Shown here piece after piece: positions 1 to 64,000 of a stretch of DNA of 64,000 bases. The position numbers and the translations under genes were made by a program. The first letter of the stretch is position 1; the number at the start of each line of letters is the position of its first letter. The stretch lies in the sequence record PQ451753.1; one strand, written 5' to 3'. The notes beneath the pieces were generated by a model that saw only the letters and a list, made by a program, of their open reading frames with translations, ran no database searches and was not told where the DNA came from.

Positions 1-1
1 A

Positions 2-703
2 CACTACAAAGCGACAACATTGGAAATTGATGGCTCGTACAGTGTGAAACTCTTCGTAGTGCCACGTTGGCTAGATGTCGACCGTGGTTACCGCTTAGAT
101 TACTACTTGTATGATCTTGAACGTGGTAACGTGTTCTACGCAACACCTCACGTATCGGCTGGTGAAAACAGCGAAGTCTTTGACCCTAAACTATACAACT
201 ACAAACAGCGTCTTATCGTTCGTGTAGACTTGTCTCAGGTCAGTCAGACATACAACGCACATATCCACCCTCAATCGTTCCACATCTCGCTACAAGCGCC
301 GGGGAATGAGAACCGCACTAACTTCTTGATTGATTACATTCATGATGGTGAAACGTACGGTGAGGACATCTCTGCACAATTCCACTACAGTAACGCCAAC
401 TTCTGGTTGCTGAACGTCTCCTGTGGTGCGAAGAGTAAAGCGGAATGGTTAACGCGTTTGTACTATAATTCGTACCCGCTGTTTGACCGTCGCTCTGAAA
501 GTGAGGCTCCTGAACCAACGCACTTTGAAGTGCATGTTGGTGAAGAAGTTTACACACTGCCAGTGGATGGTTGGATGAATGACTTTAACATTGACTTCCA
601 AGTTGATGAGGGTCAGTTAATCATGATCCGTTGGATTCGCCGCACGCCTCAAGACGAGTTGCATCTTGCACTATCTCCAATGTTAGCGCACCAGAAGCAA
701 TAA
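2..703 (+). CDS. Conserved virion structural protein (phiKZ gp26-like), 5'-truncated by the window edge
   Basis: Frame is open from position 2; lies immediately upstream of terminase as in phiKZ-like phages (synteny recalled, not searched). Confidence 0.5.
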   Translation, partial: HYKATTLEIDGSYSVKLFVVPRWLDVDRGYRLDYYLYDLERGNVFYATPHVSAGENSEVFDPKLYNYKQRLIVRVDLSQVSQTYNAHIHPQSFHISLQAPGNENRTNFLIDYIHDGETYGEDISAQFHYSNANFWLLNVSCGAKSKAEWLTRLYYNSYPLFDRRSESEAPEPTHFEVHVGEEVYTLPVDGWMNDFNIDFQVDEGQLIMIRWIRRTPQDELHLALSPMLAHQKQ

Positions 704-762
704 TGTGAATAGATCTGTGGGTGTGAAAGCACCCACTTCTACCTTTGCATTGGAGAACAATC

Positions 763-2883
763 ATGATTTTAAGAGAGAGTGATTGGAAAAGACCTGAGTA
801 TCGAAATGCCATTGTGCACTTTAAAACTAAGAATAAATCTTTTCTAAAACTTGCCTACATACAGAAACAAATGGGTGTTAAGCATTGGTACTGCTGTTTA
901 GCATTAACCCAACCTGACTTAGAAGATATTGATCCACACGATCCAAATCACGACATCGAAACCAAAACAAAAATCGCGTATGAGATGTTTATCAACCCAT
1001 GGTATTACTTCCGCGAGATATCAAGAGTACCTCAAGAAGGTGCTGACCCAGTCGCATTTAAAATACACCGTGGTTCATTCGCACTGATTTGGACTTTCTT
1101 TAACAACATTGATATTGCTTTGCTACTGATTCGTCAGCAAGGTAAAACGGTGGTACTTGCAGCTCTGCTTGTTTATCTTAAACGCATTCTGAAAAACTCA
1201 CGTACTATCTTGATTACGAAAGATACTGGCCTGCGCTCAGAAACCATCGATAAGATGAAGAAGATGCGGGACGCACTCCCCAAGTACTTGTGGTTACATG
1301 CAAGGAACGATGCGGATAACAGTGAAATCTTTACGTACATGAACCGCAACAATAAACTCATCACAGCTATCGCTCAGTCTAACATGGCGTCTGCACAGAA
1401 CGCAGGTCGTGGTTTGACATCGGCTCGACTGTTCAGCGATGAGTGCGCGTTTACACGTTACATCCGTGCTATGCTTCCGGCTGCTCTAGCATCTGGTACA
1501 ACAGCACGTCGAATTGCAGAAGAAGAAGGTGTTCCTTACGGCAACGTGTTCACTACAACACCGGGTAAGCGTGATGAACCAGATGGTAAGTACATCTATG
1601 ACTTATTCCATGATGGCTATTACTGGGATGATAAATTAATCGACATCCCGACACGCGAAGGTTTGATTGAACTGATTCGTGCTAACTCAAAAGGTGACCG
1701 TGTGTTACTACACGCACCATTTAACCACCGTCAGTTAGGTATGACTGACCTGGAGTTGTACGATGCAATGGCGAACGCCTCAGGTACGCGTGAAGAGAAA
1801 CTGCGTGACTTCGGTCTACAGTGGACAGCGGGTTCCCTATCTTCACCATTAACCGTAGATGAATCTAAGATGGTTCGTGAAAGTGTAGTTGACCCAATTC
1901 CACATCATGAAATCTTCCCGAACAACTACTGTCTGAAATGGTACTATCCGGAAGACCACATCAAAGAGAAGTTACAGAAAAAACACATCATCGGTCTAGA
2001 TACCTCCGATGCCGTTGGTCGAGATAACATCTCGTTGGTTATGACCAACAGTGAGACATTGGAAACTGCATGTACTGCGGTTATCAATGAAAGTAACTTA
2101 ATCGTCTTCGCAAACTGGGTAGCTGAAATCTTAGTTAAGTATCCAAACACTATCTTGGTTATTGAGCGTAAGTCTTCTGCCCCAACTATCATCGACTCAT
2201 TATTAATCACACTGCCTGCGAAAGGGATCGAACCCACTCGACGTATCTTCAATCAGGTCGTCCAGAATCGAGACAGTGATGATCCGGATTTAAAAGAGTT
2301 CAAAAAGAGTACCCGTCCACGAGACGAACGTTTTTACGAGATTTATCGTAAGTACTTCGGATTCGTGACAACTGGTGCATCCCGTAAGCTCCTCTACGGG
2401 GAAGTTCTCCAAACTGCTGTTCGTATGGCTGGTGACAAAGTCAAGGACAAGGAGTTGGCGAACGAGCTGCTCGCTTTGGTTGTTAAAGATGGTCGTATTG
2501 ACCACAAAGCAAGTGGCAATGACGATACTGTAATTGCATGGCTATTAAGCTGTTGGTTTATGCTGTTCGGTAAGCGTCTAGATTACTATGGTGTATCTAA
2601 CCGCATTCTGATGAAACGTCATCACGTGACTGAAGATGGTGAGATATTCGATAGTGAGGAGTACGAGCAAGAACAGGTTGCTCAAGAACTTCTATCGGAA
2701 GAGATTGACAATTTATGTTCTCGCATCGCATCGAACCGCAACCCATTCACGAAAACCGTACTAGAGCGTGAACTACGAGTTAAACTGGCCAAACTACAAC
2801 TCGACACGTCTCAAGCTACGACTGTGGGTGAGCTGCAAGAACTTATCCGTAACGAAAAACTACAGTCGAGGTATCTGCGATGA
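763..2883 (+). CDS. terL: Terminase large subunit (phiKZ gp25-like)
   Basis: ATPase motifs IRQQGKT and LFSDE; RNase H-like nuclease motifs IIGLDTS and NDDTVIA; GGAGA RBS before ATG 763. Confidence 0.9.
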   Translation: MILRESDWKRPEYRNAIVHFKTKNKSFLKLAYIQKQMGVKHWYCCLALTQPDLEDIDPHDPNHDIETKTKIAYEMFINPWYYFREISRVPQEGADPVAFKIHRGSFALIWTFFNNIDIALLLIRQQGKTVVLAALLVYLKRILKNSRTILITKDTGLRSETIDKMKKMRDALPKYLWLHARNDADNSEIFTYMNRNNKLITAIAQSNMASAQNAGRGLTSARLFSDECAFTRYIRAMLPAALASGTTARRIAEEEGVPYGNVFTTTPGKRDEPDGKYIYDLFHDGYYWDDKLIDIPTREGLIELIRANSKGDRVLLHAPFNHRQLGMTDLELYDAMANASGTREEKLRDFGLQWTAGSLSSPLTVDESKMVRESVVDPIPHHEIFPNNYCLKWYYPEDHIKEKLQKKHIIGLDTSDAVGRDNISLVMTNSETLETACTAVINESNLIVFANWVAEILVKYPNTILVIERKSSAPTIIDSLLITLPAKGIEPTRRIFNQVVQNRDSDDPDLKEFKKSTRPRDERFYEIYRKYFGFVTTGASRKLLYGEVLQTAVRMAGDKVKDKELANELLALVVKDGRIDHKASGNDDTVIAWLLSCWFMLFGKRLDYYGVSNRILMKRHHVTEDGEIFDSEEYEQEQVAQELLSEEIDNLCSRIASNRNPFTKTVLERELRVKLAKLQLDTSQATTVGELQELIRNEKLQSRYLR

Positions 2884-3089
2884 CACAAGCGTTCATCCTT
2901 ATCATTAACCTACTTGTCCTCTGCATTGGAGGACATATCTGGAAAGGCTTAAAAGCCATTTATAAAAGTAAGGGGTTACGTGCTTGCATGCCCTATAGCT
3001 TTGGTTCACTACTACTGTTAGGCAGTGGTTCAGTGATGGCAAATACGTTCTTACTACAAGTGGCTGAGCTATCACAGGCGGCACCATAA
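2880..3089 (+). CDS. Small membrane protein
   Basis: 69 aa with two hydrophobic segments; ATGA overlap with the terminase stop. Confidence 0.6.
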   Translation: MTQAFILIINLLVLCIGGHIWKGLKAIYKSKGLRACMPYSFGSLLLLGSGSVMANTFLLQVAELSQAAP

Positions 3090-3185
3090 GTTCAAAGGGG
3101 GAATACGGCAGCGTTGGATCTTTTATTCTTCGCTGCCGTACTGTAAAAAATTATTGTAGATCAATTGTTTATGCAGGAGGTATTC

Positions 3186-3338
3186 ATGCATGAACTACTA
3201 CTTGCGTTTATCGTTCTTCTCTTAATAGGGTGGGAAGTTCGTGTTTTAGGAATTGCCGAGCGCAACGGCACATTGCGTATTCCTAAGAAGAGCCCATTAG
3301 GTTCTTCATGGTCGACCCACAGCTTTGGACTGTGTTAG
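3186..3338 (+). CDS. 50-aa hydrophobic peptide (MHELLLAFIVLLLIGWEVRVLG...), not in the ORF track
   Basis: Strong RBS AGGAGGT at 3175-3181; N-terminal TM-like helix; read manually, stop TAG at 3336-3338. Confidence 0.55.
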   Translation: MHELLLAFIVLLLIGWEVRVLGIAERNGTLRIPKKSPLGSSWSTHSFGLC

Positions 3339-3472
3339 TTGATTATAACCCTATTACTACAATTTGGAAAAAGCTAAACGCTTTAAGTAGCGCTTCAATC
3401 GAAGTCGGCAATGACGCCCACTGGTACCCGGACTGATGCTTCATTAACACTATGCTATAGATGTTAACAAGC

Positions 3473-3500
3473 GGATGTCCGGTACATCCTTTCTTTTTTT
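3473..3500 (+). terminator. Intrinsic terminator overlapping an alternative long hairpin
   Basis: GGATGT/ACATCC stem followed by a T-tract. Confidence 0.7.
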
Positions 3501-3525
3501 TGTTTCCAGAATAAAAATTTATTCA

Positions 3526-3544
3526 GATATATATCATCTAAGTG
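3526..3544 (+). promoter_or_regulatory. Putative early (virion RNAP) promoter, copy 1
   Basis: GATATATATCATCTAAGTG matches a 19-nt motif repeated upstream of six operons. Confidence 0.65.
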
Positions 3545-3579
3545 GACAATCAATCAAAAACCTTTAATGGGAGATAATC

Positions 3580-4332
3580 ATGAAAACTTTATTTGATAAA
3601 ATATCTGCAATCGTAGCCGAGCATTCTGAATACAAAGTACTTGATAAAAATGATGTAGCGAAAACTATATCGGATGACTTTGGTATGCTGCCGTTGTATG
3701 TTGAAAAGGACGGTGAGGTTTACTACAGTGTCATTTGCTACAGTGAGAGTTATCAGAGGTTTAACATTCCTGGAAGTGTTATGTCGAACTTACTTGGAGA
3801 TATGGGTAAGCCTGTTAACTACTGTGGTTCTATTTATGTCAATGACATTTATAGTCATATGGACGACGATAGCGTTCAGCAAATACTTGGGAGTGCTGAG
3901 TGCGTTTTAATACAAACCTTTGATGCTGATAAAGAGTTTAGTGAACGTACTATTCTAAATAAGCGCGCTTGGGGTGTTCGATTCGGGCACGAAATGTTCC
4001 AATTTGAATTGACTACAGATCCAACTTCACTTCTAGTTAGTAAGAGAAAATTACTAACGGGCATGTTCGAGATAAATAAAGATCTGGGTTCTATTGTTAT
4101 TACCGAGATGGAAGAATTTGGCGAAATATGTCCTACATTAACGATTGACTTAATTAAGAGATTAAGCGACGCGTGGAGTGGTGGGAAAGTATCAATTGAA
4201 TATACTAGCATTGGCATCATGCAGGTTTATGCCTCTAGCGTAATTAAATGGCAAGAGCAACACAAAGAGTTCAGTGCGGTTGAAGTTATCATTGCTGATG
4301 ATTACACTAAATATCTAACAATTACACTTTAA
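3580..4332 (+). CDS. Hypothetical early protein
   Basis: 250-aa ORF, GGGAGAT RBS, follows the promoter motif. Confidence 0.8.
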   Translation: MKTLFDKISAIVAEHSEYKVLDKNDVAKTISDDFGMLPLYVEKDGEVYYSVICYSESYQRFNIPGSVMSNLLGDMGKPVNYCGSIYVNDIYSHMDDDSVQQILGSAECVLIQTFDADKEFSERTILNKRAWGVRFGHEMFQFELTTDPTSLLVSKRKLLTGMFEINKDLGSIVITEMEEFGEICPTLTIDLIKRLSDAWSGGKVSIEYTSIGIMQVYASSVIKWQEQHKEFSAVEVIIADDYTKYLTITL

Positions 4333-4347
4333 TGGGAGATAAAAAAA

Positions 4348-4908
4348 ATGAACAAAGTAACTTTAGAAATTCGCGAAGGTAAACTACGTCCAATCTACAA
4401 CGGTGAAATCGTTGACCAACGTCACAACCTACTATTCGAATTGGATATCGCGTTAGGTAACCTTCCACCATCACCATGTCGCGGTGACGATGGTACAATC
4501 AATATTGAAGATGCAGTAGGCTACGTATTCATCAACATTGAAGATCGCCGTCAACGTTGTATGGCACACCAAGCAGAGTACCGTGAGGTATTGCAGCAAC
4601 TTAAAGCTGAAGTACTTAAGTTCTACCACGAGTACAAAACTGACCCAACTGAATACCACTTGGATTACATGTTGGAGGCAGCTAAACGTAATGGCGTTAA
4701 ATCAGTCTACCTTGACATGTTCTACGAAGGTAAGATATCACGTAACGATTTGAAAACTTGTTTCCTACGTGGTTCTTGTTCAACAATCGATCCGTCAATC
4801 TTCAGCGACCCATCACCTAAAGGCTTTGCAGTACCACCTGCACCGGAAGCGCCAGCTGAGCCTGAATGTCAAACCTCTCACGAAAACTACGGCAAGGAGT
4901 CTAAGTAA
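4348..4908 (+). CDS. Hypothetical protein with Pro/Glu-rich C-terminus
   Basis: 186-aa ORF, GGGAGAT RBS. Confidence 0.8.
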   Translation: MNKVTLEIREGKLRPIYNGEIVDQRHNLLFELDIALGNLPPSPCRGDDGTINIEDAVGYVFINIEDRRQRCMAHQAEYREVLQQLKAEVLKFYHEYKTDPTEYHLDYMLEAAKRNGVKSVYLDMFYEGKISRNDLKTCFLRGSCSTIDPSIFSDPSPKGFAVPPAPEAPAEPECQTSHENYGKESK

Positions 4909-5168
4909 TGGATAATCTAACACTGAACCAAGAAGAGCATAACGTTATTGACTTAAAACGCATGGGTGAGCTAGAAGGCATTTTACTAGACAATGGCGAA
5001 GATAGCGATGAGTGGTTCGCCGCTAAAGAAGAACTGCTTGATATGTTAGATTCAATTGAAGATGCTACAGCACCGATTACGGATAAATCACTTAACTATG
5101 AAGAGCAGCAAGCGATTCTAAGTCTTGCTAAAACTGGTTTACTATTCACAGCTAAACCTGAAGAATAA
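4908..5168 (+). CDS. Small acidic hypothetical protein
   Basis: TAATG coupling to the upstream gene; AAGGAG RBS. Confidence 0.75.
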   Translation: MDNLTLNQEEHNVIDLKRMGELEGILLDNGEDSDEWFAAKEELLDMLDSIEDATAPITDKSLNYEEQQAILSLAKTGLLFTAKPEE

Positions 5169-5193
5169 ACAATCATTAATTGGGAGATAAGAA

Positions 5194-5571
5194 ATGAACT
5201 GGTTCGTACATGGTACAAATAAAACAATCACTGAAGAATGGGATCACTGTGAGCATTTGAAAGTGGGTCAGGTTGCACCTTACATGGTCGGTGAGCAAGA
5301 CTCGTTCGGCCCTGTGTCGCGCATGGGTATGTGTCAGGAGTGTTACGATAAGCATAAGGCTGAGCAGGACGAAGAGCTAGAGTACTGTCATGACTGTGGG
5401 CAGGAAAAGCCTATGAAGGAAATGCGGGAGTGGCGTTGGTACGATTTTTATGCACCCCAGGGCGATGAACCACTGATGATTTGCGATGACTGTGCCGTCA
5501 AAGACAAACACAAAGAACGAGTGCGTAGAGACAATGAAGCGTACGAACGTGAAATGGGCGATGAGTATTAA
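5194..5571 (+). CDS. Zn-finger-like hypothetical protein
   Basis: CQEC, CHDC and CDDC pairs; GGGAGAT RBS. Confidence 0.7.
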   Translation: MNWFVHGTNKTITEEWDHCEHLKVGQVAPYMVGEQDSFGPVSRMGMCQECYDKHKAEQDEELEYCHDCGQEKPMKEMREWRWYDFYAPQGDEPLMICDDCAVKDKHKERVRRDNEAYEREMGDEY

Positions 5572-5573
5572 TT

Positions 5574-5867
5574 ATGTTACGCACATGGGATTTAGGTGGC
5601 AAGCGGGCTGGATGGAAGCGTCACGAGTACAAACACTTATCTAGCCTATCAATTTCAATTCGTTTCGATTATGATAATCTTGAAGACAGTTCGGTACGTA
5701 CATCTCATACCGACGACGGTTACGAGTCGTTCAAAATTGACTACGCGGAAATACAATGGATTGAAAAACAAATTGATGCAGCGTTAGAAATGAAAGCACG
5801 TACTATTAGATTAACAATAACTGTTAGTGATGGTCGTGTAGAGAAACGTTGTAATATTAGAGCTTAA
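5574..5867 (+). CDS. Hypothetical protein
   Basis: 97-aa ORF filling the gap in the operon. Confidence 0.65.
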   Translation: MLRTWDLGGKRAGWKRHEYKHLSSLSISIRFDYDNLEDSSVRTSHTDDGYESFKIDYAEIQWIEKQIDAALEMKARTIRLTITVSDGRVEKRCNIRA

Positions 5868-5879
5868 TTGGGAGTTAAC

Positions 5880-6413
5880 ATGAAAGACAAAGTAGAAACA
5901 ATCATTCAGGGCAAACGCTTTGTAGTGCGTGCAGTAAAACTACATGACGATAATGTCGGGTTCCATATCTACGATTACCCGGACATCAATGGTCTGCCTG
6001 AATCACGTGTAACTAAGTTGGCGCAAGAGTTTGGTTTGGAGAACAGTAAGAACTTTATCTGGTATGGTAAAGACCACTTCGAGCGCCTTCAAGCCGAGGC
6101 TAATCAGAAACGCACTGGTATGTCTGGACGTTCAGTCATCTCTGAGCTAACTAAGAGTACATCACCGTATGAACACCACATTCCGTTTGCGCGTATCTCG
6201 CACATACTGGGTGATCACTTCCGTGGGGTTAATCCATTGGAAGACGATGTACTGAGACAAATCATCGAGCACACACAACAACACGTAGAACGACGCGGTA
6301 AAGAAGTTGCACATCAAGGGCATTCAATGTCTATCAATGAGCAGCGTTACGTATTGGGCATTCTACGCAGTGTGTTGCCTGCACTGATTCCAGTTACGGC
6401 TGAAGAGAAATAA
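5880..6413 (+). CDS. Hypothetical protein
   Basis: GGGAG RBS before ATG 5880; ends at a terminator. Confidence 0.75.
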   Translation: MKDKVETIIQGKRFVVRAVKLHDDNVGFHIYDYPDINGLPESRVTKLAQEFGLENSKNFIWYGKDHFERLQAEANQKRTGMSGRSVISELTKSTSPYEHHIPFARISHILGDHFRGVNPLEDDVLRQIIEHTQQHVERRGKEVAHQGHSMSINEQRYVLGILRSVLPALIPVTAEEK

Positions 6414-6447
6414 AAGAGGAGGGCTTAGCCCTCCTTTTCTTTTTTTT
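6414..6447. terminator. Bidirectional intrinsic terminator
   Basis: GAGGAGGGC-TTA-GCCCTCCTT plus T-tract, between convergent genes. Confidence 0.85.
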
Positions 6448-6450
6448 GTT

Positions 6451-7770
6451 TTACGTGTAAACGTTAGCTGATAACGCACGTAGTAAGAAGTACAACATTA
6501 ATGCAGTACGTACTGATGCAAGTGCAGAACTTGCACGCAGTGCGCTATGACGCTTTGCATACTTCTCAATACGGCTACGTAGACTTAGTAGTCGAGGGTC
6601 AGTCGATTTAGATGACATGTACAGGGCACGCATCTTGTTTAAGATAAAACCAACATCGTGGAAACGGATACGTTCGCGAGCGATATAATCAAACGCATGC
6701 ATCAGTGTGTCTTCCATGATGGCTTCCACTTCATCACGCTTCTTACCTGTTGGTGTACGCGCAATAGAACGGAGGATATCTAACAGTGACTGTCGTGAGG
6801 TGGTTGACATTACATCGAGTACCACATCCACTAACTCTAATTTGATAAAGCTAGCGTCGTTACCTGCAACATCGAGAAGATACGTCTTCGCATTGTTATA
6901 GGCACTGACTTGGTCACGAATGATCTTGTCTCCATCCAACACTACTGTATTAGACGTGGTTTCAATACGCAAGTTCCCTGAACGAACACGGTCAAGGATT
7001 TTGTATTGGTCTTTAATCGACTTACGGACACGAGTTGACATATCCGTTACGACGTACATGATACGTTCATCATCATCGAACTTAACTAAGTCACGATAGT
7101 GCTTACCGTCTTTCGAAAGGAATGACTCTGCACGCCACTTTAACACTTCACCCCAACTACCTAGTCGCTTAATAGCAAACTTCATTGTCAGAGCGCTATA
7201 GACGGCTTCTGCTGCCTCATTGTCCACAGGTTTATCAAAGTAGTGCGTGTAGATTGATGATAGGAAACGGAACTGAAGCATAACTAACGCTTCGACCATT
7301 GCTTCCTTTACAATCTTGTCACGTGGGTTGAGTTCATCGATACATTTATGAATGAACCAAACGACAGACAGGTTGAAAGCATCCCCTGCAACTTTCCAGT
7401 CTTTGTTCACTGCCTTAACTGAGTGGATACACTCTTGTAAGTAAGCTTCATCAATCTGGAGTACTTCATCGAACCATCTGTCACGGTCATTATCGTACCA
7501 ACGAATACGATCAACACCCATTAAGTTACCACCAAAAAACGACAAGTGCTCACCGCGTGACGCAATAGACTTGCTATAATTTATCACACGCTTGCACATA
7601 CTAATGGTGGGACTTGTTCCTTCCACGGCTTTTATGAACGCATCACGAATTGACGGAATACGTCCGTCATCTGAGTTAGCTTCTAAACCAACAATCGGCA
7701 TCGTACCCACTTCTTGGGCGAGCGCAATCATGGCTAGAGTCGCTTTATTGAATTCCATAAGGACTCCCAT
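6451..7770 (-). CDS. Conserved chimallivirus virion protein (phiKZ gp32-like)
   Basis: 439 aa; VGLEAN protease-type site near the N-terminus; FFGGNLMGV..RW...DRD.WF block recalled from this family. Confidence 0.55.
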   Translation of the reverse strand: MGVLMEFNKATLAMIALAQEVGTMPIVGLEANSDDGRIPSIRDAFIKAVEGTSPTISMCKRVINYSKSIASRGEHLSFFGGNLMGVDRIRWYDNDRDRWFDEVLQIDEAYLQECIHSVKAVNKDWKVAGDAFNLSVVWFIHKCIDELNPRDKIVKEAMVEALVMLQFRFLSSIYTHYFDKPVDNEAAEAVYSALTMKFAIKRLGSWGEVLKWRAESFLSKDGKHYRDLVKFDDDERIMYVVTDMSTRVRKSIKDQYKILDRVRSGNLRIETTSNTVVLDGDKIIRDQVSAYNNAKTYLLDVAGNDASFIKLELVDVVLDVMSTTSRQSLLDILRSIARTPTGKKRDEVEAIMEDTLMHAFDYIARERIRFHDVGFILNKMRALYMSSKSTDPRLLSLRSRIEKYAKRHSALRASSALASVRTALMLYFLLRALSANVYT

Positions 7771-7818
7771 AGTTGTGATACAGAGGATTTACAGCCACAC
7801 CTATCCTAAATAGGTTCA

Positions 7819-7837
7819 GTTATATTTCATTAATGTG
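7819..7837 (+). promoter_or_regulatory. Putative early promoter, copy 2
   Basis: GTTATATTTCATTAATGTG. Confidence 0.65.
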
Positions 7838-7875
7838 ATATATCAACCACCCGTTCAATTATTAAGGAGATTACC

Positions 7876-8640
7876 ATGCAACTAGAAAGACGGGCAACAC
7901 TAAACAGGCACATCGAAACTAACCAGATTATTCTCGATGGTGGCAAGATTAAAGCATTTGCAATGAAGACCGGAGCACTATGCCGTATACATAAAACTGG
8001 TAACATCATTAACATGAAGAACGGCAAGACTCGTTTCTGTAATGATGACTTAAGCAAGTACTTATACGAACAAGGTGTTCGTGGCGATTTTCTTATCCAC
8101 CACAAGACCCAAACATTCGGTGTACCGAAGTGGCTAACATTCAGTCAGTACAATCGTCCATTCGAAGAATGGTCGCAACACATTGAGATATACACGCTCG
8201 ATGGATTGGAAAAGGAAGATTCTAATATTCCAATCAAACCATTAAAGACCTTCCATGTAAGTCTCGACGATATTAAAGAAACCGTCGATGAGTTATCAGA
8301 AGACGCTACCTTTGATGGTTTGATACTGACCGCAGCCACATTCGACAACCAAAACAAATGGTACCAAGTATTGCCCACTCGATATTGCAATGGCCGCATC
8401 GTTGATTACAATTTCAACGACGGTGATGAGGACTATGTCATTGTAGAGATTCACCACGAAGGTGAAATGTATCGCACTAAAATCTGTAAGTTCACAAAGA
8501 CCATGTCAAGTGACTTGCAGGAATATGGCGACGCTGTACTTAACCGCAATCTTAAAATTCAATACAGTGCCTTTATCCCAGGCGACCGCTTAGAGAACTT
8601 CTCAAGCCCATACGCACTGTATCTAATTAACCGCCCATAA
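7876..8640 (+). CDS. Degenerate ATP-dependent DNA ligase-like protein (nucleotidyltransferase + OB fold)
   Basis: Eroded motifs in ligase order: MKTGALCR (I), RGDFL (III), IYTLD (IIIa), FDGLIL (IV), KWYQV (V), then OB-like LNRNLKIQY...F..P. Confidence 0.5.
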   Translation: MQLERRATLNRHIETNQIILDGGKIKAFAMKTGALCRIHKTGNIINMKNGKTRFCNDDLSKYLYEQGVRGDFLIHHKTQTFGVPKWLTFSQYNRPFEEWSQHIEIYTLDGLEKEDSNIPIKPLKTFHVSLDDIKETVDELSEDATFDGLILTAATFDNQNKWYQVLPTRYCNGRIVDYNFNDGDEDYVIVEIHHEGEMYRTKICKFTKTMSSDLQEYGDAVLNRNLKIQYSAFIPGDRLENFSSPYALYLINRP

Positions 8641-8649
8641 GGAGACATT

Positions 8650-9054
8650 ATGGATCTTTCATTAACACGTCTAAACCGTGGTCAAGTCCAAGTTCAGGGT
8701 GAGTTTCTCAACTTCACAATCTCAGACGAAGGTTTCAACCAACGTCTGATGGACTTAAAAGGACATCCTAAATCAGGTGACTATGTCATCCATCTACGCA
8801 TCACTGATGACGTGGGTAATGTAAGCGAACGTCTGTACGCTATTGAGTCTAAGTTCACCTACAAGTTCCTAAACCGCATCACGCTTCGTAAAGCATTACA
8901 AAATGTATTCAAGCTATACGATGTCGAAGTCATCAACGCAGGTCTATACTTCAGTACGCTGAACGCAGCTTATGTGCATAAGTCAGTAGTACGTATCGAC
9001 AACCAAGCATCTAATGATAAAGAGCTGTATGTAAAGGAGCTTAGAGCAGCATGA
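8650..9054 (+). CDS. Hypothetical protein
   Basis: 134 aa, AAGGAG RBS. Confidence 0.75.
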   Translation: MDLSLTRLNRGQVQVQGEFLNFTISDEGFNQRLMDLKGHPKSGDYVIHLRITDDVGNVSERLYAIESKFTYKFLNRITLRKALQNVFKLYDVEVINAGLYFSTLNAAYVHKSVVRIDNQASNDKELYVKELRAA

Positions 9055-9314
9055 TCATGCACTATATTGAACTGGCATTAATCTTTGTACTCGCCTTAGT
9101 TATCTACTGGGAACTACTTGAACTTAAAGGTCAAGAATACGGCCCAGTCTTGACAGCATTACGTGTGCTGCCAGTTCTATTTATGCCTGTACTCGCGATG
9201 GCGTATCTTGGATGGTACGCCAATTCCAAAACTGAACGTAAGAAGTTTAAGATGCCAATTAACGTTGGCTTCTTCATTGTTATTGCAGCGTACTTCCTGT
9301 ACTACTTTTATTAG
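9051..9314 (+). CDS. Small multi-pass membrane protein
   Basis: 87 aa with 3 hydrophobic segments; ATGA overlap. Confidence 0.7.
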   Translation: MIMHYIELALIFVLALVIYWELLELKGQEYGPVLTALRVLPVLFMPVLAMAYLGWYANSKTERKKFKMPINVGFFIVIAAYFLYYFY

Positions 9315-9323
9315 GAGCTCATC

Positions 9324-9611
9324 ATGAAATATTTCAACCTCACCAGCGTCCCTGTAAGCGGCTATGAGATGGTTGCAGGTTTACCTAATGAACTAGGTGA
9401 CCGATTAACCGAATACCTCTCACGTGGCTTTGAGAAGGATGCTGTGAGCCTTTCAGTATTGATGGACAACGCAGGTATCAAAGGTTTTATCATTGACCCT
9501 ATTCATACGCCAGATACAACCAAACATATCTTACGTAAAGTAAGCCAACTACGCGGCAGCTGCGCAGCATTCTCAGTGAGTGCTGGTCAGTTGGTTCCCG
9601 CAACCCAGTAA
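9324..9611 (+). CDS. Hypothetical protein
   Basis: 95 aa, AGGAG RBS. Confidence 0.7.
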   Translation: MKYFNLTSVPVSGYEMVAGLPNELGDRLTEYLSRGFEKDAVSLSVLMDNAGIKGFIIDPIHTPDTTKHILRKVSQLRGSCAAFSVSAGQLVPATQ

Positions 9612-9627
9612 CGTGAGTGGTACTTTT

Positions 9628-9652
9628 GGGGGTCTTCGGACCCTCTTTTTTT
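9628..9652 (+). terminator. Intrinsic terminator
   Basis: GGGGGTC-TTCG-GACCCTC with C(UUCG)G loop and T7 tract. Confidence 0.85.
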
Positions 9653-9670
9653 GTGTCGGCAAATAAAACT

Positions 9671-10030
9671 ACAGGCGATGCTAGGAATTAACCTAGCAAC
9701 CTGTCGGACATATAATACCCTACTAAGGCAAATAAAAAAGGGGTTGTCGGTGAGTTTCCCCACCGACGATGCCAGACAACGAGTTACAAAATCAACCATA
9801 TGGAGAGCATGGCGTGCGGAGTGGGCTGCTGTTCGGTCAACCCACTCCACGGGACAAACGCCTCGTCTACATCACGTTAGGACCCACGTTTGAAACATAA
9901 CCGATAATCATAGGAGGTGCAGCGTTAACAGTTGGCTAAGTCACTGTACTGCAATATCGGATAGGCGATTGTCGTAAGGAATCTTTGGCTGGTTCGAACA
10001 GTCCCTTACAGAAGATATGACATTCAGTAA
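9671..10030. ncRNA. Candidate structured non-coding RNA (strand unresolved, minus slightly favoured)
   Basis: At least 6 hand-verified helices in an intergenic region; GAAA tetraloop hairpin plus U-tract on minus; T-loop-like hairpin; unpaired SD/anti-SD segment. Confidence 0.55.
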
Positions 10031-10039
10031 AAAATTACT

Positions 10040-11182
10040 TTATGTGGCTTGCTTCAATGATTGACGTGCTAGCATATTGACCGCAATAAGTGTGCGTACT
10101 AGTGATGCGCTGATGGCTGACTCAACCGAAACTGCGTTCTTAATGTCTTGCTTCAATTGTTTCACATTACCACGACCTTCCGCTTCAAACTTCGCTAGCT
10201 TATCTTGAGCTTTCTTAACTGAGGCTTGTTCTTTGTTGAACTTGTACGAGATATCGCTGGTTACCTCAACTAGCGATCGTAATGCAGGCATCAGTTTATT
10301 AGTATCGCTTGGAGTTAGCGTGATCGTATCAGATGTCTTCTCAACTAAAGGTGCTGCCCAACCCGTCTTGCGTGTACCCGTTGGAGTAATCGCAGTTGCT
10401 ATGTAAATGTTACCCGGCAATGCTTTAACCTGAGCGCGACTGTCTTTCTTAATAATGAGCGGCATGGCTTGTTGGATAGCTTGGTCAGCGACTCCACTAA
10501 TTGCAATACGTTCAAGCTTTGCAGTTGCCTCATCCCAGTTGTAAGTATCAAGCATGTAACCTTTAGCTGGATTGATTACAGCATAAAAGGCATCGGCTGC
10601 GTTAGTGATGTCACGACCGTTCTTACCAAGATCGAGGTGACGGGCAATATCAAACTTACTTGCAATATACAAGTAGCTGTATTCCATCTTACGCTTCAGT
10701 TCAAACGGGTGACCTGCGGCGTACTCCAGGTAATCTGCTTCGTTCTTCTCTAGCCACTTACGAGATTGTTCTGATATGTTGAACATCTTCTTAAATGACT
10801 TCCACATACCGCTGAGTTTCTCAGAGAACCAATTACCGATGTTACTCATCAGTCCTTCCATTGCAATATCAACTTCTTTGATAAAAGCAGTACGGGGACA
10901 AGAGGCGGATTCAAGACCTACAGATTCGGATAGGAACCAACGTGCTTTAATGTCATTAACGGCATAAAGCATACCAGTGTAATCTAGGTGTGATTCAGAC
11001 ACTTGTTCCATGGCGATCTTTTTCAGGTTGTCAAGTGTTTCTAAATCGTTAAACAGTTGTTCACCGTCGGCGTCTAAGGTTTGTTGTTGTTCGAATAAAC
11101 ACAATGCTTCCATTGCGACAGTTGTCATCTCATCGTGATCGTAGCCCCCGCCATCTGCATCGATCCATTTTTTAGTTTGCAT
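10040..11182 (-). CDS. Internal head protein (phiKZ gp93-97-like family)
   Basis: AME, GLE and AME sites in an acidic propeptide, followed by an amphipathic helix; GGGAGG RBS. Confidence 0.7.
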   Translation of the reverse strand: MQTKKWIDADGGGYDHDEMTTVAMEALCLFEQQQTLDADGEQLFNDLETLDNLKKIAMEQVSESHLDYTGMLYAVNDIKARWFLSESVGLESASCPRTAFIKEVDIAMEGLMSNIGNWFSEKLSGMWKSFKKMFNISEQSRKWLEKNEADYLEYAAGHPFELKRKMEYSYLYIASKFDIARHLDLGKNGRDITNAADAFYAVINPAKGYMLDTYNWDEATAKLERIAISGVADQAIQQAMPLIIKKDSRAQVKALPGNIYIATAITPTGTRKTGWAAPLVEKTSDTITLTPSDTNKLMPALRSLVEVTSDISYKFNKEQASVKKAQDKLAKFEAEGRGNVKQLKQDIKNAVSVESAISASLVRTLIAVNMLARQSLKQAT

Positions 11183-11189
11183 ACGAAAT

Positions 11190-12290
11190 CCTCCCTAGGG
11201 TTTATGCATACTATTCGATATTTCCCCCTTTAAGGTCCCCTCTTTCCTTTCCTTTTCTCTTTCCTTTTTCCCCTCTTTGGAAACACCCCTTTTACCTATC
11301 TCTTATCCTATCCTAACTCCCCCCTAAATCCCCCTTTTAGCGTCACTCCAGTCGCTTCGCTCCCAAGGAGTTCCTTGAATGCTGACATTAGATTAATGTC
11401 TCTATATTTTTTTACTGTACAAAAAGTGAACAGTTTTAAATTGAGTATAAAGTTTAAGAAAAATTTTAAGGTTTAATTAATCTAAATATAAAAGTATGTT
11501 TAATAGAAATAGAACTATTGATCCAAGAGATTGACTTGTTTCTCCGAGAGATTGTATGGGCGTGCGCCGCCCGACTCGTATAAGGAGATAAGTGATGATA
11601 CTGAAGTTTATAGCGATAGATGAAATCAATGCATTAAGGATGGCTAAGCAGCTGTTGCAGCGCGGCAGGAAAGTTGCTGTCTATAAGAGAATGGTGGTGT
11701 CTGAAATACAAGACAGTGAGAACGCATTCTTGCAATGCAAATACCGTGCGTATACGGAAACGATAACACCATGGGATTGGCGTTACTTTGAATCGAACAA
11801 TTTAATTTTTTGATCTAAATTAAGTGTTTTTCTAAGGTTAATGTTTTTTTCTACGGTTATACTCCTATTATATGTCTTACACAGCTTTTAGCTAGTGTGA
11901 GATCTAGAGGACAGGGCGAAGCCCTGCGTCGAAGGAAGACGGACGGAGACCGACCGGGGGCGGGAGACGACCGGAGGTAGAGATTCGAGGGAGCCCGGAG
12001 AGGCTCCCAGAGAAGTAGATAGATAAAGATAGATAAAAGAGAATAGAATAGGGAGAGAATCCAGGATGGATGGAAAGAAATGTGGAGCTTTAAAAAGTTT
12101 AGGATAAACTAGACTTTAAATAATCCTTTTTTTATTTGTTAAGGTTAAGTTATGAAATTAAATCTAATTTTAAAAAGTTTATTGATCGGCATTCCCGGAT
12201 TGAGTCCTTTGCCGCCCGCGCCACTGGTTACTTTTTATACAGAGGTGCATAGTGTACATAACTCGTAAATTTTTCTTTAAAGGCTTTTAG
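11190..12290. other. Candidate replication-origin / control region
   Basis: Mostly non-coding 1.1 kb: polypyrimidine tract left, polypurine tract right, AT-rich core, opposed GCGAAGC motifs, short direct repeats. Confidence 0.45.
11592..11813 (+). CDS. Small hypothetical protein
   Basis: AAGGAGAT RBS, 73 aa. Confidence 0.5.
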   Translation: MMILKFIAIDEINALRMAKQLLQRGRKVAVYKRMVVSEIQDSENAFLQCKYRAYTETITPWDWRYFESNNLIF

Positions 12291-12884
12291 ATGACTAAGA
12301 CACTAATCGCGCTGGATATAGATGAAACACTCAATTCGATGTTAGACCATAAACTATTATGCGATGCTGATGACGAAGGTGGTGATGAACAACTATACCC
12401 TGCTCAGTTTGAAGGCATACTTAAGTTTTGTAATATAACGAATGGTGGAAATCGTTCTGAGTATGACTTAGGGATGTATGTAAATGTTGAACAGTTAAAA
12501 GCGTTCAATGAAATACGAGAAGAGTTTGATGCGGATGTCTTAGGGACGTCTTCATGGTTCTGCGGTGGAAGGGATGACAGAAAGGTAGCTGGCTTTCTTG
12601 ATATACCAGATGAGAAGTTTATTGGTTCGGGCGATACTGGTGGTTCAGTAGGGCGTTGTAAGTCAGTTGCTGAAGCGGTATTGAAGGGTGGTTATAATCG
12701 CTTGATTGTGTTAGATGACCAGTACTTTGGTTGGGAGTTGTTTGGATTAGATGTTCATCGTCCTAACATCACTGGAGCAGAAGCGTTTAATAGTGAGTGT
12801 CAACAACAAGCGCGAGAGATTCAATCAATTGAAATAGACCATGTGGAGTTAGCGCGACTACTGGAAGCTTACAGGCGTAAGTAA
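12291..12884 (+). CDS. HAD-superfamily phosphatase-like protein (RNA-repair-type HAD family)
   Basis: Motif I LDIDETLN, motif II SSW, motif IV LIVLDD. Confidence 0.7.
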   Translation: MTKTLIALDIDETLNSMLDHKLLCDADDEGGDEQLYPAQFEGILKFCNITNGGNRSEYDLGMYVNVEQLKAFNEIREEFDADVLGTSSWFCGGRDDRKVAGFLDIPDEKFIGSGDTGGSVGRCKSVAEAVLKGGYNRLIVLDDQYFGWELFGLDVHRPNITGAEAFNSECQQQAREIQSIEIDHVELARLLEAYRRK

Positions 12885-12937
12885 AAGGCTATTCTTTGTA
12901 GAGTATACGTCTAGACAATTATAACAGTGAGGTGTGA

Positions 12938-13363
12938 ATGGCACAGATAGTAACTCTCACACCGAGTGAATTCATGTTAGCGGTGCATCAACAAAGCATC
13001 AGTCCTGCGCAATTAAGTAAGCGTGCTGGATTGGCGACTACGAAGATGCGTTCGTTTTATCAGGTTTCAGACGGTGATGAGAACGATACCAATTTTGAAG
13101 TGGTAATAGGCGGCGTACGTCAGGCTAAAATGACGATTACAGCAGAAGCTCGTGTCTGGCATGAGTTGCTTAATATTTCTATTGCGGGATTGCGTAATGG
13201 AAAGACGTTTGAACAGACGCTGAAGTTAATGTTAGATAATCACTACGGTCGTTTCATTGATGTGGATGACGAATCGACGGTGGGAATCAAAGCATTGTTT
13301 GATCAAGTTTATTACCTTCTACTGCATTATGAATACTGCGGACAAGTACTAAGTCTGCAATAG
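12938..13363 (+). CDS. Hypothetical protein, possible N-terminal HTH
   Basis: SPAQLSKRAGLATTKMRSF resembles a helix-turn-helix; GAGGTG RBS. Confidence 0.6.
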   Translation: MAQIVTLTPSEFMLAVHQQSISPAQLSKRAGLATTKMRSFYQVSDGDENDTNFEVVIGGVRQAKMTITAEARVWHELLNISIAGLRNGKTFEQTLKLMLDNHYGRFIDVDDESTVGIKALFDQVYYLLLHYEYCGQVLSLQ

Positions 13364-13376
13364 TGAGGGAAGAAGA

Positions 13377-13838
13377 ATGTCAGTTAGTTTAATTGCTATA
13401 CTCTCGGCAGAACAGCCAGGGTACTATAGCCAGATTATCAGTGACCTCGACACGAATGATCCGCGCACGCAAGCAGTTAAGCGTGCACTGGCGCATTATC
13501 ATGAAGGCGTGGTTGCTAAATACGAAGATACCAACTTTAGTCGATTCGGTTACATTACTGGAAGTCTTACGATTGATTGGGATAAACGTTTTGGTGAAAT
13601 ACCTGCTTGCATGTTGTCGTTCTACTATGAAGCAGTTCGTCGATGTGTAGCCAATCGTGATAACTTTCCACACGCAGTGATGTTCTTATTCGACCGACTG
13701 GGACATCGGATTAAACTGTATCGTGAGCATTGTACCGAAGAAGAAGTCAATGAATGGATACGTCAGGTTGTTCACGATTTATACCTTGAATACGAAGAGC
13801 GTCCAGAACCCATTAATTTAATACATATAGATCTATGA
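13377..13838 (+). CDS. Hypothetical protein
   Basis: 153-aa ORF, GAGGG RBS. Confidence 0.75.
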   Translation: MSVSLIAILSAEQPGYYSQIISDLDTNDPRTQAVKRALAHYHEGVVAKYEDTNFSRFGYITGSLTIDWDKRFGEIPACMLSFYYEAVRRCVANRDNFPHAVMFLFDRLGHRIKLYREHCTEEEVNEWIRQVVHDLYLEYEERPEPINLIHIDL

Positions 13839-13906
13839 TGTGTAGGAATCGGGCTTGCACGCGGTTTCTGGGAATGATTTTAAATGGGGTTGCGCATTTG
13901 CAGTCC

Positions 13907-13953
13907 GGTAGGGTTGATAGGTTCTTGCTTATCCTCCCTACCAACCTTTTTTT
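13907..13953 (+). terminator. Terminator/attenuator-like hairpin upstream of the nuclease gene
   Basis: GGTAGGG/CCCTACC stem, alternative GGTTG/CAACC pairing, T7 tract. Confidence 0.55.
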
Positions 13954-13972
13954 ATTTGTCTGAGGAAATATC

Positions 13973-14674
13973 ATGAAACATCTTTTAGCCGCCTTGGCGT
14001 TACTGTTTGCAATGCAGTCACAAGCCATGGTGAAACTATCAACAAGTGGCGGCATCTGTCATTCAGAAACGTCACCTTACTATGAACGTATTGTTAACTA
14101 TACATCATACCTGAATATGGACACCTGTTCTTCTGAACTGGGATTTATGTTTGTAAAGAGCTGCATTGATGCGGGTGCGTGCTATGACCCCGAACCTGCT
14201 CCAGAGGGATATGACCGTATTAAGATGTTTGGTAATTGGGATGACCCTGATGGGAACTGTTTAAATACAAGACATCAATTACTGGCTATCACATCGTACG
14301 ATACGGTAGAGATAGAAGATTGTCGAGTTGTATCAGGTAATTGGATTTCACACTTCACTAACCTGACGATTACTGACCCATCCAAGATGGACATCGACCA
14401 TATTGTGCCATTGTATCATGCATGGGCTCATGGTGCCGATAAATGGACGCAGGAACAACGTGAAGCCTTTGCAACGGATACAGATAACCTATGGCCAGTA
14501 GAACTATCATTGAACCGTACAAAGTCTGACAGAGGTCTGGACTGGCTACCGCCTAAGAACCAGTGTCAGTACATCTTGAAGTTTTTAAACGTGGTTGAGA
14601 AGTACGATCTCCTTTACAGTGGGGAAGAACTTCAGTTCCATAAGAAGCAACGATTTGATTACTGTGGATTTTAA
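13973..14674 (+). CDS. Secreted HNH endonuclease (DUF1524/GmrSD C-terminal-like) with signal peptide
   Basis: MKHLLAALALLFAMQSQA signal; DIDHIVP..AW..GA.KW...R..FA.D..NL..V....N..KSD signature. Confidence 0.8.
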   Translation: MKHLLAALALLFAMQSQAMVKLSTSGGICHSETSPYYERIVNYTSYLNMDTCSSELGFMFVKSCIDAGACYDPEPAPEGYDRIKMFGNWDDPDGNCLNTRHQLLAITSYDTVEIEDCRVVSGNWISHFTNLTITDPSKMDIDHIVPLYHAWAHGADKWTQEQREAFATDTDNLWPVELSLNRTKSDRGLDWLPPKNQCQYILKFLNVVEKYDLLYSGEELQFHKKQRFDYCGF

Positions 14675-14683
14675 GACACATAA

Positions 14684-14709
14684 AGAGAGGAGGCGTAAGC
14701 CCCCTCTCT
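14684..14709. terminator. Bidirectional terminator
   Basis: AGAGAGG..GC-GTAA-GC..CCTCTCT between convergent genes. Confidence 0.7.
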
Positions 14710-14724
14710 GATTTATGTCGGTTG

Positions 14725-15540
14725 TTAAATCTTAACCTTGCCTGAACGGAAGATATGCTTCTGTTTTCTGGCTTGGTCGTTGAGTAGTAAGATTTTGTGC
14801 CATTTCTGGTCGAGCAGGTCTTGGTACATCTGATGATGATCACTCCATTGGTCTACAAACTCTTTGTATCGACCAAAGTCACGACCACCCTCTAGACGCG
14901 TTCTATCCAATCCTAACGACAGTTCACGGTACAGGTAAGCCTTACATGCCACATTCACCAATTCCGCAAAGTCTTGGTAGTATGGGCGTTTGATTTCAAG
15001 TAAGTCATCCGTGTAACCAATTCGACACTCTAACGTGATATCAACTGAGAAGTTTTGATAGTCATTGATCTTGACTACGTTATCCCCTAACAGTTCAACT
15101 TCCGCATTCGTAATATTTGGAATAGGACGATGGGATGCATTAACTGACTGAATGCTACGTTCGAACGGAGACACAGTGAAAGCCTGTGTAGATTGTCCGG
15201 GTACACGTTCAGAGTAGTTTGACGTAACGTTAAGTGACACGCGGTTAACTTGGACGATTTCTCGACCCAAAGTCATATGACGTGGAATTACATAGATACG
15301 GCTGTAGTCTTCCAGCTTATCGTACGCAAGTCCTGACAACGGGATTTCAAGAGCAACGCCACCAATCGAGTCTAAGTCTGGTTTAATGAGATTTGCAATT
15401 AATTCGTCACGAATTTCACTATCTACAGACTTACGACGTCGACCCCAACGCTGTTCTTTTTTTCTGAATCCATCTTCTAATATCTCTTTCGGAATGTCCG
15501 AGAATTTGAGACGGTTCAGAGCATGCTCTATAGCGTTCAT
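14725..15540 (-). CDS. Conserved chimallivirus protein (phiKZ gp42-like, probably virion)
   Basis: Start refined to MNAIEHAL with GAAGGAGG RBS; family assignment from recalled N-terminus and synteny. Confidence 0.55.
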   Translation of the reverse strand: MNAIEHALNRLKFSDIPKEILEDGFRKKEQRWGRRRKSVDSEIRDELIANLIKPDLDSIGGVALEIPLSGLAYDKLEDYSRIYVIPRHMTLGREIVQVNRVSLNVTSNYSERVPGQSTQAFTVSPFERSIQSVNASHRPIPNITNAEVELLGDNVVKINDYQNFSVDITLECRIGYTDDLLEIKRPYYQDFAELVNVACKAYLYRELSLGLDRTRLEGGRDFGRYKEFVDQWSDHHQMYQDLLDQKWHKILLLNDQARKQKHIFRSGKVKI

Positions 15541-15644
15541 AGAACCCTCCTTCATCGCAGTCATAGCATGACTTGAGCTTACGTAAATAATAACATAACA
15601 GCGATTCCTATAGGGGAGTTTGGCTATGAATAAAAGTATTGTCA

Positions 15645-15663
15645 AATATATTTTATCTTAGTG
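15645..15663 (+). promoter_or_regulatory. Putative early promoter, copy 3
   Basis: AATATATTTTATCTTAGTG. Confidence 0.6.
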
Positions 15664-15684
15664 ATAAATCCTTGGAGATAATAA

Positions 15685-16038
15685 ATGCGACTTATAATTT
15701 TACAATTTGAAGTTGCACCTTTCTTAGATGAATATGAAAACAAATTTGGTGAACTGCCAGAGGGATGCGAGATAAATGATTTCGCAATTATGGTAATGCT
15801 TTCGATAATGCATCGACACTGCATACTGATGTTAACGGACAGCGCTTTTCGTAAATACGAAGAACGTGGTGTTTGTTTTCGTAATAAGGTTGATGACATT
15901 GTTGAGAACTTAGTGTTCAATCCAGATGATTCAGCTGTCTACCATATTGCCGAATACTATCGTACCTTCAGAGGCGTGCTCTCCATATCTAAAGTTCGTC
16001 TAAGAAGAAAACGAACGTTTGAGGTGTACTGTGAATAA
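15685..16038 (+). CDS. Early-array protein 1
   Basis: GGAGAT RBS, 117 aa. Confidence 0.75.
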   Translation: MRLIILQFEVAPFLDEYENKFGELPEGCEINDFAIMVMLSIMHRHCILMLTDSAFRKYEERGVCFRNKVDDIVENLVFNPDDSAVYHIAEYYRTFRGVLSISKVRLRRKRTFEVYCE

Positions 16039-16705
16039 ATATACATATAACATTGAACCATTCTATCAGCAAGTTCGTGACTTCATTTCGAAGCGTGCTG
16101 ACTTGTTTACTGGATTGGAAGAAGTGTTTGATGATCCGGCCAACTTTGACCATGATCCGTCTAAACCACTCTCGCTGTTTGAAGCGACAGAAAACCGCCG
16201 TGATGTCACGCGGGAATACTTAGATAAGTTAGAAGCGTTCCAGCGCGACCTTACTCAGGAACTTATCAATGCCGTACTGTGTGAGTACTTCTACTCAATC
16301 CCAGAAGGTTATGATAACCGTTTCTACTTGCTAGGTAAGCAGTCTATCAACCAGTGTCAGTATGCCGACCCTGAAACTTGGTATAAAGTGTGTCGTATGG
16401 CTAAGCGAAGCGATGCACATGTACTACTGCTTGATGAAAGAGAAAACGTTGAAGATAGTGTTCCAATTGGGATACGCAATGAAGACGTTCGCCGAATCTT
16501 CCACGAATTGTTTGTAGCATTCTACTGTGAGCTACGTTATTCGTTGCCTGAAAATACATGGGCTACCGTAGATTTTAAGGTTAGTGGAAATACAATGACG
16601 TTAACCTTCGGCGAGGACTTAAGGCATGTTATCTTTGAACGTGAACACGGTGCCAATAAATGGACGGGCCCGTACTGCCTTCCGACAGGAGAGATTATCG
16701 AATAG
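16031..16705 (+). CDS. Early-array protein 2
   Basis: GTG start after GAGGTG RBS. Confidence 0.75.
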   Translation: MNKYTYNIEPFYQQVRDFISKRADLFTGLEEVFDDPANFDHDPSKPLSLFEATENRRDVTREYLDKLEAFQRDLTQELINAVLCEYFYSIPEGYDNRFYLLGKQSINQCQYADPETWYKVCRMAKRSDAHVLLLDERENVEDSVPIGIRNEDVRRIFHELFVAFYCELRYSLPENTWATVDFKVSGNTMTLTFGEDLRHVIFEREHGANKWTGPYCLPTGEIIE

Positions 16706-17087
16706 TCGTGTAAGGTTAGTTATTAAGGACATCTATTATGGCGTAGAGGGCAAACTCGACGATTACGATTATCGTTACGATAGCAGGGATATTGAAGAGT
16801 TTGTCGCATCTGTGTTAGATATGTACCTAGACAGTGCAGACCGTGGCTTCGGTCGAGCAGCTGTTGATATGCGAGCAGCATTTGAAATCTTTCAAGCTCT
16901 CGTGGGTGGTGAAGAAGCTAAGCAATTATCGCGTATTCGTGTACAACAATTAGTCTTGTTTATATTGGCTGAACTAGGCGACTACTTGCGAACGTTTGAA
17001 ATCGTTCGTGTGTACGATTACACAATCTTCGGGTCACAATTGGCTATAGACTGTTTAAGAAGAGTTGAGATAAAGGCGGTAGCATAA
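16626..17087 (+). CDS. Early-array protein 3
   Basis: GAGG RBS inside the upstream gene; 80-nt overlap; no later start codon before the conserved body. Confidence 0.7.
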   Translation: MLSLNVNTVPINGRARTAFRQERLSNSRVRLVIKDIYYGVEGKLDDYDYRYDSRDIEEFVASVLDMYLDSADRGFGRAAVDMRAAFEIFQALVGGEEAKQLSRIRVQQLVLFILAELGDYLRTFEIVRVYDYTIFGSQLAIDCLRRVEIKAVA

Positions 17088-17100
17088 ATAGGAGATAATA

Positions 17101-17472
17101 ATGCACAAACGTAAACGCAACGCGTATGTGTTTAACTTGAGTGTCTTACAGGACCTTAGCGAAGATCTCATGGAGTATGACATCTATGAGATATTTGATG
17201 AACAAATCGATAACTTCGACTTCATCAGAACGCTAATTAAGGCATCTCTATCAACACGTAATGAGCAAGAAGCACATCTTAAAGCGATAATGATTCTAAC
17301 TCAATATGTGGACGCATCTCAGAAAGACCATTTGTCTGAAATGGTTAATGAGATAATGCAGCTAGGTGACTTTGAGTATCTGATTGATGTTATCAGGAAC
17401 TCAGTTGGTCGTCAGGCTTATCGTTATCCTGGTGTGGATATTAAGGGTGAACGTCTGGTGGTGAAAGTGTAA
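17101..17472 (+). CDS. Early-array protein 4
   Basis: AGGAGAT RBS. Confidence 0.75.
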   Translation: MHKRKRNAYVFNLSVLQDLSEDLMEYDIYEIFDEQIDNFDFIRTLIKASLSTRNEQEAHLKAIMILTQYVDASQKDHLSEMVNEIMQLGDFEYLIDVIRNSVGRQAYRYPGVDIKGERLVVKV

Positions 17473-17912
17473 TGGAGATTGTGGTTGGTATAGTGCCGTA
17501 TCACAGACGTCTAGCTAACGCCATCAACGAACACTATGACGATGTGGTTCAGGGTGTGAATGTGAGTAACGTAATGAGGCGTACTGACATTTACACGATT
17601 ATGACGATCATTATGAAAGTGTCGGTGGTTGACTACATGTCGGATATTGCATCTATGGCATCCGAGTCAATCTACCGTCACCTTAATCTTAAGTATAGCG
17701 TGTCTATGCTTATGATTTCACATATGGTCAATGAGATAATAGAATCTGATGAGTATATCGAAATACGCCATCGGATTAATCAGTGTGTTGCAAGAACGTC
17801 TGACAGACACTTGGGTGTCAATGACGTCATCCTTACTTGGAATTTGAGTAAGGTTGTAATACACGTTGCCGGACGACGAGGTGAGTATGAGAGTAACAGT
17901 TCGCATTCATGA
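17472..17912 (+). CDS. Early-array protein 5
   Basis: TAATG coupling. Confidence 0.75.
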   Translation: MEIVVGIVPYHRRLANAINEHYDDVVQGVNVSNVMRRTDIYTIMTIIMKVSVVDYMSDIASMASESIYRHLNLKYSVSMLMISHMVNEIIESDEYIEIRHRINQCVARTSDRHLGVNDVILTWNLSKVVIHVAGRRGEYESNSSHS

Positions 17913-18366
17913 TTTTAATAACTACTTTATGGAACTCATTCCATTTAGTCAAGCATTGGATAACGTTCGAATTGTCCAGTGTTTAATCGATGACCTTAAC
18001 GGTCTACTTAATTTAAGTCAATCGGTTGCCAGAGAGGAACCTGTTGATTATCGCAAGATATCCAATACGTTGGAGTACCTAACAAAAGACGCTGAGAGTT
18101 TCATTAGTGAGGCAGGAATGGTTCACATGAAGAATGCAGTCGGTGATTTGATGAAGGTGTTCTTTGAAGAACTTCGAGGGTATCCGCGTTGGACTAACAT
18201 GCGTTTCCGCTACATTCGTCATCAAGAAGCTTCATCAGGCTCTTGGACAATACGTATGGAAGCATTTGATGAGTATGACCATAATGATCGTATCTGCGAC
18301 CTTATGATGGAAATGGCGGAACGATTACTGGAGCAATTCTGTGTTAAAGATGACCGTAGGTATTAG
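17887..18366 (+). CDS. Early-array protein 6
   Basis: GAGGTG RBS before ATG 17887 (MRVTVRI). Confidence 0.75.
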   Translation: MRVTVRIHDFNNYFMELIPFSQALDNVRIVQCLIDDLNGLLNLSQSVAREEPVDYRKISNTLEYLTKDAESFISEAGMVHMKNAVGDLMKVFFEELRGYPRWTNMRFRYIRHQEASSGSWTIRMEAFDEYDHNDRICDLMMEMAERLLEQFCVKDDRRY

Positions 18367-18754
18367 TCAATTAATACGATTCATAGAACGCAAGCTAGTA
18401 AAGTTTAGACTACCTAACGGCGGCATTAGTAGAAAAGAGGAGCAGCAGGTTATAGAGCTGCTCATCTTGCGCTTTATTTGCCGTGACGAATCACGCATAC
18501 GTCGACTATCTTCACCAACTGTTTTACATGTCTTTAACCGACTAACCAAAGGTGATAGACATACATCTGGTGATATCGAATTACTCGACGAACTCTACTA
18601 CTATGGTGAGTTAGTGGGTGATGTGGTTATGAGATATTTTGACTACGAAGGTGATGGTATAGGTTACAACTGTCGAATTCATTACAACTTGCGTAGACGA
18701 CGAATTAGTATAGAGGGAACATCCGAATGTCTAAGAGAAAGATTAGGCAGGTAA
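18341..18754 (+). CDS. Early-array protein 7
   Basis: GGAG RBS before a GTG start; overlaps the previous gene. Confidence 0.7.
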   Translation: MLKMTVGISQLIRFIERKLVKFRLPNGGISRKEEQQVIELLILRFICRDESRIRRLSSPTVLHVFNRLTKGDRHTSGDIELLDELYYYGELVGDVVMRYFDYEGDGIGYNCRIHYNLRRRRISIEGTSECLRERLGR

Positions 18755-19464
18755 GAGTTTGTCTGAAAGAGTACATCCGCGATATTGAAGATATCGTGGC
18801 TAATATGTGTGATAAACTTAGCGACCTGCCTGATAGCTTTAGACGTCCTATTGAAGAGGGCGTGGTATATATGGCCCTGTTTGATTCAGGGTATAACGAT
18901 GAAGATTTCTGGGAGAAGGTCTCTGAGTACTTAACCGAAGTATTCACACTGTATTTTGAAAGTCAAACTGAATTTACGGACACGTTACCGAGAAGTAGGA
19001 AGGTGCGTTTAAAGCCATTAATGATGGATGTCCTTAAAGGTACTGACACTGATGATGACCTATTGATTTCAGATGTTGACCATCTCGATAGTGAACGGAT
19101 TGAATATGTCATTGGTGTGAGTGATGAGATTCCACGTCATTACCACTGGAGTAGTCGTGAGGATATGGAATATACTGCTGAAATTGTTTCAGACCAAGTT
19201 GCTGAAATGTTTGCAGAGTACGACCTAGCCTCCGATGAGGACTTCGCTGAACTTGCATGCATGGTTAGAGATGCGGTTCTGGGTGATAGAAGTAATGTGA
19301 GTGATATTGATAGATTCACTATTGACTTACCTCGTAAACGACTGATGGTCGGTGTTAATGTGGGTAGGCGTTTAGTTGATATTGACATGTCGCTATTTAA
19401 TAGATTTGAGGTAGACGATGCGTTATCTATTCGGGATAGATCGCGAAGTCATCGACCACATTAA
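18727..19464 (+). CDS. Early-array protein 8 (acidic)
   Basis: GAGGG RBS; 245 aa. Confidence 0.75.
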   Translation: MSKRKIRQVRVCLKEYIRDIEDIVANMCDKLSDLPDSFRRPIEEGVVYMALFDSGYNDEDFWEKVSEYLTEVFTLYFESQTEFTDTLPRSRKVRLKPLMMDVLKGTDTDDDLLISDVDHLDSERIEYVIGVSDEIPRHYHWSSREDMEYTAEIVSDQVAEMFAEYDLASDEDFAELACMVRDAVLGDRSNVSDIDRFTIDLPRKRLMVGVNVGRRLVDIDMSLFNRFEVDDALSIRDRSRSHRPH

Positions 19465-19984
19465 CGAAGCGTGGCATTACCTTGATAGTGAGTACAACCT
19501 CGACTTATGGCCGTTAATTAAGCCTGTAGTTGAGCTCTGTACTCATACCACTATACATGAGCTAATAACTTTACATTACATGTTAGGTTACGATGTGGAA
19601 GAATATATCCATAATTGTAACTGGCATCATGTTGAAGATTACGTCCATGCAACAGTTGGTTCTGACGATGAAGTCTTAGACGACTTACTTGAGTTATTAG
19701 AATCAAATGCGTATATGGGTAACAAGCTGGCTACATCTATCTGTCGTAAAAGCAGATACATGAGAACAGCTGATATCATAGGTGAGTCAAACGATCGTGT
19801 GCGAGATGACTTACAGCGTTCATTATCAAATGCGTTGATAGATGCAATCATTGATACCTTAAGGTCAGTAGAAATTATTGAATACTTGCCTAAGGTTGAA
19901 AACGAACTAGCTCCAAGATATCGTATGCCGATTCAGGACGTTGATATCAACATTCCAAAATTAAAGCTGACGATATACCATTAG
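19418..19984 (+). CDS. Early-array protein 9
   Basis: GAGGT RBS; overlaps the previous gene. Confidence 0.75.
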   Translation: MRYLFGIDREVIDHINEAWHYLDSEYNLDLWPLIKPVVELCTHTTIHELITLHYMLGYDVEEYIHNCNWHHVEDYVHATVGSDDEVLDDLLELLESNAYMGNKLATSICRKSRYMRTADIIGESNDRVRDDLQRSLSNALIDAIIDTLRSVEIIEYLPKVENELAPRYRMPIQDVDINIPKLKLTIYH

Positions 19985-19990
19985 GAGATA

Positions 19991-20413
19991 GTGATGGCTG
20001 ACATTAACACGCTTAAATCGGGACAGGTTGTCTCGTTTAAGTTACATACCAAACTGATCTCCGACATCTTTACCAACGTAAAGGTGCTCGGTGCAGTGGG
20101 GTTCGATTTAGCAAACAATATTGAGGATGTTGCCGCAATTCATGCCAACATCTACTCAACACTTCCAGAGGGTACGCCTGAAAGTCCAGAAGACTATGAT
20201 TACCTAATCGTAGAAACTATTGACGGTCAGCGTAAAGCTGTAGGTGGGCCATGGATTAAAGATCCTATCACGGTAGTTGACTCTGCAACCATCCGTGTTA
20301 CTTTGAACAACGCAACCACTTCAGATGTTGAGAAGGTTCGTAATGCATTAAATGCTTACGGATTCATCGACCTATCAATTGAAGTATTGAGTGGTTCTAG
20401 TATACAATCCTAG
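19991..20413 (+). CDS. Conserved chimallivirus protein (phiKZ gp49-like)
   Basis: DVAAIHANIYSTLP..P..P.DY.YL block; directly upstream of the polymerase gene. Confidence 0.6.
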   Translation: MMADINTLKSGQVVSFKLHTKLISDIFTNVKVLGAVGFDLANNIEDVAAIHANIYSTLPEGTPESPEDYDYLIVETIDGQRKAVGGPWIKDPITVVDSATIRVTLNNATTSDVEKVRNALNAYGFIDLSIEVLSGSSIQS

Positions 20414-20414
20414 T

Positions 20415-20590
20415 AATAAATTAAATGGTTGGCTATATTGTGAACGAATCAATCTCCCAATTAGTTTGTTCATTAGTGAGTCACATTTCAGTCCCTGCAA
20501 ATGTGATTTGCTTGCCCACTACTTTTTTCTTGGATTATTTAGTCCACCTTATGAAGCCAGCACCCGTTTGGGTGTTGGTATTTTTTTTTG
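20415..20590 (+). ncRNA. Candidate 3'UTR-derived sRNA with C-rich (UCCC) loops
   Basis: Three hairpins plus terminator; loop 1 is complementary to the phage RBS consensus. Confidence 0.4.
20557..20589 (+). terminator. Intrinsic terminator
   Basis: CCAGCACCC-GTTT-GGGTGTTGG plus T9. Confidence 0.85.
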
Positions 20591-20662
20591 TCTTAATGTA
20601 AAAAGTAATGCAGTCGCTTTTGATTTGTAGAACTAACTAAAACAAAATTCCCAGAGGCAAAA

Positions 20663-22834
20663 ATGTCATTATTCTTACGTCCGGACGAAGAATACGTTCG
20701 TGAAATAAATGTCATGGAAGGCTACATGAAACAGTTGGCTGAATACCTGCATATCCAAACAGGTAAGCCGATGGAAGTAGTTAAGACATGGTTAAAGAAA
20801 GAATTCGAAACTGAAGAGGGTCGATTTAAGTTTAAATCCCCTATTGCAGATATTAACGTACGTGATCCAGAAACAGGTGACCGTAAAGCAGCACGTATCT
20901 CAGTCGCTAAGCTACTGGCTATGACTGACAAAAACGATATCATTACTTCACCATCATTGACCTTTTATACACCTGCTAAGAAGAAGCGTTCACTACTATC
21001 AGTCTTCATCGATGAGAACATCGCAAAACGTGCAAAAGTAAAGAAAGAGATGTTCGTAGCTCAGGCAGAGGGTGATGAAGTAAAGGCTCAGAACAAAAAG
21101 AATGAACAGAACTCATTCAAGACTTTGAATAACGCAACATCTGGCGCACACTCGTCACCATACACGCTACTATTCAATAAGTCTACTCACTCATCGCTAA
21201 CATCAACTTGTCGTTCAGCTACCTCTTATGGTAACGCAAACAACGAGAAGTTACTGGCAGGTTCGCGTCACTACTGGATGCCGGGTATTGTAATCAACAA
21301 TATCTTGTCGACTATTACGTTGACAGACTTCGAAGCATTCCAAGGTTGTATGGATGAGTACAACTTACATTACCCAACAGCAGCTGAGACAATGGAGTGT
21401 ATTGAATACTCAACTCACCTGTTCTGGAATAATGTTACAGCGATGGAGCACATTGAAGACTTCGTTAATAAGCTAACACCAATTCAACGCGCTGCGTTTG
21501 TCTACATTGGTGACCTTTACCATCTACGTAAGCACAACCCTGATGTTGTTCGTGGTTGGATTGGTTCAATGATTGAAGAGACAAATGAAAAGGTCGCTGT
21601 AGAAGAGATTGAAACTGTAGAGAAAGTTACTGATGGTGACTTGACTGCATTAGTAGCGCTACTTCGTGCAGACCTAGTTGGTCCACGTAACCTACGTAAG
21701 GTAAAAGAGCAAGACTTTGAAGATTACCGTATTCTAATGTCTACGTGTATGAAAGTTCGTGAGGCTTGTGAGAAATACTCAACGTTGATTCGTGAGATTA
21801 TGACTACGAAGAACGTACCTGCTTCTATTGCTAGATTGCCTGACACAATCCGTCGTGTATCTTTAGTATCGGATACTGACTCGACTATGGCTACAGCTCA
21901 GCGTTGGTCTGAGTGGTTCTGTGGTGAGATGACGGGTAAGGTTGCGGACAATGTTGCGGATACGATGATCTACATTGCAACGCAGAACATCGCGCACATG
22001 ATGGCGAGAATGTCTACACAGATGGGTGTGGAGAAACAGTACTTGCATCGCTACTCAATGAAGAACGAGTTTAAGTTCAGTGCATTTGCATTGACAAATA
22101 AAGCGAAACACTACTTCTCCCTCATCACTTCGCAAGAGGGTACTCTATTTGAAGATCCTGAGTTAGAAGTAAAAGGTGTAGCATTACGTACATCAAACAT
22201 TCCACCAATCATCATGAATGAATTCCGTGCAACGATTCGTGAGTTGTCGCGTTTGGTTATGGTAGGGGAAGATATTGAGATTGTTCCACTGCTAGAACGT
22301 GTGGGTGACATTGAACACAGCATCGTACGTTCGGTACACAATGGTGACTACCAGTACTTGAAGACTGGTCAGGTGAAAGATAAAACAGCCTACTCTAAAC
22401 CAGAGCAGTCTAACTTCATCTACTGGGAATGGTGGGAAACAACGTTCGGTCCTAAATACGGTTCGGCGGGTTCACCGTCATATAGCGTAGTTAAGATTTC
22501 TGTTGACCTTGGAAACAAGACATTGATTAAACGATGGATTGATAACATGAAAGACAGAGAATTGGCGGGACGTATTCAGGAATGGCACCTAAGAAACCCG
22601 AAACGTAAATTCACGCAGTTGCTACTACCAGAAACAGTTGTAGCGACCAATGGTATTCCAAAAGAGATTTTGGATATTGCGGATTACCGTCGAATCATCT
22701 TTGCATCAGTTGAGCCATACTACCATGTGTTAGAATGTTTCAAAGTGATGATGATTGACAAGAACCGTACGCGAATGGTTTCGGACTTCTATGGTGAACC
22801 AATTGAGAGTGAACTAACGGAGACTGCCACATAG
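20663..22834 (+). CDS. polB: Family-B DNA polymerase, polymerase-domain subunit (phiKZ gp50-like)
   Basis: Motif B QNSFKTLNNATSG and motif C SDTDS; no exonuclease domain. Confidence 0.9.
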   Translation: MSLFLRPDEEYVREINVMEGYMKQLAEYLHIQTGKPMEVVKTWLKKEFETEEGRFKFKSPIADINVRDPETGDRKAARISVAKLLAMTDKNDIITSPSLTFYTPAKKKRSLLSVFIDENIAKRAKVKKEMFVAQAEGDEVKAQNKKNEQNSFKTLNNATSGAHSSPYTLLFNKSTHSSLTSTCRSATSYGNANNEKLLAGSRHYWMPGIVINNILSTITLTDFEAFQGCMDEYNLHYPTAAETMECIEYSTHLFWNNVTAMEHIEDFVNKLTPIQRAAFVYIGDLYHLRKHNPDVVRGWIGSMIEETNEKVAVEEIETVEKVTDGDLTALVALLRADLVGPRNLRKVKEQDFEDYRILMSTCMKVREACEKYSTLIREIMTTKNVPASIARLPDTIRRVSLVSDTDSTMATAQRWSEWFCGEMTGKVADNVADTMIYIATQNIAHMMARMSTQMGVEKQYLHRYSMKNEFKFSAFALTNKAKHYFSLITSQEGTLFEDPELEVKGVALRTSNIPPIIMNEFRATIRELSRLVMVGEDIEIVPLLERVGDIEHSIVRSVHNGDYQYLKTGQVKDKTAYSKPEQSNFIYWEWWETTFGPKYGSAGSPSYSVVKISVDLGNKTLIKRWIDNMKDRELAGRIQEWHLRNPKRKFTQLLLPETVVATNGIPKEILDIADYRRIIFASVEPYYHVLECFKVMMIDKNRTRMVSDFYGEPIESELTETAT

Positions 22835-23878
22835 TAGCAACAAATCTTCTAGATAGTTGTCTATTATATGTACTTTCATGTGCTTCGGCACGTGGGAGAG
22901 TGTGCGGCTGTTTATAAACGCACGCAGTTCTCTTGATAGATTACTCAAGTTAGATTGGTCTAATACCTGACCTGAGGTAGAAGCAACTTCCAGTCCATAA
23001 TGCAGGTAAGGCAACTTACTAGCGATTAGGAACCATTCAATTTGCTGAGTGGTAATAGTGGGAATTGGCTTAGTTAAGTCCAGTGCACTGTCTCTAAAGA
23101 AGGACGGTGTATTGAATAAGGCTGAGCCAATTGTTGTACCTTTGCCTAGAAGTTCGTTTACGACGTTCACATTGGACTTTGATAAACGGTCATCAATATC
23201 AGGTACTGGGTATTCGACAACGTTCGGATCATCATGGATTTCTTTACCGATGATGCGATAATAATGACGGTTAAACAGACTGATGTCCATATAAGACTTT
23301 AGACTGTTAAAGATTGGGTACTTAGCAATGAAGTTATAGATGTTCTCTTGTACATCATTACTACGTCTCCATCTCATCCACATCAAGAACTGGTATGCCA
23401 ACATTGGTACGTTGATCTTAATGAAAGCGTATTCACCGTCGTCGTCTGGTGTTCCAATCTGGAAGTTCGTATTGGTATTGGTGTGGTAAACAAATTGCAC
23501 AGGTTCTAACTCTGCCCAACGTGTTCGCTCATATGGCTCGTAGGTAAAGATAACCGACTCTGAGCCTTTGTTTAAGAACTGACCGTTAAAGGTAGAGCCG
23601 TAACTACTTGGAGAGGTGATATTCAATGCCCCTGCCATTTTACGTGCACGTTCTCTAACGTGATAGTCCAGTGATGTCGTCAACATATCAACTGAAAGAC
23701 CTAATCCAGAAAGGATGCGGTACAACAGATGCGTTGGCGGTACACTGTGCGCACTAGAGATAAAACGCTCCCGAATGCGGGTATGGTTTTTTATTACCGT
23801 GCGATGTATAGATATGAAGGAAGAGTCTATGACTCTACCTTTCGCCTTAGCGAAATCTTCGTTAAAATAGTCTAACAT
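22814..23878 (-). CDS. Conserved chimallivirus protein (phiKZ gp52-like)
   Basis: 354 aa, antisense gene between polymerase and chimallin as in phiKZ synteny. Confidence 0.6.
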   Translation of the reverse strand: MLDYFNEDFAKAKGRVIDSSFISIHRTVIKNHTRIRERFISSAHSVPPTHLLYRILSGLGLSVDMLTTSLDYHVRERARKMAGALNITSPSSYGSTFNGQFLNKGSESVIFTYEPYERTRWAELEPVQFVYHTNTNTNFQIGTPDDDGEYAFIKINVPMLAYQFLMWMRWRRSNDVQENIYNFIAKYPIFNSLKSYMDISLFNRHYYRIIGKEIHDDPNVVEYPVPDIDDRLSKSNVNVVNELLGKGTTIGSALFNTPSFFRDSALDLTKPIPTITTQQIEWFLIASKLPYLHYGLEVASTSGQVLDQSNLSNLSRELRAFINSRTLSHVPKHMKVHIIDNYLEDLLLLCGSLR

Positions 23879-23906
23879 CCGTAGACCCCTATTCTAAAAA
23901 ATTTTA

Positions 23907-23925
23907 AGTATATTTCATTGTAGTG
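23907..23925 (+). promoter_or_regulatory. Putative early promoter, copy 4 (chimallin)
   Basis: AGTATATTTCATTGTAGTG. Confidence 0.7.
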
Positions 23926-23998
23926 AGATTCAAGGAAATAAATAAAACCTGACTCACGTTAATCGATTAACTACATCAACCTCATAGGATAAAAAACA

Positions 23999-25855
23999 AT
24001 GGCATTTAATACTGGCGAAAATAAGACTCACGACAAAGCGGCTAACACAGGTCGTAAAGACAACGAGAACAAAGGTCGTAAAGACGAAGGTCGTGGCGAT
24101 GCACGCGGTCGTCGCAACCTTGTATCTCGTGCATGGTCGCCTGGTTTGTCTGAGCAGGGTCGCAGTGCTGACTTCGTGAAGCGCGCGAAAGAGTTCCTTG
24201 AAGACCAAGGTAACAAGAACACAATCATCCTACAACCGGATAACGAGCTAGCTCGTGAACTGTCTGACTCATTCGGTTTCGTAATCTACGGTACTCACGT
24301 AGACACTGACCTAATGTGGCACCTATTGGTATTTGAATCTCAACTAACTCCAGTTGCAATGGAAGAGATCAAAGACCGTAGTCGTCGCTACTCTCGTGAC
24401 GAGAAAATCTACGACTTCGAAACAACTTCAGATGCAATCAGCGATGACCTAGTATCTGATATCGAAGAGTGGCTACGTCGCAACGTTGAAGTTGACGGTG
24501 AACTATTCTTCACTAACGCAACTGTAGTTCCAGTTGAAGTAGACCTAGAGTCTGATGCAGTAGTTCAGCTACTGGGCTTCGATGCAGAAGATTCTAACAT
24601 CCTGCTATCTGATACTGATGAGCCGTTCAGCTCTAAGATGCTAGCAGACCGTTCTGTACTGAAAGCGAAGTTGAACTTCACTTCACTTGACGACAAGCGT
24701 GACCTAACGTCAATGCCTCTACGTTCTGACCTACAAATCAGCATCTCTGAAAATCTACGTGACAACAAAGTCAGCATGATTCGTTCAGCAGGTGGTCAAC
24801 GTACGTTGGTAGAAATGGATGCTTACGTGAATGCCCGTTGGGTTGGTCACGATGAAGCAGACCGTGATGACGAAATCGATCCAGCATGCTACGTACCAGA
24901 AGTAGTAATGACTCAAAGCAACCCATACCACAACGATGTGTACGGCGGTAACTTCGAGCGTTTCTTCCTAGGTCTAGCTGCACTAATGTACACCAAAGAT
25001 GGTGACGTATGGATGAAAGGTTTCGAATCTTCTATCCACGGTGGTAGCAAAGTTTCTAGCCTTGCTTACGGCATGGACCCAGAAGTCTTCCCAGAAGGTA
25101 AAATCCCATCTGACATCGACATCGTTGATGAAGACCCAACTGAAACTGGTAACTGGCTACGTAAAATCTTCTTCCGTTCAGAACGCGGTCGCTCTATCCC
25201 AGTAGAGTTCGCGGTACTAATCAAAGAAGGTGGTATTGGCTACGCAACCAACAAGCTACTGCTTGACGTTGCAGATGACAACCCAGATGCACTTGAGAAG
25301 CTAATCAATGTACTGGACAACCTAACAGATGGTGTCTCTCAAGACTACCTAGACATCCGTGACTACACTGATGTTATCTCTGGTCAGGTTCGTGTACCAA
25401 TGGGTTACTTCAAAGATGCTGACGGTGAGCGCGCAGGTGAGTTCATCGATACTCAGTTCGTAATGGACCGTCTAAAAGACAACTACCCTGAGAAGCTAGA
25501 TGACTACTTCGAGTGTGTTCAGATTGATGATCGTGAATTCGACCACGAAGAAGCAATGACTAAACTACTGGATATCTACCAGCTAGTTACTGATGGTCAG
25601 TTCAAGCTTAAAGGCTTCGGTACTAAACTATACATTAACCCAGACTTCCTAGATGGTCTAGCTAAAGCTATCAAAGCTAAAGACGCTGGCCTGAACATGG
25701 AGCTTGAAGCTAATGTAGAAGTTAACTTCCGTCGCGGTCGTCGTTCACAAGGTCGTCGTGCATCAGCGGGTCTAGCGGATTCTCCACTAGGTCGTAACCG
25801 TCGTACTTACAGCGGTTCACGTCGTCGCGGTTCACGCACTAAGTACCGTCGTTAA
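23999..25855 (+). CDS. chmA: Chimallin, phage nuclear shell protein (phiKZ gp54-like)
   Basis: 618 aa with highly expressed codon bias; own early promoter and terminator; directly upstream of nvRNAP beta'-N; disordered N- and C-termini. Call rests mainly on synteny and size. Confidence 0.85.
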   Translation: MAFNTGENKTHDKAANTGRKDNENKGRKDEGRGDARGRRNLVSRAWSPGLSEQGRSADFVKRAKEFLEDQGNKNTIILQPDNELARELSDSFGFVIYGTHVDTDLMWHLLVFESQLTPVAMEEIKDRSRRYSRDEKIYDFETTSDAISDDLVSDIEEWLRRNVEVDGELFFTNATVVPVEVDLESDAVVQLLGFDAEDSNILLSDTDEPFSSKMLADRSVLKAKLNFTSLDDKRDLTSMPLRSDLQISISENLRDNKVSMIRSAGGQRTLVEMDAYVNARWVGHDEADRDDEIDPACYVPEVVMTQSNPYHNDVYGGNFERFFLGLAALMYTKDGDVWMKGFESSIHGGSKVSSLAYGMDPEVFPEGKIPSDIDIVDEDPTETGNWLRKIFFRSERGRSIPVEFAVLIKEGGIGYATNKLLLDVADDNPDALEKLINVLDNLTDGVSQDYLDIRDYTDVISGQVRVPMGYFKDADGERAGEFIDTQFVMDRLKDNYPEKLDDYFECVQIDDREFDHEEAMTKLLDIYQLVTDGQFKLKGFGTKLYINPDFLDGLAKAIKAKDAGLNMELEANVEVNFRRGRRSQGRRASAGLADSPLGRNRRTYSGSRRRGSRTKYRR

Positions 25856-25882
25856 TCGACTGGTAGTAAAAATAAAGAAGTC

Positions 25883-25909
25883 GGGGAGCATTGCTCCCCA
25901 CTTTTTTTT
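25883..25909 (+). terminator. Intrinsic terminator after chimallin
   Basis: GGGGAGC-ATT-GCTCCCC plus T8. Confidence 0.85.
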
Positions 25910-25944
25910 AGTGTGTAATCGTCAGACTAATTGGGAGATAAACT

Positions 25945-27477
25945 ATGACGCTTGGACAACCACGTCCCGATTGGGAATCGAATGGCATCAGTCTTGACAT
26001 CTATTCGCTAGAGAAAGATTTTGATGAACTAAAAATCGAACCAATCATCATTAATGACGTAGCTGATGAGTTCAGCGTCGGTCGTACTATTGATGTAATC
26101 AATGATCTGATTCGTGTTAGTTACGACAGTGATGAACTAAATACGGTGCCTTCCTGTGAAAAGGGATGTACTACAGGTGCATTTAACTACGACCCGGTAA
26201 ACCCAGTCATCTGTGATGTCTGTGGTACGCCAGTCAAGTCGGTAATCAATCAACCACTCCTGCCACAGGTGTGGATGAGAGTGCCAAAGAAAGTGGATGC
26301 GTTCATGCATCCTCGTATCTATCAACTGTTCTCTGAGTACTTCAGAAACAACTACTTTGATTTAATCGAGTATTTAACCAACCCAACATATGTAGTTCCT
26401 CGTCACAACAACTACCGTGGTGGTAAACCAGAGATTGAAAGATTACTGGATTTCCTAGCGGATAACAAAGTTGAGCGTGGCATTAACTACTTCCATCGTA
26501 ACTTTGACGAGTTGATGGATTTGTTGTTAATCCAGAACCCAAGACTGTTCACCTATAAGTACAATACGGCTGATCGTGCAACACGTACATGCGCTAAGTT
26601 CAAATACTTCTTAGACATCTACCGTGATTGTATCTTTACCCGTTATCTACCTTTCCCGTCGAAACTGATTATGGTTTCAGAACGTGGTGGTACGGCAGAG
26701 TTCATTGACCCGAACATGAAAGATGCATTCGATGCTCCAAAGACAATTGCGTCGTTGGAAACTCGTGCAACTAAGCCAAGCTACAAAGTAGTACAGGCAG
26801 AAACTGTAAAGGTCATTAAACTGATGGGTGCCTACTTCAATGGGTACTACAGTAAGACGTGTTCTGGTAAGACAGGTATGTTCCGTGGACAACATGGTGG
26901 TTCTCGTGGCTTCTTTACTGGGCGTGCTGTAATTGCACCTCTAGCAATGGAACATGAGTACGATGAAATCCACACACCTTGGTCATGGTCAGTGACTATC
27001 TTCTCCGTACACCTTGAGAACAAGCTGTTACGTCTAGGATATAATCCGCGTCAAATCATGCGGAAGATTGATAAGGCTACAGTTCGTTACGACAAGATGA
27101 TTCATGAGCTACTCAATGAAATCATCGCTGAATGTCCTGAAGGTGGCTATCCAGTATCGATGCTACGTAACCCAACGTTACGTCGTGGTTCGAACCAGTA
27201 CTTCCGTATTACGAAGATACTAACGAACGTTCATGATAATGCTATCATGATGTCGGTACTTGCTATCAAAGACCCTAACGCAGACTTTGATGGTGACCAA
27301 TTGCAAGTTAAGCTGTTGGTAGATAATAAAGAGAAGCGTCAGTTTGCGAGATTGGCTTCGCATCTGAACATTATGGATACCGACCATCCGAACCGTGTGG
27401 GTGGACATATCACATTCCACCCTGAAGTAACAACCATGGCAAACAACTACTTGTCACATTACAGAAAGGCAGCATAA
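25945..27477 (+). CDS. Non-virion RNAP beta' N-terminal subunit (phiKZ gp55-like), uninterrupted
   Basis: Catalytic NADFDGD motif, LRNPTL, Zn finger CEKGC/CDVC. Confidence 0.92.
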   Translation: MTLGQPRPDWESNGISLDIYSLEKDFDELKIEPIIINDVADEFSVGRTIDVINDLIRVSYDSDELNTVPSCEKGCTTGAFNYDPVNPVICDVCGTPVKSVINQPLLPQVWMRVPKKVDAFMHPRIYQLFSEYFRNNYFDLIEYLTNPTYVVPRHNNYRGGKPEIERLLDFLADNKVERGINYFHRNFDELMDLLLIQNPRLFTYKYNTADRATRTCAKFKYFLDIYRDCIFTRYLPFPSKLIMVSERGGTAEFIDPNMKDAFDAPKTIASLETRATKPSYKVVQAETVKVIKLMGAYFNGYYSKTCSGKTGMFRGQHGGSRGFFTGRAVIAPLAMEHEYDEIHTPWSWSVTIFSVHLENKLLRLGYNPRQIMRKIDKATVRYDKMIHELLNEIIAECPEGGYPVSMLRNPTLRRGSNQYFRITKILTNVHDNAIMMSVLAIKDPNADFDGDQLQVKLLVDNKEKRQFARLASHLNIMDTDHPNRVGGHITFHPEVTTMANNYLSHYRKAA

Positions 27478-27480
27478 CTT

Positions 27481-28098
27481 ATGGCGAATGTAATTCGTGG
27501 TGTAGGTAACGAAGGAGTTCGTGATATCTTGTACACACGTCCAAAGCGTCTTCTTGAGGATTATCATGAAGACTTATTTGGCGATAAAGGTATTGCGTCT
27601 AGTTTCTCCGAAAGTTTCCGAGATCGGGCTAAGGCGAAGATCGACCGCCTCAAAAGTAGTCGTGCTATACGTGCAGCTTCTTCTACATTCCGTAAGCTTC
27701 GTAACCGTGGTCGTTTAGACCGCATCGAATGTCTACTAGATGTAGGTGCACTGCAACACGCGCCACCTCGTATGCAATCACTGATTATGGCGAACCCTAA
27801 AGTTCGTCGTCGTTGGCAGAAGCGTACGTTGGCTGGTTATGAGAATGGTTATGACTTACGTGCGGACCAACGTAATTCAGTTAAGCATTCACATTCAACA
27901 TATCGTATGATAATGGACGGTCTAGTACAGAATGATGAGGGTCAACATGTATCCCATACTTACGTACTAACTCGTGAAGAGAAAGACAACCTTTCATACA
28001 AAGACAAAGCGGAAATTCTTCAGACATGGGCACGTGTCGATGAAATGCTCTGGGAGAATCTTGAAGATCCTACCTCAGAGTACAACGCAATGTTGTAA
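27481..28098 (+). CDS. Conserved hypothetical protein (phiKZ gp56.1-like)
   Basis: 205 aa ending DPTSEYNAML; synteny. Confidence 0.6.
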   Translation: MANVIRGVGNEGVRDILYTRPKRLLEDYHEDLFGDKGIASSFSESFRDRAKAKIDRLKSSRAIRAASSTFRKLRNRGRLDRIECLLDVGALQHAPPRMQSLIMANPKVRRRWQKRTLAGYENGYDLRADQRNSVKHSHSTYRMIMDGLVQNDEGQHVSHTYVLTREEKDNLSYKDKAEILQTWARVDEMLWENLEDPTSEYNAML

Positions 28099-28104
28099 AC
28101 AAGA

Positions 28105-28141
28105 TGAGAGGTATGGCGTTTGCCGTACCTCTTATTTTTTT
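28105..28141 (+). terminator. Intrinsic terminator
   Basis: TGAGAGGTATGGC-GTTT-GCCGTACCTCTTA plus T-tract; the ORF-track ATG 28104 lies inside it. Confidence 0.8.
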
Positions 28142-28160
28142 GCCTTTTGAGGAACCTAAT

Positions 28161-28577
28161 ATGAATGTTATACCAACACTCAACTCTAAGGGGTATGCTA
28201 AAACACCTGAAGAGAAGCTCGACGCTGTATTGCTCTACTACCAATCATTAAACCCATCAATGACTAACCGTTACCGTGGGAAGATACGTTCACTTCAAAA
28301 CGCTATTTGGGAAGCAGGTACTGACAGCGGTAATATGGAAAGGCTATCAAGTATTGTTAAGAGTGATTTAACAACAATCTTATCAAACAACTTTCCAGAA
28401 GGTGCTACAGTAGAAGTTGTGGCAGAACCAATCTCTGTAGATGGGTCAACTTACAATCTTGGCATTAGTGCTACGGTTAAAGAGAATGGTAAGACCTACG
28501 ACATGTCTAGTTCGTTAGACAAAATAAACTCACGTTTCATGGATACATTCAATGTGACTAGAGTGAATACGGTATAA
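28161..28577 (+). CDS. Conserved hypothetical protein (possible gp25/baseplate-wedge-like fold)
   Basis: GAGGA RBS before ATG 28161; helix then beta-hairpin pattern. Confidence 0.55.
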   Translation: MNVIPTLNSKGYAKTPEEKLDAVLLYYQSLNPSMTNRYRGKIRSLQNAIWEAGTDSGNMERLSSIVKSDLTTILSNNFPEGATVEVVAEPISVDGSTYNLGISATVKENGKTYDMSSSLDKINSRFMDTFNVTRVNTV

Positions 28578-28625
28578 AAATATGCCGCGTTTTATGTTTT
28601 GTATTAATAACTGAAGGACTGTATA

Positions 28626-29237
28626 ATGGAAGATTTGATGACTCGCGCTGCGATTGAAGAATCGCGCCAGATGACTGAACAGCTACGTGAACTTGATACT
28701 GATATCGATATCACGTTAGAAGACTTTGAACGTCGTGTTCTACCTTTATTGGCGAACCGTGGTGATAACTTCAATGTTCAAACTTGGGTATCGTTAACAA
28801 CACACCCTAACGTTGGTATCCGTGTTCTGGATAATAATGGTGATGTTAAGTTCTACGTACCGCCATTCTTAGACAATGGTGAGATGCGTACAAACCCTGA
28901 TGTTAACCTGTCAGCATTTGCAAATGACTTGGATAACATTACCGCAGATCGCCCAGTAGCAAAAGACTCAGTTCTTTACAACGTGCTCCGTTCATTCGGT
29001 GCTAATGATGAAGATATGGTTATCTCATCTGTTGAAGCTATCATGGCGCTGAACAAAATCTATCAACACTACGATATGGAACTTATTGAAGTGGATGATG
29101 TAATGCGTCAGGTGTATGTTAAGCTGAAAGGTGTTGAACCAGATGTACCTGTTAGCAATGGCAAACCTAAAGTAGAAACAAAGGCTAAACCTGTTGAAGA
29201 TAATATCTTCGAAGATGAAGGTTTCGATTTACCATAA
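28626..29237 (+). CDS. Conserved hypothetical protein
   Basis: 203 aa, GAAGGA RBS. Confidence 0.7.
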   Translation: MEDLMTRAAIEESRQMTEQLRELDTDIDITLEDFERRVLPLLANRGDNFNVQTWVSLTTHPNVGIRVLDNNGDVKFYVPPFLDNGEMRTNPDVNLSAFANDLDNITADRPVAKDSVLYNVLRSFGANDEDMVISSVEAIMALNKIYQHYDMELIEVDDVMRQVYVKLKGVEPDVPVSNGKPKVETKAKPVEDNIFEDEGFDLP

Positions 29238-30415
29238 TGTTAAATGTCAGACAAATAAAATTTAATGATCTACCTGCCCGGCCTAATAGTGTAAAGCGAT
29301 ACGGTGTAATTAGTGATGTCCACTTAGGACACCCTAGAACACCTACGTGGCACATTATTAAGACATTGAACAAGTACGTCACAAATGTGAAGTTCATGTC
29401 TGACATCGACGCTCTGTTCGTGCCGGGTGACTTATTTGACCGTCTACTCAACTTACCGACTACTGATGTAGAAGATATCAACGAGTGGATAGAACGTATA
29501 TTGCGACTGTCTAAAAGTTGTAGAACACCAATCCGAATTCTTGAGGGTACACCGAGTCACGACTGGAAACAGTCAGCGACCATTACCAACACGAATGAAC
29601 TTTACAAGATTGGTGCAGACGTAATGTACATTGAAGACTTGTCTATTATAGAAGATGAGTCATTGGGTATGACGATTGGTTATGTACCAGACGAGTATCG
29701 TGAAAGCTGCGAGCAAACAACAGTCGAGTTCCAAGAACTAATGGCTACACGTGGTTACGATAAAGTTGATATGATCTTCATGCATGGGATGTTTGAATAC
29801 CAAATCCCAAAGGCGGCAGCAAAGTCCGTTTCTCACTTCAAAGAGAATGAATGGGAAGCGATGGTTCGTCACGCAATCATCATTGGACATGATCATCGTC
29901 ATAAGAGCAAAGGCAAGATTGTAGTTCCGGGTTCTTGGGAACGTTTAGCACATAACGAAGAAGATAACAAAGGTTGTCTAGTAGTAGATGTGGGTCATGA
30001 TGTTACGGATGTTTATCACCTAACAAATGAAGATGCCATGTGGTACATCACCATTGACGGAGCGAAGCTCACAGACGTCGAAGTGATTGCTAAAGCAGAA
30101 CATCAACTACATCAGTTTGCGACGTTAGAACGTCCTATGGGGCGTCTCAAGGTGAAGTACAATCGCAAGTATGATATCAGTTCAAGATTAGCTGAATGGA
30201 AGAAAGCATTTACAGAAGTGGTCGTTGAAGGGGCTAGTGAAACCGATGAGGAAATCGCTAAGTCGGAAATAGATGATGACTTCAAGTTAAGTGGTGAAAC
30301 AATCAACATCAATGAAGAGAATATAGAAGGGATGATAATGCGTGAAGCAGACGTTCCTCCTGAATTGATGGGATACTTCCAGACTGAAATCCAAACTGTT
30401 ATATCGGCAATCTAG
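29237..30415 (+). CDS. sbcD: SbcD/Mre11-like metallophosphoesterase nuclease (phiKZ gp65-like)
   Basis: SDVHLGH, GDLFD, GTPSHD, MHGMF and GHDH motifs. Confidence 0.85.
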   Translation: MLNVRQIKFNDLPARPNSVKRYGVISDVHLGHPRTPTWHIIKTLNKYVTNVKFMSDIDALFVPGDLFDRLLNLPTTDVEDINEWIERILRLSKSCRTPIRILEGTPSHDWKQSATITNTNELYKIGADVMYIEDLSIIEDESLGMTIGYVPDEYRESCEQTTVEFQELMATRGYDKVDMIFMHGMFEYQIPKAAAKSVSHFKENEWEAMVRHAIIIGHDHRHKSKGKIVVPGSWERLAHNEEDNKGCLVVDVGHDVTDVYHLTNEDAMWYITIDGAKLTDVEVIAKAEHQLHQFATLERPMGRLKVKYNRKYDISSRLAEWKKAFTEVVVEGASETDEEIAKSEIDDDFKLSGETININEENIEGMIMREADVPPELMGYFQTEIQTVISAI

Positions 30416-30423
30416 GAGCAGTT

Positions 30424-31251
30424 ATGGCATTAGTAGATGTCAGCAGTCGCACGTTAGGTTGGTTCGGGGCGTCCATTGGGACGTCCCTTGCTTTCGAACG
30501 TATAACGAATACAGGTGAGTTTGAACAGACGTTTGATAAACCACCTATTCAGGATATGGAAAGTGTCTGGATTAACCTACGCACCCTTATCCGAAATGCG
30601 CACAATGCTGTAGAAACGCAAGACCAAATGTATATCACCGGAGAAGCCTTATCAGAGGCTGTATCGGAAGATTGGGAGGCTATCAATAATGCGGTAGCTG
30701 AAGTAAATCCGAACTGTGAGCTCCGGTTATACTTATGTACTTACGAGGGTATTAACGAGGAATTTCCTAACGCTAATTTCCGTAACAGTAGTACTACGAA
30801 GCAACTTTCGTATGAAACCGTCGAACGCGACGTAATAAGTTATTTTCTTGATAATTACAGTGAAGAATTGTTGAAATTCAAATGGCAGCTTTCGGGCAGT
30901 AAAGGGTGTGTCTTATTGACACACCTTCCCTTAGACTTGGTGTCTTACCCGAAATTTCCGTCTCTGAAACTCCTCGAATCGCACACTGGAGCAATCAAAG
31001 AAAGACGTCATTGGCACACCAAGATGAAGATAAAGAAAGATGGTCCGGTTATTCCGTTCTGTCGTGCTATGTTGGTTATCTTTGGTGATAGTTCAATGTT
31101 CTCACCTCAGCCTATACAGGCACGTAAAACGTTGCTGAAAATCAGTGAGAAAAGTAAGTGGCATCCGCTTACTTCAATGGCAAAAATTGAGCAAGATGTA
31201 AAGCTTGCGCATGAGCCACATTTACTAGATTTCATTAAGCAATATAAGTGA
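30424..31251 (+). CDS. Conserved protein, possible PIN/5'-nuclease-like fold (phiKZ gp66-like)
   Basis: VWINLRTLIRN strand-helix start; synteny. Confidence 0.5.
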   Translation: MALVDVSSRTLGWFGASIGTSLAFERITNTGEFEQTFDKPPIQDMESVWINLRTLIRNAHNAVETQDQMYITGEALSEAVSEDWEAINNAVAEVNPNCELRLYLCTYEGINEEFPNANFRNSSTTKQLSYETVERDVISYFLDNYSEELLKFKWQLSGSKGCVLLTHLPLDLVSYPKFPSLKLLESHTGAIKERRHWHTKMKIKKDGPVIPFCRAMLVIFGDSSMFSPQPIQARKTLLKISEKSKWHPLTSMAKIEQDVKLAHEPHLLDFIKQYK

Positions 31252-31343
31252 GGGTAGTGGCTTGCAGTTAATTTTAACGCGGCTTACTACCTTATGTAGA
31301 AACTCTTAAAATCAATTTCAGAAAGAAAATTAAGGAACAGATA

Positions 31344-31985
31344 ATGTCCCATATCAATGAAAACGTTCTTCAGTTACGTACTCGTGCAAATGGTGGTCGT
31401 CCTACCCTGATGAAAATCAACCCTAACCGTTACAACCGTGTATCGTTCTCGGCACGTGTTGGTGAGAGTTGGGTAAATGCCGATCTTACTATCGATGCAT
31501 GGAAAGATTTCTGTAACTACATTCGCATGGCTGCTCGCCTTAAAGAAGCGGATAGCTTTGCAATTCAACTTAAGAAGAAAGACCAAGTATACGCAGTTGT
31601 GGTGGTTGGTCGTGATGATGATGGTCTAGTGTACGTAGAGCTTGCAAACACTGGCGGCAACAAAGTTCGTTTCGACTTCCTGCCTAAACATCAATTCATC
31701 CACATGCGTTCTGGTAAACCGATGCCTGAATCTGAACTATCTCGTAACCGTGCACTAGCATGGGCTGATTTAGTTGAGCCAATGGTTATCGAACTGTGGA
31801 AACGTGACTACAAAACTGATGATGCAGGTCCACAAGGTGGTGGTCAGCGCGGTAACTATAATGGCGGTGGCAACCGTGGTAATTACAACGGTGGCGGTAA
31901 CCGTGGCAACTACGGTGGCGGCGACAACCAACAGCAAGCACAACCTCAAGCAATCGATGGTGACTTAGACGATTACCTACCATAA
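31344..31985 (+). CDS. chmC: ChmC-like nucleus-associated RNA-binding protein
   Basis: Directly upstream of the sigma-like subunit; globular domain plus Gly/Asn-rich low-complexity tail (GGNRGNYNGG repeats) and acidic end. Confidence 0.75.
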   Translation: MSHINENVLQLRTRANGGRPTLMKINPNRYNRVSFSARVGESWVNADLTIDAWKDFCNYIRMAARLKEADSFAIQLKKKDQVYAVVVVGRDDDGLVYVELANTGGNKVRFDFLPKHQFIHMRSGKPMPESELSRNRALAWADLVEPMVIELWKRDYKTDDAGPQGGGQRGNYNGGGNRGNYNGGGNRGNYGGGDNQQQAQPQAIDGDLDDYLP

Positions 31986-31997
31986 GAGTAGATGAAC

Positions 31998-32023
31998 TAG
32001 GTAGGTGCTACGGCACCTACCTA
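31998..32023 (+). terminator. Hairpin after chmC
   Basis: TAGGTAGGTGC-TACG-GCACCTACCTA; weak U-tract. Confidence 0.6.
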
Positions 32024-32033
32024 AATAATTTTA

Positions 32034-32052
32034 GATATATTTCATAGTAGTG
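32034..32052 (+). promoter_or_regulatory. Putative early promoter, copy 5
   Basis: GATATATTTCATAGTAGTG. Confidence 0.7.
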
Positions 32053-32078
32053 AGTTAACATGTTGGGAGATATTAAAC

Positions 32079-33656
32079 GTGCACTTAGTATTGAAGAATG
32101 AAACTATGTGCCTGATCCATGATGGGCAGGAACTAGACTTTGGTCAATTCAAACCAAAGAAACCAAACAGTGAAGACCCAAAGGTCAAGAAGCTCACGAT
32201 GGGTCAGTATGTGAAGAAGCTTTCAGATGCCATGTTCACTGAGATAAACGGTTATTGGAAAACACTTCCAAAGGAGGATCTCGACGAGTTATTCGAGCTC
32301 TATGAAATTGCACACGAAGACATTATTGAATCACCAACACAATCAGAACGCTACACCAACGTTCGTGAAGGTATCAATAAAATCGTGGATAAGTATCATC
32401 GATTCGATGACGTTACAGCATTCATGGCAGATAAACCTGTTACACCAACTGACAATGTTAAAGAGTCATTTGATAGTAACATCCATGATAATATTTCTAG
32501 ACAGACAACATACGTCATGTCTGAATATCGTGACTTAGCAACGTTGACTGTAATTCTTCGTTCTGTTGCGCCGATATGGAACCTGACCAGTCGCATGACA
32601 ACTGTGGCTAATGAGAAAGCAGGTAAGGTATATCACGAGATTGAAATGTTTAGCATGCTAGCAAACACTGACCTAATCGACTGCGAAGCATTCTGTCGAC
32701 TAGAAGGATTTGTTAATGCGCTATGGGACAAGTACGTAAATGGAAAGAACAAACAAGAAGCTAAGAACTCGATTCTTAGTTCGGTTGTAGCTGGTCTGGG
32801 TACTTCTGATATTCCTAACTACCTGTTAGCAACATCGGTGGTAAACAAACTAGCGGTACGTGAAGTGAACACTTTCAGAGATGAAGGTGATTTAATCACA
32901 CACGTATATCAGCGTGTCGACACAGAGGTGAAGAAGCTAGCGGTGAAATTCGCTCGGTTGAAACCAAAGGTCGATAAGCGAATGGGTGAGGATGAAGATA
33001 AGACTGGTTACTTAGAATCATTCCGAACTCGTGAGATGGTGCGTCGTGATGTACATATGTTAGTGCAGTATTACCTGTATGACTACCGTGCAGCAAAACG
33101 TGCCTTAGATGAGGAGATTCCTGCATCGCTTGTTAAAGCATGTATTGAATCATTCCAAGAGTACAAGCCAGTACCGATTCGTTCGGACCAAGCTGTGATT
33201 GTACAATGGGTGTTAGGTAAGATTGTGCACGCACGTGCAATTCCACACATTGATCGTACTGCTATGATTAATGCGATGGGTATTACACAAGCAGCTTTGA
33301 TTCACTGGCGCATGCGAGATATCGCTGTGTTGATGAGTTCAAAACCTGCACCGTCTGACCCAGACTCAATCCTCATTACAACGCCTTTCGATGCGGTAAC
33401 TACAGATGTGCGACAGAGACTATCTGATACGTACCCGTACTACCGTCATTCAAAGACAACAACATCAAGACGACAAATGTGTCCGGGACTACAAGCGTTG
33501 GAAGCATACACTAAAATGTTTGCAGACCAAGAATGGGATTTGAATTGTACAAAAAGAATAAGTGAAGACTTACGTCAAGAACCTGGTCGATTCAAACCAT
33601 CTCGTAGACTCAAAAATGAATTAGCTGAATTGCTAATCAAAATCAATCGTCGTTAG
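32079..33656 (+). CDS. Non-virion RNAP sigma-like subunit (phiKZ gp68-like)
   Basis: 525 aa; position between ChmC and PicA; SFD...TY...EY..LA.L...LR...PIW block. Confidence 0.75.
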   Translation: MHLVLKNETMCLIHDGQELDFGQFKPKKPNSEDPKVKKLTMGQYVKKLSDAMFTEINGYWKTLPKEDLDELFELYEIAHEDIIESPTQSERYTNVREGINKIVDKYHRFDDVTAFMADKPVTPTDNVKESFDSNIHDNISRQTTYVMSEYRDLATLTVILRSVAPIWNLTSRMTTVANEKAGKVYHEIEMFSMLANTDLIDCEAFCRLEGFVNALWDKYVNGKNKQEAKNSILSSVVAGLGTSDIPNYLLATSVVNKLAVREVNTFRDEGDLITHVYQRVDTEVKKLAVKFARLKPKVDKRMGEDEDKTGYLESFRTREMVRRDVHMLVQYYLYDYRAAKRALDEEIPASLVKACIESFQEYKPVPIRSDQAVIVQWVLGKIVHARAIPHIDRTAMINAMGITQAALIHWRMRDIAVLMSSKPAPSDPDSILITTPFDAVTTDVRQRLSDTYPYYRHSKTTTSRRQMCPGLQALEAYTKMFADQEWDLNCTKRISEDLRQEPGRFKPSRRLKNELAELLIKINRR

Positions 33657-33698
33657 AGCTAATAAACAACCCATTTTTATTCATAAGGAAACACTTAC

Positions 33699-35267
33699 AT
33701 GAACTTTATCAGTCTTAAACTTATCGAAGTTGGCGGCCTAGAGAAGCAATCTCGTCGTGTATTTGAGTGGCAACGCTCAGGTAGCTTCGTTAACGATATT
33801 GTTGATGTGGTAGAACGTAGCAATGGCCGACTAAGCATTGACAGCTTTGTTGGCGTTGCTTCTGAGGCATTATCTATCTCATCAGATGTTGAAGAGGTTT
33901 ATGTACCGGGCATTGGTAGTGGTCGCGATTGGGAAGAGCGCCGCTTCCGTTTCTTCCTAGAAATGGAAATTGAACCAATGACACGTTACAACTCAAAACG
34001 TACACGTGCTTTGATTCAGGGCTACACCGACCACTCTGAGCTATCACACCGTGATACAGTTGACCCTAACATGAAGATGTACATCAACAACGTAACTACT
34101 GTGCAAGACATCGATAATGGTGCACGCGGTATAACTACACGAGTTATTGATGTTTCACAAACACTTCTAGGGGATATGACTCGCGGTGAGGATTTCCTAC
34201 TACGTCCATCCGATGTATTCGCTCGTATCGAAAATAAAGAAGATGCGATTGGCGATGAAATGGAATTGGATGTAATGGTTGATACTCGTAGTTCGTTCCA
34301 CTCTGGTACGCAGCTAAATGATCGCCGTAGTAATGCATCAAGCACTTACCTACACAAACTGGTAACCGCTGACTTAGATGCAGCTGCTAACATTGATACT
34401 CGTGATACGGGTATTATCCAAGACAACCGTGATACACTGGCGTTTGAGACCGCAGGTGGTAATATCCAAACTGTACGTTCGAATAAGTTCTTACGTGCAC
34501 TCGCAGACCGCGACCGTAACTTCAAGTTCTCTAACCGCTTCTCTTACTCAGACCTTGCTGAGTTTGCAGGTGGTAACCGAATGTTAGACCGTAATACGGA
34601 AGTTATCATTCCAGACGGCTTCGGTGAATTTGAATCAGAAGGTTGGGGTGGTGCAACTGCTGAGGTTAAAGCCGCAGCACAAGTGTGTCACTTAATTCCA
34701 ATCATCATGATTGACTGTTTCATGGATAGTGTTGATTTTACAATCTCTAACAAGAACAGTCGTGGTGATGACAGTGAACTTGCAATTGCTGACTTAACTT
34801 CAATGTTAGGTGAGAATGTTCGTGACCGCAATTTAGTCCGTGCGTTTGAGACGCGTGTTAAACGTGAAGTATTTTCACAAATTACAAACAACGGTCACAT
34901 GTGCGTTACCATGGACGTTACATCAGAAATGTGTGGTATTACCATTATTGAGATTTCAATTGATGGTGACCCGTATGAGCGTTACGTATTCCCATCTTTC
35001 GCAGATGGTCTACTATCACCAGTTGTTACTAACGATGGTGAAAACGCAGAAGATATGGCTGATGGCTACATGGAAGTTCGCCGTGAAGTAGATGCAGTAC
35101 TTGGTCGTCAACGTGACATCTCACTAAGTACAGATGTGCACTCAGCGGTACGTGAACGTGATCGTCGCTCATCGCGTAGCGAACGTCGTCGCAGTAATGA
35201 CTCCCTGCTAGATGACGATATTCTAGGCGGTGGCAACTTTAAACTTTCTAATTTGGATGATTTATAA
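33699..35267 (+). CDS. picA: PicA/Imp1 nuclear-shell import factor (phiKZ gp69-like)
   Basis: 522 aa following the sigma-like gene; W...RFRF...E and YVFPSFADGL.SPV blocks; call is synteny-led. Confidence 0.75.
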   Translation: MNFISLKLIEVGGLEKQSRRVFEWQRSGSFVNDIVDVVERSNGRLSIDSFVGVASEALSISSDVEEVYVPGIGSGRDWEERRFRFFLEMEIEPMTRYNSKRTRALIQGYTDHSELSHRDTVDPNMKMYINNVTTVQDIDNGARGITTRVIDVSQTLLGDMTRGEDFLLRPSDVFARIENKEDAIGDEMELDVMVDTRSSFHSGTQLNDRRSNASSTYLHKLVTADLDAAANIDTRDTGIIQDNRDTLAFETAGGNIQTVRSNKFLRALADRDRNFKFSNRFSYSDLAEFAGGNRMLDRNTEVIIPDGFGEFESEGWGGATAEVKAAAQVCHLIPIIMIDCFMDSVDFTISNKNSRGDDSELAIADLTSMLGENVRDRNLVRAFETRVKREVFSQITNNGHMCVTMDVTSEMCGITIIEISIDGDPYERYVFPSFADGLLSPVVTNDGENAEDMADGYMEVRREVDAVLGRQRDISLSTDVHSAVRERDRRSSRSERRRSNDSLLDDDILGGGNFKLSNLDDL

Positions 35268-36478
35268 TGAATGTAATTGAGTTTTATCAGTCGCTTCTTG
35301 AAAGCATGGGTTTAATTGTAAGTGAAGCAGGTCACGTCTTGCGTCCAACAAAAGACCAAGACCCACTTCAAATCGACGGGAAGGATGTAGTCCTTCCCAA
35401 TAAGTTTTACCTAAGTCAGAATGATTGGTCTGACGTACACCCATTCCACCCACTGTGTGAAGATGCACTAATGGGCCAGTCGCCTACGTTCCACTTATTG
35501 AACAGTGTGATGCGTATTGCAATCTCTCAGAAGTACGCGGCATTAATCCGTGACATCTTGACAGTAGCAACGACTAAAGAACTGCAACAGCAAATCAAAG
35601 ACCCGTCAGCAAATGAAATCACTACAGGTTTCCCTGATGCTAAGCCGGGTGCTATTGCTTCTTGGAAGAAAGTGTACGCAACGTTCCAAGCTAATCAATT
35701 CTTCGCAGGTCTGTACATCTCACGCAACCAAGAAGTGAATGGTACTCAATATCAACGTGTTGGTACTGTACGCTACCCAATCTTGGAAGACGATTCTGTT
35801 AAAGGTCTACTTGGTGCTGACATCACTAAGAAAGATACTGGCGGTATTCGTGCGCTAGTGGGTAAAATAGTAGAGCCTATTCCAAATGAGTTCTGCTCTA
35901 ACTCATCCGTTCCATACTTCGACACATTGATGCAATACTACATTGCAATGGTAACTCGTTACAATCAATTGGTTGAAATGTTCGGTGATGTGGTAACTTC
36001 AAAGCCAATCTCAACAGACTGGATGGAAGGTTACGAGAACTTAGAGAAGTTGCGTAAGCGTATTCCTAAGTTGCCGGGTAATGCGGGTGTTCGTGTAGAT
36101 GCTGAAGAAAAGCGTAACAAAGGTGTTGAAGTTGAAGACGACGATGCTTTTGCAAACGTTAAGGTGCCTGCAACATCTCGTCGTACTGAAGAAGACGATG
36201 ATGATACACCACCGTGGGAAGAACGCCCACAAGACCGCCGTCATAAACCTAAGACTGGTGGTTCAATTCTTGACATGACACATCGTCGTGATGACGATGA
36301 TGAAGATGATGACCGTTATTCTCGCCGCCGTGGACGTGACTCCCGTCGTGATCGTCGAGATGACCGCCGCAGCTCACGCCGTGATGATCGTCGTGATGAT
36401 AGACGTTCTCGTCGTGACCGTGGTTCACGTCGCGATGACCGTCGTAGTGGTGGTTCGGTTCGTGATTGGTTACGTTAA
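35267..36478 (+). CDS. phiKZ gp70-like protein with Arg/Asp-rich mixed-charge tail
   Basis: Conserved N-terminus (HP.FHPLCE) plus RRDDRR repeats; coupled to picA. Confidence 0.7.
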   Translation: MNVIEFYQSLLESMGLIVSEAGHVLRPTKDQDPLQIDGKDVVLPNKFYLSQNDWSDVHPFHPLCEDALMGQSPTFHLLNSVMRIAISQKYAALIRDILTVATTKELQQQIKDPSANEITTGFPDAKPGAIASWKKVYATFQANQFFAGLYISRNQEVNGTQYQRVGTVRYPILEDDSVKGLLGADITKKDTGGIRALVGKIVEPIPNEFCSNSSVPYFDTLMQYYIAMVTRYNQLVEMFGDVVTSKPISTDWMEGYENLEKLRKRIPKLPGNAGVRVDAEEKRNKGVEVEDDDAFANVKVPATSRRTEEDDDDTPPWEERPQDRRHKPKTGGSILDMTHRRDDDDEDDDRYSRRRGRDSRRDRRDDRRSSRRDDRRDDRRSRRDRGSRRDDRRSGGSVRDWLR

Positions 36479-36495
36479 GAAACAAAAAAATAAAT

Positions 36496-36520
36496 AGAGG
36501 GCTACGAGCCCTCTTTTTTT
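36496..36520. terminator. Bidirectional terminator
   Basis: AGAGGGCT-ACG-AGCCCTCT flanked by A- and T-tracts. Confidence 0.85.
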
Positions 36521-36522
36521 AA

Positions 36523-36843
36523 TTATAGTCCAGACAGTTGAAGGATTTCTTCGACTAACCCAATGTCAGGGATGTTTAGACTAGTTACATTTTCATTAAA
36601 GTCTTCAGGTGAATCTATATCAGATAACATTAAAATCAGCCAGTGTAGCTTCGGGTTGATGTTCTGATGAATTAGATAACCATAGAGATTGTAGTAGAAG
36701 GGACGTGCATCGTCACCAACGGTGTGTATACGCGTCTTTGGATGTTCTTTCAGGTATTTGCGATGTGTCTCAAAATGACGTCGGATTGCGGGATTTGTCC
36801 CAATCTCGTGATAGTCATAAGTAGTATGGTCGGTTGCTGTCAT
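36523..36843 (-). CDS. Small LysM/T4 gp53-like baseplate protein
   Basis: LYGYL...LHWLILMLSDIDSP..F....L.IP pattern. Confidence 0.5.
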   Translation of the reverse strand: MTATDHTTYDYHEIGTNPAIRRHFETHRKYLKEHPKTRIHTVGDDARPFYYNLYGYLIHQNINPKLHWLILMLSDIDSPEDFNENVTSLNIPDIGLVEEILQLSGL

Positions 36844-36864
36844 ATTGGCCTCTATTTAATTTAA

Positions 36865-36883
36865 GATATATTTCATTGAAAGG
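36865..36883 (+). promoter_or_regulatory. Putative early promoter, copy 6
   Basis: GATATATTTCATTGAAAGG; implies the true start of the next gene lies downstream of 36834. Confidence 0.6.
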
Positions 36884-36920
36884 ACTAACACAAGATGTAC
36901 AAGTAATGGGAGTCACGATA

Positions 36921-39065
36921 GTGCTAGACACTAATAATTATCCAGAAACAGAATGCGACATTGCATTAGATCGCACGGGTTGTACTACGAACCTACAGAT
37001 ATTTCCACAGGGTTCATCGGGCGCACGTGTACAGATGCAAGGTACGCACTACGCTCAGGCTACACAGATTGCGCATCCACAATTGCGTAACATCTTTGCA
37101 GGTCCAGAGCGTGACTATGCGAACTACATGTTCAATGTGGTAGTAGAACACAACTGTACAGTAATTCGTGTAGTGAAGCGATACGCAAAACCGGGTGCAG
37201 GGGAACAGCGCGCGCTGGAAACTTTGGTTTTCGTAGAGCGTCAACAAGAGCCGGGTTCACGTCAAGAACGTAAACCTATTGTCGATTTAATCAGAATACC
37301 AACGTTTGTTCAGAACCATCAGACCTTCGCGGTTGAATTGGAACTGACTCAAATTGGTAGCCGACTAGGAGCTAAGAAATACCTCAAGAAAGGTACTGTA
37401 CTGGCGCAGACAAAATCCGTCATTGATGACGAGTACTGTGTTGGTTTACATGCAAACACACTGCTAGTATCTCACCCAATGGTTATTGAGGACTCGTGTT
37501 TGATTTCACAGTCTTTAGCAGACCGTATGATGTCTTATGGTTACAAGACCTACCGTATGACAATCGGTGAGAAAGACTTCCCGCTGCTTCTATATAAGGA
37601 TAGAAAAGGTAACCCTTCACTATTTCCAGAAGTTGGTGAGAAAGTTAGAGAAGATGGCATCCTGTTCGCTAAGCGTGAATATGATCCATTGCTAGCAGCG
37701 ATTGAAATGTCTGAAACGGCTCTGACTGAACCGTGTGGGCATTTTGACGATTGTACATTCGTAAACCCTGATGCTGAAGTAATCGACGTCAAGGTTCATC
37801 GTGATGACATTCGTCCACGTAGACGTGACCCTGAAACTGGCGAGAACTTGCCATGTGAGAAGATGTCAACTCCTGTAGGTATGCAAGAGATTTGTGATAC
37901 TTACGCTGATGCCTACTCAAACTTCCAAGGTCATATCCGTAGCTTGTATAAGTACGTGAAAGACGATTACCGTCGTAAAGGTTACCGTGATATCAGTTAC
38001 ACCCCTGATGCAAAGCAGGCGATTATGTACTCGATTGCGGATAACCCACGCGAAGTAAACAACAACCTGTCACGATACACCAAACAGTTCGGTCAGATTA
38101 AGAACGATGATTACATGATTGAAATCACCGTCAAGTTCCCAATCCCTCTATCAGTATCTGGTAAGATTACCGATACAATGGGTGGTAAAGGTATCGTTGG
38201 CGAAATCGTTCCAGACCATCTCATGCCAGTAGATGAATTCGGTAACCGTGTAGACCTGATGATGTCAGAGAACGCAATGTTACGTCGTACGAACTTCAAC
38301 CGTGGTTTTGAGAACTATGTTAACGCAGCAAGACGTGATGCTCAGATTCGTATAGTAGAAATGTACGAAGATGGTAAAACAGAAGAAGCATTCGATTACT
38401 TGTTACGTTTCACTGGAGCTGTTAACCCTGAGTGGTCATACGCAATTGAAGAAGCACACCCAGATAAAGTGAGCCGAATCGATTTGCTAGATGCAATGGC
38501 TACAGGTGAAGAGACGCTAAGACTGTGGGTACCGTCAGATAACAAATATCCGATGGATCAGATTATCCGCAACGTGAAGAATGATTTCCCTCCACGTAAG
38601 TCTAAGCTGAAAGTCACAATGCCAGATGGTAGCATTGAGTACACCAAGACTGAATTTAGTGTCGGTGAACTATATATGATTCGTCTGGATAAATGGGGTG
38701 GTGAATTCTCAGCAGTAGCAGCAGGACGTTTCCAAGCGTTCGGTACAATCGCTAAACAACACAGCTCTGATAAACACCGTCGTCCAGTTCGTGAGAACCC
38801 AATCAAACACATCGGTGAATCAGAAGTACGACATCAGCAAGCATACATTGGTGGTGACGTATGTGCAGACGCACACGACCGTAGTAATAACCCTGCCGTG
38901 GCAGACAATGTAATCATGAGTATATTGTCGGCAGAGGTACCAAGTAACATTGAACATGCAGTTGACCGTAAGAAGCATCCGCTTGGACACAACCGCGTAA
39001 TGGAAATTAACCGTCACGTGATGCGATGCGATGGAATTGGCTTTACTACACGACGTTTGCAATAA
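36921..39065 (+). CDS. Non-virion RNAP beta C-terminal subunit (phiKZ gp71-73-like), uninterrupted
   Basis: R.QM..HY.QA, EDSCLIS, GKITD..GGKG, GELYMIRL and GESE motifs; GTG 36921 after GGGAG. Confidence 0.9.
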   Translation: MLDTNNYPETECDIALDRTGCTTNLQIFPQGSSGARVQMQGTHYAQATQIAHPQLRNIFAGPERDYANYMFNVVVEHNCTVIRVVKRYAKPGAGEQRALETLVFVERQQEPGSRQERKPIVDLIRIPTFVQNHQTFAVELELTQIGSRLGAKKYLKKGTVLAQTKSVIDDEYCVGLHANTLLVSHPMVIEDSCLISQSLADRMMSYGYKTYRMTIGEKDFPLLLYKDRKGNPSLFPEVGEKVREDGILFAKREYDPLLAAIEMSETALTEPCGHFDDCTFVNPDAEVIDVKVHRDDIRPRRRDPETGENLPCEKMSTPVGMQEICDTYADAYSNFQGHIRSLYKYVKDDYRRKGYRDISYTPDAKQAIMYSIADNPREVNNNLSRYTKQFGQIKNDDYMIEITVKFPIPLSVSGKITDTMGGKGIVGEIVPDHLMPVDEFGNRVDLMMSENAMLRRTNFNRGFENYVNAARRDAQIRIVEMYEDGKTEEAFDYLLRFTGAVNPEWSYAIEEAHPDKVSRIDLLDAMATGEETLRLWVPSDNKYPMDQIIRNVKNDFPPRKSKLKVTMPDGSIEYTKTEFSVGELYMIRLDKWGGEFSAVAAGRFQAFGTIAKQHSSDKHRRPVRENPIKHIGESEVRHQQAYIGGDVCADAHDRSNNPAVADNVIMSILSAEVPSNIEHAVDRKKHPLGHNRVMEINRHVMRCDGIGFTTRRLQ

Positions 39066-39084
39066 TCTATTAAGGAGATAATAA

Positions 39085-41091
39085 ATGTACGAACTTAACG
39101 CTCGTAAAATGCTTGACTGGACTGAAGATGAGGTTTGGGAATTAGACCCTACTCAAAGTTGTAACCTAACCTTTGATGACAGAACCGTCAAGAATACGGA
39201 CGTGGTTGACGTACAAATCAGCTGGTATTTCTGGCAGATATCTCGCTTCTACAGTGAGGTACCTGTCACCAGTAACCTGTTCTTAAATGGCAGACCGTTT
39301 ACGGACGGTCTTGCTCGCTCACTAATGAACGATGCTATCCAGTCGACACGTCAATTCGATGACATTGATCGCGAAGATGTATGGCGTATTGCGTACAGCA
39401 GTATTTATAATCGTTGTTTCGTGGCACTTGCAACACGACTACTTCCTCACATCTCTGGTACTAACGGTGACGATACCGTAGAGCTATTGGATGATGAAGA
39501 AATCCGTGAAGCAAACGAACAGGTAAATGATTCGTTGGCTACAGTAGACCATGTCTACGATGTGATCGAAAAGGTATTTAAAGGACCTAAGTACAAACAT
39601 AACCCGATTGTTCGAGCGACAGGTTACGGAACAGTTAAACTAAAACAGATGTTCCCATCATTTGGACCACGTGGGCGTGTAACTGATATTGACTCAGAGA
39701 TTTACCGTCGTCCAGTTAAACGTGGTTTTGCAATGGGCTTTACTTCTATTGCAGACTTTGCTAAAGAATCTCGTTCAGCTGCTAAGGCACTACTGTTCAA
39801 CAAAGATCCAGTTGCTACGGCAGAGTACTTTAACCGTAAGTTACAATTCGTTGCAGCTTACATTAAAGAGCTAGTGAAAGGTGATTGTGGTACTAAGGAC
39901 TACCACACGCTTGAAGTTCCTGAAGGTGAATCTGGTAAAGAGTTGCTTTACAGTCTAGATGGGTTAACGCGAGTTTATCCAGACAACCGTAAAGAGCAAC
40001 ATCCAATCGACCCTAATGATGAAAGTCAATTAGGGAAGACCATTCATTTCCGTACAACCATTACTTGTAAGCATTTAGCAAAACAAGGGGTTTGTGAGAA
40101 ATGTTATGGAGATTTGTCGTATTCGATTCCGGATGGTGATAATCCGGGCCACGTTAGCTGTACTTCAGTTAACGAGAAGATTACTCAGCTAATCATCTCA
40201 ACTAAGCACTTAGACTTTATCATCCACAACTTACTTGTGCGTTTGAATCGTGACGAGCAGGCATACTTGGATACCAAGGAACGCCATCCTGATATGATTT
40301 ACATGAATGCATCTCGTAAGGGTGAAAGTCTAGTCATGCGTGTTTACAAGAAAGAAGCACCACGACTAATCAGTGTACGTTATGTAGACGATACGTTCAT
40401 GATGAACCCGTCACGTACAACTCAATTGACTCACATGGAATTACACCATGTAGATGAGAATGGGATGTACCATACCGATGTTGACTTTGATATGGTTAAA
40501 CGTTCTACGAAGGCTTCAATGTCTCGTGAGTTGTTAGCCTACATCAAGAAAGTTGGTTGGTCTGAAGACGACACCTATTACACAATCGATATGTCTAAGT
40601 GGGATGTGAAGAAACCATTGTTCATCTACCCACATAAGCATGAGAATATGTCCGAGTACGGTAAGCGTGTAGAACGCTTCATTCGTTCCTCTCGCGAAGC
40701 AGGTGAGAAGAAAGAAACCAAGAAAGGTTACATTAACATGCTGACGAAGTACAAAGACGTTGACAGTGCGCTCTACGATGCCTTCTATCTAATCTCTGAT
40801 AAGATTGATGGTGTTTACATGGGTCACATTGCAACGATTCTTGCAGCGTCTCGTGCGCAGCAGGCTGATGACTTAGACTACAACTTGCCATATGGTAAAG
40901 ACATGGGTTCGTTCCAGACTCATGACGATATCATCAAATACCGTTCACTCGGTGTGGCAATGTTGTTCGAACGTCACAGAAACTACTTCGCTGACATCGA
41001 TAGTTTCATCATTAAAGACCGAATGCCAAGTATCCTCGACGATATGATTCATCTCGAAGAGGACAAGTACCCACGTACTAGTTTGGAATAG
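39085..41091 (+). CDS. Non-virion RNAP beta' C-terminal subunit (phiKZ gp74-like)
   Basis: Bridge-helix-like region, GDCGT, TC...VCEKCYG zinc site, TQLIISTKH trigger loop. Confidence 0.88.
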   Translation: MYELNARKMLDWTEDEVWELDPTQSCNLTFDDRTVKNTDVVDVQISWYFWQISRFYSEVPVTSNLFLNGRPFTDGLARSLMNDAIQSTRQFDDIDREDVWRIAYSSIYNRCFVALATRLLPHISGTNGDDTVELLDDEEIREANEQVNDSLATVDHVYDVIEKVFKGPKYKHNPIVRATGYGTVKLKQMFPSFGPRGRVTDIDSEIYRRPVKRGFAMGFTSIADFAKESRSAAKALLFNKDPVATAEYFNRKLQFVAAYIKELVKGDCGTKDYHTLEVPEGESGKELLYSLDGLTRVYPDNRKEQHPIDPNDESQLGKTIHFRTTITCKHLAKQGVCEKCYGDLSYSIPDGDNPGHVSCTSVNEKITQLIISTKHLDFIIHNLLVRLNRDEQAYLDTKERHPDMIYMNASRKGESLVMRVYKKEAPRLISVRYVDDTFMMNPSRTTQLTHMELHHVDENGMYHTDVDFDMVKRSTKASMSRELLAYIKKVGWSEDDTYYTIDMSKWDVKKPLFIYPHKHENMSEYGKRVERFIRSSREAGEKKETKKGYINMLTKYKDVDSALYDAFYLISDKIDGVYMGHIATILAASRAQQADDLDYNLPYGKDMGSFQTHDDIIKYRSLGVAMLFERHRNYFADIDSFIIKDRMPSILDDMIHLEEDKYPRTSLE

Positions 41092-41097
41092 GTCATA

Positions 41098-41134
41098 GAT
41101 GGGAAGGAGTAACCTTCCCATCGCTTTCTTTTTT
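41098..41134 (+). terminator. Intrinsic terminator
   Basis: GATGGGAAGG-AGTAA-CCTTCCCATC plus T-tract. Confidence 0.8.
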
Positions 41135-41153
41135 GTAAGTTGGAGAGTTCGTA

Positions 41154-42746
41154 GTGGGTCTTTTAAAGATTACTCGCGGGAAGCGAGGGTTTAAGATAAC
41201 GACTGATAACGGCAACGTTCAGCGTCGTCTTGAACTATACGGTGAGGAACTCATTCAGCCGAAAATAGAACGACAGCGAGGGAAGGTCACAGTTGTACCG
41301 GGTGATAAGTATTATGTACATTCAGAACGTCATAAGTCTTATTACTTCATGAATACTCATTACCATTCCATCATGGAATTAATCGACAACTATAGTCGTG
41401 GTACTGGGTTGGCAAACATCGACATTGTAGAAGAAGATGTCATGCCGTGTGATGGTACAGATGTCGACTTCTCGAAGCATACGTTAAATTTGGTTGAACC
41501 TGATGGTTCCGAATTCGATTACCAGAACCCAATCGTAGCACATACGTCGCGTGAGGGTCACAACCACAACATCCTTGAGGTTCAAACAGGTAAGGGGAAA
41601 ACCGCGATGGCTATGAAAACCATAGTCAATATCGGTAAACGTACACTTATCATTACTAAGCCTGGGTATGTTGATAAATGGACTGGTGATTTAACTAATA
41701 AGGACTACAGCCTGTCGTTAAGACCGGGTGAGTTGATTAGAATTGGCGGAGGTAAGAGTTCGTCTAGTAAAATGGAGGAAATGGACGCTCTTATCGAAAT
41801 GGGTCGTAATGGAGAGCTAGACGGTGGTAAGGGTAGAAAAGAGTGTAAGGTCATTCTTATCTCTTCTAAGACATTTGACAACTGGATTAAACATCAGTTA
41901 GAGAATGATGTCGAGCAAGTGTTTGAACAGTTCATGAACATCACAGGTTGTGGTGTGCTAACGTATGATGAATCACATGAGTGGTTCCGTATGAACTATT
42001 GGACGTTCATGTTGCTTAACCCTGCCCGTGTATTGGATTTGTCAGCAACGCTGATTCCGGGTGATGATGTCTTCATCAAGCACCGTTATGATGAACGCTT
42101 CCCTAAGATTTGTCGTTACAATGATTTGGAATACGACAGATACATTGATGCGTTGGGTATCTACTACCATACGACCGATCAGAAGATCATTGACCGCATG
42201 AACCGGATGAAGCTCTATAATCACATAGAGTTTGAGAAGATGGTCATGAAGCGTAAGGGTTCGCAGGAAGCGTACTTCGCTATGGTTAAAGACCTCATTG
42301 ATATGTTCTATAAGAACAAGAAATGGGAGAAAGGCCAACGGGCTTTGATTTTCTTCGCCAGCCGTGAGATGTGTACACGTTTTACTGAGTATGCCAAGAA
42401 AGCATATCCAGACCTAGACGTTAAGCGACATATCCAAGGTGATAACTATGACGAGTTTGTTAAGGCAGACTTGGGTGTTTCTACGCCGGGTAAATCCGGT
42501 ACAGCAGTAGACATTCCCGGACTGGTATTGACTATCGTAACTGTATGTCTATCGAAAGAAGACAAAAACCTACAGATACTAGGACGTACCCGTAAAGTCC
42601 GTGACTGGGATTTAAGCCCTAAAGCTATATTCCTACATTGTCAGCAGTTAGTGAAGCATCTGGTGTACCTCAAGCGTCGTCAGAAGATGTTTAGGAACAA
42701 GGTTCAGTCCTTTAAGATTCTGAACAGTAAATTCATAATCAAGTAG
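41154..42746 (+). CDS. SF2 DEAD/DEAH-like helicase (phiKZ gp75-like)
   Basis: QTGKGKT, YDESHE, LSAT, G..VDIPGL and Q..GR.R motifs. Confidence 0.9.
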   Translation: MGLLKITRGKRGFKITTDNGNVQRRLELYGEELIQPKIERQRGKVTVVPGDKYYVHSERHKSYYFMNTHYHSIMELIDNYSRGTGLANIDIVEEDVMPCDGTDVDFSKHTLNLVEPDGSEFDYQNPIVAHTSREGHNHNILEVQTGKGKTAMAMKTIVNIGKRTLIITKPGYVDKWTGDLTNKDYSLSLRPGELIRIGGGKSSSSKMEEMDALIEMGRNGELDGGKGRKECKVILISSKTFDNWIKHQLENDVEQVFEQFMNITGCGVLTYDESHEWFRMNYWTFMLLNPARVLDLSATLIPGDDVFIKHRYDERFPKICRYNDLEYDRYIDALGIYYHTTDQKIIDRMNRMKLYNHIEFEKMVMKRKGSQEAYFAMVKDLIDMFYKNKKWEKGQRALIFFASREMCTRFTEYAKKAYPDLDVKRHIQGDNYDEFVKADLGVSTPGKSGTAVDIPGLVLTIVTVCLSKEDKNLQILGRTRKVRDWDLSPKAIFLHCQQLVKHLVYLKRRQKMFRNKVQSFKILNSKFIIK

Positions 42747-42753
42747 GTGTTGT

Positions 42754-43107
42754 ATGGTTCTTCCATCGAAATACTCTGCGATCAAAACACTTGATGAGTT
42801 TTTACATTTCGTGTTGAAAGCCTACCCGTCAGTAGAAGACGTCATCGATAAAATCGTAGATGGACAATCTGATGAGTACAAAGGCTTTCATCACTTCAGT
42901 GTGCTTGACCATGTCACGACTGTACATATCCGACAACAAGGTAAGATATGGCAGGTAAACCGTTCGTCTAACATCCGTAAGACAGCAGGTTACGAAAGAT
43001 ATGTAAAAGCACTCTGGGATGTAGAAGAGCTTCAGTATGATGAACGTATTGTAACGTACAAATGCTTCATTGATGAATGGCTGCCGTGGCAGACCATCCG
43101 ACTTTAA
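42754..43107 (+). CDS. Hypothetical protein
   Basis: 117-aa ORF ending before a terminator. Confidence 0.65.
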   Translation: MVLPSKYSAIKTLDEFLHFVLKAYPSVEDVIDKIVDGQSDEYKGFHHFSVLDHVTTVHIRQQGKIWQVNRSSNIRKTAGYERYVKALWDVEELQYDERIVTYKCFIDEWLPWQTIRL

Positions 43108-43113
43108 GCGGCA

Positions 43114-43153
43114 AATAAAAAGGAGGGCAAATGCCCTCCTCTTATTTTTTTTT
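43114..43153. terminator. Bidirectional terminator
   Basis: AGGAGGGCA-AA-TGCCCTCCT flanked by A- and T-tracts. Confidence 0.85.
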
Positions 43154-43516
43154 GTTTCCGTTACGAACTTTCTGTCGTAGACGTTCACGTTCAGCTTCTT
43201 GCTTAATCTTTTCCGCCGCATCAAGGTCTTTCTTATTAAGACGTTCAGCAGTTTGGTTCATGGACTCCATCATGAAGCTAGGACGATTGATGTACTCATC
43301 AAACGAGACGTGGAACCTATCCCATATCTTATATTGATCGTATATCTCAGCCCAATACTCATAAAGGGAACCGGGCGTCATCTTTTCGGCAGTTGACATC
43401 TCAACTAATGTATCGCCAGAGTCAATAGTGTAGTCACTATCGTAAGCGCGCACCAGTTCAGTCCGCGCCTCGACGTAGTTGAGCCCACCCGGTAGTCCAG
43501 TTAAGTCTAATCCCAT
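43142..43516 (-). CDS. Conserved hypothetical protein
   Basis: 124 aa, GAGGAG RBS. Confidence 0.7.
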   Translation of the reverse strand: MGLDLTGLPGGLNYVEARTELVRAYDSDYTIDSGDTLVEMSTAEKMTPGSLYEYWAEIYDQYKIWDRFHVSFDEYINRPSFMMESMNQTAERLNKKDLDAAEKIKQEAERERLRQKVRNGNKKK

Positions 43517-43572
43517 GAGCTCCTCAAATGCAGGAGTCCCATTAACTAGACGGTCTTCGAATTCGGTCGAAC

Positions 43573-45003
43573 TTATACGTTCGCCATCTCCAACATAACC
43601 AAATTTCTCTGCTGAACAAGCGTAAAAAGTACACGGTCAACACTGATTGGAACAATGCTACGGTGACGTCCGTGCTCTGCACTACCATCATAACCACAAG
43701 CTTTACATTTCTGTGAAGGGTAACCAACAACAGCAATAGTAGAGTCTTCGATGTATGAGTTAGCACCATCTTCAAACGCAGAGTAGTTCTCATCAATAGA
43801 AGAGAATTCAATCAACGCTTCACGGATGGTATCACGATCATCAATAACAATGTACTCATCTTCCATATCGCCTGGAATACGGATTTCAGAAACCAAGTGT
43901 TCATACTTAAGCATACGACGTGCTTGGATTTGACCATCTAGGTATTGGTCACGACGTTTAGGTGAAGAGTAGCTAGACAATGCGTTAGTGTAAGAACGTT
44001 CAATCTCATCTACCCAACGTTTTGCAGTCTGGATGTAATTAGCCAGTGAAGTACGTCCGAAGACAATAACGGTTTCATCAGCAAGCTTAACTTCTTTAGA
44101 AGCAGGTGACTTAAATTCAGAACGGTACTGTTGCAGTAGATCATCTGTAATTGACTTCTGATTACCCGCCAAGATACTAAGCTGTTTCTCGGTAAGTGCA
44201 GACTTATCAATCCAAAGCATACGTGCAAAGTTAAGCATCGCGGTGCGAGACTCATTACACTCTGAAGAAGTACACTTGAACTCCCATGGGTGACCGTTAG
44301 CAAACTTAGTAGCCAATACACCCCAAACCAACGTGCTGTAATCTAGCGGGTCAATAACCTCAACTAGAGTATCAACAATCTCGTCAGCGCCACAAGGGTA
44401 GTTAGTTGAAACGATGTGCTCTAAAGCAAAACGAATCATTGCTTCACTGAATACGCCAGAACGTGCATTAAGTAGAAGACCTGTAGTAGACAGACCGACT
44501 TGGGTGGCTTGATGCTGTAGAGAGAATTCCAAATCAATGAATTGCTTCTCGTTAGCAGGTTCCATTGTTACATGGATGCCAGTGTGGATAAGTGGGAACG
44601 TAAGTGTACCACCGTTACCGCCATTACGACGAATAAGTTCGATAGCAGCACGGCCTTTAACATGACCGCCAGTAGCGCGCATACGTGGGCGCTGTGTGCC
44701 AATCAAACGTTCTTCGTGTTGGATATGTTGTACCCATTCACGGTCTTCACTATTCACTTGGTTTTCAAACAGAACCTTAGGCGTGTAGAATTGGAACATT
44801 GATTTGCGTGGGTCGTCATCCGGTAATACCTGTAGGTCTTTAACCGAGATAGAGAAGCCAGAGTTAAGGAAGCCAAGGTAAGGCCAGAACTTCATATTGT
44901 TGCGAGGTTCTTTGTCCTCAATAACAGGACTGGTCTCTTTGAAGTTTTCTTTCGTTGGTTGTACAACGTCTTTATCTAGTTCATTTGGGTTTTGTTCAGA
45001 CAT
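43573..45003 (-). CDS. Conserved protein (phiKZ gp77-like; possible baseplate hub assembly factor)
   Basis: 476 aa with CTSSEC and CKAC zinc pairs; synteny. Confidence 0.55.
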   Translation of the reverse strand: MSEQNPNELDKDVVQPTKENFKETSPVIEDKEPRNNMKFWPYLGFLNSGFSISVKDLQVLPDDDPRKSMFQFYTPKVLFENQVNSEDREWVQHIQHEERLIGTQRPRMRATGGHVKGRAAIELIRRNGGNGGTLTFPLIHTGIHVTMEPANEKQFIDLEFSLQHQATQVGLSTTGLLLNARSGVFSEAMIRFALEHIVSTNYPCGADEIVDTLVEVIDPLDYSTLVWGVLATKFANGHPWEFKCTSSECNESRTAMLNFARMLWIDKSALTEKQLSILAGNQKSITDDLLQQYRSEFKSPASKEVKLADETVIVFGRTSLANYIQTAKRWVDEIERSYTNALSSYSSPKRRDQYLDGQIQARRMLKYEHLVSEIRIPGDMEDEYIVIDDRDTIREALIEFSSIDENYSAFEDGANSYIEDSTIAVVGYPSQKCKACGYDGSAEHGRHRSIVPISVDRVLFTLVQQRNLVMLEMANV

Positions 45004-45030
45004 GGTATTTTTTTACCTTTAATTAACGTG

Positions 45031-45060
45031 AAAAGGAAAGACGGTAGTAATTTACTACCG
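45031..45060 (-). terminator. Intrinsic terminator (minus strand)
   Basis: CGGTAGTAA/TTACTACCG stem with T-rich tail on minus. Confidence 0.6.
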
Positions 45061-45068
45061 CCGTTATC

Positions 45069-45533
45069 TTAATGATCGTAAGAGAGGATTGACTGGTGGT
45101 TTAGTACATACAATTCAGCGTAACGGTTACGTAAATCGTCAATACGTGTTACAAGGTCAACCGATGTTGGCAACCATGAGAATTCATTACCGCCAGTTTC
45201 TGCAATAAACTCTTCAGCTTCAGCCTTAAGCTTTTGATGCTCTTCATCAAAGTCTTTTAGGTCTTTATCAATAGTCTCAAGAACGCTAACGATTTCTTGA
45301 GTGTGTACACCTAACGCATCAGGACCGCCGTTATCAAGACGTTTGCCGTACATCATTAGGAAGTCATTTACTTTTGCAATGAACTCTTCAGAATCTTTTA
45401 ACTGAATTTGCACTTCTTTATTGTGCGCTGCTTTCTTACGAATGTTTAGGTTGTTAGCTGCGCGTACTTGACGCGCTTGGTTCTTTTTAGCACGCTTTTG
45501 TGCACGGTTATTAGAACGTTGATTCTTCTTCAC
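45069..45533 (-). CDS. Hypothetical protein with basic N-terminal tail and coiled coil
   Basis: GTG start after GAGG; K/R/N/Q-rich N-terminus. Confidence 0.7.
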   Translation of the reverse strand: MKKNQRSNNRAQKRAKKNQARQVRAANNLNIRKKAAHNKEVQIQLKDSEEFIAKVNDFLMMYGKRLDNGGPDALGVHTQEIVSVLETIDKDLKDFDEEHQKLKAEAEEFIAETGGNEFSWLPTSVDLVTRIDDLRNRYAELYVLNHQSILSYDH

Positions 45534-45623
45534 AATAAATCCTCGATTCCATCATATGGAGTTGTTTAATGACATTATCTCTTAGGATATGTCGTCACAT
45601 ATTTTTTAACACAGGTTAAGACA

Positions 45624-46508
45624 ATGTTAGATTTATACCAATCAGTATTTCAAGATATTCGTACGCCAGAACGTACGGAGTTTGCGATTAAGATAGTTGA
45701 GATACTTTATGAGTCAGGTTACGATATTGAGCTTGACGACATCATGTTCTTAGTTGCAACGCACGATAGTTTAGAGGAGATTATTCGTCCTCTTGAATCA
45801 AACATCGCACGTTGTGCTAATTCACTCCTAACGAAGATGGGTGTCGACATTGATGTTGAGAGCATAGATCAAAACTACCAAGACGTATACTTGCTCCTCA
45901 TAACTATACTTGAAAGTATTGAACATTTTGATGACCACGAGTCTATGTTAGCTATCGTAGATTCAGGAGAGCCATCAAACATCATTCTAAGCAACCTAGT
46001 GACGTTTGTTCACGCAAAGGGTATAACAACCCTACCTGAGATTATTCAGGGCGTGGAAGACCGCCTGATTCGCGTAATCAGAAGCGTGTTAGTTGGACGT
46101 GGTATGGTTGACTATGATGATTACACGTTAGATATGAATGCAGCGTTACGCGTAGCGCACTTCATTAAACTGTACCCTGATAACTACGTTAGTGAGATTC
46201 TAGATGACAATGGTTATGCATTGCCAGAAGACACGTTGATTACAACTGTCGACCTAGACCCTGAAACTACAGACGGGTACGAAGAAGCGATTGCCTTAAC
46301 TGCCGCAGGTATTGCAGTTGCTAAGTACGATGAATACGAAGATGCTTACGGAGCTATTGAAAACATCGTAGACCAACTGCTAGATGCAGACTTCACAGAT
46401 AAGAAACTGTTAGTTTGCAATGCAGCCACTACAGCGGTAAAACCAATCTACGCTACCTTAGAAGAGGTTGAAGTAGATGAAGATGATTCCGGTAACCATT
46501 TGGAGTAA
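45624..46508 (+). CDS. Acidic conserved protein (phiKZ gp79-like)
   Basis: 294 aa, directly upstream of the vRNAP beta' gene. Confidence 0.6.
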   Translation: MLDLYQSVFQDIRTPERTEFAIKIVEILYESGYDIELDDIMFLVATHDSLEEIIRPLESNIARCANSLLTKMGVDIDVESIDQNYQDVYLLLITILESIEHFDDHESMLAIVDSGEPSNIILSNLVTFVHAKGITTLPEIIQGVEDRLIRVIRSVLVGRGMVDYDDYTLDMNAALRVAHFIKLYPDNYVSEILDDNGYALPEDTLITTVDLDPETTDGYEEAIALTAAGIAVAKYDEYEDAYGAIENIVDQLLDADFTDKKLLVCNAATTAVKPIYATLEEVEVDEDDSGNHLE

Positions 46509-46511
46509 GGC

Positions 46512-47819
46512 ATGGATAAGAAGCAGTTATTTATAGAAGGATGTAAACGAGATCGTTGGAAGTGGAGAAGCTGGCGTATCAGTTTATTCGCACCAACAAA
46601 CCTCCCACCTGAACAAGAGTTAGAAACCTATGACTTGGAATATCGTCAAGATGGTATCTACTGGTTCACTGATGATGGTGAGTGGGAGAAATTGGAAGGG
46701 TATGATCCTAACGAACCTCTTTTCAAAGCAAATGAAGCAGTAACGTTTGAAGAGTCAGCCATTCCATCTCAGAATGGTAAACTGGAAACTACCTACGGAA
46801 GAATGTTATTCAACTGGATGGTGATTCATTATGCGTTTGGCACGAAGCTTCCTTACCAACAAAAAGTTATGCCACAGGACGTGGTGGAACAGTTCGTACA
46901 TCACGTGGTCGATGAACCTGATGAAGACAAAGCGGTTAAAACGTCGATTGAAGGTAGTCCGACTGCGGAGTTTTACCCATCAGAGATAGAACGCTTTGTA
47001 AAGGCTCTGTTCGAGCTTACAAGCCTTTGTCCTTATATCACGCCTACTGGTTCAGTTAAGACGCTAACAACGCACCCAGAGATGGTGAAGACGCGTAACG
47101 CGCTCTTAGCGAAGTACAAAGACCAATTGGATGATCCAGCCATCATTACCATGATTCAGAACGAATTGGTAGAGCTAGATAAAGAGTGGTTGAAAGGCGA
47201 TGACGCTGAAGGTTACTACATCAGTAATAAGTCATTCACGGTTAAACGTAAGAAGATGTTCGTAATGCACGGTATCGAAGCTGCGTTTAGAGACGAGGGT
47301 CAGTTTGACCTAATTCCAACATCACTCTCTGAGGGTTGGGACATGTCTAAGCTTGTATCTAAATACAATGCAACCCGTGAAGGTTCTTATAACCGTGGTG
47401 CCGATACAGCACTTGGCGGTGAAAAGGTAACGTTCCTACAGCGTATCTTCCAGAACATCCGTGTACTTGAAGGTGACTGCGGTACGAAAGTAACGCACCC
47501 AATCCACTTAACTCAGGATAATCATAAACCATACTTAGGTATGAACATTATGGTTAACGGTAGTCCATTGGAACTATCGTCTGAAAACATTAAGGGTTAC
47601 TTAGGTAAGACGGTTCAGTTACGACGTCCTATTCTATGTAAAATGCCACACACTGACTACTGTTCGGTTTGTGCCACGCGTTCACTCGCGATGAACCCGC
47701 GCGCGGTGGCTTCTGAAATATCAGCTGTTGGTTCTGCAATCATGTACGCCTTCATGGGCGCGATGCACGGTGTGGAGCTAGCTGTAAGCCACTACGATTA
47801 CAAGAAACACATGTGTTAA
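46512..47819 (+). CDS. Virion RNAP beta' middle subunit (phiKZ gp80-like)
   Basis: REGSYNRG..TA..G, EGDCGT, RRPILC..CSVC zinc site. Confidence 0.85.
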   Translation: MDKKQLFIEGCKRDRWKWRSWRISLFAPTNLPPEQELETYDLEYRQDGIYWFTDDGEWEKLEGYDPNEPLFKANEAVTFEESAIPSQNGKLETTYGRMLFNWMVIHYAFGTKLPYQQKVMPQDVVEQFVHHVVDEPDEDKAVKTSIEGSPTAEFYPSEIERFVKALFELTSLCPYITPTGSVKTLTTHPEMVKTRNALLAKYKDQLDDPAIITMIQNELVELDKEWLKGDDAEGYYISNKSFTVKRKKMFVMHGIEAAFRDEGQFDLIPTSLSEGWDMSKLVSKYNATREGSYNRGADTALGGEKVTFLQRIFQNIRVLEGDCGTKVTHPIHLTQDNHKPYLGMNIMVNGSPLELSSENIKGYLGKTVQLRRPILCKMPHTDYCSVCATRSLAMNPRAVASEISAVGSAIMYAFMGAMHGVELAVSHYDYKKHMC

Positions 47820-47842
47820 TAGTTAAATAAGGAATCGTATCA

Positions 47843-48466
47843 ATGAGCGATAACAAAGAACAAGTTCAAGAGCAAGATGTTCAAACAACTGAGCAAACTA
47901 CTCAAGAGCAACCAAAGCAATCTCGTCAAGAGCGTCGTCAAGACCGTAAGCAGCAGCAACAAAATCAGCGCGGTAACGAATCTGCGAACCAAGCTCCTGC
48001 GGGTCTATTCGCTAAGTCTTCTAAAGAAGACGGTGGTGCAAAAGAAGATCCTAAAGCTGTTGAAATCATCAAAGCTCAAATTGATGAGTACGTTGAAAAG
48101 GCAGGTAAAGGTTCTGGCGAAACTAAAGAAGCGCAAATGGCTACACGTGGTCTGCATAAAGCAATCCGTAACCTAACTAAACTTCGTGGCCAATCGTTGA
48201 AACAAGCGTTCTCACACCTGTACAAAGCTATCAAGACTGACGAAACAGGTTCATTCAAAGTACCATTCCCATTCCGTTGGGGTCATGACATCACAGGTGA
48301 ACAAGAGCGTTTAGCTTACACCTCGTTCATGAACTTGGTACTTCAGTACGCTAAGCTAGAAAACCCATCGTACATCCACGAGAAAGTAGATGTACAACGT
48401 AGTCTTGCATTCATTAAAGATGCAGGTGCTCGTGCAGACATGCTTAAGCAGTTCGCAAGCAAGTAA
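47843..48466 (+). CDS. Hypothetical protein with Gln-rich disordered N-terminus
   Basis: AAGGA RBS; highly expressed codon bias. Confidence 0.75.
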   Translation: MSDNKEQVQEQDVQTTEQTTQEQPKQSRQERRQDRKQQQQNQRGNESANQAPAGLFAKSSKEDGGAKEDPKAVEIIKAQIDEYVEKAGKGSGETKEAQMATRGLHKAIRNLTKLRGQSLKQAFSHLYKAIKTDETGSFKVPFPFRWGHDITGEQERLAYTSFMNLVLQYAKLENPSYIHEKVDVQRSLAFIKDAGARADMLKQFASK

Positions 48467-48477
48467 GCAAATAGACT

Positions 48478-48506
48478 AGGAGTAGTAGGCAATGCCTACT
48501 ACTCCT
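48478..48506. terminator. 13-bp perfect hairpin between convergent genes
   Basis: AGGAGTAGTAGGC-AAT-GCCTACTACTCCT; no clear U-tract. Confidence 0.65.
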
Positions 48507-48515
48507 GCTATGTGT

Positions 48516-49199
48516 CTATGAATAATCAACAATAGAAGTCAATGACTCTTCATTGAATTTACCACGAACGTCGTAGTCTGAACTATACAGTGAATCAATC
48601 AAAGCACGCTCAGTAACTTCTTGAGTATCTGCTGGAATCAACTCTTCGTATTCAAACGGGATGTAGTCAACAACTGAATCTAGTGTTGCTTGGTCTACTT
48701 CCATTTCTAACTTAGCCCATGGGTGGATTGGATTACCGCCTTGTGTTAAGTTACGACCATCTAAGTATAGGTCTAGTTCCCACATTAATGGTGAGCCGTC
48801 TTTACGTGGAATGGTGTTACCGTCAGACTTAAGAACTGGGATATACAAACGAGTACGTACAACCGTTGACTTAGCACTGGCCAGTAACATGTTGTAGTTC
48901 ATTTGGTCTAACTCAATGTTAGACTCCAGTTTAGCTTTAGCTTCATTACCACGTTGCTTAGAGGTCAGCTCAAACGTATCGCCTTCAGGTTGGTGGTAGT
49001 GACGGATGCGTCCTGCAATACCTAAGTTCTCATTATAAGAGAGTTTAGATTCTGAGAACACTTTCTTTTTCGCATTACTAAACTTCTCAGTAATTGCGTC
49101 CAGTTGTTCCTGAGTGAGATGGATGAAGTAGCTATACTCCACCTCCAACTCTGTCTCAGCCTTGTGCTCTTCAAGAGCAGCCATTAGATGAGATGCCAT
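48516..49199 (-). CDS. CYTH / triphosphate-tunnel metalloenzyme-like protein
   Basis: ELEVEY (ExE), GRIR, LTSK, LESNIE, RTRLY, WELDLY and KLEMEV in TTM order. Confidence 0.7.
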   Translation of the reverse strand: MASHLMAALEEHKAETELEVEYSYFIHLTQEQLDAITEKFSNAKKKVFSESKLSYNENLGIAGRIRHYHQPEGDTFELTSKQRGNEAKAKLESNIELDQMNYNMLLASAKSTVVRTRLYIPVLKSDGNTIPRKDGSPLMWELDLYLDGRNLTQGGNPIHPWAKLEMEVDQATLDSVVDYIPFEYEELIPADTQEVTERALIDSLYSSDYDVRGKFNEESLTSIVDYS

Positions 49200-50959
49200 T
49201 AAATTAACCCTTCTTTAATATCTGATTCAAATGCGTCTAACACAGTATGGATGTACGGCATGTTGAGAAGTTCATTACAAATCTCAATCGCGTTAGTCTG
49301 ACCACCTGTAAGGTTAATGCCAGAACGTCGGCGTGCCATTTCCGATACACCCTCAATACCTTTCAGTTCAACGAACGTTGTCTCTTTAGAGATATTCAAC
49401 GTAAGCTCTGCCGTAGGATAAGCCTGAGTTATGTCATCGTCCGCTGTTTGTACACGGAACATTGTCTTAAGCTTAGGGATTTCCTTAACACACTGAAGAC
49501 CGTTATCTTCAACCATGTGGGCAGGTAGGGTTACAATCCAACCTGTCATGTTGATTACATCATCATCTAGGTCAGAGGTAATGTCTGCACCTACACAACC
49601 TGCAATCAGTTTACGGTCTAGGTAGAAGTAGTGTAAGTTATCCACCAAACGTTTAGGTAGAGATGGGAAGATGTGATACTCACTGATACCTGCAAGTGCA
49701 GGGATGGTCATACCAAGGTCATTGGTCTTCTCATCCAACAGTTCGATTGACACACAGTCAAACAAGTTGTATATGCAGTATTCGGCAGGGTAGTCACGCT
49801 GCATCTCAATGTGCCATTTGATGTCTCCCTCAGGAGCCTTAACTTGGTCGAACTTCAACTTACCAATACCCAAGTGACGATTAAGCACACCATCAAGTTT
49901 GTAATCAGGTTCGTTACCGTTCGCAACACGAATCTTCTTAAACGCACACATTGCATCTATAACGTAGAAGCCCGCTAAGCAGTATAAGACGTGCCATAAG
50001 TCAGCAGGGTGCTGTGCAATGGTCTTAGAGTTCGTTTCACGCTGTGCTTTCGCTTGCTTGTACCAAACCTTACGGTATTTGTCAGGAACTTTAGGATCAA
50101 CCCAAACATCTTCATGAGGGATGTTGTACTTTTCACAACAAGCCATGATTTTTGGTAAATCGTAGTTCATGTTCCATATCGCTACGAAGTCTGGCATCCA
50201 TTCGTGAACCTCACGCATGACGTCACGGATAACCTCAGCCATGTTACCGTTAGTAATAACTTTAAAGTCGCCGCCGCGCTCAGCAACTAAGTTGTGTTCA
50301 ACGTGAATGGTCTTCTTAGTTTCCTTACACTTTTCTTTTAGTGTAATACTGCTAAGGTATTCAGCATACTTACTGTGTAGAGTATTCACTACATCAGGGA
50401 TACGCTTAGCCCACCAGTCTGCGATACCGATGATCTTCTTCTCACCCATCGTAACAGAAATCATGATAGGTTCATCAGTACCAAACACAACATCTGCCTC
50501 GATATCGAGAACCGCTACCTTGTTACGTGTAATCAAGTCTGGGTTCTTACGTCGGTAGGCTGCTTTAAGCATTGTCGGTGCAGTCAGGTCAGCAAAATAA
50601 ATGTACGGGTCGCGACACACTTCGCGAAGCTGGAGTTTAGGGTTGGGTACAGAACGTCCAAGCGCTTTCTGTAGCGTCTCAGACATACGTGACTGTGTTG
50701 TATCCCAACGGTCTAGTTTGTCTAGCTCTTCGTATTCTTTTTTGTCTTGGTGGTTACGGTAAGGCTTCTTAGTGGTGTAGACAGGACGCTTAAAATTCTC
50801 CCTAAGGACGATCCTTGGGATTTGTCTGTTATCCTTTGTATGGACAACTTCTTTAATGAGCAGCATGTCGTCTTTAGAGCCATCTCTGGCTTCTTGATAG
50901 CAGACATACTTACATTCGATGCCCTTTATCATTTCCTTAGGGATTTGTACATTCGACAT
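49199..50959 (-). CDS. Family-B DNA polymerase 3'-5' exonuclease subunit with motif A (phiKZ gp82-like)
   Basis: ExoI LDIEAD, ExoII WNMNYD, ExoIII YNLFD; C-terminal DDDITQAYP (Pol motif A). Confidence 0.85.
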   Translation of the reverse strand: MSNVQIPKEMIKGIECKYVCYQEARDGSKDDMLLIKEVVHTKDNRQIPRIVLRENFKRPVYTTKKPYRNHQDKKEYEELDKLDRWDTTQSRMSETLQKALGRSVPNPKLQLREVCRDPYIYFADLTAPTMLKAAYRRKNPDLITRNKVAVLDIEADVVFGTDEPIMISVTMGEKKIIGIADWWAKRIPDVVNTLHSKYAEYLSSITLKEKCKETKKTIHVEHNLVAERGGDFKVITNGNMAEVIRDVMREVHEWMPDFVAIWNMNYDLPKIMACCEKYNIPHEDVWVDPKVPDKYRKVWYKQAKAQRETNSKTIAQHPADLWHVLYCLAGFYVIDAMCAFKKIRVANGNEPDYKLDGVLNRHLGIGKLKFDQVKAPEGDIKWHIEMQRDYPAEYCIYNLFDCVSIELLDEKTNDLGMTIPALAGISEYHIFPSLPKRLVDNLHYFYLDRKLIAGCVGADITSDLDDDVINMTGWIVTLPAHMVEDNGLQCVKEIPKLKTMFRVQTADDDITQAYPTAELTLNISKETTFVELKGIEGVSEMARRRSGINLTGGQTNAIEICNELLNMPYIHTVLDAFESDIKEGLI

Positions 50960-51026
50960 GTGAGGAACCTTTTTATTAAGTTGTTTAAAATCTTATCAAA
51001 GTATCATAACTACTGTGGAAAAATAA

Positions 51027-52298
51027 ATGATGAGTATCGACACTTCAGGGATTGCCTTAGAGGCGCATATCAATCATGAACCAACAGTAATTGCCAAAGC
51101 ATTGCGCTCTGCCCGTGCGGTAGAACGTGTAGGTTTCTGTCTAGAGCATTACCATGCCCTTGAACAATTACAGCCTGGGATTTTTAAAGACATCAATCCT
51201 AAAATGCTAACTCAACAGCCGTCAGGTGTGAAACGTAACATTGCTATAGAAGCAATCAGCGGGTCGGACATGATTAAAGCGTTGGGTGTTGGTATCGCAG
51301 CTGGTTCAGTGGTTGGTTTATTCTTTAAATTAATTGATTGGGTAACTGGTAAGCTAGTTGGCGGTTCAGGTGGTAGTGGTATCCCCACTCCAGAACAAAT
51401 TGACCGCGAACAGAAAGCTGCCTTCCAAAAGTTAGCAGAAACGGATCGTAAAAACCGTGAAGCATTCAAAGCTGTCTTAAGTGACGTGGATGGTGCGGTA
51501 GATAAGCTAAAAAGTAGACAGAAAGAAACGGGTCGTATTCTTGATGAGATTGAGAAGAACGTTCGTGAAGCAAGTTCTCCAATTGAACTTGCATGTGTCG
51601 AAGCTATCATGAAAGCCGTACCGGGTGAATTGATTTATCAAGCCAAAGCTGTTGGCGCGATGCGTCAGTTTAAAGGTGAAGACTTAATTCGATACAACCT
51701 GTGTACTAAGAATGGTATTCGTGGTGTGCTTAGCATTTTCGAAGAACCTGCTCTTAAGAACGTTGACTTTAACAAACTGCAACGTACTGCAAAAGACCTA
51801 GCTGAAGCGATGAAAACCGCAGACAACTTCATCAGTCGTCAGACTGATGCTAGTCTTGATATGCTCTGGAAGCAGGTAAGTCGTTTAGCGGAAGATTACC
51901 GCAAGTACGATATCAGTCAGGCAGACCGTGCTAAGATTAGTGAGCGTGCAGGTACTGTTTACAGTTTCCATACGTCCGCAGCAGAGTTTGCTAAAGAGCA
52001 TCAAAGTCCAAACAAGGGCGGTCTAGATAAGTTAGACCTAGCCTCTTCACGATACACGTCAATCATTAAGGACTCTTATGTTTGTAAGAACATCCTTAAA
52101 GATGCTACCGAAGGTATTAAAGGTAAGAAAGACGCTGAAATCGAAAACAAAGAACACGCGGCTAAGTTTAAGAGCATGTTGGGTGATCTACAACGTGTGA
52201 TTACTGGACTGCTTTACTACACTAACTTAGCTGATAAAATGAACAAGGCATTCACGCAATCGCTTGAGCGCTACAGTAAAGCTGAGATAACTATTTAG
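51027..52298 (+). CDS. Internal head/ejection protein
   Basis: ALE and AIE cleavage-type sites followed by hydrophobic helix ALGVGIAAGSVVGLFF. Confidence 0.7.
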   Translation: MMSIDTSGIALEAHINHEPTVIAKALRSARAVERVGFCLEHYHALEQLQPGIFKDINPKMLTQQPSGVKRNIAIEAISGSDMIKALGVGIAAGSVVGLFFKLIDWVTGKLVGGSGGSGIPTPEQIDREQKAAFQKLAETDRKNREAFKAVLSDVDGAVDKLKSRQKETGRILDEIEKNVREASSPIELACVEAIMKAVPGELIYQAKAVGAMRQFKGEDLIRYNLCTKNGIRGVLSIFEEPALKNVDFNKLQRTAKDLAEAMKTADNFISRQTDASLDMLWKQVSRLAEDYRKYDISQADRAKISERAGTVYSFHTSAAEFAKEHQSPNKGGLDKLDLASSRYTSIIKDSYVCKNILKDATEGIKGKKDAEIENKEHAAKFKSMLGDLQRVITGLLYYTNLADKMNKAFTQSLERYSKAEITI

Positions 52299-52311
52299 GA
52301 GTAAATAAACA

Positions 52312-53589
52312 ATGAAAAAACAATGGCTAAATGGCGTTGCCGCTGAAGCCATCGACCACCAAGGTAAGTCGAAACTGTTTGATGTCATTGCAAGCTCAGT
52401 TGAAGAACTGCGCGCAGGTGGTGATTACAGTGACGAAGCAGTTGCCAAACTTGGTCTAGCGGCGCGTATCGAAGACTTATCTGGTATCGCGACAAAGTTC
52501 CAAATCGTACATGCGCCGTTCCATAATGCGGCGGTACAGCCACCTCAGTTAGATAAGAACCATCCGATGATTGCAAACATTCTTCGCATGATGGCGTCTA
52601 ACGATGACTTAGAAACTGTGAAGAAGTTCTCAGGCAATAAGTTGATTGGTGCAGTCGATAAATCAGACGGTCGTGTCTATGGTGGGTTCAGTAAGTTGGT
52701 TTGTCCAGTTTACTTGACTACAGCTTTGTTAGAAGACAAGACATTCACCAGTCGTGAGATTGCAGCGGTTGTATTGCATGAGCTTGGTCACGTGTTCGCT
52801 TACTTTGAGCGTCTGATTGACTTAGTTACCATGAACTACGCTATCTATACCTCAGCAGAAAGAATGTTGAAGTTGGAGTCAGTCGTTGACCGCGTAGAAG
52901 TGTTGTCTGAATTTGATAAGTATACTGGTATTAAAATCCCTGAAAAGGAAACAGTGGCGAAGTCAAATGAGAAAGGTACGATTTACACACACCTTGCATG
53001 CGAATCGGTTAAACAACGCCGTAACGTAGAAGGTGAAGAAGTGTACTCCTACCGTGGTTTCGAATTCAGTGCTGACCAGTTTGCAACTCGTCATGGTGCA
53101 GGTGCCGACTTAGTGACAGCGTTAGACAAGATTGAACGTAAGATTTGGCTAAACCCATCTTACATCTCTTGGCCAGTCCACATCATGGTAGAACTGATTA
53201 AAGTGACTACTTATGTTATCGGTACTGTATTAGCCGCTAAGTCTAACCCATTCACACTAATCGGTACGTTAGGTCTTCTTCTTGCTGCACGTCCTATGAA
53301 TAAACTGTATGACGATCCAGCTGAGCGCTTTAAGCGTATCGAAGGTGAAATGGTTTCTGAACTTAAGAACCGTCAACTGGCAGAAGAGCGTCGTCAACAA
53401 GTATTGACTGACCTTGAAACCGTCCGTGAAATCTCAAAACAAATCACGACCAAGCGTAGCTTCTGGGAAGCAACTTGGGCGTACGTTATTCCATCTGGCA
53501 ACGCGTCACGTAAGCGCATGGAGTTCCAACAACAGTTAGAACGCATGACGAACAACGAACTGTACGTGGCAAGTGCACTCTTCGCATAA
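52312..53589 (+). CDS. Virion protein with M48-like zinc-peptidase motif
   Basis: AAE site; LHELGH, then E..ADQFA..G.G..L..AL.KI; hydrophobic segment near the C-terminus. Confidence 0.7.
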   Translation: MKKQWLNGVAAEAIDHQGKSKLFDVIASSVEELRAGGDYSDEAVAKLGLAARIEDLSGIATKFQIVHAPFHNAAVQPPQLDKNHPMIANILRMMASNDDLETVKKFSGNKLIGAVDKSDGRVYGGFSKLVCPVYLTTALLEDKTFTSREIAAVVLHELGHVFAYFERLIDLVTMNYAIYTSAERMLKLESVVDRVEVLSEFDKYTGIKIPEKETVAKSNEKGTIYTHLACESVKQRRNVEGEEVYSYRGFEFSADQFATRHGAGADLVTALDKIERKIWLNPSYISWPVHIMVELIKVTTYVIGTVLAAKSNPFTLIGTLGLLLAARPMNKLYDDPAERFKRIEGEMVSELKNRQLAEERRQQVLTDLETVREISKQITTKRSFWEATWAYVIPSGNASRKRMEFQQQLERMTNNELYVASALFA

Positions 53590-53602
53590 GGGAAAGGTTA
53601 CA

Positions 53603-54022
53603 ATGTTTGAAGTAATCCACAACTATCGTAAAAACTGTCTACTACAAGGACCTCAGCGTATCAAGCTTCTACAGAAAGTAGTTGCAGCAGCGGCAGCATA
53701 CAGCTCTCCTTGTCCTGTAGGTTCAATGTCAGACATCAACGGTTTCTACATGGAACTGTGTCGTATGAACGCAATCAAGATTGTATCTGAAGTTAATGAA
53801 CACATCTTAATGAACACTGATGAAGTGTTAGCAGATGTCGAACTTATCTGGAAAGGTCGTTTTGAATTGATCAACTCACCACAAGGCTGTAAAGCATTTG
53901 AGAAGTTCCATGGTAGCATGACTCAGTACGGCGAAGAAGTAGCTTCACACTACGAGTACTGGGTAGAGCAATTCCTAGCATCTTCTAAATCTTACCTTAT
54001 CCGTGTGAACGGAGGTGAGTAA
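53603..54022 (+). CDS. Conserved small virion-cluster protein
   Basis: ATG 53603 after an AAGG RBS. Confidence 0.65.
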   Translation: MFEVIHNYRKNCLLQGPQRIKLLQKVVAAAAAYSSPCPVGSMSDINGFYMELCRMNAIKIVSEVNEHILMNTDEVLADVELIWKGRFELINSPQGCKAFEKFHGSMTQYGEEVASHYEYWVEQFLASSKSYLIRVNGGE

Positions 54023-55620
54023 TGGAGATTGTTGGACTGGAATCTTTGGAAGAAGAAACAGTTGCAATCTATCAAAAGTCTGAACTGATTAACGAGTTGG
54101 AAGCTATCCGTACTCGTGTTGCAACTGAAGGTATGACTCGCGATGACGCAATTCTTTTAGAGCGTATCGCACCGGGTATCTTTGATGGAATGAATGTGAA
54201 TAAGTTCACAGTACGTCCGTCAGGTACTTGTCAAACCGTAGCAGTAGAAGCAATTGACTGGAAACGTGGGGCGATGGTAATGGGTGCCGCAATGGCAATC
54301 ATTGCTGTCATCAGTAAAATCATTAGTTGGTTGAGCGATAGCTTATCTACAACAGGTAGCGGTGGCGGTGGTAACATCCGCGATATCGATAAGACCAATG
54401 CTAAGATTGAAAAGCGTTGTCAAGACAACGTTGACGATGAAGTGATTACTGAAGAGAACCTACAGAAAGCAGGTAAGGAAGTAGTGCGTAAGATTGGCAA
54501 ACTAAGTAGCGTCAATACTCACTATGTAAACGAGCTTGCTCAAAAGGTTGATAAAGGTGAAGTCACTGACAGTAACGGTAAGCCAATCGCTCCTAACGAC
54601 GTCAGCAATGCGGTTAACAAATACGTTGACGCTGTTAAGCGTACTCGTGCTAGTGACCGTGACGCGCAGCTACACGCGCTCCTAGGCTACATGTTGCTTA
54701 GTAAGCAAGGTGGTATTCCAATCTCTATCTCAATGTTAGACTGGAATGGTGGTCGTAAAGGCAGTAAGCTGAACCAATCACACATCATGGCTCTAGAGCA
54801 CACTATCGAGCTAACTAATGAAGTCCTTGACGAAGTTGGTAAACTCGCATCGGCTATTGAATCTACAAACTACAAATCTATTGTCATGCTTGAAGACGAT
54901 AAGCATGTAGATGGTTCAACGGGTGGTGGTAGTCTTATCTACGGACTTATGTCTAAGTCAAATGAAGTATTGAAGCGTGTACGTAACACGATGGAGTCAA
55001 ACCACAGTTTACGTAACACTTACAGTCCTCATATGGCAACCGAGCTTAACGGTGAGCGTCCTGACGTGGCAACGATGGGTCGAGTTATTCCTGAGTTTAA
55101 TTCAGAGGTTAAAGAGATTGTGGCGGAGATGCGCGAAGCTGCAAACACTTACATCTCTTTCTGGGATATGTCGGATTACCAACGCTACGCTAATAAAGTT
55201 GATGCTGCGAAGTACACTGATCTCATCACAGCTCTGGCTGACCCTAAAGGTCGTGAAAGCCTTGCTAAGATGTATGGCATGGTGTTTGATTCAAGTTCAA
55301 ATGACTCAAAGCCTAAATCAGATGGTGCGTTAAAAGTCTCAGCTGACAAACTTAAGATTGCTTCTACCGCTGTGAGTAAAATCCACAAGAAAGCAACTAA
55401 GTTGGAAAGCGCGTGGATTGGCCTACCGTTTGCAGTAGCAGGTAAGGAAGGTGGGTTTAATGCCGAAAGTGTTATCTCGTATGTACCGTCAGCACAACTT
55501 AAAGTGTTGGTTGATACTGCAAGTGCGTTAAGTCGCCGAGCTACTGAACTAGCGTCAGTAATCAATCTAGGTCTTCGCGATGCCGACCGTGCAATCAACA
55601 TGACTGCTAAAATGAAATAA
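54022..55620 (+). CDS. Internal head/ejection protein
   Basis: GLE and AVE sites, then hydrophobic helix GAMVMGAAMAIIAVISKIISWL; N-terminus resembles that of 51027..52298. Confidence 0.7.
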   Translation: MEIVGLESLEEETVAIYQKSELINELEAIRTRVATEGMTRDDAILLERIAPGIFDGMNVNKFTVRPSGTCQTVAVEAIDWKRGAMVMGAAMAIIAVISKIISWLSDSLSTTGSGGGGNIRDIDKTNAKIEKRCQDNVDDEVITEENLQKAGKEVVRKIGKLSSVNTHYVNELAQKVDKGEVTDSNGKPIAPNDVSNAVNKYVDAVKRTRASDRDAQLHALLGYMLLSKQGGIPISISMLDWNGGRKGSKLNQSHIMALEHTIELTNEVLDEVGKLASAIESTNYKSIVMLEDDKHVDGSTGGGSLIYGLMSKSNEVLKRVRNTMESNHSLRNTYSPHMATELNGERPDVATMGRVIPEFNSEVKEIVAEMREAANTYISFWDMSDYQRYANKVDAAKYTDLITALADPKGRESLAKMYGMVFDSSSNDSKPKSDGALKVSADKLKIASTAVSKIHKKATKLESAWIGLPFAVAGKEGGFNAESVISYVPSAQLKVLVDTASALSRRATELASVINLGLRDADRAINMTAKMK

Positions 55621-55624
55621 GAAA

Positions 55625-55668
55625 AGGCTGAGTAGGGCATTGCCCTACTCGCCTCTCTTTTATTTTTT
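55625..55668. terminator. Bidirectional terminator
   Basis: GAGTAGGGC-ATT-GCCCTACTC plus T-tract. Confidence 0.8.
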
Positions 55669-58593
55669 CACTTCATGACTGTTGTAGCCAATTGAGATGT
55701 CGTCACGGATACTTAGAGTCCAGTCAGGGTTCAGTACCAGTTTCTTACCAAGCGTTGGTCGGTTACGACTATCGATAACGGTAAAGAGTTTCTGGTCTTC
55801 ATAAGGACCCATTGCACCCATCTCCACATCCACAATCTCATCACCCAAACGCTTACGGATTTCTTCAGTAATTGCAGATACCGAAACCGTATCACCTTTA
55901 AGGTTAGTAAGAATAGCAGAACGTGTAGTCTCAGCCAATGTATCCAAGAAGTCACTGTTCTGACGAGCAGAGCTTGTTAGGTAGTAGTACATATTGAACT
56001 GGTTCTCAGCATCAATACGTGTCGTAGTACCATCACCAAGTAATACATCAATCAGACCCATTGTGGTTTCAGGGTAGTAGTACAGTTTGGTCTTCTCTAA
56101 TAGACTGGTGTCGATAGATGGCAAGTCTTCTGTAATGTACCCAAGTAGCGTGTCAGTTACCTTAGTCACGTACTCTTTAGTTTCCGTAGTGTTAGACAAG
56201 ATGAACTTAGCATCCATCAGGAATAACTCTAGGCGACGTTTAATCGAACGAGGTGCCTTAACTTCAGGTTTACCATCAACACCGTAGACAGGAGAGCCTT
56301 TAGGGTACTGAATTTGTTTGTTACCAAACTTGTCCAGTTTAAACTCACCTTTCTTGTGCTCAATAACAAACTGAGCCTTAGGCTTGCCGTCCACCTCAAT
56401 AAACTCAACCGCAGGTGCGTTCGTTGTTGGGTCTTTCTTGATAACGTCTTTAGAGTAAGTGTAGTACACATCTTCTTCATGACGTTTGTAATCGATAGAA
56501 CCTACAATAGTTCGAGCGTTAGTCCATAGAGACGGTAGATGTTGTCCGTAGTTCAGTGTAAGAACTTCAAGCGTAGCGCCTTTAGCACCGCGAACTTCAC
56601 TATCAAGGATCATGTCGATAGACGAGGTACGGTAGTCAGGTGTTGTGTAGTTACTTACAGAGTAAATGACATTCATCAGACAGTTAAGTGGCATTGCAGT
56701 TGGCGATGGCTTGTCGCCTACCAATACAAAGTTGTTAACAATCATGTCATGGTTACGGTCAATATCCAAGTTAGTCTCAATGAAGAACTCAAAGATAGCT
56801 TCACCGTCTTCAGTGTAACCTTTCAGTGTACCATTAACCCAAGCATACTCTTCACTATAGCCACGAGGCGTAAAGCTAATCTGTGCATGCTTCTGCTCAT
56901 CATTCAGACTCTTGTAAACATCGTCACTACGTGTCACTACTGTTAAACGGTATCCGCCGTCTACTTCTTTAAGCTGTTGCTGCTTAGTACTGACGTCCAA
57001 GTTTAACGTGTTGTTGTTATTCACGAATCGCTTGTTGTCAATCTTAGGATTAGCTAAGTAGTAAGCACGCTCTTCAACAATCTCACCGTTAAAGTCCAAG
57101 ACATAATGGAATGGAGTAAACAACAATGTGTTCTCGTTACCATAACTAACCAGTTGATTTGGCTCCATACGTCGGTAGTCTTCTAACGTACGTGTATCCA
57201 CCTCAACTAAACCGTTCACGTATTTGTACATCGTAGTAGGTAGGATAGTCAAACGGTTACCATTGTCTTTCACGCCACCGCCTGCGGTAAGCGCTTCAAC
57301 ACTTGTCTCTAAGATGCCATTAACAGTACCGATCGGTGTAGACAGACCTTCTACTTCAGGCGATGGGATTTCATTAGTAGCGTGATAGATACGTTCGGTA
57401 ACATAGTCAATCGACTTGTTAACGTCAAAGCCTAAGTCTGTAGCAGCATTCACTAACTGCTTCTCAGAGATAGGTAGAACACGCCCACTGAACGAGTTAT
57501 CAATAACGCGTTTACGTAGCTCTTCAAAAGTCAGGCTGTCACGTCCACCGCGTGTGGCTGAATCAGAAATCAGTGAGAAGTGTTTAAAGGTCTTCAGCGG
57601 TGCAATGTATTGCGTGTCAACCGTCTTACCAATGTCTACCCAACGTGCAGTGTATTCACTCACATCGTAGTTAGGTAGGTTCATGTTAAGTGCCCCTTTT
57701 GTTGCATAGAGGTCAACACGAACTTCACCAGAGATTAAACCCGTACGTACATAGACGTCTGGGATGTACACTTCTACTTCACCGTTTAGCACTTTAAGCT
57801 GCGCAGTAACCTCTGTCGGGTTGATTACCTCATCAGAGTGCGTAGTCTTCAGCTCACGCCATTTACCATTCACACGGTTCCATACGCGCGCATAGAAGTA
57901 CTGGTCGTCATGACTGTACGTGTTACGCCAACTAATACCACGAGTAATAGTGTCAACGTGGGACGTGATTTTGTACTGTAGTGCAGGGATGGTGATAACC
58001 ACCATGTCCAGTCCTTTACCGTTAAACGGAATCGTACTGATAGTCCAATCTAGAGAACGTGAAGACAGAGAAGTAATAGGCGACGCTTCAGAGTTGTCAT
58101 AAACAATCTGTAGTCCACCATGTGACAATACACGAATCTCAATCGGGTACTGCAACGTAAATGTTACACCTCCAACCATAAACTCGGTGTCACGTGGAAT
58201 AACCAGTTTACGCATCTCTCTACTATTTCTAGGAGCCGCCTTTTCATAGATTTCATTCTTACCAATGATAAGACGAAACTCTGAACGTGAGGGTTGTGAG
58301 AATGGGTCAATCCAATCCTCATCTGACATGTGACCGTACAAGTCTTCCATATCTACTGCCATAACCGCATTACGGCGCTGTAGCGTCTTGGTGTGACTTT
58401 CGATACTGGTCTGTGCCATCATCACGGAAACCTCTGATGACCAGAGAACCGGGTTGTTTGGATCGAGTACGTCGTAGTCAGTGCCATTGTTAATCCCAAG
58501 CAGGGTGTCTGTGACAGCGTCCTGCATTAAGTTAGGATTATACATAGCAGCTACGGTATTTTCGAGAACCTTACTAACTTTAGTTGTTGCCAT
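55660..58593 (-). CDS. Large baseplate structural protein (phiKZ gp87-like)
   Basis: 977 aa; GGRD..T.EELR..V (baseplate wedge-like); synteny. Confidence 0.6.
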   Translation of the reverse strand: MATTKVSKVLENTVAAMYNPNLMQDAVTDTLLGINNGTDYDVLDPNNPVLWSSEVSVMMAQTSIESHTKTLQRRNAVMAVDMEDLYGHMSDEDWIDPFSQPSRSEFRLIIGKNEIYEKAAPRNSREMRKLVIPRDTEFMVGGVTFTLQYPIEIRVLSHGGLQIVYDNSEASPITSLSSRSLDWTISTIPFNGKGLDMVVITIPALQYKITSHVDTITRGISWRNTYSHDDQYFYARVWNRVNGKWRELKTTHSDEVINPTEVTAQLKVLNGEVEVYIPDVYVRTGLISGEVRVDLYATKGALNMNLPNYDVSEYTARWVDIGKTVDTQYIAPLKTFKHFSLISDSATRGGRDSLTFEELRKRVIDNSFSGRVLPISEKQLVNAATDLGFDVNKSIDYVTERIYHATNEIPSPEVEGLSTPIGTVNGILETSVEALTAGGGVKDNGNRLTILPTTMYKYVNGLVEVDTRTLEDYRRMEPNQLVSYGNENTLLFTPFHYVLDFNGEIVEERAYYLANPKIDNKRFVNNNNTLNLDVSTKQQQLKEVDGGYRLTVVTRSDDVYKSLNDEQKHAQISFTPRGYSEEYAWVNGTLKGYTEDGEAIFEFFIETNLDIDRNHDMIVNNFVLVGDKPSPTAMPLNCLMNVIYSVSNYTTPDYRTSSIDMILDSEVRGAKGATLEVLTLNYGQHLPSLWTNARTIVGSIDYKRHEEDVYYTYSKDVIKKDPTTNAPAVEFIEVDGKPKAQFVIEHKKGEFKLDKFGNKQIQYPKGSPVYGVDGKPEVKAPRSIKRRLELFLMDAKFILSNTTETKEYVTKVTDTLLGYITEDLPSIDTSLLEKTKLYYYPETTMGLIDVLLGDGTTTRIDAENQFNMYYYLTSSARQNSDFLDTLAETTRSAILTNLKGDTVSVSAITEEIRKRLGDEIVDVEMGAMGPYEDQKLFTVIDSRNRPTLGKKLVLNPDWTLSIRDDISIGYNSHEVKK

Positions 58594-59734
58594 CTCTTCT
58601 TACCTTCTTCATAACTTCTTGGTATTGGTCTTCGTAAACAAACCACATCAACTCTTTTGTGTTGCGGTCAATCTGAGGATAACCATACCAGTTAAAATAT
58701 TGAATTTCGTTCTTAGGAACACGACGCATGTTACCACGTGGTGTGAACAAGCCAACGTTGTTTTCAGCTTCAACCATATCTGGGTTGAATAGACGTACCA
58801 CTTCATTGAACTCCTCAATCAAACGAGGGTCTAGATAAGCAGCACCTTCACAATGGAACTGAATGTTGATTTGATCGTTCGCATCTAACATTGGCGTCTG
58901 TACATCGTAGTTCATCACTGCACCCAAGTTGTCATTAACTGGGAACGCTGCAAGTGCTGCACCAATCTTAGTAACGTATGTTAGTGTCGGGTCCATTATC
59001 AAACGATAAATTCGTGTTTCGTAGTTCTTCTCACGTTGAATCACATTACGAGTACGTGGCCAGAATGTCCCATCGAAATAATTGGACATCGCTTCTAACC
59101 AAGTAGTGAACAACTGAGTAGTAACATCACCATCTAAGTTTTGGAAGGTGGCATTAAGAGTATAGGTGTAGTTAACTGCATAATGGGAGTCAACCATTGA
59201 CCACTGCTCTCGCTTCAAACCTTCTTCTGAAGTGTAAACATCGAGGGTGTTGTCAGGGAAACCTGACAGGGTTGTAATTCGGTTAGTAAGTAATGGAATG
59301 AATGCCTGCTTGTTATCAAAAGGTACTTGTGGATGGAAGTCCATACCTAAACCACCCACGCCTTCGACAGCCATTGTATAGGGACACATTGGATCTAAGA
59401 TGCCGAGGATGGCACGTTCAGCAGAGCTGTATCCATTCTCAGCCATGTGTAACATGCGCGGTGATTCATTAATGTTAGCACGGCTTAAGTTGAGGTCAGG
59501 GCGTGTAAAGAACACGTAACCGCCTCGTTCGCGGTTCTTTGGAACTGCGGTTGGAGCTATTCTATGGTTAAATCCCATGAACGTGTTAGTAATAGCAGCG
59601 TCTGTGTCGCCACGACCAGACATGATATCTATCCGTCGACGGTTTTCTCTACCACGTTCATTCTCAGCCTCATAATCGATTTTGTAGTTATACGGCAAAT
59701 CGTTATTGGCGTCGAGTTGATTATTATTTGACAT
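58580..59734 (-). CDS. Virion tail/baseplate protein (phiKZ gp88-like)
   Basis: GYVFFTRPDLNL block; coupled to the gp87-like gene. Confidence 0.55.
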   Translation of the reverse strand: MSNNNQLDANNDLPYNYKIDYEAENERGRENRRRIDIMSGRGDTDAAITNTFMGFNHRIAPTAVPKNRERGGYVFFTRPDLNLSRANINESPRMLHMAENGYSSAERAILGILDPMCPYTMAVEGVGGLGMDFHPQVPFDNKQAFIPLLTNRITTLSGFPDNTLDVYTSEEGLKREQWSMVDSHYAVNYTYTLNATFQNLDGDVTTQLFTTWLEAMSNYFDGTFWPRTRNVIQREKNYETRIYRLIMDPTLTYVTKIGAALAAFPVNDNLGAVMNYDVQTPMLDANDQINIQFHCEGAAYLDPRLIEEFNEVVRLFNPDMVEAENNVGLFTPRGNMRRVPKNEIQYFNWYGYPQIDRNTKELMWFVYEDQYQEVMKKVRRDGNN

Positions 59735-59772
59735 GTCTATTATTCCTATCTGTATTTAGGAGAACTACAATC

Positions 59773-61116
59773 ATGATTGCAGAAGAAGCAAAAACCCTTC
59801 TATCTGGAGTCGTTACGCATTTGCCTGATTTATGGGCAAAGCGCGGAGATTCTCTAATTGAGTTTACTCGCCCAACTCGTAACGATTTCCTGACCCTGGT
59901 CGAAAATGACCTAATTACTTTGGATTATCTACCTGATATCCTCGATACTGCACAGACGTTCGTGTCTGGTTACTACCTAAGTGCAGTTACGCTATTGGTA
60001 GACATTCCAGAAATCAACATCCGCCGTACGCTTGACCAAGTGTCAACACGACGTGACCCTGTAGAATCTATTCTAGGTTCAGGCTCATCAGCGTTTAAGT
60101 TTGTCGGTACAGAATCGTTTGAGCACGGCTTGCCTGCACTAGAGCACCTTGGTGGTGGTTCTATAGCAGCCGAGTGTTATGCATTAGAAGCAAAGCACGT
60201 AGCTGGTCGCAACATCAAAGGCGAATCTGAACTAGACATTAAGCGTCTAGAAGAAATCGAACAAAAGCTTAAGCTTAACGAAGAGAAGAACGGTCGCGAT
60301 AAAGAGCGTCACGAGCTTGAAAAAGAGCGCAGTGAAGTTCAAAAGCGTCTTCAAGAACAAGGTTACGATCTTAGTAAGCTACAGCTAGATCTACAACGTG
60401 AAAAGTTTGAGCATGAGAAATCACGCGGAACAAAAAGCGTTGGCTTTGGTCGTGACTCACTGGCCACGATTGACGAACTGTCTAACCTTTCTACAGGTAA
60501 GACTCTGGAAGTGAACTTTGAGCGTAATGGCAACAAAGCAAACATCCCAGTAACTATTCGTCTTGCAGTAACCGATACAGACTCACTGTCAATGCGTACT
60601 ATCTTGTCAACGGCAGGTATTCAGAATACCTTTAAAGAACGTTGGCGTCGTATGCGTAATGGTGAGCTAGCAATGGTGAAAGACCTATTGTTCTGTCACG
60701 ATTTGATTGCAGAGTCGCGCCGTGTTCGCATTCGCGATAAGTCAGGCTTCTACGAGCATATGATGCGTAACCAGTCTAAGAACTTCCTATCTGGACTGTT
60801 CTCAATGAACCCGTCTATCAATAACGCTTCTGCTGTATTGATGGTATCTGAAGAAACAGCTAAGGCTGCGTCTATCGAACTAGGTGGTTCACTGGATAAA
60901 TTCCATATCCGTGAGAAGGTATTCAAGTCAACCGCAGCAATGTTATTGTACGTGGTAGATACGAAATGGGACACCGTGACTATTTATCACCGTGGTATTG
61001 ACGCAGTAACTACGGTTACTAAGCGCGACATCCAGCGTAAGAAAGGTAAAGGCGGCGGTTCTCAGGTTACTGACATCATTAACGCTTACCAAGCTGGCTC
61101 AGCGCCTGTAATTTAA
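59773..61116 (+). CDS. Head inner-body protein (phiKZ gp89-like)
   Basis: GTE and ALE sites, central coiled coil; AGGAG RBS before ATG 59773. Confidence 0.65.
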   Translation: MIAEEAKTLLSGVVTHLPDLWAKRGDSLIEFTRPTRNDFLTLVENDLITLDYLPDILDTAQTFVSGYYLSAVTLLVDIPEINIRRTLDQVSTRRDPVESILGSGSSAFKFVGTESFEHGLPALEHLGGGSIAAECYALEAKHVAGRNIKGESELDIKRLEEIEQKLKLNEEKNGRDKERHELEKERSEVQKRLQEQGYDLSKLQLDLQREKFEHEKSRGTKSVGFGRDSLATIDELSNLSTGKTLEVNFERNGNKANIPVTIRLAVTDTDSLSMRTILSTAGIQNTFKERWRRMRNGELAMVKDLLFCHDLIAESRRVRIRDKSGFYEHMMRNQSKNFLSGLFSMNPSINNASAVLMVSEETAKAASIELGGSLDKFHIREKVFKSTAAMLLYVVDTKWDTVTIYHRGIDAVTTVTKRDIQRKKGKGGGSQVTDIINAYQAGSAPVI

Positions 61117-61126
61117 GGAGTAGAAC

Positions 61127-62044
61127 GTGAGTGTAACTAATTACGTAAAAGGTCTGCTCCCATCATTCGAATCGTCTCGTGTGAAAGATAACCTGACCAA
61201 CCTGTCTCAGGAAATTGATCAGTTCACGCTACCATCAACAAAAGGTATGGCAGAGACATTTCCGCATGATTGGAAGTGGAAGAATAAGAACGTAGAAACG
61301 CTTGATAAGGCAATTCGCAGTTCTTATAAGGGTAAGGTCTTCAAACGTGACGCAAGCGCGCTAGAGCTCATTGAGCACGCCTTAGTGAACATGCAGACCA
61401 CATTACCTCTGATGAAGATGCAGGCAGATAAAGCATTTGCACGCACTATCTCATCTGAAGGTCTGACGTTTGACCGCGCAGCTATCCTGCAATTCTCAGA
61501 AGCCGCGACATTCTTTGTTAACTATGCTCGTGTTATGGTTAACTACTTGTCAGCCGCAGAACTGTCTGAACTAGACGGTAGCCGTAAAGTAGCAGGTATT
61601 GCACCAGATGACGAAGAGTATCTTCTGGCAAACCGTTACACATTTGCAATCGCACTGAGTATCATGTGTGTTGATGGCAAAGAACTTAAGTCTGAGATGG
61701 CACATATCCCTACCTCAATTGTAGAGTCTGGTAATGAAGACGATATGGTTGCAGTAGTCGGTAAAGGTAAAATGGACCCGTTTGGTTTTGCCAGCCTTCC
61801 ATTTCCTCTATCTCTTATCTACCGTGCGGGTCTATCGATTGCCGATTGGCAAGTGAATCGTTATGACCAAGCTCAAGAAGAAGCGAATGTTCAACAGTAT
61901 CGTATGATTCTATTGAAAGAACGCATTGAGAACGGTCAGGGTGATGCTGCAACTGAGAACGCGTTAAAGGATGCTGAAGAGCGCCTGAAACTGGCTCGTC
62001 GCAAAATCGCCAAGATGGAGGAAGATTATGGACTTGACGGATAA
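61127..62044 (+). CDS. Head inner-body protein (phiKZ gp90-like)
   Basis: GTG start after AAGGAG; LLPSFE N-terminus; C-terminal coiled coil. Confidence 0.65.
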   Translation: MSVTNYVKGLLPSFESSRVKDNLTNLSQEIDQFTLPSTKGMAETFPHDWKWKNKNVETLDKAIRSSYKGKVFKRDASALELIEHALVNMQTTLPLMKMQADKAFARTISSEGLTFDRAAILQFSEAATFFVNYARVMVNYLSAAELSELDGSRKVAGIAPDDEEYLLANRYTFAIALSIMCVDGKELKSEMAHIPTSIVESGNEDDMVAVVGKGKMDPFGFASLPFPLSLIYRAGLSIADWQVNRYDQAQEEANVQQYRMILLKERIENGQGDAATENALKDAEERLKLARRKIAKMEEDYGLDG

Positions 62045-62606
62045 GCCCGAACTTTCAACAGAATCCCTTAATATTATGAATGAATGCGTGTCTCTGTTCC
62101 GACAGAATTCTTTGCAGTCTCGTTCATGGGATTCTATCCACAAAACCATCGATGCGTGTGCACCACTCATTTACTTGATGCGTGCGCCAGTCATTGGCCA
62201 TCCTTTGGACGGTATTTCAGACAGTGCAGGTACGATTAAGCGTTTCTATAATGAGACGGTCGGCTTCATCATGGGCGAGGAGCGTTCCGTAAATCTTGTT
62301 ATCTGGGAAGGCTTAATCAACGATATTACCAACTACAATGAATCGGCTACTTGGCCAACTTCTGTAGGTAGTGCAGGTTCAATTGGGGCACGTCTGGATT
62401 TCTTCTCGAAAACACCTAGTAAAGACAAGGTAGTTTCGTCTTCTTTCAAACACGACGGAATTCGCAATGATTTACTATCATATGCGCACCGTGATATTTT
62501 GCACAAATGGATTCATCGCAAGAATGGAATCGACGATATGTTGTTCTCATTAGTGTTGATGGCTAAAATCTACAGCGTGTACGAACATTCGTCCCTTAAG
62601 GGATAA
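62028..62606 (+). CDS. Conserved virion-cluster protein (phiKZ gp91-like)
   Basis: GGAGGA RBS; STE site; synteny. Confidence 0.55.
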   Translation: MDLTDKPELSTESLNIMNECVSLFRQNSLQSRSWDSIHKTIDACAPLIYLMRAPVIGHPLDGISDSAGTIKRFYNETVGFIMGEERSVNLVIWEGLINDITNYNESATWPTSVGSAGSIGARLDFFSKTPSKDKVVSSSFKHDGIRNDLLSYAHRDILHKWIHRKNGIDDMLFSLVLMAKIYSVYEHSSLKG

Positions 62607-62694
62607 ACCCGTCGCGACGGGACGTTTAGTAAAATAGTACCTATAATGTGTAGGTATTCGTTTTAACAATTTTGGTTAACCAAACAAAAGGTAT

Positions 62695-63933
62695 ATGATC
62701 ATGCGTAAGAATTGGATCGCAACTGAAGAACACTCTGACGAAGTACAAGACGTAGAACTGATGGAAGTACCATCTGAGTCACTTGAGTCAGACCTTGTTG
62801 AAGTAACTGGCCTAGACAAAGACGTTGAGTCTCTAGTTGCCGATGGTGAAGAGCTAGAGCACGACCAAGAACAGGTTGACGCACTTGCTGAAAACGCTGA
62901 AGCTTCTCTAGAAGAAGACGGTATGGACGAAACTGCTGCCCGCGCTACTGAAATCGCTGCTGAATCATTCTGCGGTAAGTGGGGCATCCAGCGTAAGAAA
63001 GTTGGCCTTGAGTCATTCGGTACCTCAGACGGTCGTCGTCAAGCAACACAGGTTGCAGTTGAGTCTCTAAAAGACGCAGCGGCTGGCATGTGGGATACTT
63101 TCGTTAAATGGTTGAAAGAGCTAGTTGCTAAAGCACGCGAACAGCTTCTGAAACTTACTAACGCTGGTAAGAAGATGAAAGGCCGTGCTGAAAAACTTGA
63201 AGCTCGTCTAGACAAAGGTCTAGGTGTTCAAGACAAGAAAGAAGTAGATGGCTCATTCACTAAGCAACTTGCAGTTGACGAAAAAGTTGACTACCAAGAG
63301 TGTCTATCTTTCGCTAACAGCTCTGCTGCATCAGTAGACAGCATCGGTAAGTCAGTAATGACTGGTATCGACCAAGCTGGTAAACTACTACGTGCAGGCA
63401 CTGTTGAAGGCGCTGGCGGTTCTAAGATGGAACTTATCACTGGTAACTTTGGTAAGAAGACTTCTAAGAAACTTGGCGTACCACAAGGTGCAGAAGGCGT
63501 TGAAGTTAAAGCACTTCCAGGCAACTGCTACCTGATCGGTTACACAGCGAACGGCACTAAAGTAACTAAGTTTGAAGTTGCTACAGACAAAGTTAAAGAC
63601 AGCAAGCTGCCTACTTTGACTGCTGACCAATGTAAAGCTGGTGCTAAAGCACTTTACACAATCGGTGAAGTTCTAGAAACTAAACTGAAAGCTTTCCGTG
63701 ACTCTAACGAGAAAATGGACAAGCTAGCTGACGCTGCTAAAGAAGCTGCTGCTAAGAACAAAGAAGCAACTTCTGAAAACCGCGAAGCTACTAAAGCGGC
63801 TCTTGCTCAAGCACGTGCAGACGTTAACTCTGCTAAAGCTGCTGAGCGCGCAGTGACTACTTCACTGAAGAACGCTGGTGCTGGTATCGCAGGCTACGTT
63901 GCTGCATCTATCTCTGCTTACAAAGCAGCTTAA
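62695..63933 (+). CDS. Major internal head protein (phiKZ gp93-like)
   Basis: Acidic propeptide with AAE, GLE and AVE sites; amphipathic helix GMWDTFVKWLKELV; high-expression codons. Confidence 0.75.
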   Translation: MIMRKNWIATEEHSDEVQDVELMEVPSESLESDLVEVTGLDKDVESLVADGEELEHDQEQVDALAENAEASLEEDGMDETAARATEIAAESFCGKWGIQRKKVGLESFGTSDGRRQATQVAVESLKDAAAGMWDTFVKWLKELVAKAREQLLKLTNAGKKMKGRAEKLEARLDKGLGVQDKKEVDGSFTKQLAVDEKVDYQECLSFANSSAASVDSIGKSVMTGIDQAGKLLRAGTVEGAGGSKMELITGNFGKKTSKKLGVPQGAEGVEVKALPGNCYLIGYTANGTKVTKFEVATDKVKDSKLPTLTADQCKAGAKALYTIGEVLETKLKAFRDSNEKMDKLADAAKEAAAKNKEATSENREATKAALAQARADVNSAKAAERAVTTSLKNAGAGIAGYVAASISAYKAA

Positions 63934-63951
63934 TAGATAGCACGATCGGAC

Positions 63952-63987
63952 GAGGGAGCTTCGGCTCCCTCATCCATTTATTTTTTT
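63952..63987 (+). terminator. Intrinsic terminator
   Basis: GAGGGAGC-TTCG-GCTCCCTC plus T-tract. Confidence 0.85.
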
Positions 63988-64000
63988 GTCGCGGTAAATC

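Follow-up and report, generated by a model that had tools for sequence, protein, structure and literature searches.

The stretch of DNA analysed here, referred to as the window, is the final 64 kb of the genome of Vibrio phage pVp-JHP1101 (PQ451753, 230 kb), to which it is 100% identical. The nearest relative of this phage is pVa-21, which is 87% identical up to about position 10043 of the window and divergent beyond. The two are jumbo phages of the phiKZ-like type and encode multisubunit RNA polymerases (PMC6472347, PMC12685585). The region of interest lies between convergent transcription units, namely a plus-strand operon, which closes with a 95-aa ORF and an intrinsic terminator, and a minus-strand ORF of 380 aa (table 1). 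Comparison of homologues points to a conserved unit of about 290–315 nt in this gap, which reads as a structured RNA encoded on the minus strand.

GenBank annotates a short CDS, pVpJHP1101_208, over the region covered by this RNA. In clade C its ATG is gone (CCCAATAGAC), in pVa-21 its middle is unalignable or contains indels, and no ORF was held in position across lineages over the RNA region. The CDS is probably a spurious gene call, so the GenBank annotation would be corrected at this point. The unit borders a gene-free island of about 1.4 kb with an AT-rich block and with polypyrimidine and polypurine tracts. At the syntenic place in Erwinia phage phiEaH2 there is a comparable island, also free of genes, whose AT-rich repeats resemble iterons.

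Table 1. Positions in the window of the genes, predicted RNA elements and terminators at the locus.
Feature	Position	Strand	Basis
95-aa ORF, last gene of plus-strand operon	9324-9611	+	ORF list
Intrinsic terminator of convergent plus-strand operon	9628-9653	+	terminator scan; compensatory changes in pVa-21
Optional 69-nt module: hairpin 9671-9704 and tail UUUUAUUUGCCG (9657-9668)	9657-9726	-	presence/absence among lineages
Whole conserved unit: 5' box, ~290-nt structured RNA (P1-P9), terminator tail	9727-10040	-	homology limits
P9 hairpin (9759-67/9746-54, GAAA loop) with tail CCCCUUUUUUAUUUGCC: intrinsic terminator, predicted RNA 3' end	9727-9767	-	covariation and tail
P9	9759-67 / 9746-54	-	3 pairs changed on both sides
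Conserved single-stranded stretch UCGUUGUCUGGCAUC	9768-9782	-	sequence conservation
Annotated CDS pVpJHP1101_208, 43 aa, antisense to RNA	9769-9900	+	GenBank annotation
P8, variable hairpin, pyrimidine-rich loop GCUCUCCAU	9809-13 / 9795-99	-	4 pairs changed on both sides
P7 hairpin, 13 bp, 9-nt loop ACCGAACAG (9829-9837)	9838-50 / 9816-28	-	5 pairs changed on both sides
P7 loop bases CGAACAG, kissing strand 2	9829-9835	-	complementary to 9995-10001
P2-closed domain (P3-P4-P5 arm and P6 arm)	9853-9973	-	independent MFE folds of window, L003, L016, L038
P6 arm	9886-96 / 9865-77	-	overlooked in the original prediction
P6 loop GGGUCCUA, inside invariant block CGUGGGUCCUAACG	9878-9885	-	identical in 9/9 aligned sequences
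Junction CCUCCUAUGAU	9907-17	-	
P5, loop GACUUAGCCA (9933-42)	9943-47 / 9928-32	-	
P4	9948-53 / 9918-23	-	5 pairs changed on both sides
P3	9955-61 / 9900-06	-	5 pairs changed on both sides
P2, long-range helix	9964-73 / 9853-62	-	5 pairs changed on both sides
P1 hairpin, 8 bp, 20-nt loop	10002-10009 / 9974-9981	-	3/8 pairs changed on both sides, 100% of cells paired
P1 loop start CUGUUCG (first 7 nt), kissing strand 1	9995-10001	-	complementary to 9829-9835
Conserved 5' box GTAATTTTTTACTG, candidate promoter	10025-10038	-	present in every lineage
380-aa ORF, directly upstream of RNA; accessory neighbour, separate from the RNA	10040-11182	-	ORF list

Relatives, limits and strand of the conserved unit

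Relatives were found through the 95-aa and later the 380-aa neighbour protein in a large protein collection, and their contigs were fetched. Seven lineages were recovered from GenBank and metagenomes: A (the window, L022 and L023), B (pVa-21 and L045), C (L003-L012, L027, L028-30 and L041), D (L016/L017), D2 (L021), E (L018-20, partial) and the most distant one, F (L038-L040, with L042 partial). Searches with blastn and tblastn against 50,697 phage records returned pVp-JHP1101 and pVa-21 only, exact-pattern scans of IMG/VR, JGI metagenomes and GTDB genomes gave nothing or chance matches only, and a protein-anchored scan of IMG/VR detected no relatives. Two candidates, L026 and L032, were rejected as chance pattern matches in G+C-rich bacterial coding DNA. 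A covariance model (R1) covering P2 to P7 scored 94.9 bits for the held-out L018 and 118 bits for L041, and it found one copy and no second in the whole 230-kb genome. It did not match L038, and in the syntenic gap of phiEaH2 its best score, 8.5 bits (E 0.22), was not significant and fell at a non-analogous place. Within the reach of these searches, the RNA appears to be limited to one clade of Vibrio jumbo phages.

The 380-aa ORF is carried by the window lineage, L016/L017, L028-30, L041, L045 and L038, and is missing from pVa-21 and most of clade C, where the intergenic RNA sequence is still kept. It had no match in Pfam, PHROG, NCBIfam or PDB, and no hint of a function came from searching these collections with the neighbouring proteins.

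All lineages are homologous from about 10038-10040 through to the terminator tail. The 5' edge is the same whatever adjoins it upstream, be it the stop codon of the 380-aa gene, other non-coding DNA or a variant gene, and in several lineages the upstream gene stops 3–8 nt before the unit. At the 3' edge, UUUUUUAUUUGCC comes directly after a hairpin (window 9767-9727).

The box at the 5' edge reads GTAWTTTTTTAC(T/C/G)G across lineages and GTATTTTTTTACG in the distant L038. The motif [AT]TTTTTTAC[ATC]G occurs four times in the 230-kb genome, every copy in a non-coding gap, a count which against about 1.6 expected is not significant alone. A search of the window for an over-represented AT-rich promoter k-mer yielded no clear motif. 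Early promoters of giant phages are AT-rich boxes of about 10 nt near -10, sometimes present in few copies per genome (PMC7598289, PMC11512511). From its conservation and this analogy, we infer that the 5' box may be the promoter of the RNA.

The 230-kb genome contains 22 copies of the tail TTTTATTTG, where 4.3 would be expected, and 20 copies lie directly 3' of a G+C-rich hairpin, for example behind the gene ending at window 43150; on these grounds it is considered the phage's own terminator signature. P9 and the hairpin of the 69-nt module each carry this tail, and both are classed as intrinsic terminators. The P9 loop is GAAA, GUAA, GUAAAA or, in L045, UUUC (flipped), depending on the lineage, and the GNRA cap proposed as a defining feature of the 3' hairpin is thus not one. 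The 69-nt module is bounded by the direct repeat GGCAAATAAAA (9658-68 and 9727-37), is missing in four lineages (L016/L017, L021, L018-L020 and L028-L030) and ends in one of the 22 genomic terminator tails; it is read as a putative tandem back-up terminator. The paired helices 9671-75/9700-04 and 9680-85/9692-97, predicted to belong to the RNA, are real but lie inside this dispensable module and are absent from those four lineages. A TTAACC-17-TATAAT box, which had been suggested to drive a plus-strand transcript, is located in the same module, and its sigma-70-like reading fails because the -10 element is TAAGAT in clade C.

The strand of the RNA, which the original prediction had left open, is minus. 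On this strand the consensus helices comprise 545 Watson-Crick, 70 G-U, 12 A-C-type and 21 other cells, so that 94.9% of the cells are paired when read as minus versus 86% when read as plus. The excess of G-U over A-C cells (70:12), together with two terminators that read on the minus strand and bear the phage's own signature, settles the question.

Secondary structure and its statistical support

Since MAFFT misaligned the variable arms, nine distinct sequences were aligned by hand (alignment A4), with N in place of gaps. In A4, which was adjusted by eye to match the structure and whose cells are not independent, as they come from about seven related lineages of one phage clade, 94.9% of 648 cells were paired versus 84.5 ± 0.8% in shuffles. 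In the same hand alignment 31 of 79 pairs were changed on both sides and still pairing, against 17.7 ± 2.7 in shuffles (0/500 reached the observed number), and slid-partner controls gave 2–10 such pairs. RNAalifold applied to A4 recovered P1-P9 unaided, with 28 compensatory pairs.

Folding energy was better than that of dinucleotide shuffles on both strands of 9655-10040, and more so on minus (z -3.46) than on plus (z -2.61). The fold z-scores were -2.85 for the window core, -4.10 for L016, -4.30 for L038 and -1.78 for L003, the last being a weak value for clade C. Single-sequence MFE folds of lineages A, C, D and F (L038) displayed the same architecture. Covariation and folding energy alike bore out the original prediction of a structured RNA at this locus.

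All helices of that prediction were found in the positions given for them, and six of them proved to be conserved and covarying: 9746-54/9759-67 (P9), 9816-28/9838-50 (P7), 9901-06/9955-60 (P3), 9918-22/9949-53 (P4), 9928-32/9943-47 (P5) and 9974-79/10004-09 (P1). The helix 9811-15/9858-62 is present in this phage but is not conserved and competes with P2, the conserved long-range helix which had been overlooked. Likewise, the helix 9987-91/9999-10003 is present here but is not retained by clades C, D and F. The MFE fold also showed a closing helix that joins the 5' leader to the UGGCAU stretch; it was rejected because it is not conserved. A GAAA-tetraloop/11-nt receptor contact was also discarded, as the receptor halves lie in different helices and the loop is not conserved.

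The P6 loop GGGUCCUA is the most conserved part of the RNA, and the stem closing it changes from ACGU/ACGU to GCGU/ACGC in clade D. P7 contains many G-U pairs when read on the minus strand, and the P8 loop carries a CUCC-like motif in most lineages, L038 included (GUUCUCCG). Within the single-stranded stretch before P9, UCGUUGUCU is identical in 8/9 sequences and GUCUGG is retained in L038; a pairing partner for this stretch was sought and not found.

Complementarity of the P1 and P7 loops

In every lineage, the P1 loop starts with bases that can pair with the P7 loop, and the seven base pairs of this contact were 100% paired. Lineages A, B, D and D2 have CUGUUCG in the P1 loop and CGAACAG in the P7 loop (7 bp). 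Lineage C has CUGUUCA and UGAACAG, a compensatory change from G-C to A-U, and L023 and L045 have CUGUUCG and CGAGCAG, which introduces a U-G wobble. In lineage F (L038), both strands are replaced together, at the same two places, by the complementary 9-nt pair CCGUCUCAU and AUGAGACGG, which matches at 9/9 positions and takes up the entire P7 loop; by our own arithmetic, such complementarity at a fixed place would arise by chance with a probability of about 4^-9. Because the loop sequences change together across lineages, the pairing is regarded as a covarying kissing contact. To judge from sequence, which does not separate the two arrangements, this contact would either draw the 5' hairpin onto P7 within one molecule or join two molecules.

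The P1 loop had been interpreted as a T-loop and the RNA as a possible tRNA-elbow mimic. As in tRNA-like and T-loop mimics such as tmRNA and YrlA, the loop CUG-UUCGAAC-CAG of the window and pVa-21 fits the T-loop consensus. The G-UUCGAAC-C form is, however, confined to the window and pVa-21 lineages: at the place of G-UUCRANY-C, clade D has CUGUUCGAACAG, which is one base shorter, clade C has the different sequence CUGUUCAUCGUCGAG, and the sequence of L038 (clade F) is unrelated. Moreover, unlike these mimics, the RNA imitates neither an acceptor nor an anticodon. The close family keeps CUGUUC unchanged but not its T-loop context, since it is CUGUUC (conserved as CUGUUCG) that pairs with the P7 loop. 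The interpretation as an elbow mimic was consequently abandoned.

L038 provided an independent test of the structure. Its 5' box begins 3–8 nt past the stop codon of its 380-aa homologue, and the same terminator tail follows a GUAA-capped 10-bp hairpin. P1 is found at the same place as GUAGAGAA/UUCUCUAC (helix strands given also as UGUAGAGAA/UUCUCUACA). The long-range P2, GCUAUUGCU/AGCAGUAGU, encloses two arms, one of P3 and P4 and the other of P6, which reads ACGU-CUAUCCU-ACGU, and P7 consists of 8 bp with a 9-nt loop. The 3' part has the same layout, with P8 (loop GUUCUCCG) followed by GUCUGG and then P9. When L038 was threaded on the family helices, 63/70 cells were paired, and 32 differed from the window on both sides. 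L038 is thus predicted to fold into the same architecture, although it lies beyond recognition by the covariance model.

Possible functions of the RNA and likeness to known systems

No match was obtained in the whole window with the 4227 models of Rfam 15 at the gathering threshold. At E up to 10 over 9400-10300 there were five noise matches only, with 11–16 bits against thresholds of 37–80, and ARAGORN detected 0 tRNA or tmRNA genes in the 64 kb. With no described family matched and the overlapping ORFs not conserved, the original prediction of an undescribed structured ncRNA of a jumbo phage was upheld. Taken with the covariation, this points to a real, previously undescribed structured RNA gene with predicted ends. 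The pattern of conservation shows selection on the structure of a minus-strand RNA, and the unit is discrete, independent of its flanks and single-copy.

GOLLD, ROOL, OLE and raiA are comparable in being orphan multi-helix RNAs defined by covariation, some of them phage-borne. GOLLD, ROOL and OLE have been shown by cryo-EM to assemble via RNA-RNA contacts, including kissing loops (PMC12286853). The RNA described here matched none of these models, is about 290–315 nt long compared with >500 nt for GOLLD, ROOL and OLE, and is known only from marine Vibrio jumbo phages of a single clade.

The pRNA of phage phi29 is likewise a phage-encoded, stand-alone structured RNA with two mutually complementary, covarying loops. 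In pRNA of this type, loop-loop complementarity between molecules builds a ring. In contrast, no sequence or model match to pRNA was seen in Rfam, pVp-JHP1101 encodes a large terminase of the classical type, and the RNA locus is not at the genome end. As no models match, the RNA is not a member of the GOLLD, ROOL, OLE, raiA or pRNA families.

In the giant Pseudomonas phages 201phi2-1 and phiKZ, small RNAs have been mapped by ONT-cappable-seq; these are <250 nt and mostly derived from 5' UTRs, such as that of a tail gene (PMC11512511). They resemble the present RNA in being short units, with a start close to a terminator, in genomes of chimallivirus type, and some are intergenic (PMC11512511). 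The RNA of pVp-JHP1101 differs in being larger, in lying between convergent units and in having a tertiary structure supported by covariation. Its position between convergent genes also separates it from sRNA005/sRNA-gp182, which lies in the 5' UTR of a conserved tail-protein gene (PMC11512511).

The best explanation, to which we assign a probability of roughly 0.6, is that 9727-10040 is a stand-alone minus-strand ncRNA gene of about 290 nt, with the 5' box as its promoter, whose product acts in trans as a folded particle. Transcription would be driven from the 5' box, probably by an RNA polymerase that the phage itself encodes. The RNA would then fold compactly into P1, the P2-closed two-arm domain, P7, P8 and the terminator hairpin P9, and would, during infection, offer its invariant unpaired elements (GGGUCCUA, UAGCCA, C-CUCCU and UCGUUGUCUGG) to a partner, either protein or RNA. 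Action in trans, as opposed to simple antisense pairing or a role in cis, is suggested because the single-copy unit is unchanged by the presence or absence of a 1.1-kb gene upstream or the 69-nt module downstream. The RNA may also serve as a protein scaffold, as had been raised in the original prediction. By analogy, the RNA could tentatively be placed in a new class of compact 'ornate' phage RNAs, in which an intermolecular loop contact would give dimers or rings, or which would form the core of a phage RNP. An oligomeric form is considered because ornate RNAs can assemble via intermolecular contacts (PMC12286853).

It is rather doubtful that the RNA is a base-pairing regulator, in which exposed anti-SD-like CUCCU motifs would pair with AGGAG ribosome-binding sites on mRNAs of the phage or its host and repress translation, the rest of the fold providing stability. 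The P4/P3 junction carries C-CUCCU, which in the window reads CACCUCCU, identical to the 3' tail of 16S rRNA; the motif is unpaired in all close-family lineages, and the CUCC-like motif of the P8 loop (CUCUCC in the window) extends to L038. On the other hand, the junction of L038 is UU only and lacks the motif, a 5-nt seed has no specificity, and nine conserved helices with a tertiary contact exceed what a seed-presenting sRNA needs. In the window, sites complementary to the conserved loops occurred at chance level. Pairing of the RNA with the purine-rich RNA next to it did not exceed that of shuffles. The amount of conserved structure also disfavours a plain antisense sRNA.

Large conserved RNAs of bacteria and phages are often catalytic or RNP cores, and a ribozyme or self-processing RNA, with the invariant internal loops as the catalytic core for self-cleavage or ligation, would account for the complex architecture, the tertiary contact and the strictly invariant unpaired nucleotides. 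This is nevertheless unlikely, given that no self-cleaving or intron family of Rfam matched even at E up to 10, and that the single-copy unit has neither flanking exons nor a repeated genomic context. Where the exons of a group I intron would lie, the unit is bordered by a terminator at one end and by a stop codon or non-coding DNA at the other.

The P9 hairpin and the optional module are true terminators, and several lineages have a gene ending 3–8 nt ahead of the unit, as would be expected if the region were punctuation only, that is, tandem terminators, stability hairpins or the 3' UTR of the 380-aa gene. Terminators, however, account for the last 40–110 nt only, the unit is intact where the upstream gene is missing (pVa-21, clade C), and P1-P8, the long-range helix and the loop-loop contact all covary. 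This amount of conserved structure makes mere punctuation quite improbable.

A DNA-level element (a replication origin, packaging site or recombination site) with incidental inverted repeats could explain why the unit lies at the edge of a gene-free island that has a counterpart in phiEaH2, but it is very unlikely. The ratio of G-U to A-C cells is a signature of single-stranded RNA and not of duplex or cruciform DNA, and together with long-range and loop-loop pairings that make no sense for DNA it argues for RNA. Furthermore, a 1.1-kb insertion between the unit and the AT-rich block is tolerated, and the GC skew of the genome follows gene orientation only, with no origin signal. A decayed or small protein gene, for example the annotated 43-aa CDS or an 87-aa minus-strand ORF, is hardly credible: ORFs of 43–87 aa do overlap the region, yet clade C lacks the start codon, indels have lengths not divisible by three, none of the frames stays open at the same position across lineages, and substitutions are pairwise-compensatory without third-codon-position periodicity.

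Phage genomes are tightly packed, and a unit of about 300 nt that keeps nine helices and a loop-loop contact despite sequence drift shows strong selection for the folded RNA. To our knowledge, very few structured RNAs from jumbo or nucleus-forming phages are known, and none has a known function. The analysis also reveals the terminator signature of the phage and the adjoining gene-free 'RNA island'. With its predicted ends, consensus structure, invariant loops and covarying kissing contact, the proposed trans-acting RNA is directly testable. If the tentative oligomer or RNP interpretation were true, it would be the founding member of an RNA class with its own biochemical role in a nucleus-forming jumbo phage.

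Accessory genes of the gene-free island

The gene-free island of about 1.4 kb adjoining the structured RNA is a hotspot for accessory genes. The 380-aa ORF, for which no family was detectable, was patchily present or absent among the lineages, and its homologues were 51-98% identical. In L003, a clade C phage, the same gap contained a GIY-YIG-like ORF (L003 6074-6817) with a faint Pfam match. The 73-aa ORF was found in the window, in L023 (a sequence of the window lineage) and in pVa-21, the closest GenBank relative; it was cleanly missing from clade C, where the non-coding blocks on either side of it were joined. The 197-aa protein had distant relatives in Aeromonas phages (tblastn). Its Pfam match to HAD_SAK_2, the HAD domain of the RNA-repair proteins known as 'Swiss Army Knife', was below threshold (E 0.0012, 19.7 bits vs a cut-off of 27.5).

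Features in and around the gene-free island, with further copies of the 5' box and terminator tails
Feature	Position (window)	Strand	Remarks
380-aa ORF	10040-11182	-	
C/T-rich tract	11225-11340	+	variable length; ~500 nt upstream of purine-rich block (11850-12100, +)
AT-rich block	11430-11580		within island; beside G+C-rich palindrome GGGCGTGCGCCGCCC
73-aa ORF	11592-11813	+	good SD (AAGGAG)
Purine-rich block, candidate ncRNA	11865-12144	+	~280 nt; strong conservation, hairpins, terminator tail
197-aa protein	12291-12884	+	borders island
5' box copy	3141-3154	-	
5' box copy	11404-11417	+	
5' box copy	5949 (genome record)	-	
Terminator tail	12131-12144	+	
Terminator tail	13950	+	
Terminator tail	43109-43150	-	

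A possible origin-like element

A syntenic gene-free gap of about 1.1 kb is present in Erwinia phage phiEaH2, with an AT-rich block (3950-4070 of its sequence, L037) that holds repeated ATCTAAAGATATTAATA and has GC palindromes on either side. The AT-rich block with adjoining palindrome or palindromes may be an origin-like element whose position is conserved across genera; the GC skew showed no origin signal. The flank of the phiEaH2 gap (4120-4470) was strongly structured (z -4.15), and a covariance model detected no homology between it and the structured RNA.

Further candidate transcripts

The purine-rich block is a candidate for a second ncRNA in the window. It contains hairpins such as CAGGGC-GAA-GCCCUG and GGGAGCC..GGCUCCC, and ends in a hairpin followed by TTTTTTTATTTGTT, the terminator tail of pVp-JHP1101. 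In L022, of the window lineage, one of its hairpins was replaced by a different sequence with the pairing kept, giving three compensatory pairs. Searches of the block against Rfam returned only noise (IMES-1, 14.8 bits). Pairing between the block and the C/T-rich tract could give an extended duplex with imperfections (raw energy -82.6 kcal/mol, without shuffle control), possible readings of which are a long-range RNA stem, a triplex or R-loop-prone DNA.

The box at the 5' end of the structured RNA, [AT]TTTTTTAC[ATC]G, has three other copies in the genome, all lying in non-coding gaps and each followed by a hairpin, as in TACGGCAGCG..CGCTGCCGTA (3139-3095) after the copy at 3141. These copies may be the starts of further small transcripts. 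The copy at 11404 points away from the box of the structured RNA, with which it forms a divergent pair in phages without the 380-aa gene.

The terminator tail

In L045, a pVa-21-like variant (3585-4020), the stem of the terminator hairpin P9 of the structured RNA was unchanged and its loop was the reverse complement (UUUC vs GAAA), as if inverted.

Intrinsic terminators of pVp-JHP1101 have in common the tail TTTT(T)ATTTG(Y), which is unusual in being fixed. The whole genome contains 22 copies of it vs 4.3 expected, 20 of them after G+C-rich hairpins. This tail is a useful marker for annotating transcription units in the pVp-JHP1101 phage group.

Follow-up and report, generated by a model that had tools for sequence, protein, structure and literature searches.

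The nine bases at positions 9911-9919 of a 64,000-nt stretch of sequence record PQ451753.1 (hereafter the window) are best read as carrying a pyrimidine core that an asymmetric internal loop exposes, within a structured minus-strand noncoding RNA that is predicted in a small clade of marine Vibrio jumbo phages. The RNA would be about 280 nt long, with a body spanning about 9730-10009, and appears to be independently terminated. The presence of a structured RNA at the motif is very likely, and because the minus strand is favoured, the reading in which the motif resembles the anti-Shine-Dalgarno (anti-SD) tail of 16S rRNA is the relevant one. We are highly confident in this structural part of the explanation. 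Our reading of the loop's function is more tentative: pairing of its core with purine tracts of other RNAs is a possibility that we consider about equally likely as a protein-binding or tertiary role.

Very few noncoding RNAs of lytic phages are known to us, and essentially none from nucleus-forming jumbo phages, in which transcription is physically separated from translation. A multi-domain, covariation-supported RNA exposing a motif complementary to the core of ribosome-binding sites (RBSs) would make a concrete candidate for a regulator that controls translation at the RNA level in infected cells. Were the loop to bind a protein instead, the RNA would still represent a new family with unusually long invariant loops.

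Genomic setting and relatives of the noncoding block

A DNA search of phage records showed the region 9300-10400 to be 100% identical to Vibrio phage pVp-JHP1101 (PQ451753.1, 230 kb) and returned a single relative, Vibrio phage pVa-21, with 87% identity across the first 744 bases of the region. The window encodes a nuclear-shell (chimallin-type) protein, split RNA polymerase beta-like subunits and a family B polymerase, which together identify pVp-JHP1101 as a nucleus-forming jumbo phage. The motif is located in the gap between gp207 (9324-9611, plus strand, 95 aa), a convergent neighbour closed by a strong terminator at 9628-9652, and gp209 (10040-11182, minus strand, 380 aa), which lies immediately upstream of the RNA on the same strand. 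The annotated ORF gp208 (9769-9900), upstream of the motif, is interrupted by a stop at codon 6 in pVa-21.

Searching with the gp207 protein yielded seven protein clusters, and every contig that has a gp207 relative and enough downstream sequence also has the noncoding block, whereas a more distant viral contig (L003) that retains relatives of gp203 to gp206 has neither gp207 nor the RNA. The conserved block covers about 9730-10038, with the minus strand favoured, and is found in relatives of five clades: the window phage with L033-L035 and L018 (the latter close to the window in this domain); pVa-21; L005-L012 with L029-L031 and L028; L016, L017 and L013; and L021. The effective sample is thus about five clades of a single phage group, with pairwise identities in the block of 61-89% and 138 of 334 alignment columns invariant among five lineages. 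No ORF is conserved on either strand of the block and the indels among relatives are not multiples of three, which excludes a coding function; judged from these patterns of sequence change, the block is noncoding and conserved.

Rfam 15 gave no match at the gathering score anywhere in the window, and a lax E-value over 9500-10150 returned only sub-threshold chance matches (E above 2). On this basis the RNA family is previously undescribed. ARAGORN detected no tRNA or tmRNA, and a literature search found no paper on an RNA of the block 9730-10038. Three exact-word scans of viral contigs for blocks of the RNA produced no matches, and a 19-nt degenerate word (two variants of the most conserved block) met only chance matches among metagenome and genome contigs, in agreement with nhmmer and covariance-model searches.

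The flanking elements are less constant than the block itself. The gp209 gene is present in the window, L033-L035, L016/L017 and L029-L031 and absent from pVa-21 and L005-L012, so the RNA is not merely the 3' UTR of gp209. These relatives are otherwise collinear, and the edge of the indel coincides exactly with the 5' edge of the conserved RNA block. On the other side, a 69-nt segment (9658-9726, not assigned to a strand) bounded by the 11-nt direct repeat GGCAAATAAAA reads as a sigma-70-like TTAACC-17-TATAAT promoter on the plus strand and as a second hairpin with a U-tail on the minus strand. It occurs in the window, pVa-21 and the L005 group and is missing from L016, L021, L018 and L013, and is therefore dispensable for the conserved RNA. 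For the same reason we set aside the sigma-70-like plus-strand promoter (9688-9716) that this segment contains.

Architecture, strand and ends of the predicted RNA

Single-sequence folds of five lineages predict the same order of elements on the minus strand: a 5' hairpin P1, a long-range helix P2 that encloses P3, an internal loop, P4, P5 and P6, then P7, P8, a single-stranded linker, and finally P9 followed by a U-tract. P1 (9974-10009) has nine outer pairs, one of which switches from A-U to G-C in the L005 lineage. P2 joins 9963-9973 with 9853-9863 and closes the P3-P6 domain; compensatory changes affect four of its eight counted pairs, and 95.8% of the cells are paired. Within this domain, P3 (9955-9960 with 9901-9906) encloses the internal loop, P4 and P5. 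Its two strands read CCGAUA/UAUCGG in the window, CCGGC/GCCGG in pVa-21, CUUAGC/GCUAAG in L005, CCGAC/GUCGG in L016 and L021, and CCGAUAU/AUAUCGG in L018, such that the sequence varies among lineages and complementarity is kept in all six. P3 forms in sub-region folds of five of these lineages and in the full-length fold of L005. Because both the MAFFT and the model-based alignments place it one base out of register, P3 was left out of the pair counts and read from the single-sequence folds instead.

P4 (9948-9953 with 9918-9923) likewise differs in sequence between lineages with its complementarity maintained, and two of its three counted pairs have changed on both sides. It is capped by the P5 hairpin (9928-9947), which presents a near-invariant loop on five pairs that alternate between G-U and A-U and are paired in 100% of cells. 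P6 (9865-9896) carries an invariant 8-nt loop, GGGUCCUA, on ten pairs (98.5% paired), with one A-U to G-C switch; this hairpin also has an invariant U-G pair that would be an A-C mismatch if the RNA were transcribed from the plus strand. The long hairpin P7 (9816-9850) comprises 14 pairs, five of them with changes on both sides and many with G-U cells. P8 (9795-9813), a small hairpin with a C-rich loop (CUCUCCA in the window), was assigned on weak evidence: single-sequence folding produces it for the window, pVa-21, L005 and L016, and its loop contains CUCC or CACC in five lineages and neither in L018, a loss for which we dropped P8 as a second conserved C-rich loop. The terminator-like P9 (9746-9767) has a GAAA loop of the GNRA type and nine pairs, two of them with compensatory changes.

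For the P2-P6 domain, the model-based alignment has standard pairs in 96.5% of 171 cells; seven pairs have changed on both sides, and none of 500 shuffles reached the covariation score. Sliding the partner strands as a control lowered pairing to 23-46%. Across the RNA, the pair counts support P2, P4, P6, P7 and P9 by compensatory changes. Four further single-stranded blocks, in loops and linkers, hold 9-14 invariant bases each; these are far more conserved than the CUCCU core of the internal loop described below and could be the real functional sites. An invariant GAACAG in the apical loop of P7 (9824-9829, minus strand) is complementary to an invariant CUGUUC inside P1 (9995-10000, minus strand). 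The two may form a kissing contact, for which covariation is uninformative as neither side varies.

All lines of evidence on the strand agree in favouring minus. When mirrored alignments were folded with RNAalifold, the minus strand reached -45.4 kcal/mol compared to -31.6 kcal/mol for the plus strand, and in five of five lineages tested the minus-strand fold had both the lower energy and the more negative z-score (in the window, -3.2 versus -0.8). The counted helices contain about 40 G-U cells, which would become A-C mismatches on the plus strand, versus about five A-C cells. Read from the minus strand, P9 has GAAA or GUAA as its loop; from the plus strand, the loop would be UUUC or UUAC. Taken together, the G-U and A-C cells, the fold energies, the GNRA hairpin with its U-tract and a motif at a fixed distance upstream point to an RNA that reads CACCUCCUA at the motif.

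The putative 3' end of this RNA is formed by a spacer, U-tract and tail (9727-9745, minus strand; UUUUUUAUUUGCC), in which 6 nt of spacer separate P9 from the U-tract. The same tail, a U-run followed by AUUUGYC, also occurs after gene-end hairpins near 13950 on the plus strand (13930-13965) and near 43110 on the minus strand (43105-43140), and a hairpin with U-run and AUUUGYC may be a phage-specific terminator signature.

On the 5' side, the last conserved block is a 14-nt motif at 10025-10038 (minus strand), GUAAUUUUUUACUG, which is kept in all lineages with at most one position changed and is separated from P1 by a spacer whose length is constant at 15 nt while its sequence varies. The middle-type promoters of PhiKZ, a phage of the same broad kind, contain TACT within a T/A-rich motif, located about 22 nt ahead of the start site (PMC8244752), and by likeness to these TACT-type promoters we take GUAAUUUUUUACUG to be a putative promoter element. 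A mirror copy of the motif is found at 11405-11417 on the plus strand. This copy and the one at 10025-10037 on the minus strand, each a T-run with ACTG, face outward at the inner edges of the noncoding island and look like a divergent promoter pair; in pVa-21, which has no gp209, they are only about 220 nt apart. As a general promoter word, TTTTTTACTG was rejected, since its eight sites in the window compare with 7.2 expected.

The predicted pyrimidine loop and its possible functions

The motif was originally picked out as a perfect SD sequence on the plus strand, TAGGAGGTG (9911-9919), without a start codon at usable spacing, and as a match to the 16S rRNA 3' tail on the minus strand, CACCUCCUA (9919-9911). 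We confirmed the lack of a suitable start codon: the only start-like codons nearby are a GTG at 9917-9919, which overlaps the motif and runs three codons to a stop, and a TTG at 9932, 14 nt downstream, with ten codons, and neither ORF is kept in relatives. That AGGAGG, a strong SD-like word, serves a real short plus-strand ORF is consequently hardly credible, as in no lineage is a start codon positioned 5-10 nt downstream, and the ORFs that GTG or TTG could open span 3-10 codons and differ between lineages.

In both the minimum-energy and the centroid fold of the minus strand, 9907-9917 (CCUCCUAUGAU) forms the long side of a 1x11 internal loop between P3 and P4, the 5' side being a single base in the window. 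This reproduces exactly the 11-nt one-sided bulge that had been proposed from a fold by hand. Folding the sub-region alone gave the same architecture in five of the six lineages, leaving 7-13 bases unpaired on the 3' side, and the full-length fold of L005 shows it as well. Within the long side lies CUCCU (9912-9916, minus strand; AGGAG on the plus strand), which is identical in all six lineages and has a mean predicted unpaired probability of 0.77-0.92 in every one of them. The proposal that the segment is displayed single-stranded is accordingly supported by prediction; the first two letters of the motif, CA (9919-9918), are paired in P4.

Conservation draws a narrower picture of the 16S likeness. 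CUCCU is preceded by C, U or A and followed, directly or after one base, by UG, and later bases vary. The motif region is CACCUCCU in both the window and pVa-21 and CAUCUCCU in L018; the L005 and L029 groups have UUUCUCCU, and L016 and L021 have GAACUCCU or AAACUCCU. The loop as it stands is CCUCCUAUGAU in the window, ACCUCCUGUGUUA in pVa-21, UCUCCUAUGA in L018, CUCCUGUGAAUG in the L005 and L029 groups, about ACUCCUUGA in L016 and about ACUCCUUGG in L021. CCUCC is therefore confined to the window phage and pVa-21, with UCUCC in its place in L018 and the L005 and L029 groups and ACUCC in L016 and L021. Over the loop and the adjoining helix strands, L018, the closest relative, shows three differences from the window, one of which breaks CCUCC. 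The perfect match to the 16S tail is thus borne out for two phages and absent elsewhere; only CUCCU is invariant. As regards conservation of the bulge, the internal loop with its predicted unpaired CUCCU extends to six lineages, and the full motif is lineage-specific. We conclude that the 8-nt match is probably a lineage-specific extension of the CUCCU core and not a conserved feature. As a word it is unremarkable, since the 8-mer AGGAGGTG/CACCTCCT occurs once in the 64-kb window against 1.21 expected, and at least once in 70 of 100 shuffles. What rises above chance is the setting, namely a covariation-supported noncoding block in which an invariant 5-nt core is predicted to be unpaired in six lineages.

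The first of the two readings that we favour is that the CUCCU loop serves as an intermolecular recognition site pairing with AGGAG-type purine tracts, a proposal that we hold tentatively, based on the conservation of the core and its predicted exposure. Its targets would be the SD cores of particular phage or host mRNAs, or a purine-rich RNA of the adjacent noncoding island, and the pairing would occlude selected ribosome-binding sites in the way that small RNAs with C/U-rich seeds do. Suitable cores are common in the window phage: GGAG is found at the ribosome-binding sites of 26-27 of 56 annotated genes and AGGAG at those of 13. Five invariant bases are nevertheless too few for target specificity, and pairing with ribosome-binding sites nearby is predicted to yield generic duplexes (-7 to -11 kcal/mol), none of which stands out consistently across lineages.

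A longer complementarity was noted elsewhere in the RNA. The linker CUCGUUGUCU (9774-9783), invariant in five lineages, is an exact 10-nt complement to the nuclear-shell mRNA at 24058-24067 (plus strand), corresponding to codons 20-23 or thereabouts, with five further pairs after a 2-nt gap. In pVa-21 the pairing includes a G-U wobble and in L018 the block has diverged, on account of which we set this match aside as probably due to chance.

Equally tentative is the reading in which the loop serves as a platform for protein binding or engages in a tertiary contact within a larger ribonucleoprotein or structured RNA, and its anti-SD likeness is incidental. The RNA is large and has several domains and four long invariant loop or linker blocks, and long invariant loops in large multi-domain RNAs are typical of action by shape or through protein partners. 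The strict co-occurrence of gp207 with the RNA and the brevity of the conserved element, just 5 nt and then UG after zero or one base in all lineages, are also consistent with such a role. Speaking against it, the two neighbouring proteins offer no candidate partner, as gp207 has no PHROG, Pfam or PDB sequence match and its structural model (pLDDT 83) no fold match better than E = 0.27, and gp209 has no family, phage or PDB sequence match. Inspection of the aligned sequences and folds revealed no conserved unpaired GGAG partner, nor any conserved complementary purine tract, within the RNA, and the loop matches no recognised internal-loop motif among those testable. The further possibility that CUCCU has stayed the same by phylogenetic inertia or chance in a constrained RNA, with no function of the motif itself, draws on the small and related sample, the high share of invariant columns and the chance frequency of the 8-mer. 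We regard it as unlikely, given that the bases next to CUCCU vary in every clade and that the flanking helices have completely turned over in sequence while the core stayed fixed and unpaired.

The original prediction had favoured more sweeping roles, beginning with a minus-strand RNA that mimics the 16S 3' tail and titrates AGGAGG sites globally, causing host shut-off or translational reprogramming. This is improbable. It is true that in the window phage and pVa-21 the loop presents CCUCCU, with only the first two of the eight matching bases paired in P4, and that phage genes favour GGAGA (14 of 56) over GGAGG (3 of 56). GGAGG/CCTCC is also depleted about two-fold over both strands of the window, with 27 occurrences versus 52 +/- 6 and at least 27 in every shuffle. 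The CCUCCU loop of the window phage would hence fit host-type AGGAGG better than the phage's own sites, and one could picture an abundant cytoplasmic phage RNA occupying host AGGAGG sites through a decoy loop from which the phage's GGAGA sites and GGAGG-depleted genome escape; if true, this would be an RNA-based way to reprogram translation, and we give the scenario only a slim chance. CCUCC is absent in three of the five clades, the near-identical L018 carries a substitution within it, and the UCUCCU of L005, L029 and L018 matches GGAGA best, so that discrimination between host and phage sites is not a conserved property. Moreover, the 5-nt core is too short and its predicted duplexes too generic for global masking, and global titration would need very high RNA abundance. 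The companion proposal, a plus-strand RNA whose AGGAGG and GGA motifs capture 30S subunits or CsrA, fares worse still and is very unlikely. The seven GGA triplets reported between 9800 and 9980 were counted as such on the plus strand, but only two, at 9880 in a hairpin loop and at 9913 in the internal loop, 33 nt apart, are conserved and unpaired in the mirror fold. The strand evidence favours minus, the promoter-like site at 9688-9716 that could drive such an RNA is lost with the 69-nt segment in four lineages, the strong terminator at 9628-9652 keeps gp207 transcription out of the block, which has no plus-strand terminator after it, and Rfam gave no match of the CsrB/Rsm type.

Known systems and the adjacent noncoding island

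With the 16S rRNA 3' tail, the RNA of the window phage and pVa-21 shares eight consecutive bases, six of them predicted to be single-stranded, and the invariant CUCCU is part of that tail. The phage motif differs in being located in an internal loop instead of at a 3' terminus and in the lack of conserved CCUCC in three of five clades, and the rest of the RNA matches no rRNA family in Rfam. An exposed pyrimidine motif complementary to the SD sequence is a principle known from bacterial small RNAs such as staphylococcal RNAIII and RsaE/RoxS, base-pairing RNAs whose exposed C/U-rich seeds occlude SD sites. These resemble the phage RNA in the display of an unpaired pyrimidine motif by helices, in the terminator-like hairpin with U-tail and in the SD core as complement. 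In contrast, the phage RNA is much larger and multi-domain, comes from a lytic jumbo phage that infects a gamma-proteobacterium, has a conserved core of only 5 nt, and shows no sequence or structure homology to them (no Rfam match).

Phage T4 offers a functional parallel in RegB, a nuclease that cuts GGAG in the SD sites of early mRNAs. Common to both would be a phage-encoded means of acting on GGAG-type ribosome-binding sites to control translation in time, and the likeness is one of function and not of family, since RegB is a protein enzyme that cuts whereas the phage RNA would pair. In PhiKZ, a single 75-nt small RNA was predicted and was not confirmed by northern blot (PMC8244752); nothing homologous to the Vibrio phage RNA is described in that study.

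A likeness to CsrB/RsmZ sponges exists only if the plus strand is read, which offers several GGA triplets with two of them conserved and unpaired. It is countered by the favoured minus strand, the conservation of just two of the seven triplets and the absence of an Rfam match. A better CsrB/RsmZ-like candidate lies at a distance of 2 kb, where GGA triplets cluster much more densely (11900-12110). The RNA is located in a 2.7-kb noncoding island beside this and other odd RNA-like features. The cluster itself is a purine-rich block (A 36%, G 36%) with 14 GGA in 211 nt, compared to 10 per kb in the window, and lies on the same strand as a pyrimidine-rich block at 11210-11350 (C 39%, U 40%, G 5%). 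About 600 nt separate the two, which lie on either side of the small ORF gp210, and corresponding blocks are found in L002 (3770-3900 and 4440-4650) and L006 (4950-5090 and 5420-5620). The duplex predicted between the pyrimidine and purine blocks reaches -84.6 kcal/mol. They might pair with each other as a long-range RNA duplex; alternatively, the purine block may represent a GGA-rich RNA of the sponge type.

Follow-up and report, generated by a model that had tools for sequence, protein, structure and literature searches.

What occupies the 249-nt gap between gp225 (19994–20413, plus strand; SH3DP domain, PF20287) and the family-B DNA polymerase gene gp226 (polB, start 20663, plus strand), and what could it do for the phage? 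The window analyzed, a 64,000-nt stretch of DNA, corresponds with 100% identity to the final 64 kb of Vibrio phage pVp-JHP1101 (PQ451753.1, 230,423 bp), window positions being record positions minus 166,423. The host of pVp-JHP1101 is V. parahaemolyticus, and its only close cultured relative is pVa-21 (85% identity across the window). Since a nuclear-shell protein and split multisubunit RNA polymerases are among its gene products, pVp-JHP1101 was assigned to the phiKZ-like nucleus-forming jumbo phages (chimalliviruses). The genes around the element in the gap are all on the plus strand. An earlier note on this DNA had suggested a phage RNA with a loop antisense to ribosome-binding sites; comparative evidence supported this core idea, but for a narrower target set, centred on the beta'-N subunit gene of the non-virion RNA polymerase (nvRNAP).

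Judged from folding energy, consensus structure and a covariance model, the plus-strand segment 20440–20589 (~150 nt) looks like a structured non-coding RNA gene with three hairpins and an intrinsic terminator. The folding energy of a 179-nt plus-strand segment was -54.1 kcal/mol, corresponding to z = -6.25 against shuffled sequences, versus z = -2.8 for the minus strand. In hairpin 1 (20440–20473), positions 20441–48 (TGAACGAA) pair with 20465–72 (TTTGTTCA) at the coordinates given in the earlier note, in 8 bp including one G.U, and this pairing is kept between lineages. The stem encloses the 16-nt loop UCAAUCUCCCAAUUAG (positions 20449–20464, reading TCAATCTCCCAATTAG), whose apical part is narrowed to CUCCCA by three weak A-U pairs in the predicted fold. 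The seed AUCUCCCAAUUAGU (20452–20465), antisense to an extended ribosome-binding site, lies here.

Hairpin 2 (20475–20512) has a long stem with several G.U pairs, including a perfect pairing of 20481–88 with 20499–506, and a small apical loop, UCC. The GUCCC loop formerly ascribed to this hairpin holds only in part, since CAG/CUG is closed in both the minimum-energy and the consensus folds, leaving only the 3-nt UCC; this second C-rich motif is mostly paired, and it is not kept beyond the closest clade. A U-rich single-stranded linker follows (20513–20530), with an invariant CCAC at 20516–20519 (alignment columns) and no complementarity to phage start regions in a 7-mer scan. Hairpin 3 (20531–20546) is short and variable: it is predicted in the window and in pVa-21, where its sequence is different and has a 3-nt deletion, and is absent from the RNAalifold consensus. 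The 3′ part (20548–20589) consists of the invariant CUUAUGAAG and the strong terminator already recognized in the earlier note, a 10-pair stem-loop (20556–20579) followed by nine U (nine T in the DNA; 20581–20589), which is conserved and covarying. The element thus ends in an intrinsic terminator with a U-tail, as would be expected of an independent gene for a trans-acting small RNA. An outer helix between an upstream UGG and the conserved CCAC, which would argue for a 3′-UTR origin, was also considered and was unsupported by RNAalifold.

To follow the element through related phages, the intergenic region was gathered via the polB and gp225 proteins from pVa-21 and uncultured relatives. Besides pVa-21, six uncultured relatives share the conserved element (L020/L021, L022, L023, L024/L025, L005, which equals contigs L007 and L018, and L006), and in all gathered carriers an insert of ~130 nt separates the gp225 stop codon from the terminator. 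The terminator stands alone at the locus in L026 and L029/30, whose gp225 identity is ~50%, and in the SPN3US-like phages L008–L016, while L027 has an unrelated insert. A strain of 98.7% identity showed zero substitutions in 20354–20611, versus 24 over the 1800 nt compared.

In the RNAalifold consensus of the five closest sequences, both hairpin 1 and hairpin 2 were recovered together with the terminator, and the many G.U pairs fit a plus-strand RNA only. In an alignment of seven sequences, 95.6% of cells were paired and 18 of 39 pairs showed changes on both sides, a result equalled by none of 500 shuffles, with at most 4 such pairs in slid controls. This alignment was fitted to the model and therefore favours the structure; the MAFFT-based RNAalifold result agrees with it. 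The both-side changes fall in four of the seven pairs of the main helix of hairpin 1, in eight pairs of hairpin 2 (where three compensatory pairs were already seen among the five close relatives) and in five pairs of the terminator segment. A clear case of stem turnover is GAACGAA/UUUGUUC, replaced by GGCUUA/UAAGUU in L005. Although stem sequences were replaced, seven of eight lineages have exactly the same loop core, AUCUCCCA, which bears out the loop conservation for which the earlier note had asked; the exception, L006, has AACUCCUA in place of the common core, plus a second loop with CUCUCCU, and is alone in having two CUCC loops. A covariance model (R1) built from the five closest sequences found exactly one copy per genome and also detected L024 (E = 5e-6) and L005 (E = 4e-5); with it, no paralogue of the element was found in the 230-kb genome.

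A protein-coding origin was also considered, as an ATG-initiated ORF of 58 aa (20425–20601) spans the element and keeps 56 aa in pVa-21. Across relatives, however, its length falls to 56, 39, 36, 28, 7 and 0 aa; outside pVa-21 the start codon is lost and a 2-nt deletion disrupts the frame. The ORF matches no PHROG family and no Shine-Dalgarno precedes its ATG, and the substitutions in the stems are compensatory rather than synonymous. The coding reading was rejected on the decay of the ORF and the lack of a family match. The loop read on the minus strand would make a good ribosome-binding site and might be taken as the relic of a lost minus-strand gene, but no minus-strand ORF of at least 30 aa begins after the motif, and the G.U pairs and the terminator suit the plus strand only. 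Either version is, in our judgement, extremely improbable.

The loop complementarity was then quantified. The seed ATCTCCCAATTAGT (20452–65) has its perfect 14-nt reverse complement at 25926–39 and matches 5175–88 at 13 of 14 positions, 12 of them contiguous (5177–88), which agrees with both complementarities reported earlier. Matches to the seed with up to two mismatches numbered three against 0.39 expected, and none of 100 shuffles reached three. After the whole genome was assembled and its genes were called (39 of 43 annotated plus-strand starts reproduced in the first 40 kb of the window), the loop was compared with 257 start regions (-30 to +15). The top match was gp229 with 14 nt, followed by gp200, gp045 and gp083 (12 nt), gp202 and gp086 (10 nt) and gp236 (9 nt). 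Hence, in the 230-kb genome, only four ribosome sites are matched at 12 nt or more and seven at 9 nt or more, and the antisense relation to about ten early genes claimed before was overstated. Every match of at least 12 nt genome-wide lies 15–19 nt before a start codon, and shorter ones are scattered A/U-rich pieces. When the flanks were shuffled with CUCC kept, four or more 12-nt matches arose with P = 0.002.

A 7-mer scan along the RNA gave a peak at the hairpin-1 loop (up to 11 start regions, versus at most 0.8 in coding-region controls) and a second, A/U-only peak in the hairpin 3 loop (ATTATTT at 20534, 11 versus 0.1). In the genome, ATCTCCC has one other plus-strand intergenic occurrence, in a C/T-rich tract. 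GGGAGAT itself is not over-represented in the window (6 versus 4.2 expected), and all five plus-strand copies are 4–7 nt before annotated starts; of the 21 first genes after early-type promoters, 8 have the shorter GGAGAT, compared with 23 of 237 other genes. The targets have in common the extended site UAAU(U)GGGAGAUAA, which recurs in pVp-JHP1101, with an enrichment behind early-type promoters; as this extended ribosome site is a recurrent motif, the multiple targets are not mutually independent.

The best match falls on a gene of known type. The protein of gp229 contains Pfam PF00623 and matches PHIKZ055 (E = 4e-72) from 7OGP, the structure of the non-virion RNA polymerase of phiKZ, and the gene is downstream of the shell gene, as in phiKZ; together these identify gp229 as the phiKZ gp55 orthologue, nvRNAP beta'-N, in agreement with the earlier assignment of 25926–25939 to its ribosome-binding site. 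The predicted main target is this Shine-Dalgarno region (25926–25939, plus strand; start codon 25945), with which a duplex of 17 bp would form over -22 to -6 (-26.3 kcal/mol, about -10 net after opening costs). Rough, accessibility-corrected estimates of the net pairing energy were favourable for three genes only, with modest values around -10 kcal/mol: gp229 (about -10), gp200 (-12) and gp083 (-9). For the other GGGAGAT genes the energy was near zero. In the same estimates, no loop pairing was found with the start regions of the polB, chimallin and major-capsid genes. A structured target site (a kissing-loop arrangement) was rejected, as gp229 leaders fold no better than shuffles.

The secondary predicted targets within the window are less uniform. 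The gp200 ribosome-binding site (5177–5188, plus strand; start 5194) has 12 contiguous nt, and its equivalent place in pVa-21 has no match of 8 nt or more. The gp202 site (5865–5874, plus strand; start 5880; 10 nt) is retained in pVa-21 (L019 8920), as is the gp236 site (L019 33955; in the window 32063–32071, plus strand, start 32079, 9 nt), which belongs to the first gene after an early-type promoter and has a net energy of about zero.

Is the pairing with gp229 kept in evolution? Every lineage in which both partners were readable was compared, about five independent lineages. The contiguous match between loop and site was 14 nt in the window lineage (AUCUCCCAAUUAGU), 15 nt in pVa-21 (UAUCUCCCAAUUAGU), 10 nt in L024 (AUUAUCUCCC) and 10 nt in L005/L018 (UUAUCUCCCA), in each case the best match in the DNA available. 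The site ACTAATTGGGAGATAAA / ACUAAUUGGGAGAUAAA is invariant in four close relatives while the bases just upstream vary, and among close lineages non-cognate loop/site pairs match as well as cognate ones. In the most divergent lineage, L006, compared with the target site from the IMG/VR contig L032, both loop (CUCCUAUGU) and site (ACAUAGGAG) differ from those of other lineages and yet match over 9 contiguous nt. This joint change gives five paired bases beyond CUCC/GGAG, with a chance probability that we estimate at roughly 1e-3. The 9-nt match is not rare per se, nor is it the best, since many A/U-rich matches of 8–11 nt, some of them longer, occur elsewhere; its position alone is special. L027 and L029, which lack the CUCCC hairpin, have other ribosome sites at the nvRNAP beta'-N gene (GGUGGAG and GGAGG). 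Thus a conserved seed with conserved target complementarity was found in five lineages (9–15 nt), and the sequence comparisons support the hairpin-1 loop as a predicted antisense of the nvRNAP beta'-N ribosome-binding site whose pairing is kept across them.

How such an RNA would be made was then considered. Directly 5′ of hairpin 1 lies the conserved motif GGCTATATTGTG (20431–20442, plus strand), a candidate promoter; G(C/T)TATAnT(G/T)TG precedes hairpin 1 in all eight relatives with the element. Its 3′ portion reads TGTGTAG in L024, TTTGTAG in L005 and TGTGTAC in L006, and is the degenerate TGTGAAC in the window clade; CTATAATGTG is common to the element motif and the site before gp261 at 62642. 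The TATGTAG / T(A/G)TGTAG motif is found 27–55 nt before starts 11 times, against 1.5 expected, and motifs of this type precede gp090 (tail fibre), gp113 (tail assembly), gp261 (internal head protein) and polB, whose late-type promoter-like TTTGTAG (20624–20630, plus strand, 39 nt before the start) marks the next transcription unit. In phiKZ, the late promoters of nvRNAP are TATG, with G as +1 (PMC4666361), and the TATGTAG-type motif of pVp-JHP1101 recalls them. If the upstream motif works like the phiKZ late TATG, the RNA would start near G20440, exactly at the base of hairpin 1. With a weight matrix built from the 11 TATGTAG-type sites, the element motif scored 13.3 in L024, 8.4 in L005, 7.2 in L006 and 3.1–5.5 in the window clade; the window motif itself scored 3.1, a value shared or exceeded at 1078 genome positions, and the assignment of this sequence as a promoter in pVp-JHP1101 is weak.

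The early-type promoter of pVp-JHP1101, TTTCAGATATATATCAT-N3-AGTGA with 21 intergenic copies, is not in the element (TATATATCAT..AGTGA class). A sigma-70 promoter was rejected, as the TATAnT resembles a -10 element but has neither a -35 nor a TGn. A promoter scan gave a single 9/12 site, inside gp225 and no better than in shuffles, and pattern counts of GGCTATAWT, TATAHTKTG and TKTGTAGAA showed no enrichment. The element is directly 3′ of gp225 and provides the sole strong terminator of the gp216–gp225 operon, which opens with an early-type promoter at 15647; the RNA may therefore additionally or instead be made as the 3′ UTR of this operon. A 3′-UTR origin would not exclude a trans-acting role. 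The early-to-late switch inferred in the earlier note was not supported. Public runs, which yielded only low-depth contigs without strand information, showed no discrete RNA: an RNA-library contig (X18) extends from gp224/gp225 into the element and ends at 20517, and a 155-nt contig from a library of unspecified type continues beyond the terminator, but either may stem from DNA or from read-through.

Known RNA families were searched for relatives of the element. At gathering thresholds, Rfam gave no family in the window. In a permissive search, the Qrr model (RF00378) aligned end to end (1–108) with 20481–20588. The score was 32.1 bits, the best sub-threshold match of the window, with an E-value of 2e-4 when the region was searched and 0.059 when the window was searched as a whole. 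R1 in turn, applied to 24 Vibrio loci retrieved with the Qrr seed, singled out the Qrr gene in ~19 of them. The Vibrio hosts carry Qrr genes, and the element resembles Vibrio Qrr RNAs in host genus, in similar length, in the order stem-loop, linker, stem-loop and GCCA...UGG terminator with U-tail, and in these reciprocal sub-threshold covariance-model matches. Hairpin 2 aligns to stem-loop 1 of the Qrr model; the long U-tail and U-rich linker are compatible with Hfq-dependent small RNAs.

However, the Qrr gathering threshold of 50 bits was not reached, scores were lower in L020 (26.3 bits) and pVa-21 (23.7 bits), and the model gave no match in L022, L023, L024, L005 and L006. The conserved Qrr seed CCUAGCCAACUGACG / CCUAGCCAACUGACGUUGUUAGUGAA is not kept, with at best 10 of 14 positions and GCUUGCCCACU-AC as the aligned stretch. 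Real Qrr loci show TTGGCAC..TGC, whereas a sigma-54 promoter (TGGCAC-N5-TTGC) is absent from the element, in which GGCTATATTGTG lacks the -12 GC and has a GG that neither L024 nor L006 retains. Homology in sequence alone was rejected, as an nhmmer profile of 89 genomic Qrr genes gave E = 1.9. Moreover, the element has an extra 5′ hairpin, hairpin 1, which lies outside the Qrr alignment and is the part with the predicted function. The Qrr resemblance is therefore only a lead: it suggests a shared layout, with a small chance of real descent, and may reflect a layout generic to small RNAs.

Taken together, we propose, at about an even chance of being right, that the element encodes a trans-acting RNA that represses the translation of gp229 and a few other mRNAs through loop pairing at their ribosome sites. 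In the cytoplasm, the apical loop of hairpin 1, presenting AUCUCCCAAUUAGU, would pair in trans with gp229 mRNA at its Shine-Dalgarno region, and also with mRNAs sharing the extended site UAAUUGGGAGAU (gp200, gp045 and gp083, more weakly gp202 and gp236); with the ribosome-binding site masked in this way, translation would be repressed. Should the upstream motif be a late-type promoter used by nvRNAP, the RNA would close a negative feedback loop on polymerase synthesis and turn down a small gene set as infection proceeds. Accumulation of the RNA, its start, its timing and repression by pairing are inferred. A fuller version, in which nvRNAP transcribes a small RNA that masks its own beta'-N ribosome site, this RNA having arisen when an anti-ribosome-site hairpin was added to a scaffold captured from host Qrr RNAs, we consider quite improbable.

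The same observations may be read in other ways. The element could be a structured 3′ UTR and terminator module of the gp216–gp225 operon that protects against exonucleases and insulates polB without any trans role, its loop complementarity being incidental, left for instance by the ancient inverted duplication of part of a ribosome site. Its place right behind gp225 on the same strand with the only strong terminator of the operon, the contig that bridges gp225 and the element, the lone terminator of distant relatives and the weak promoter score in pVp-JHP1101 all suit this reading. A stabilizer, however, needs stems and no specific loop, whereas here the loop is invariant and the stems are replaced; nor would it account for the joint change of loop and nvRNAP ribosome site in L006/L032, for the matches of at least 12 nt all falling on ribosome sites, or for a conserved late-promoter-like motif exactly at the base of hairpin 1. 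We regard this module as unlikely, though by no means negligible.

A host-directed RNA on a Qrr-like scaffold, which would use host Hfq to act on Vibrio mRNAs or compete with Qrr and for which the phage matches would be secondary, draws on the end-to-end Rfam alignment (32.1 bits), the detection of Qrr genes by R1, the Qrr genes of the Vibrio hosts, and the U-tail and linker; it appears distinctly unlikely given a score below 50 bits that is lower or missing in relatives, the sequence-only E-value of 1.9, the missing seed and sigma-54 promoter, and a resemblance that may come down to a common order of hairpin, linker, hairpin and GCCA-type terminator. Alternatively, the C-rich loop might be recognized by a phage or host protein (a translational repressor, a nuclease or an export factor), so that the RNA acts as a binding platform or decoy. 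Such a role would fit the invariance of the loop and also that of the single-stranded CCAC and CUUAUGAAG, for which no phage mRNA partner is predicted; but it leaves the exact complement of the loop at one ribosome site and the joint change in L006/L032 unexplained, no protein partner can be named, and we hold it to be very improbable.

The proposed trans-acting RNA has partial precedents. One is c4, an RNA of phages P1 and P7 with loops that pair in trans with the ribosome-binding-site region of ant mRNA and block translation (PMC12197685). Like c4, the element would be a phage small RNA with a loop predicted to pair with the ribosome site of a phage mRNA, and it is encoded upstream of other same-strand genes. 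In contrast, c4 serves immunity control in temperate phages and is cut by RNase P from its target's own transcript, whereas the element belongs to a virulent nucleus-forming jumbo phage and its predicted target, 5.3 kb away, encodes a subunit of the RNA polymerase of that phage. A search with the first hairpin gave no Rfam family, C4 included, at E ≤ 10, and no C4 match was found anywhere.

In RNAIII and RsaE of S. aureus and RoxS of B. subtilis, a C-rich motif in hairpin loops pairs with the G-rich Shine-Dalgarno sequence and represses translation. The earlier note had drawn this parallel for RNAIII and RsaE, and it stands as an analogy of mechanism, hairpin 1 likewise having CUCCCA in its apical loop, but not as family membership: these families gave no Rfam match even at E up to 10, sequence and structure do not match, and the host is Gram-negative. 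Also unlike these RNAs, which have multiple unpaired C-rich loops, the element has one clear and convincing loop, CUCCCA, because the second is largely paired, and its complementarity of 9–15 nt extends beyond the Shine-Dalgarno core, which would give gene specificity. The element belongs neither to the c4 family nor to the Firmicutes C-rich-loop family. A further parallel, by function only, is the RegB endoribonuclease of T4, with which the phage inactivates, in the course of infection, a subset of its own mRNAs via their GGAG Shine-Dalgarno sequences. RegB is a cleaving protein, whereas the RNA is predicted to mask its site, and the predicted target set of the element is small, with the RNA polymerase subunit foremost.

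To our knowledge, regulatory RNAs of virulent phages are hardly known, and we know of no established mechanism that limits the synthesis of the early-made nvRNAP later in infection. One small RNA has been predicted, but not confirmed, in phiKZ (PMC8244752), and no earlier report of a base-pairing RNA of this kind in jumbo phages was found in the literature. As nucleus-forming phages transcribe inside a protein shell and translate in the cytoplasm, post-transcriptional control would be a natural, unexplored layer of their regulation. The element and the gp229 site provide a well-defined RNA-target pair that is conserved and has a compensatory variant in nature, open to direct test by reporters or by antisense oligomers, an approach already effective against jumbo phages (PMC12571901). 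If the proposal is true, this would be a case of a lytic jumbo phage that directs a base-pairing RNA at the core of its own transcription apparatus.

Between the terminator of the predicted small RNA and polB, positions 20590-20662 of the window were nearly invariant among close relatives (GTCTTAATGTAAAAAGTAATG ... TTTGTAGAAC) and probably represent the promoter and leader of polB. At gp229, which encodes nvRNAP beta'-N, the leader sequence CUAAUUGGGA (25927-25936) can pair with UCCCGAUUGG (25965-25974) a few codons inside the gene, that is, with an internal anti-SD. The pairing is possible in pVp-JHP1101 and its relative pVa-21 and was not seen in other lineages, and the resulting fold was no better than that of shuffled sequences. 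The nvRNAP beta'-N ORF was shorter in two relatives, being 450 aa in L038 (locus at 13362-15778) and 458 aa in L029 (12832-14949) vs. 510 aa. An HNH_3/NUMOD1 homing-endonuclease gene comes after the shorter ORF in L038, and a 740-nt gap follows that in L029; together, these features suggest that the polymerase gene carries a mobile insertion or intron.

A second ORF-less unit was located at window positions 13839-13972, beginning with the late-type motif TGTGTAGGAATC directly after the gp213 stop codon. It is kept in pVa-21 and in two comparison sequences (L037 and L038), had a fold z-score of -2.75, and could represent a further small RNA or a leader. Its CCUCCC lies within the terminator stem and showed no conservation. 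The terminator stands at the end of the unit and is followed by an HNH endonuclease gene.

Two unusually long intergenic regions (11183-11594 and 11814-12290) carry C/T-rich tracts (CCCCTCTTTCCTTTCC...), and a third such tract lies after gp127 at record positions 107550-107690 (L035 7550-7690). If transcribed, these tracts would present runs of anti-Shine-Dalgarno-like CUCC; an origin or packaging site would be an equally possible reading of them. A search for a long inverted repeat found none. A G/A-rich tract also lies across the tiny gp210 from the C/T-rich tracts.

The early-type promoter cassette, TTTCAGATATATATCAT-N3-AGTGA, occurs in 21 intergenic copies over the whole genome (e.g., window positions 3528, 7821, 15647, 23909, 32036, and 36867), several of which share a leader ending in TTTAATGGGAG(A/C)T ahead of the first gene.

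Many data sets from isolates, aquaculture, estuaries, coral reefs, and molluscs contain near-identical phage DNA (public runs X1-X17), and therefore the pVp-JHP1101 phage group is widespread across coastal Vibrio habitats.
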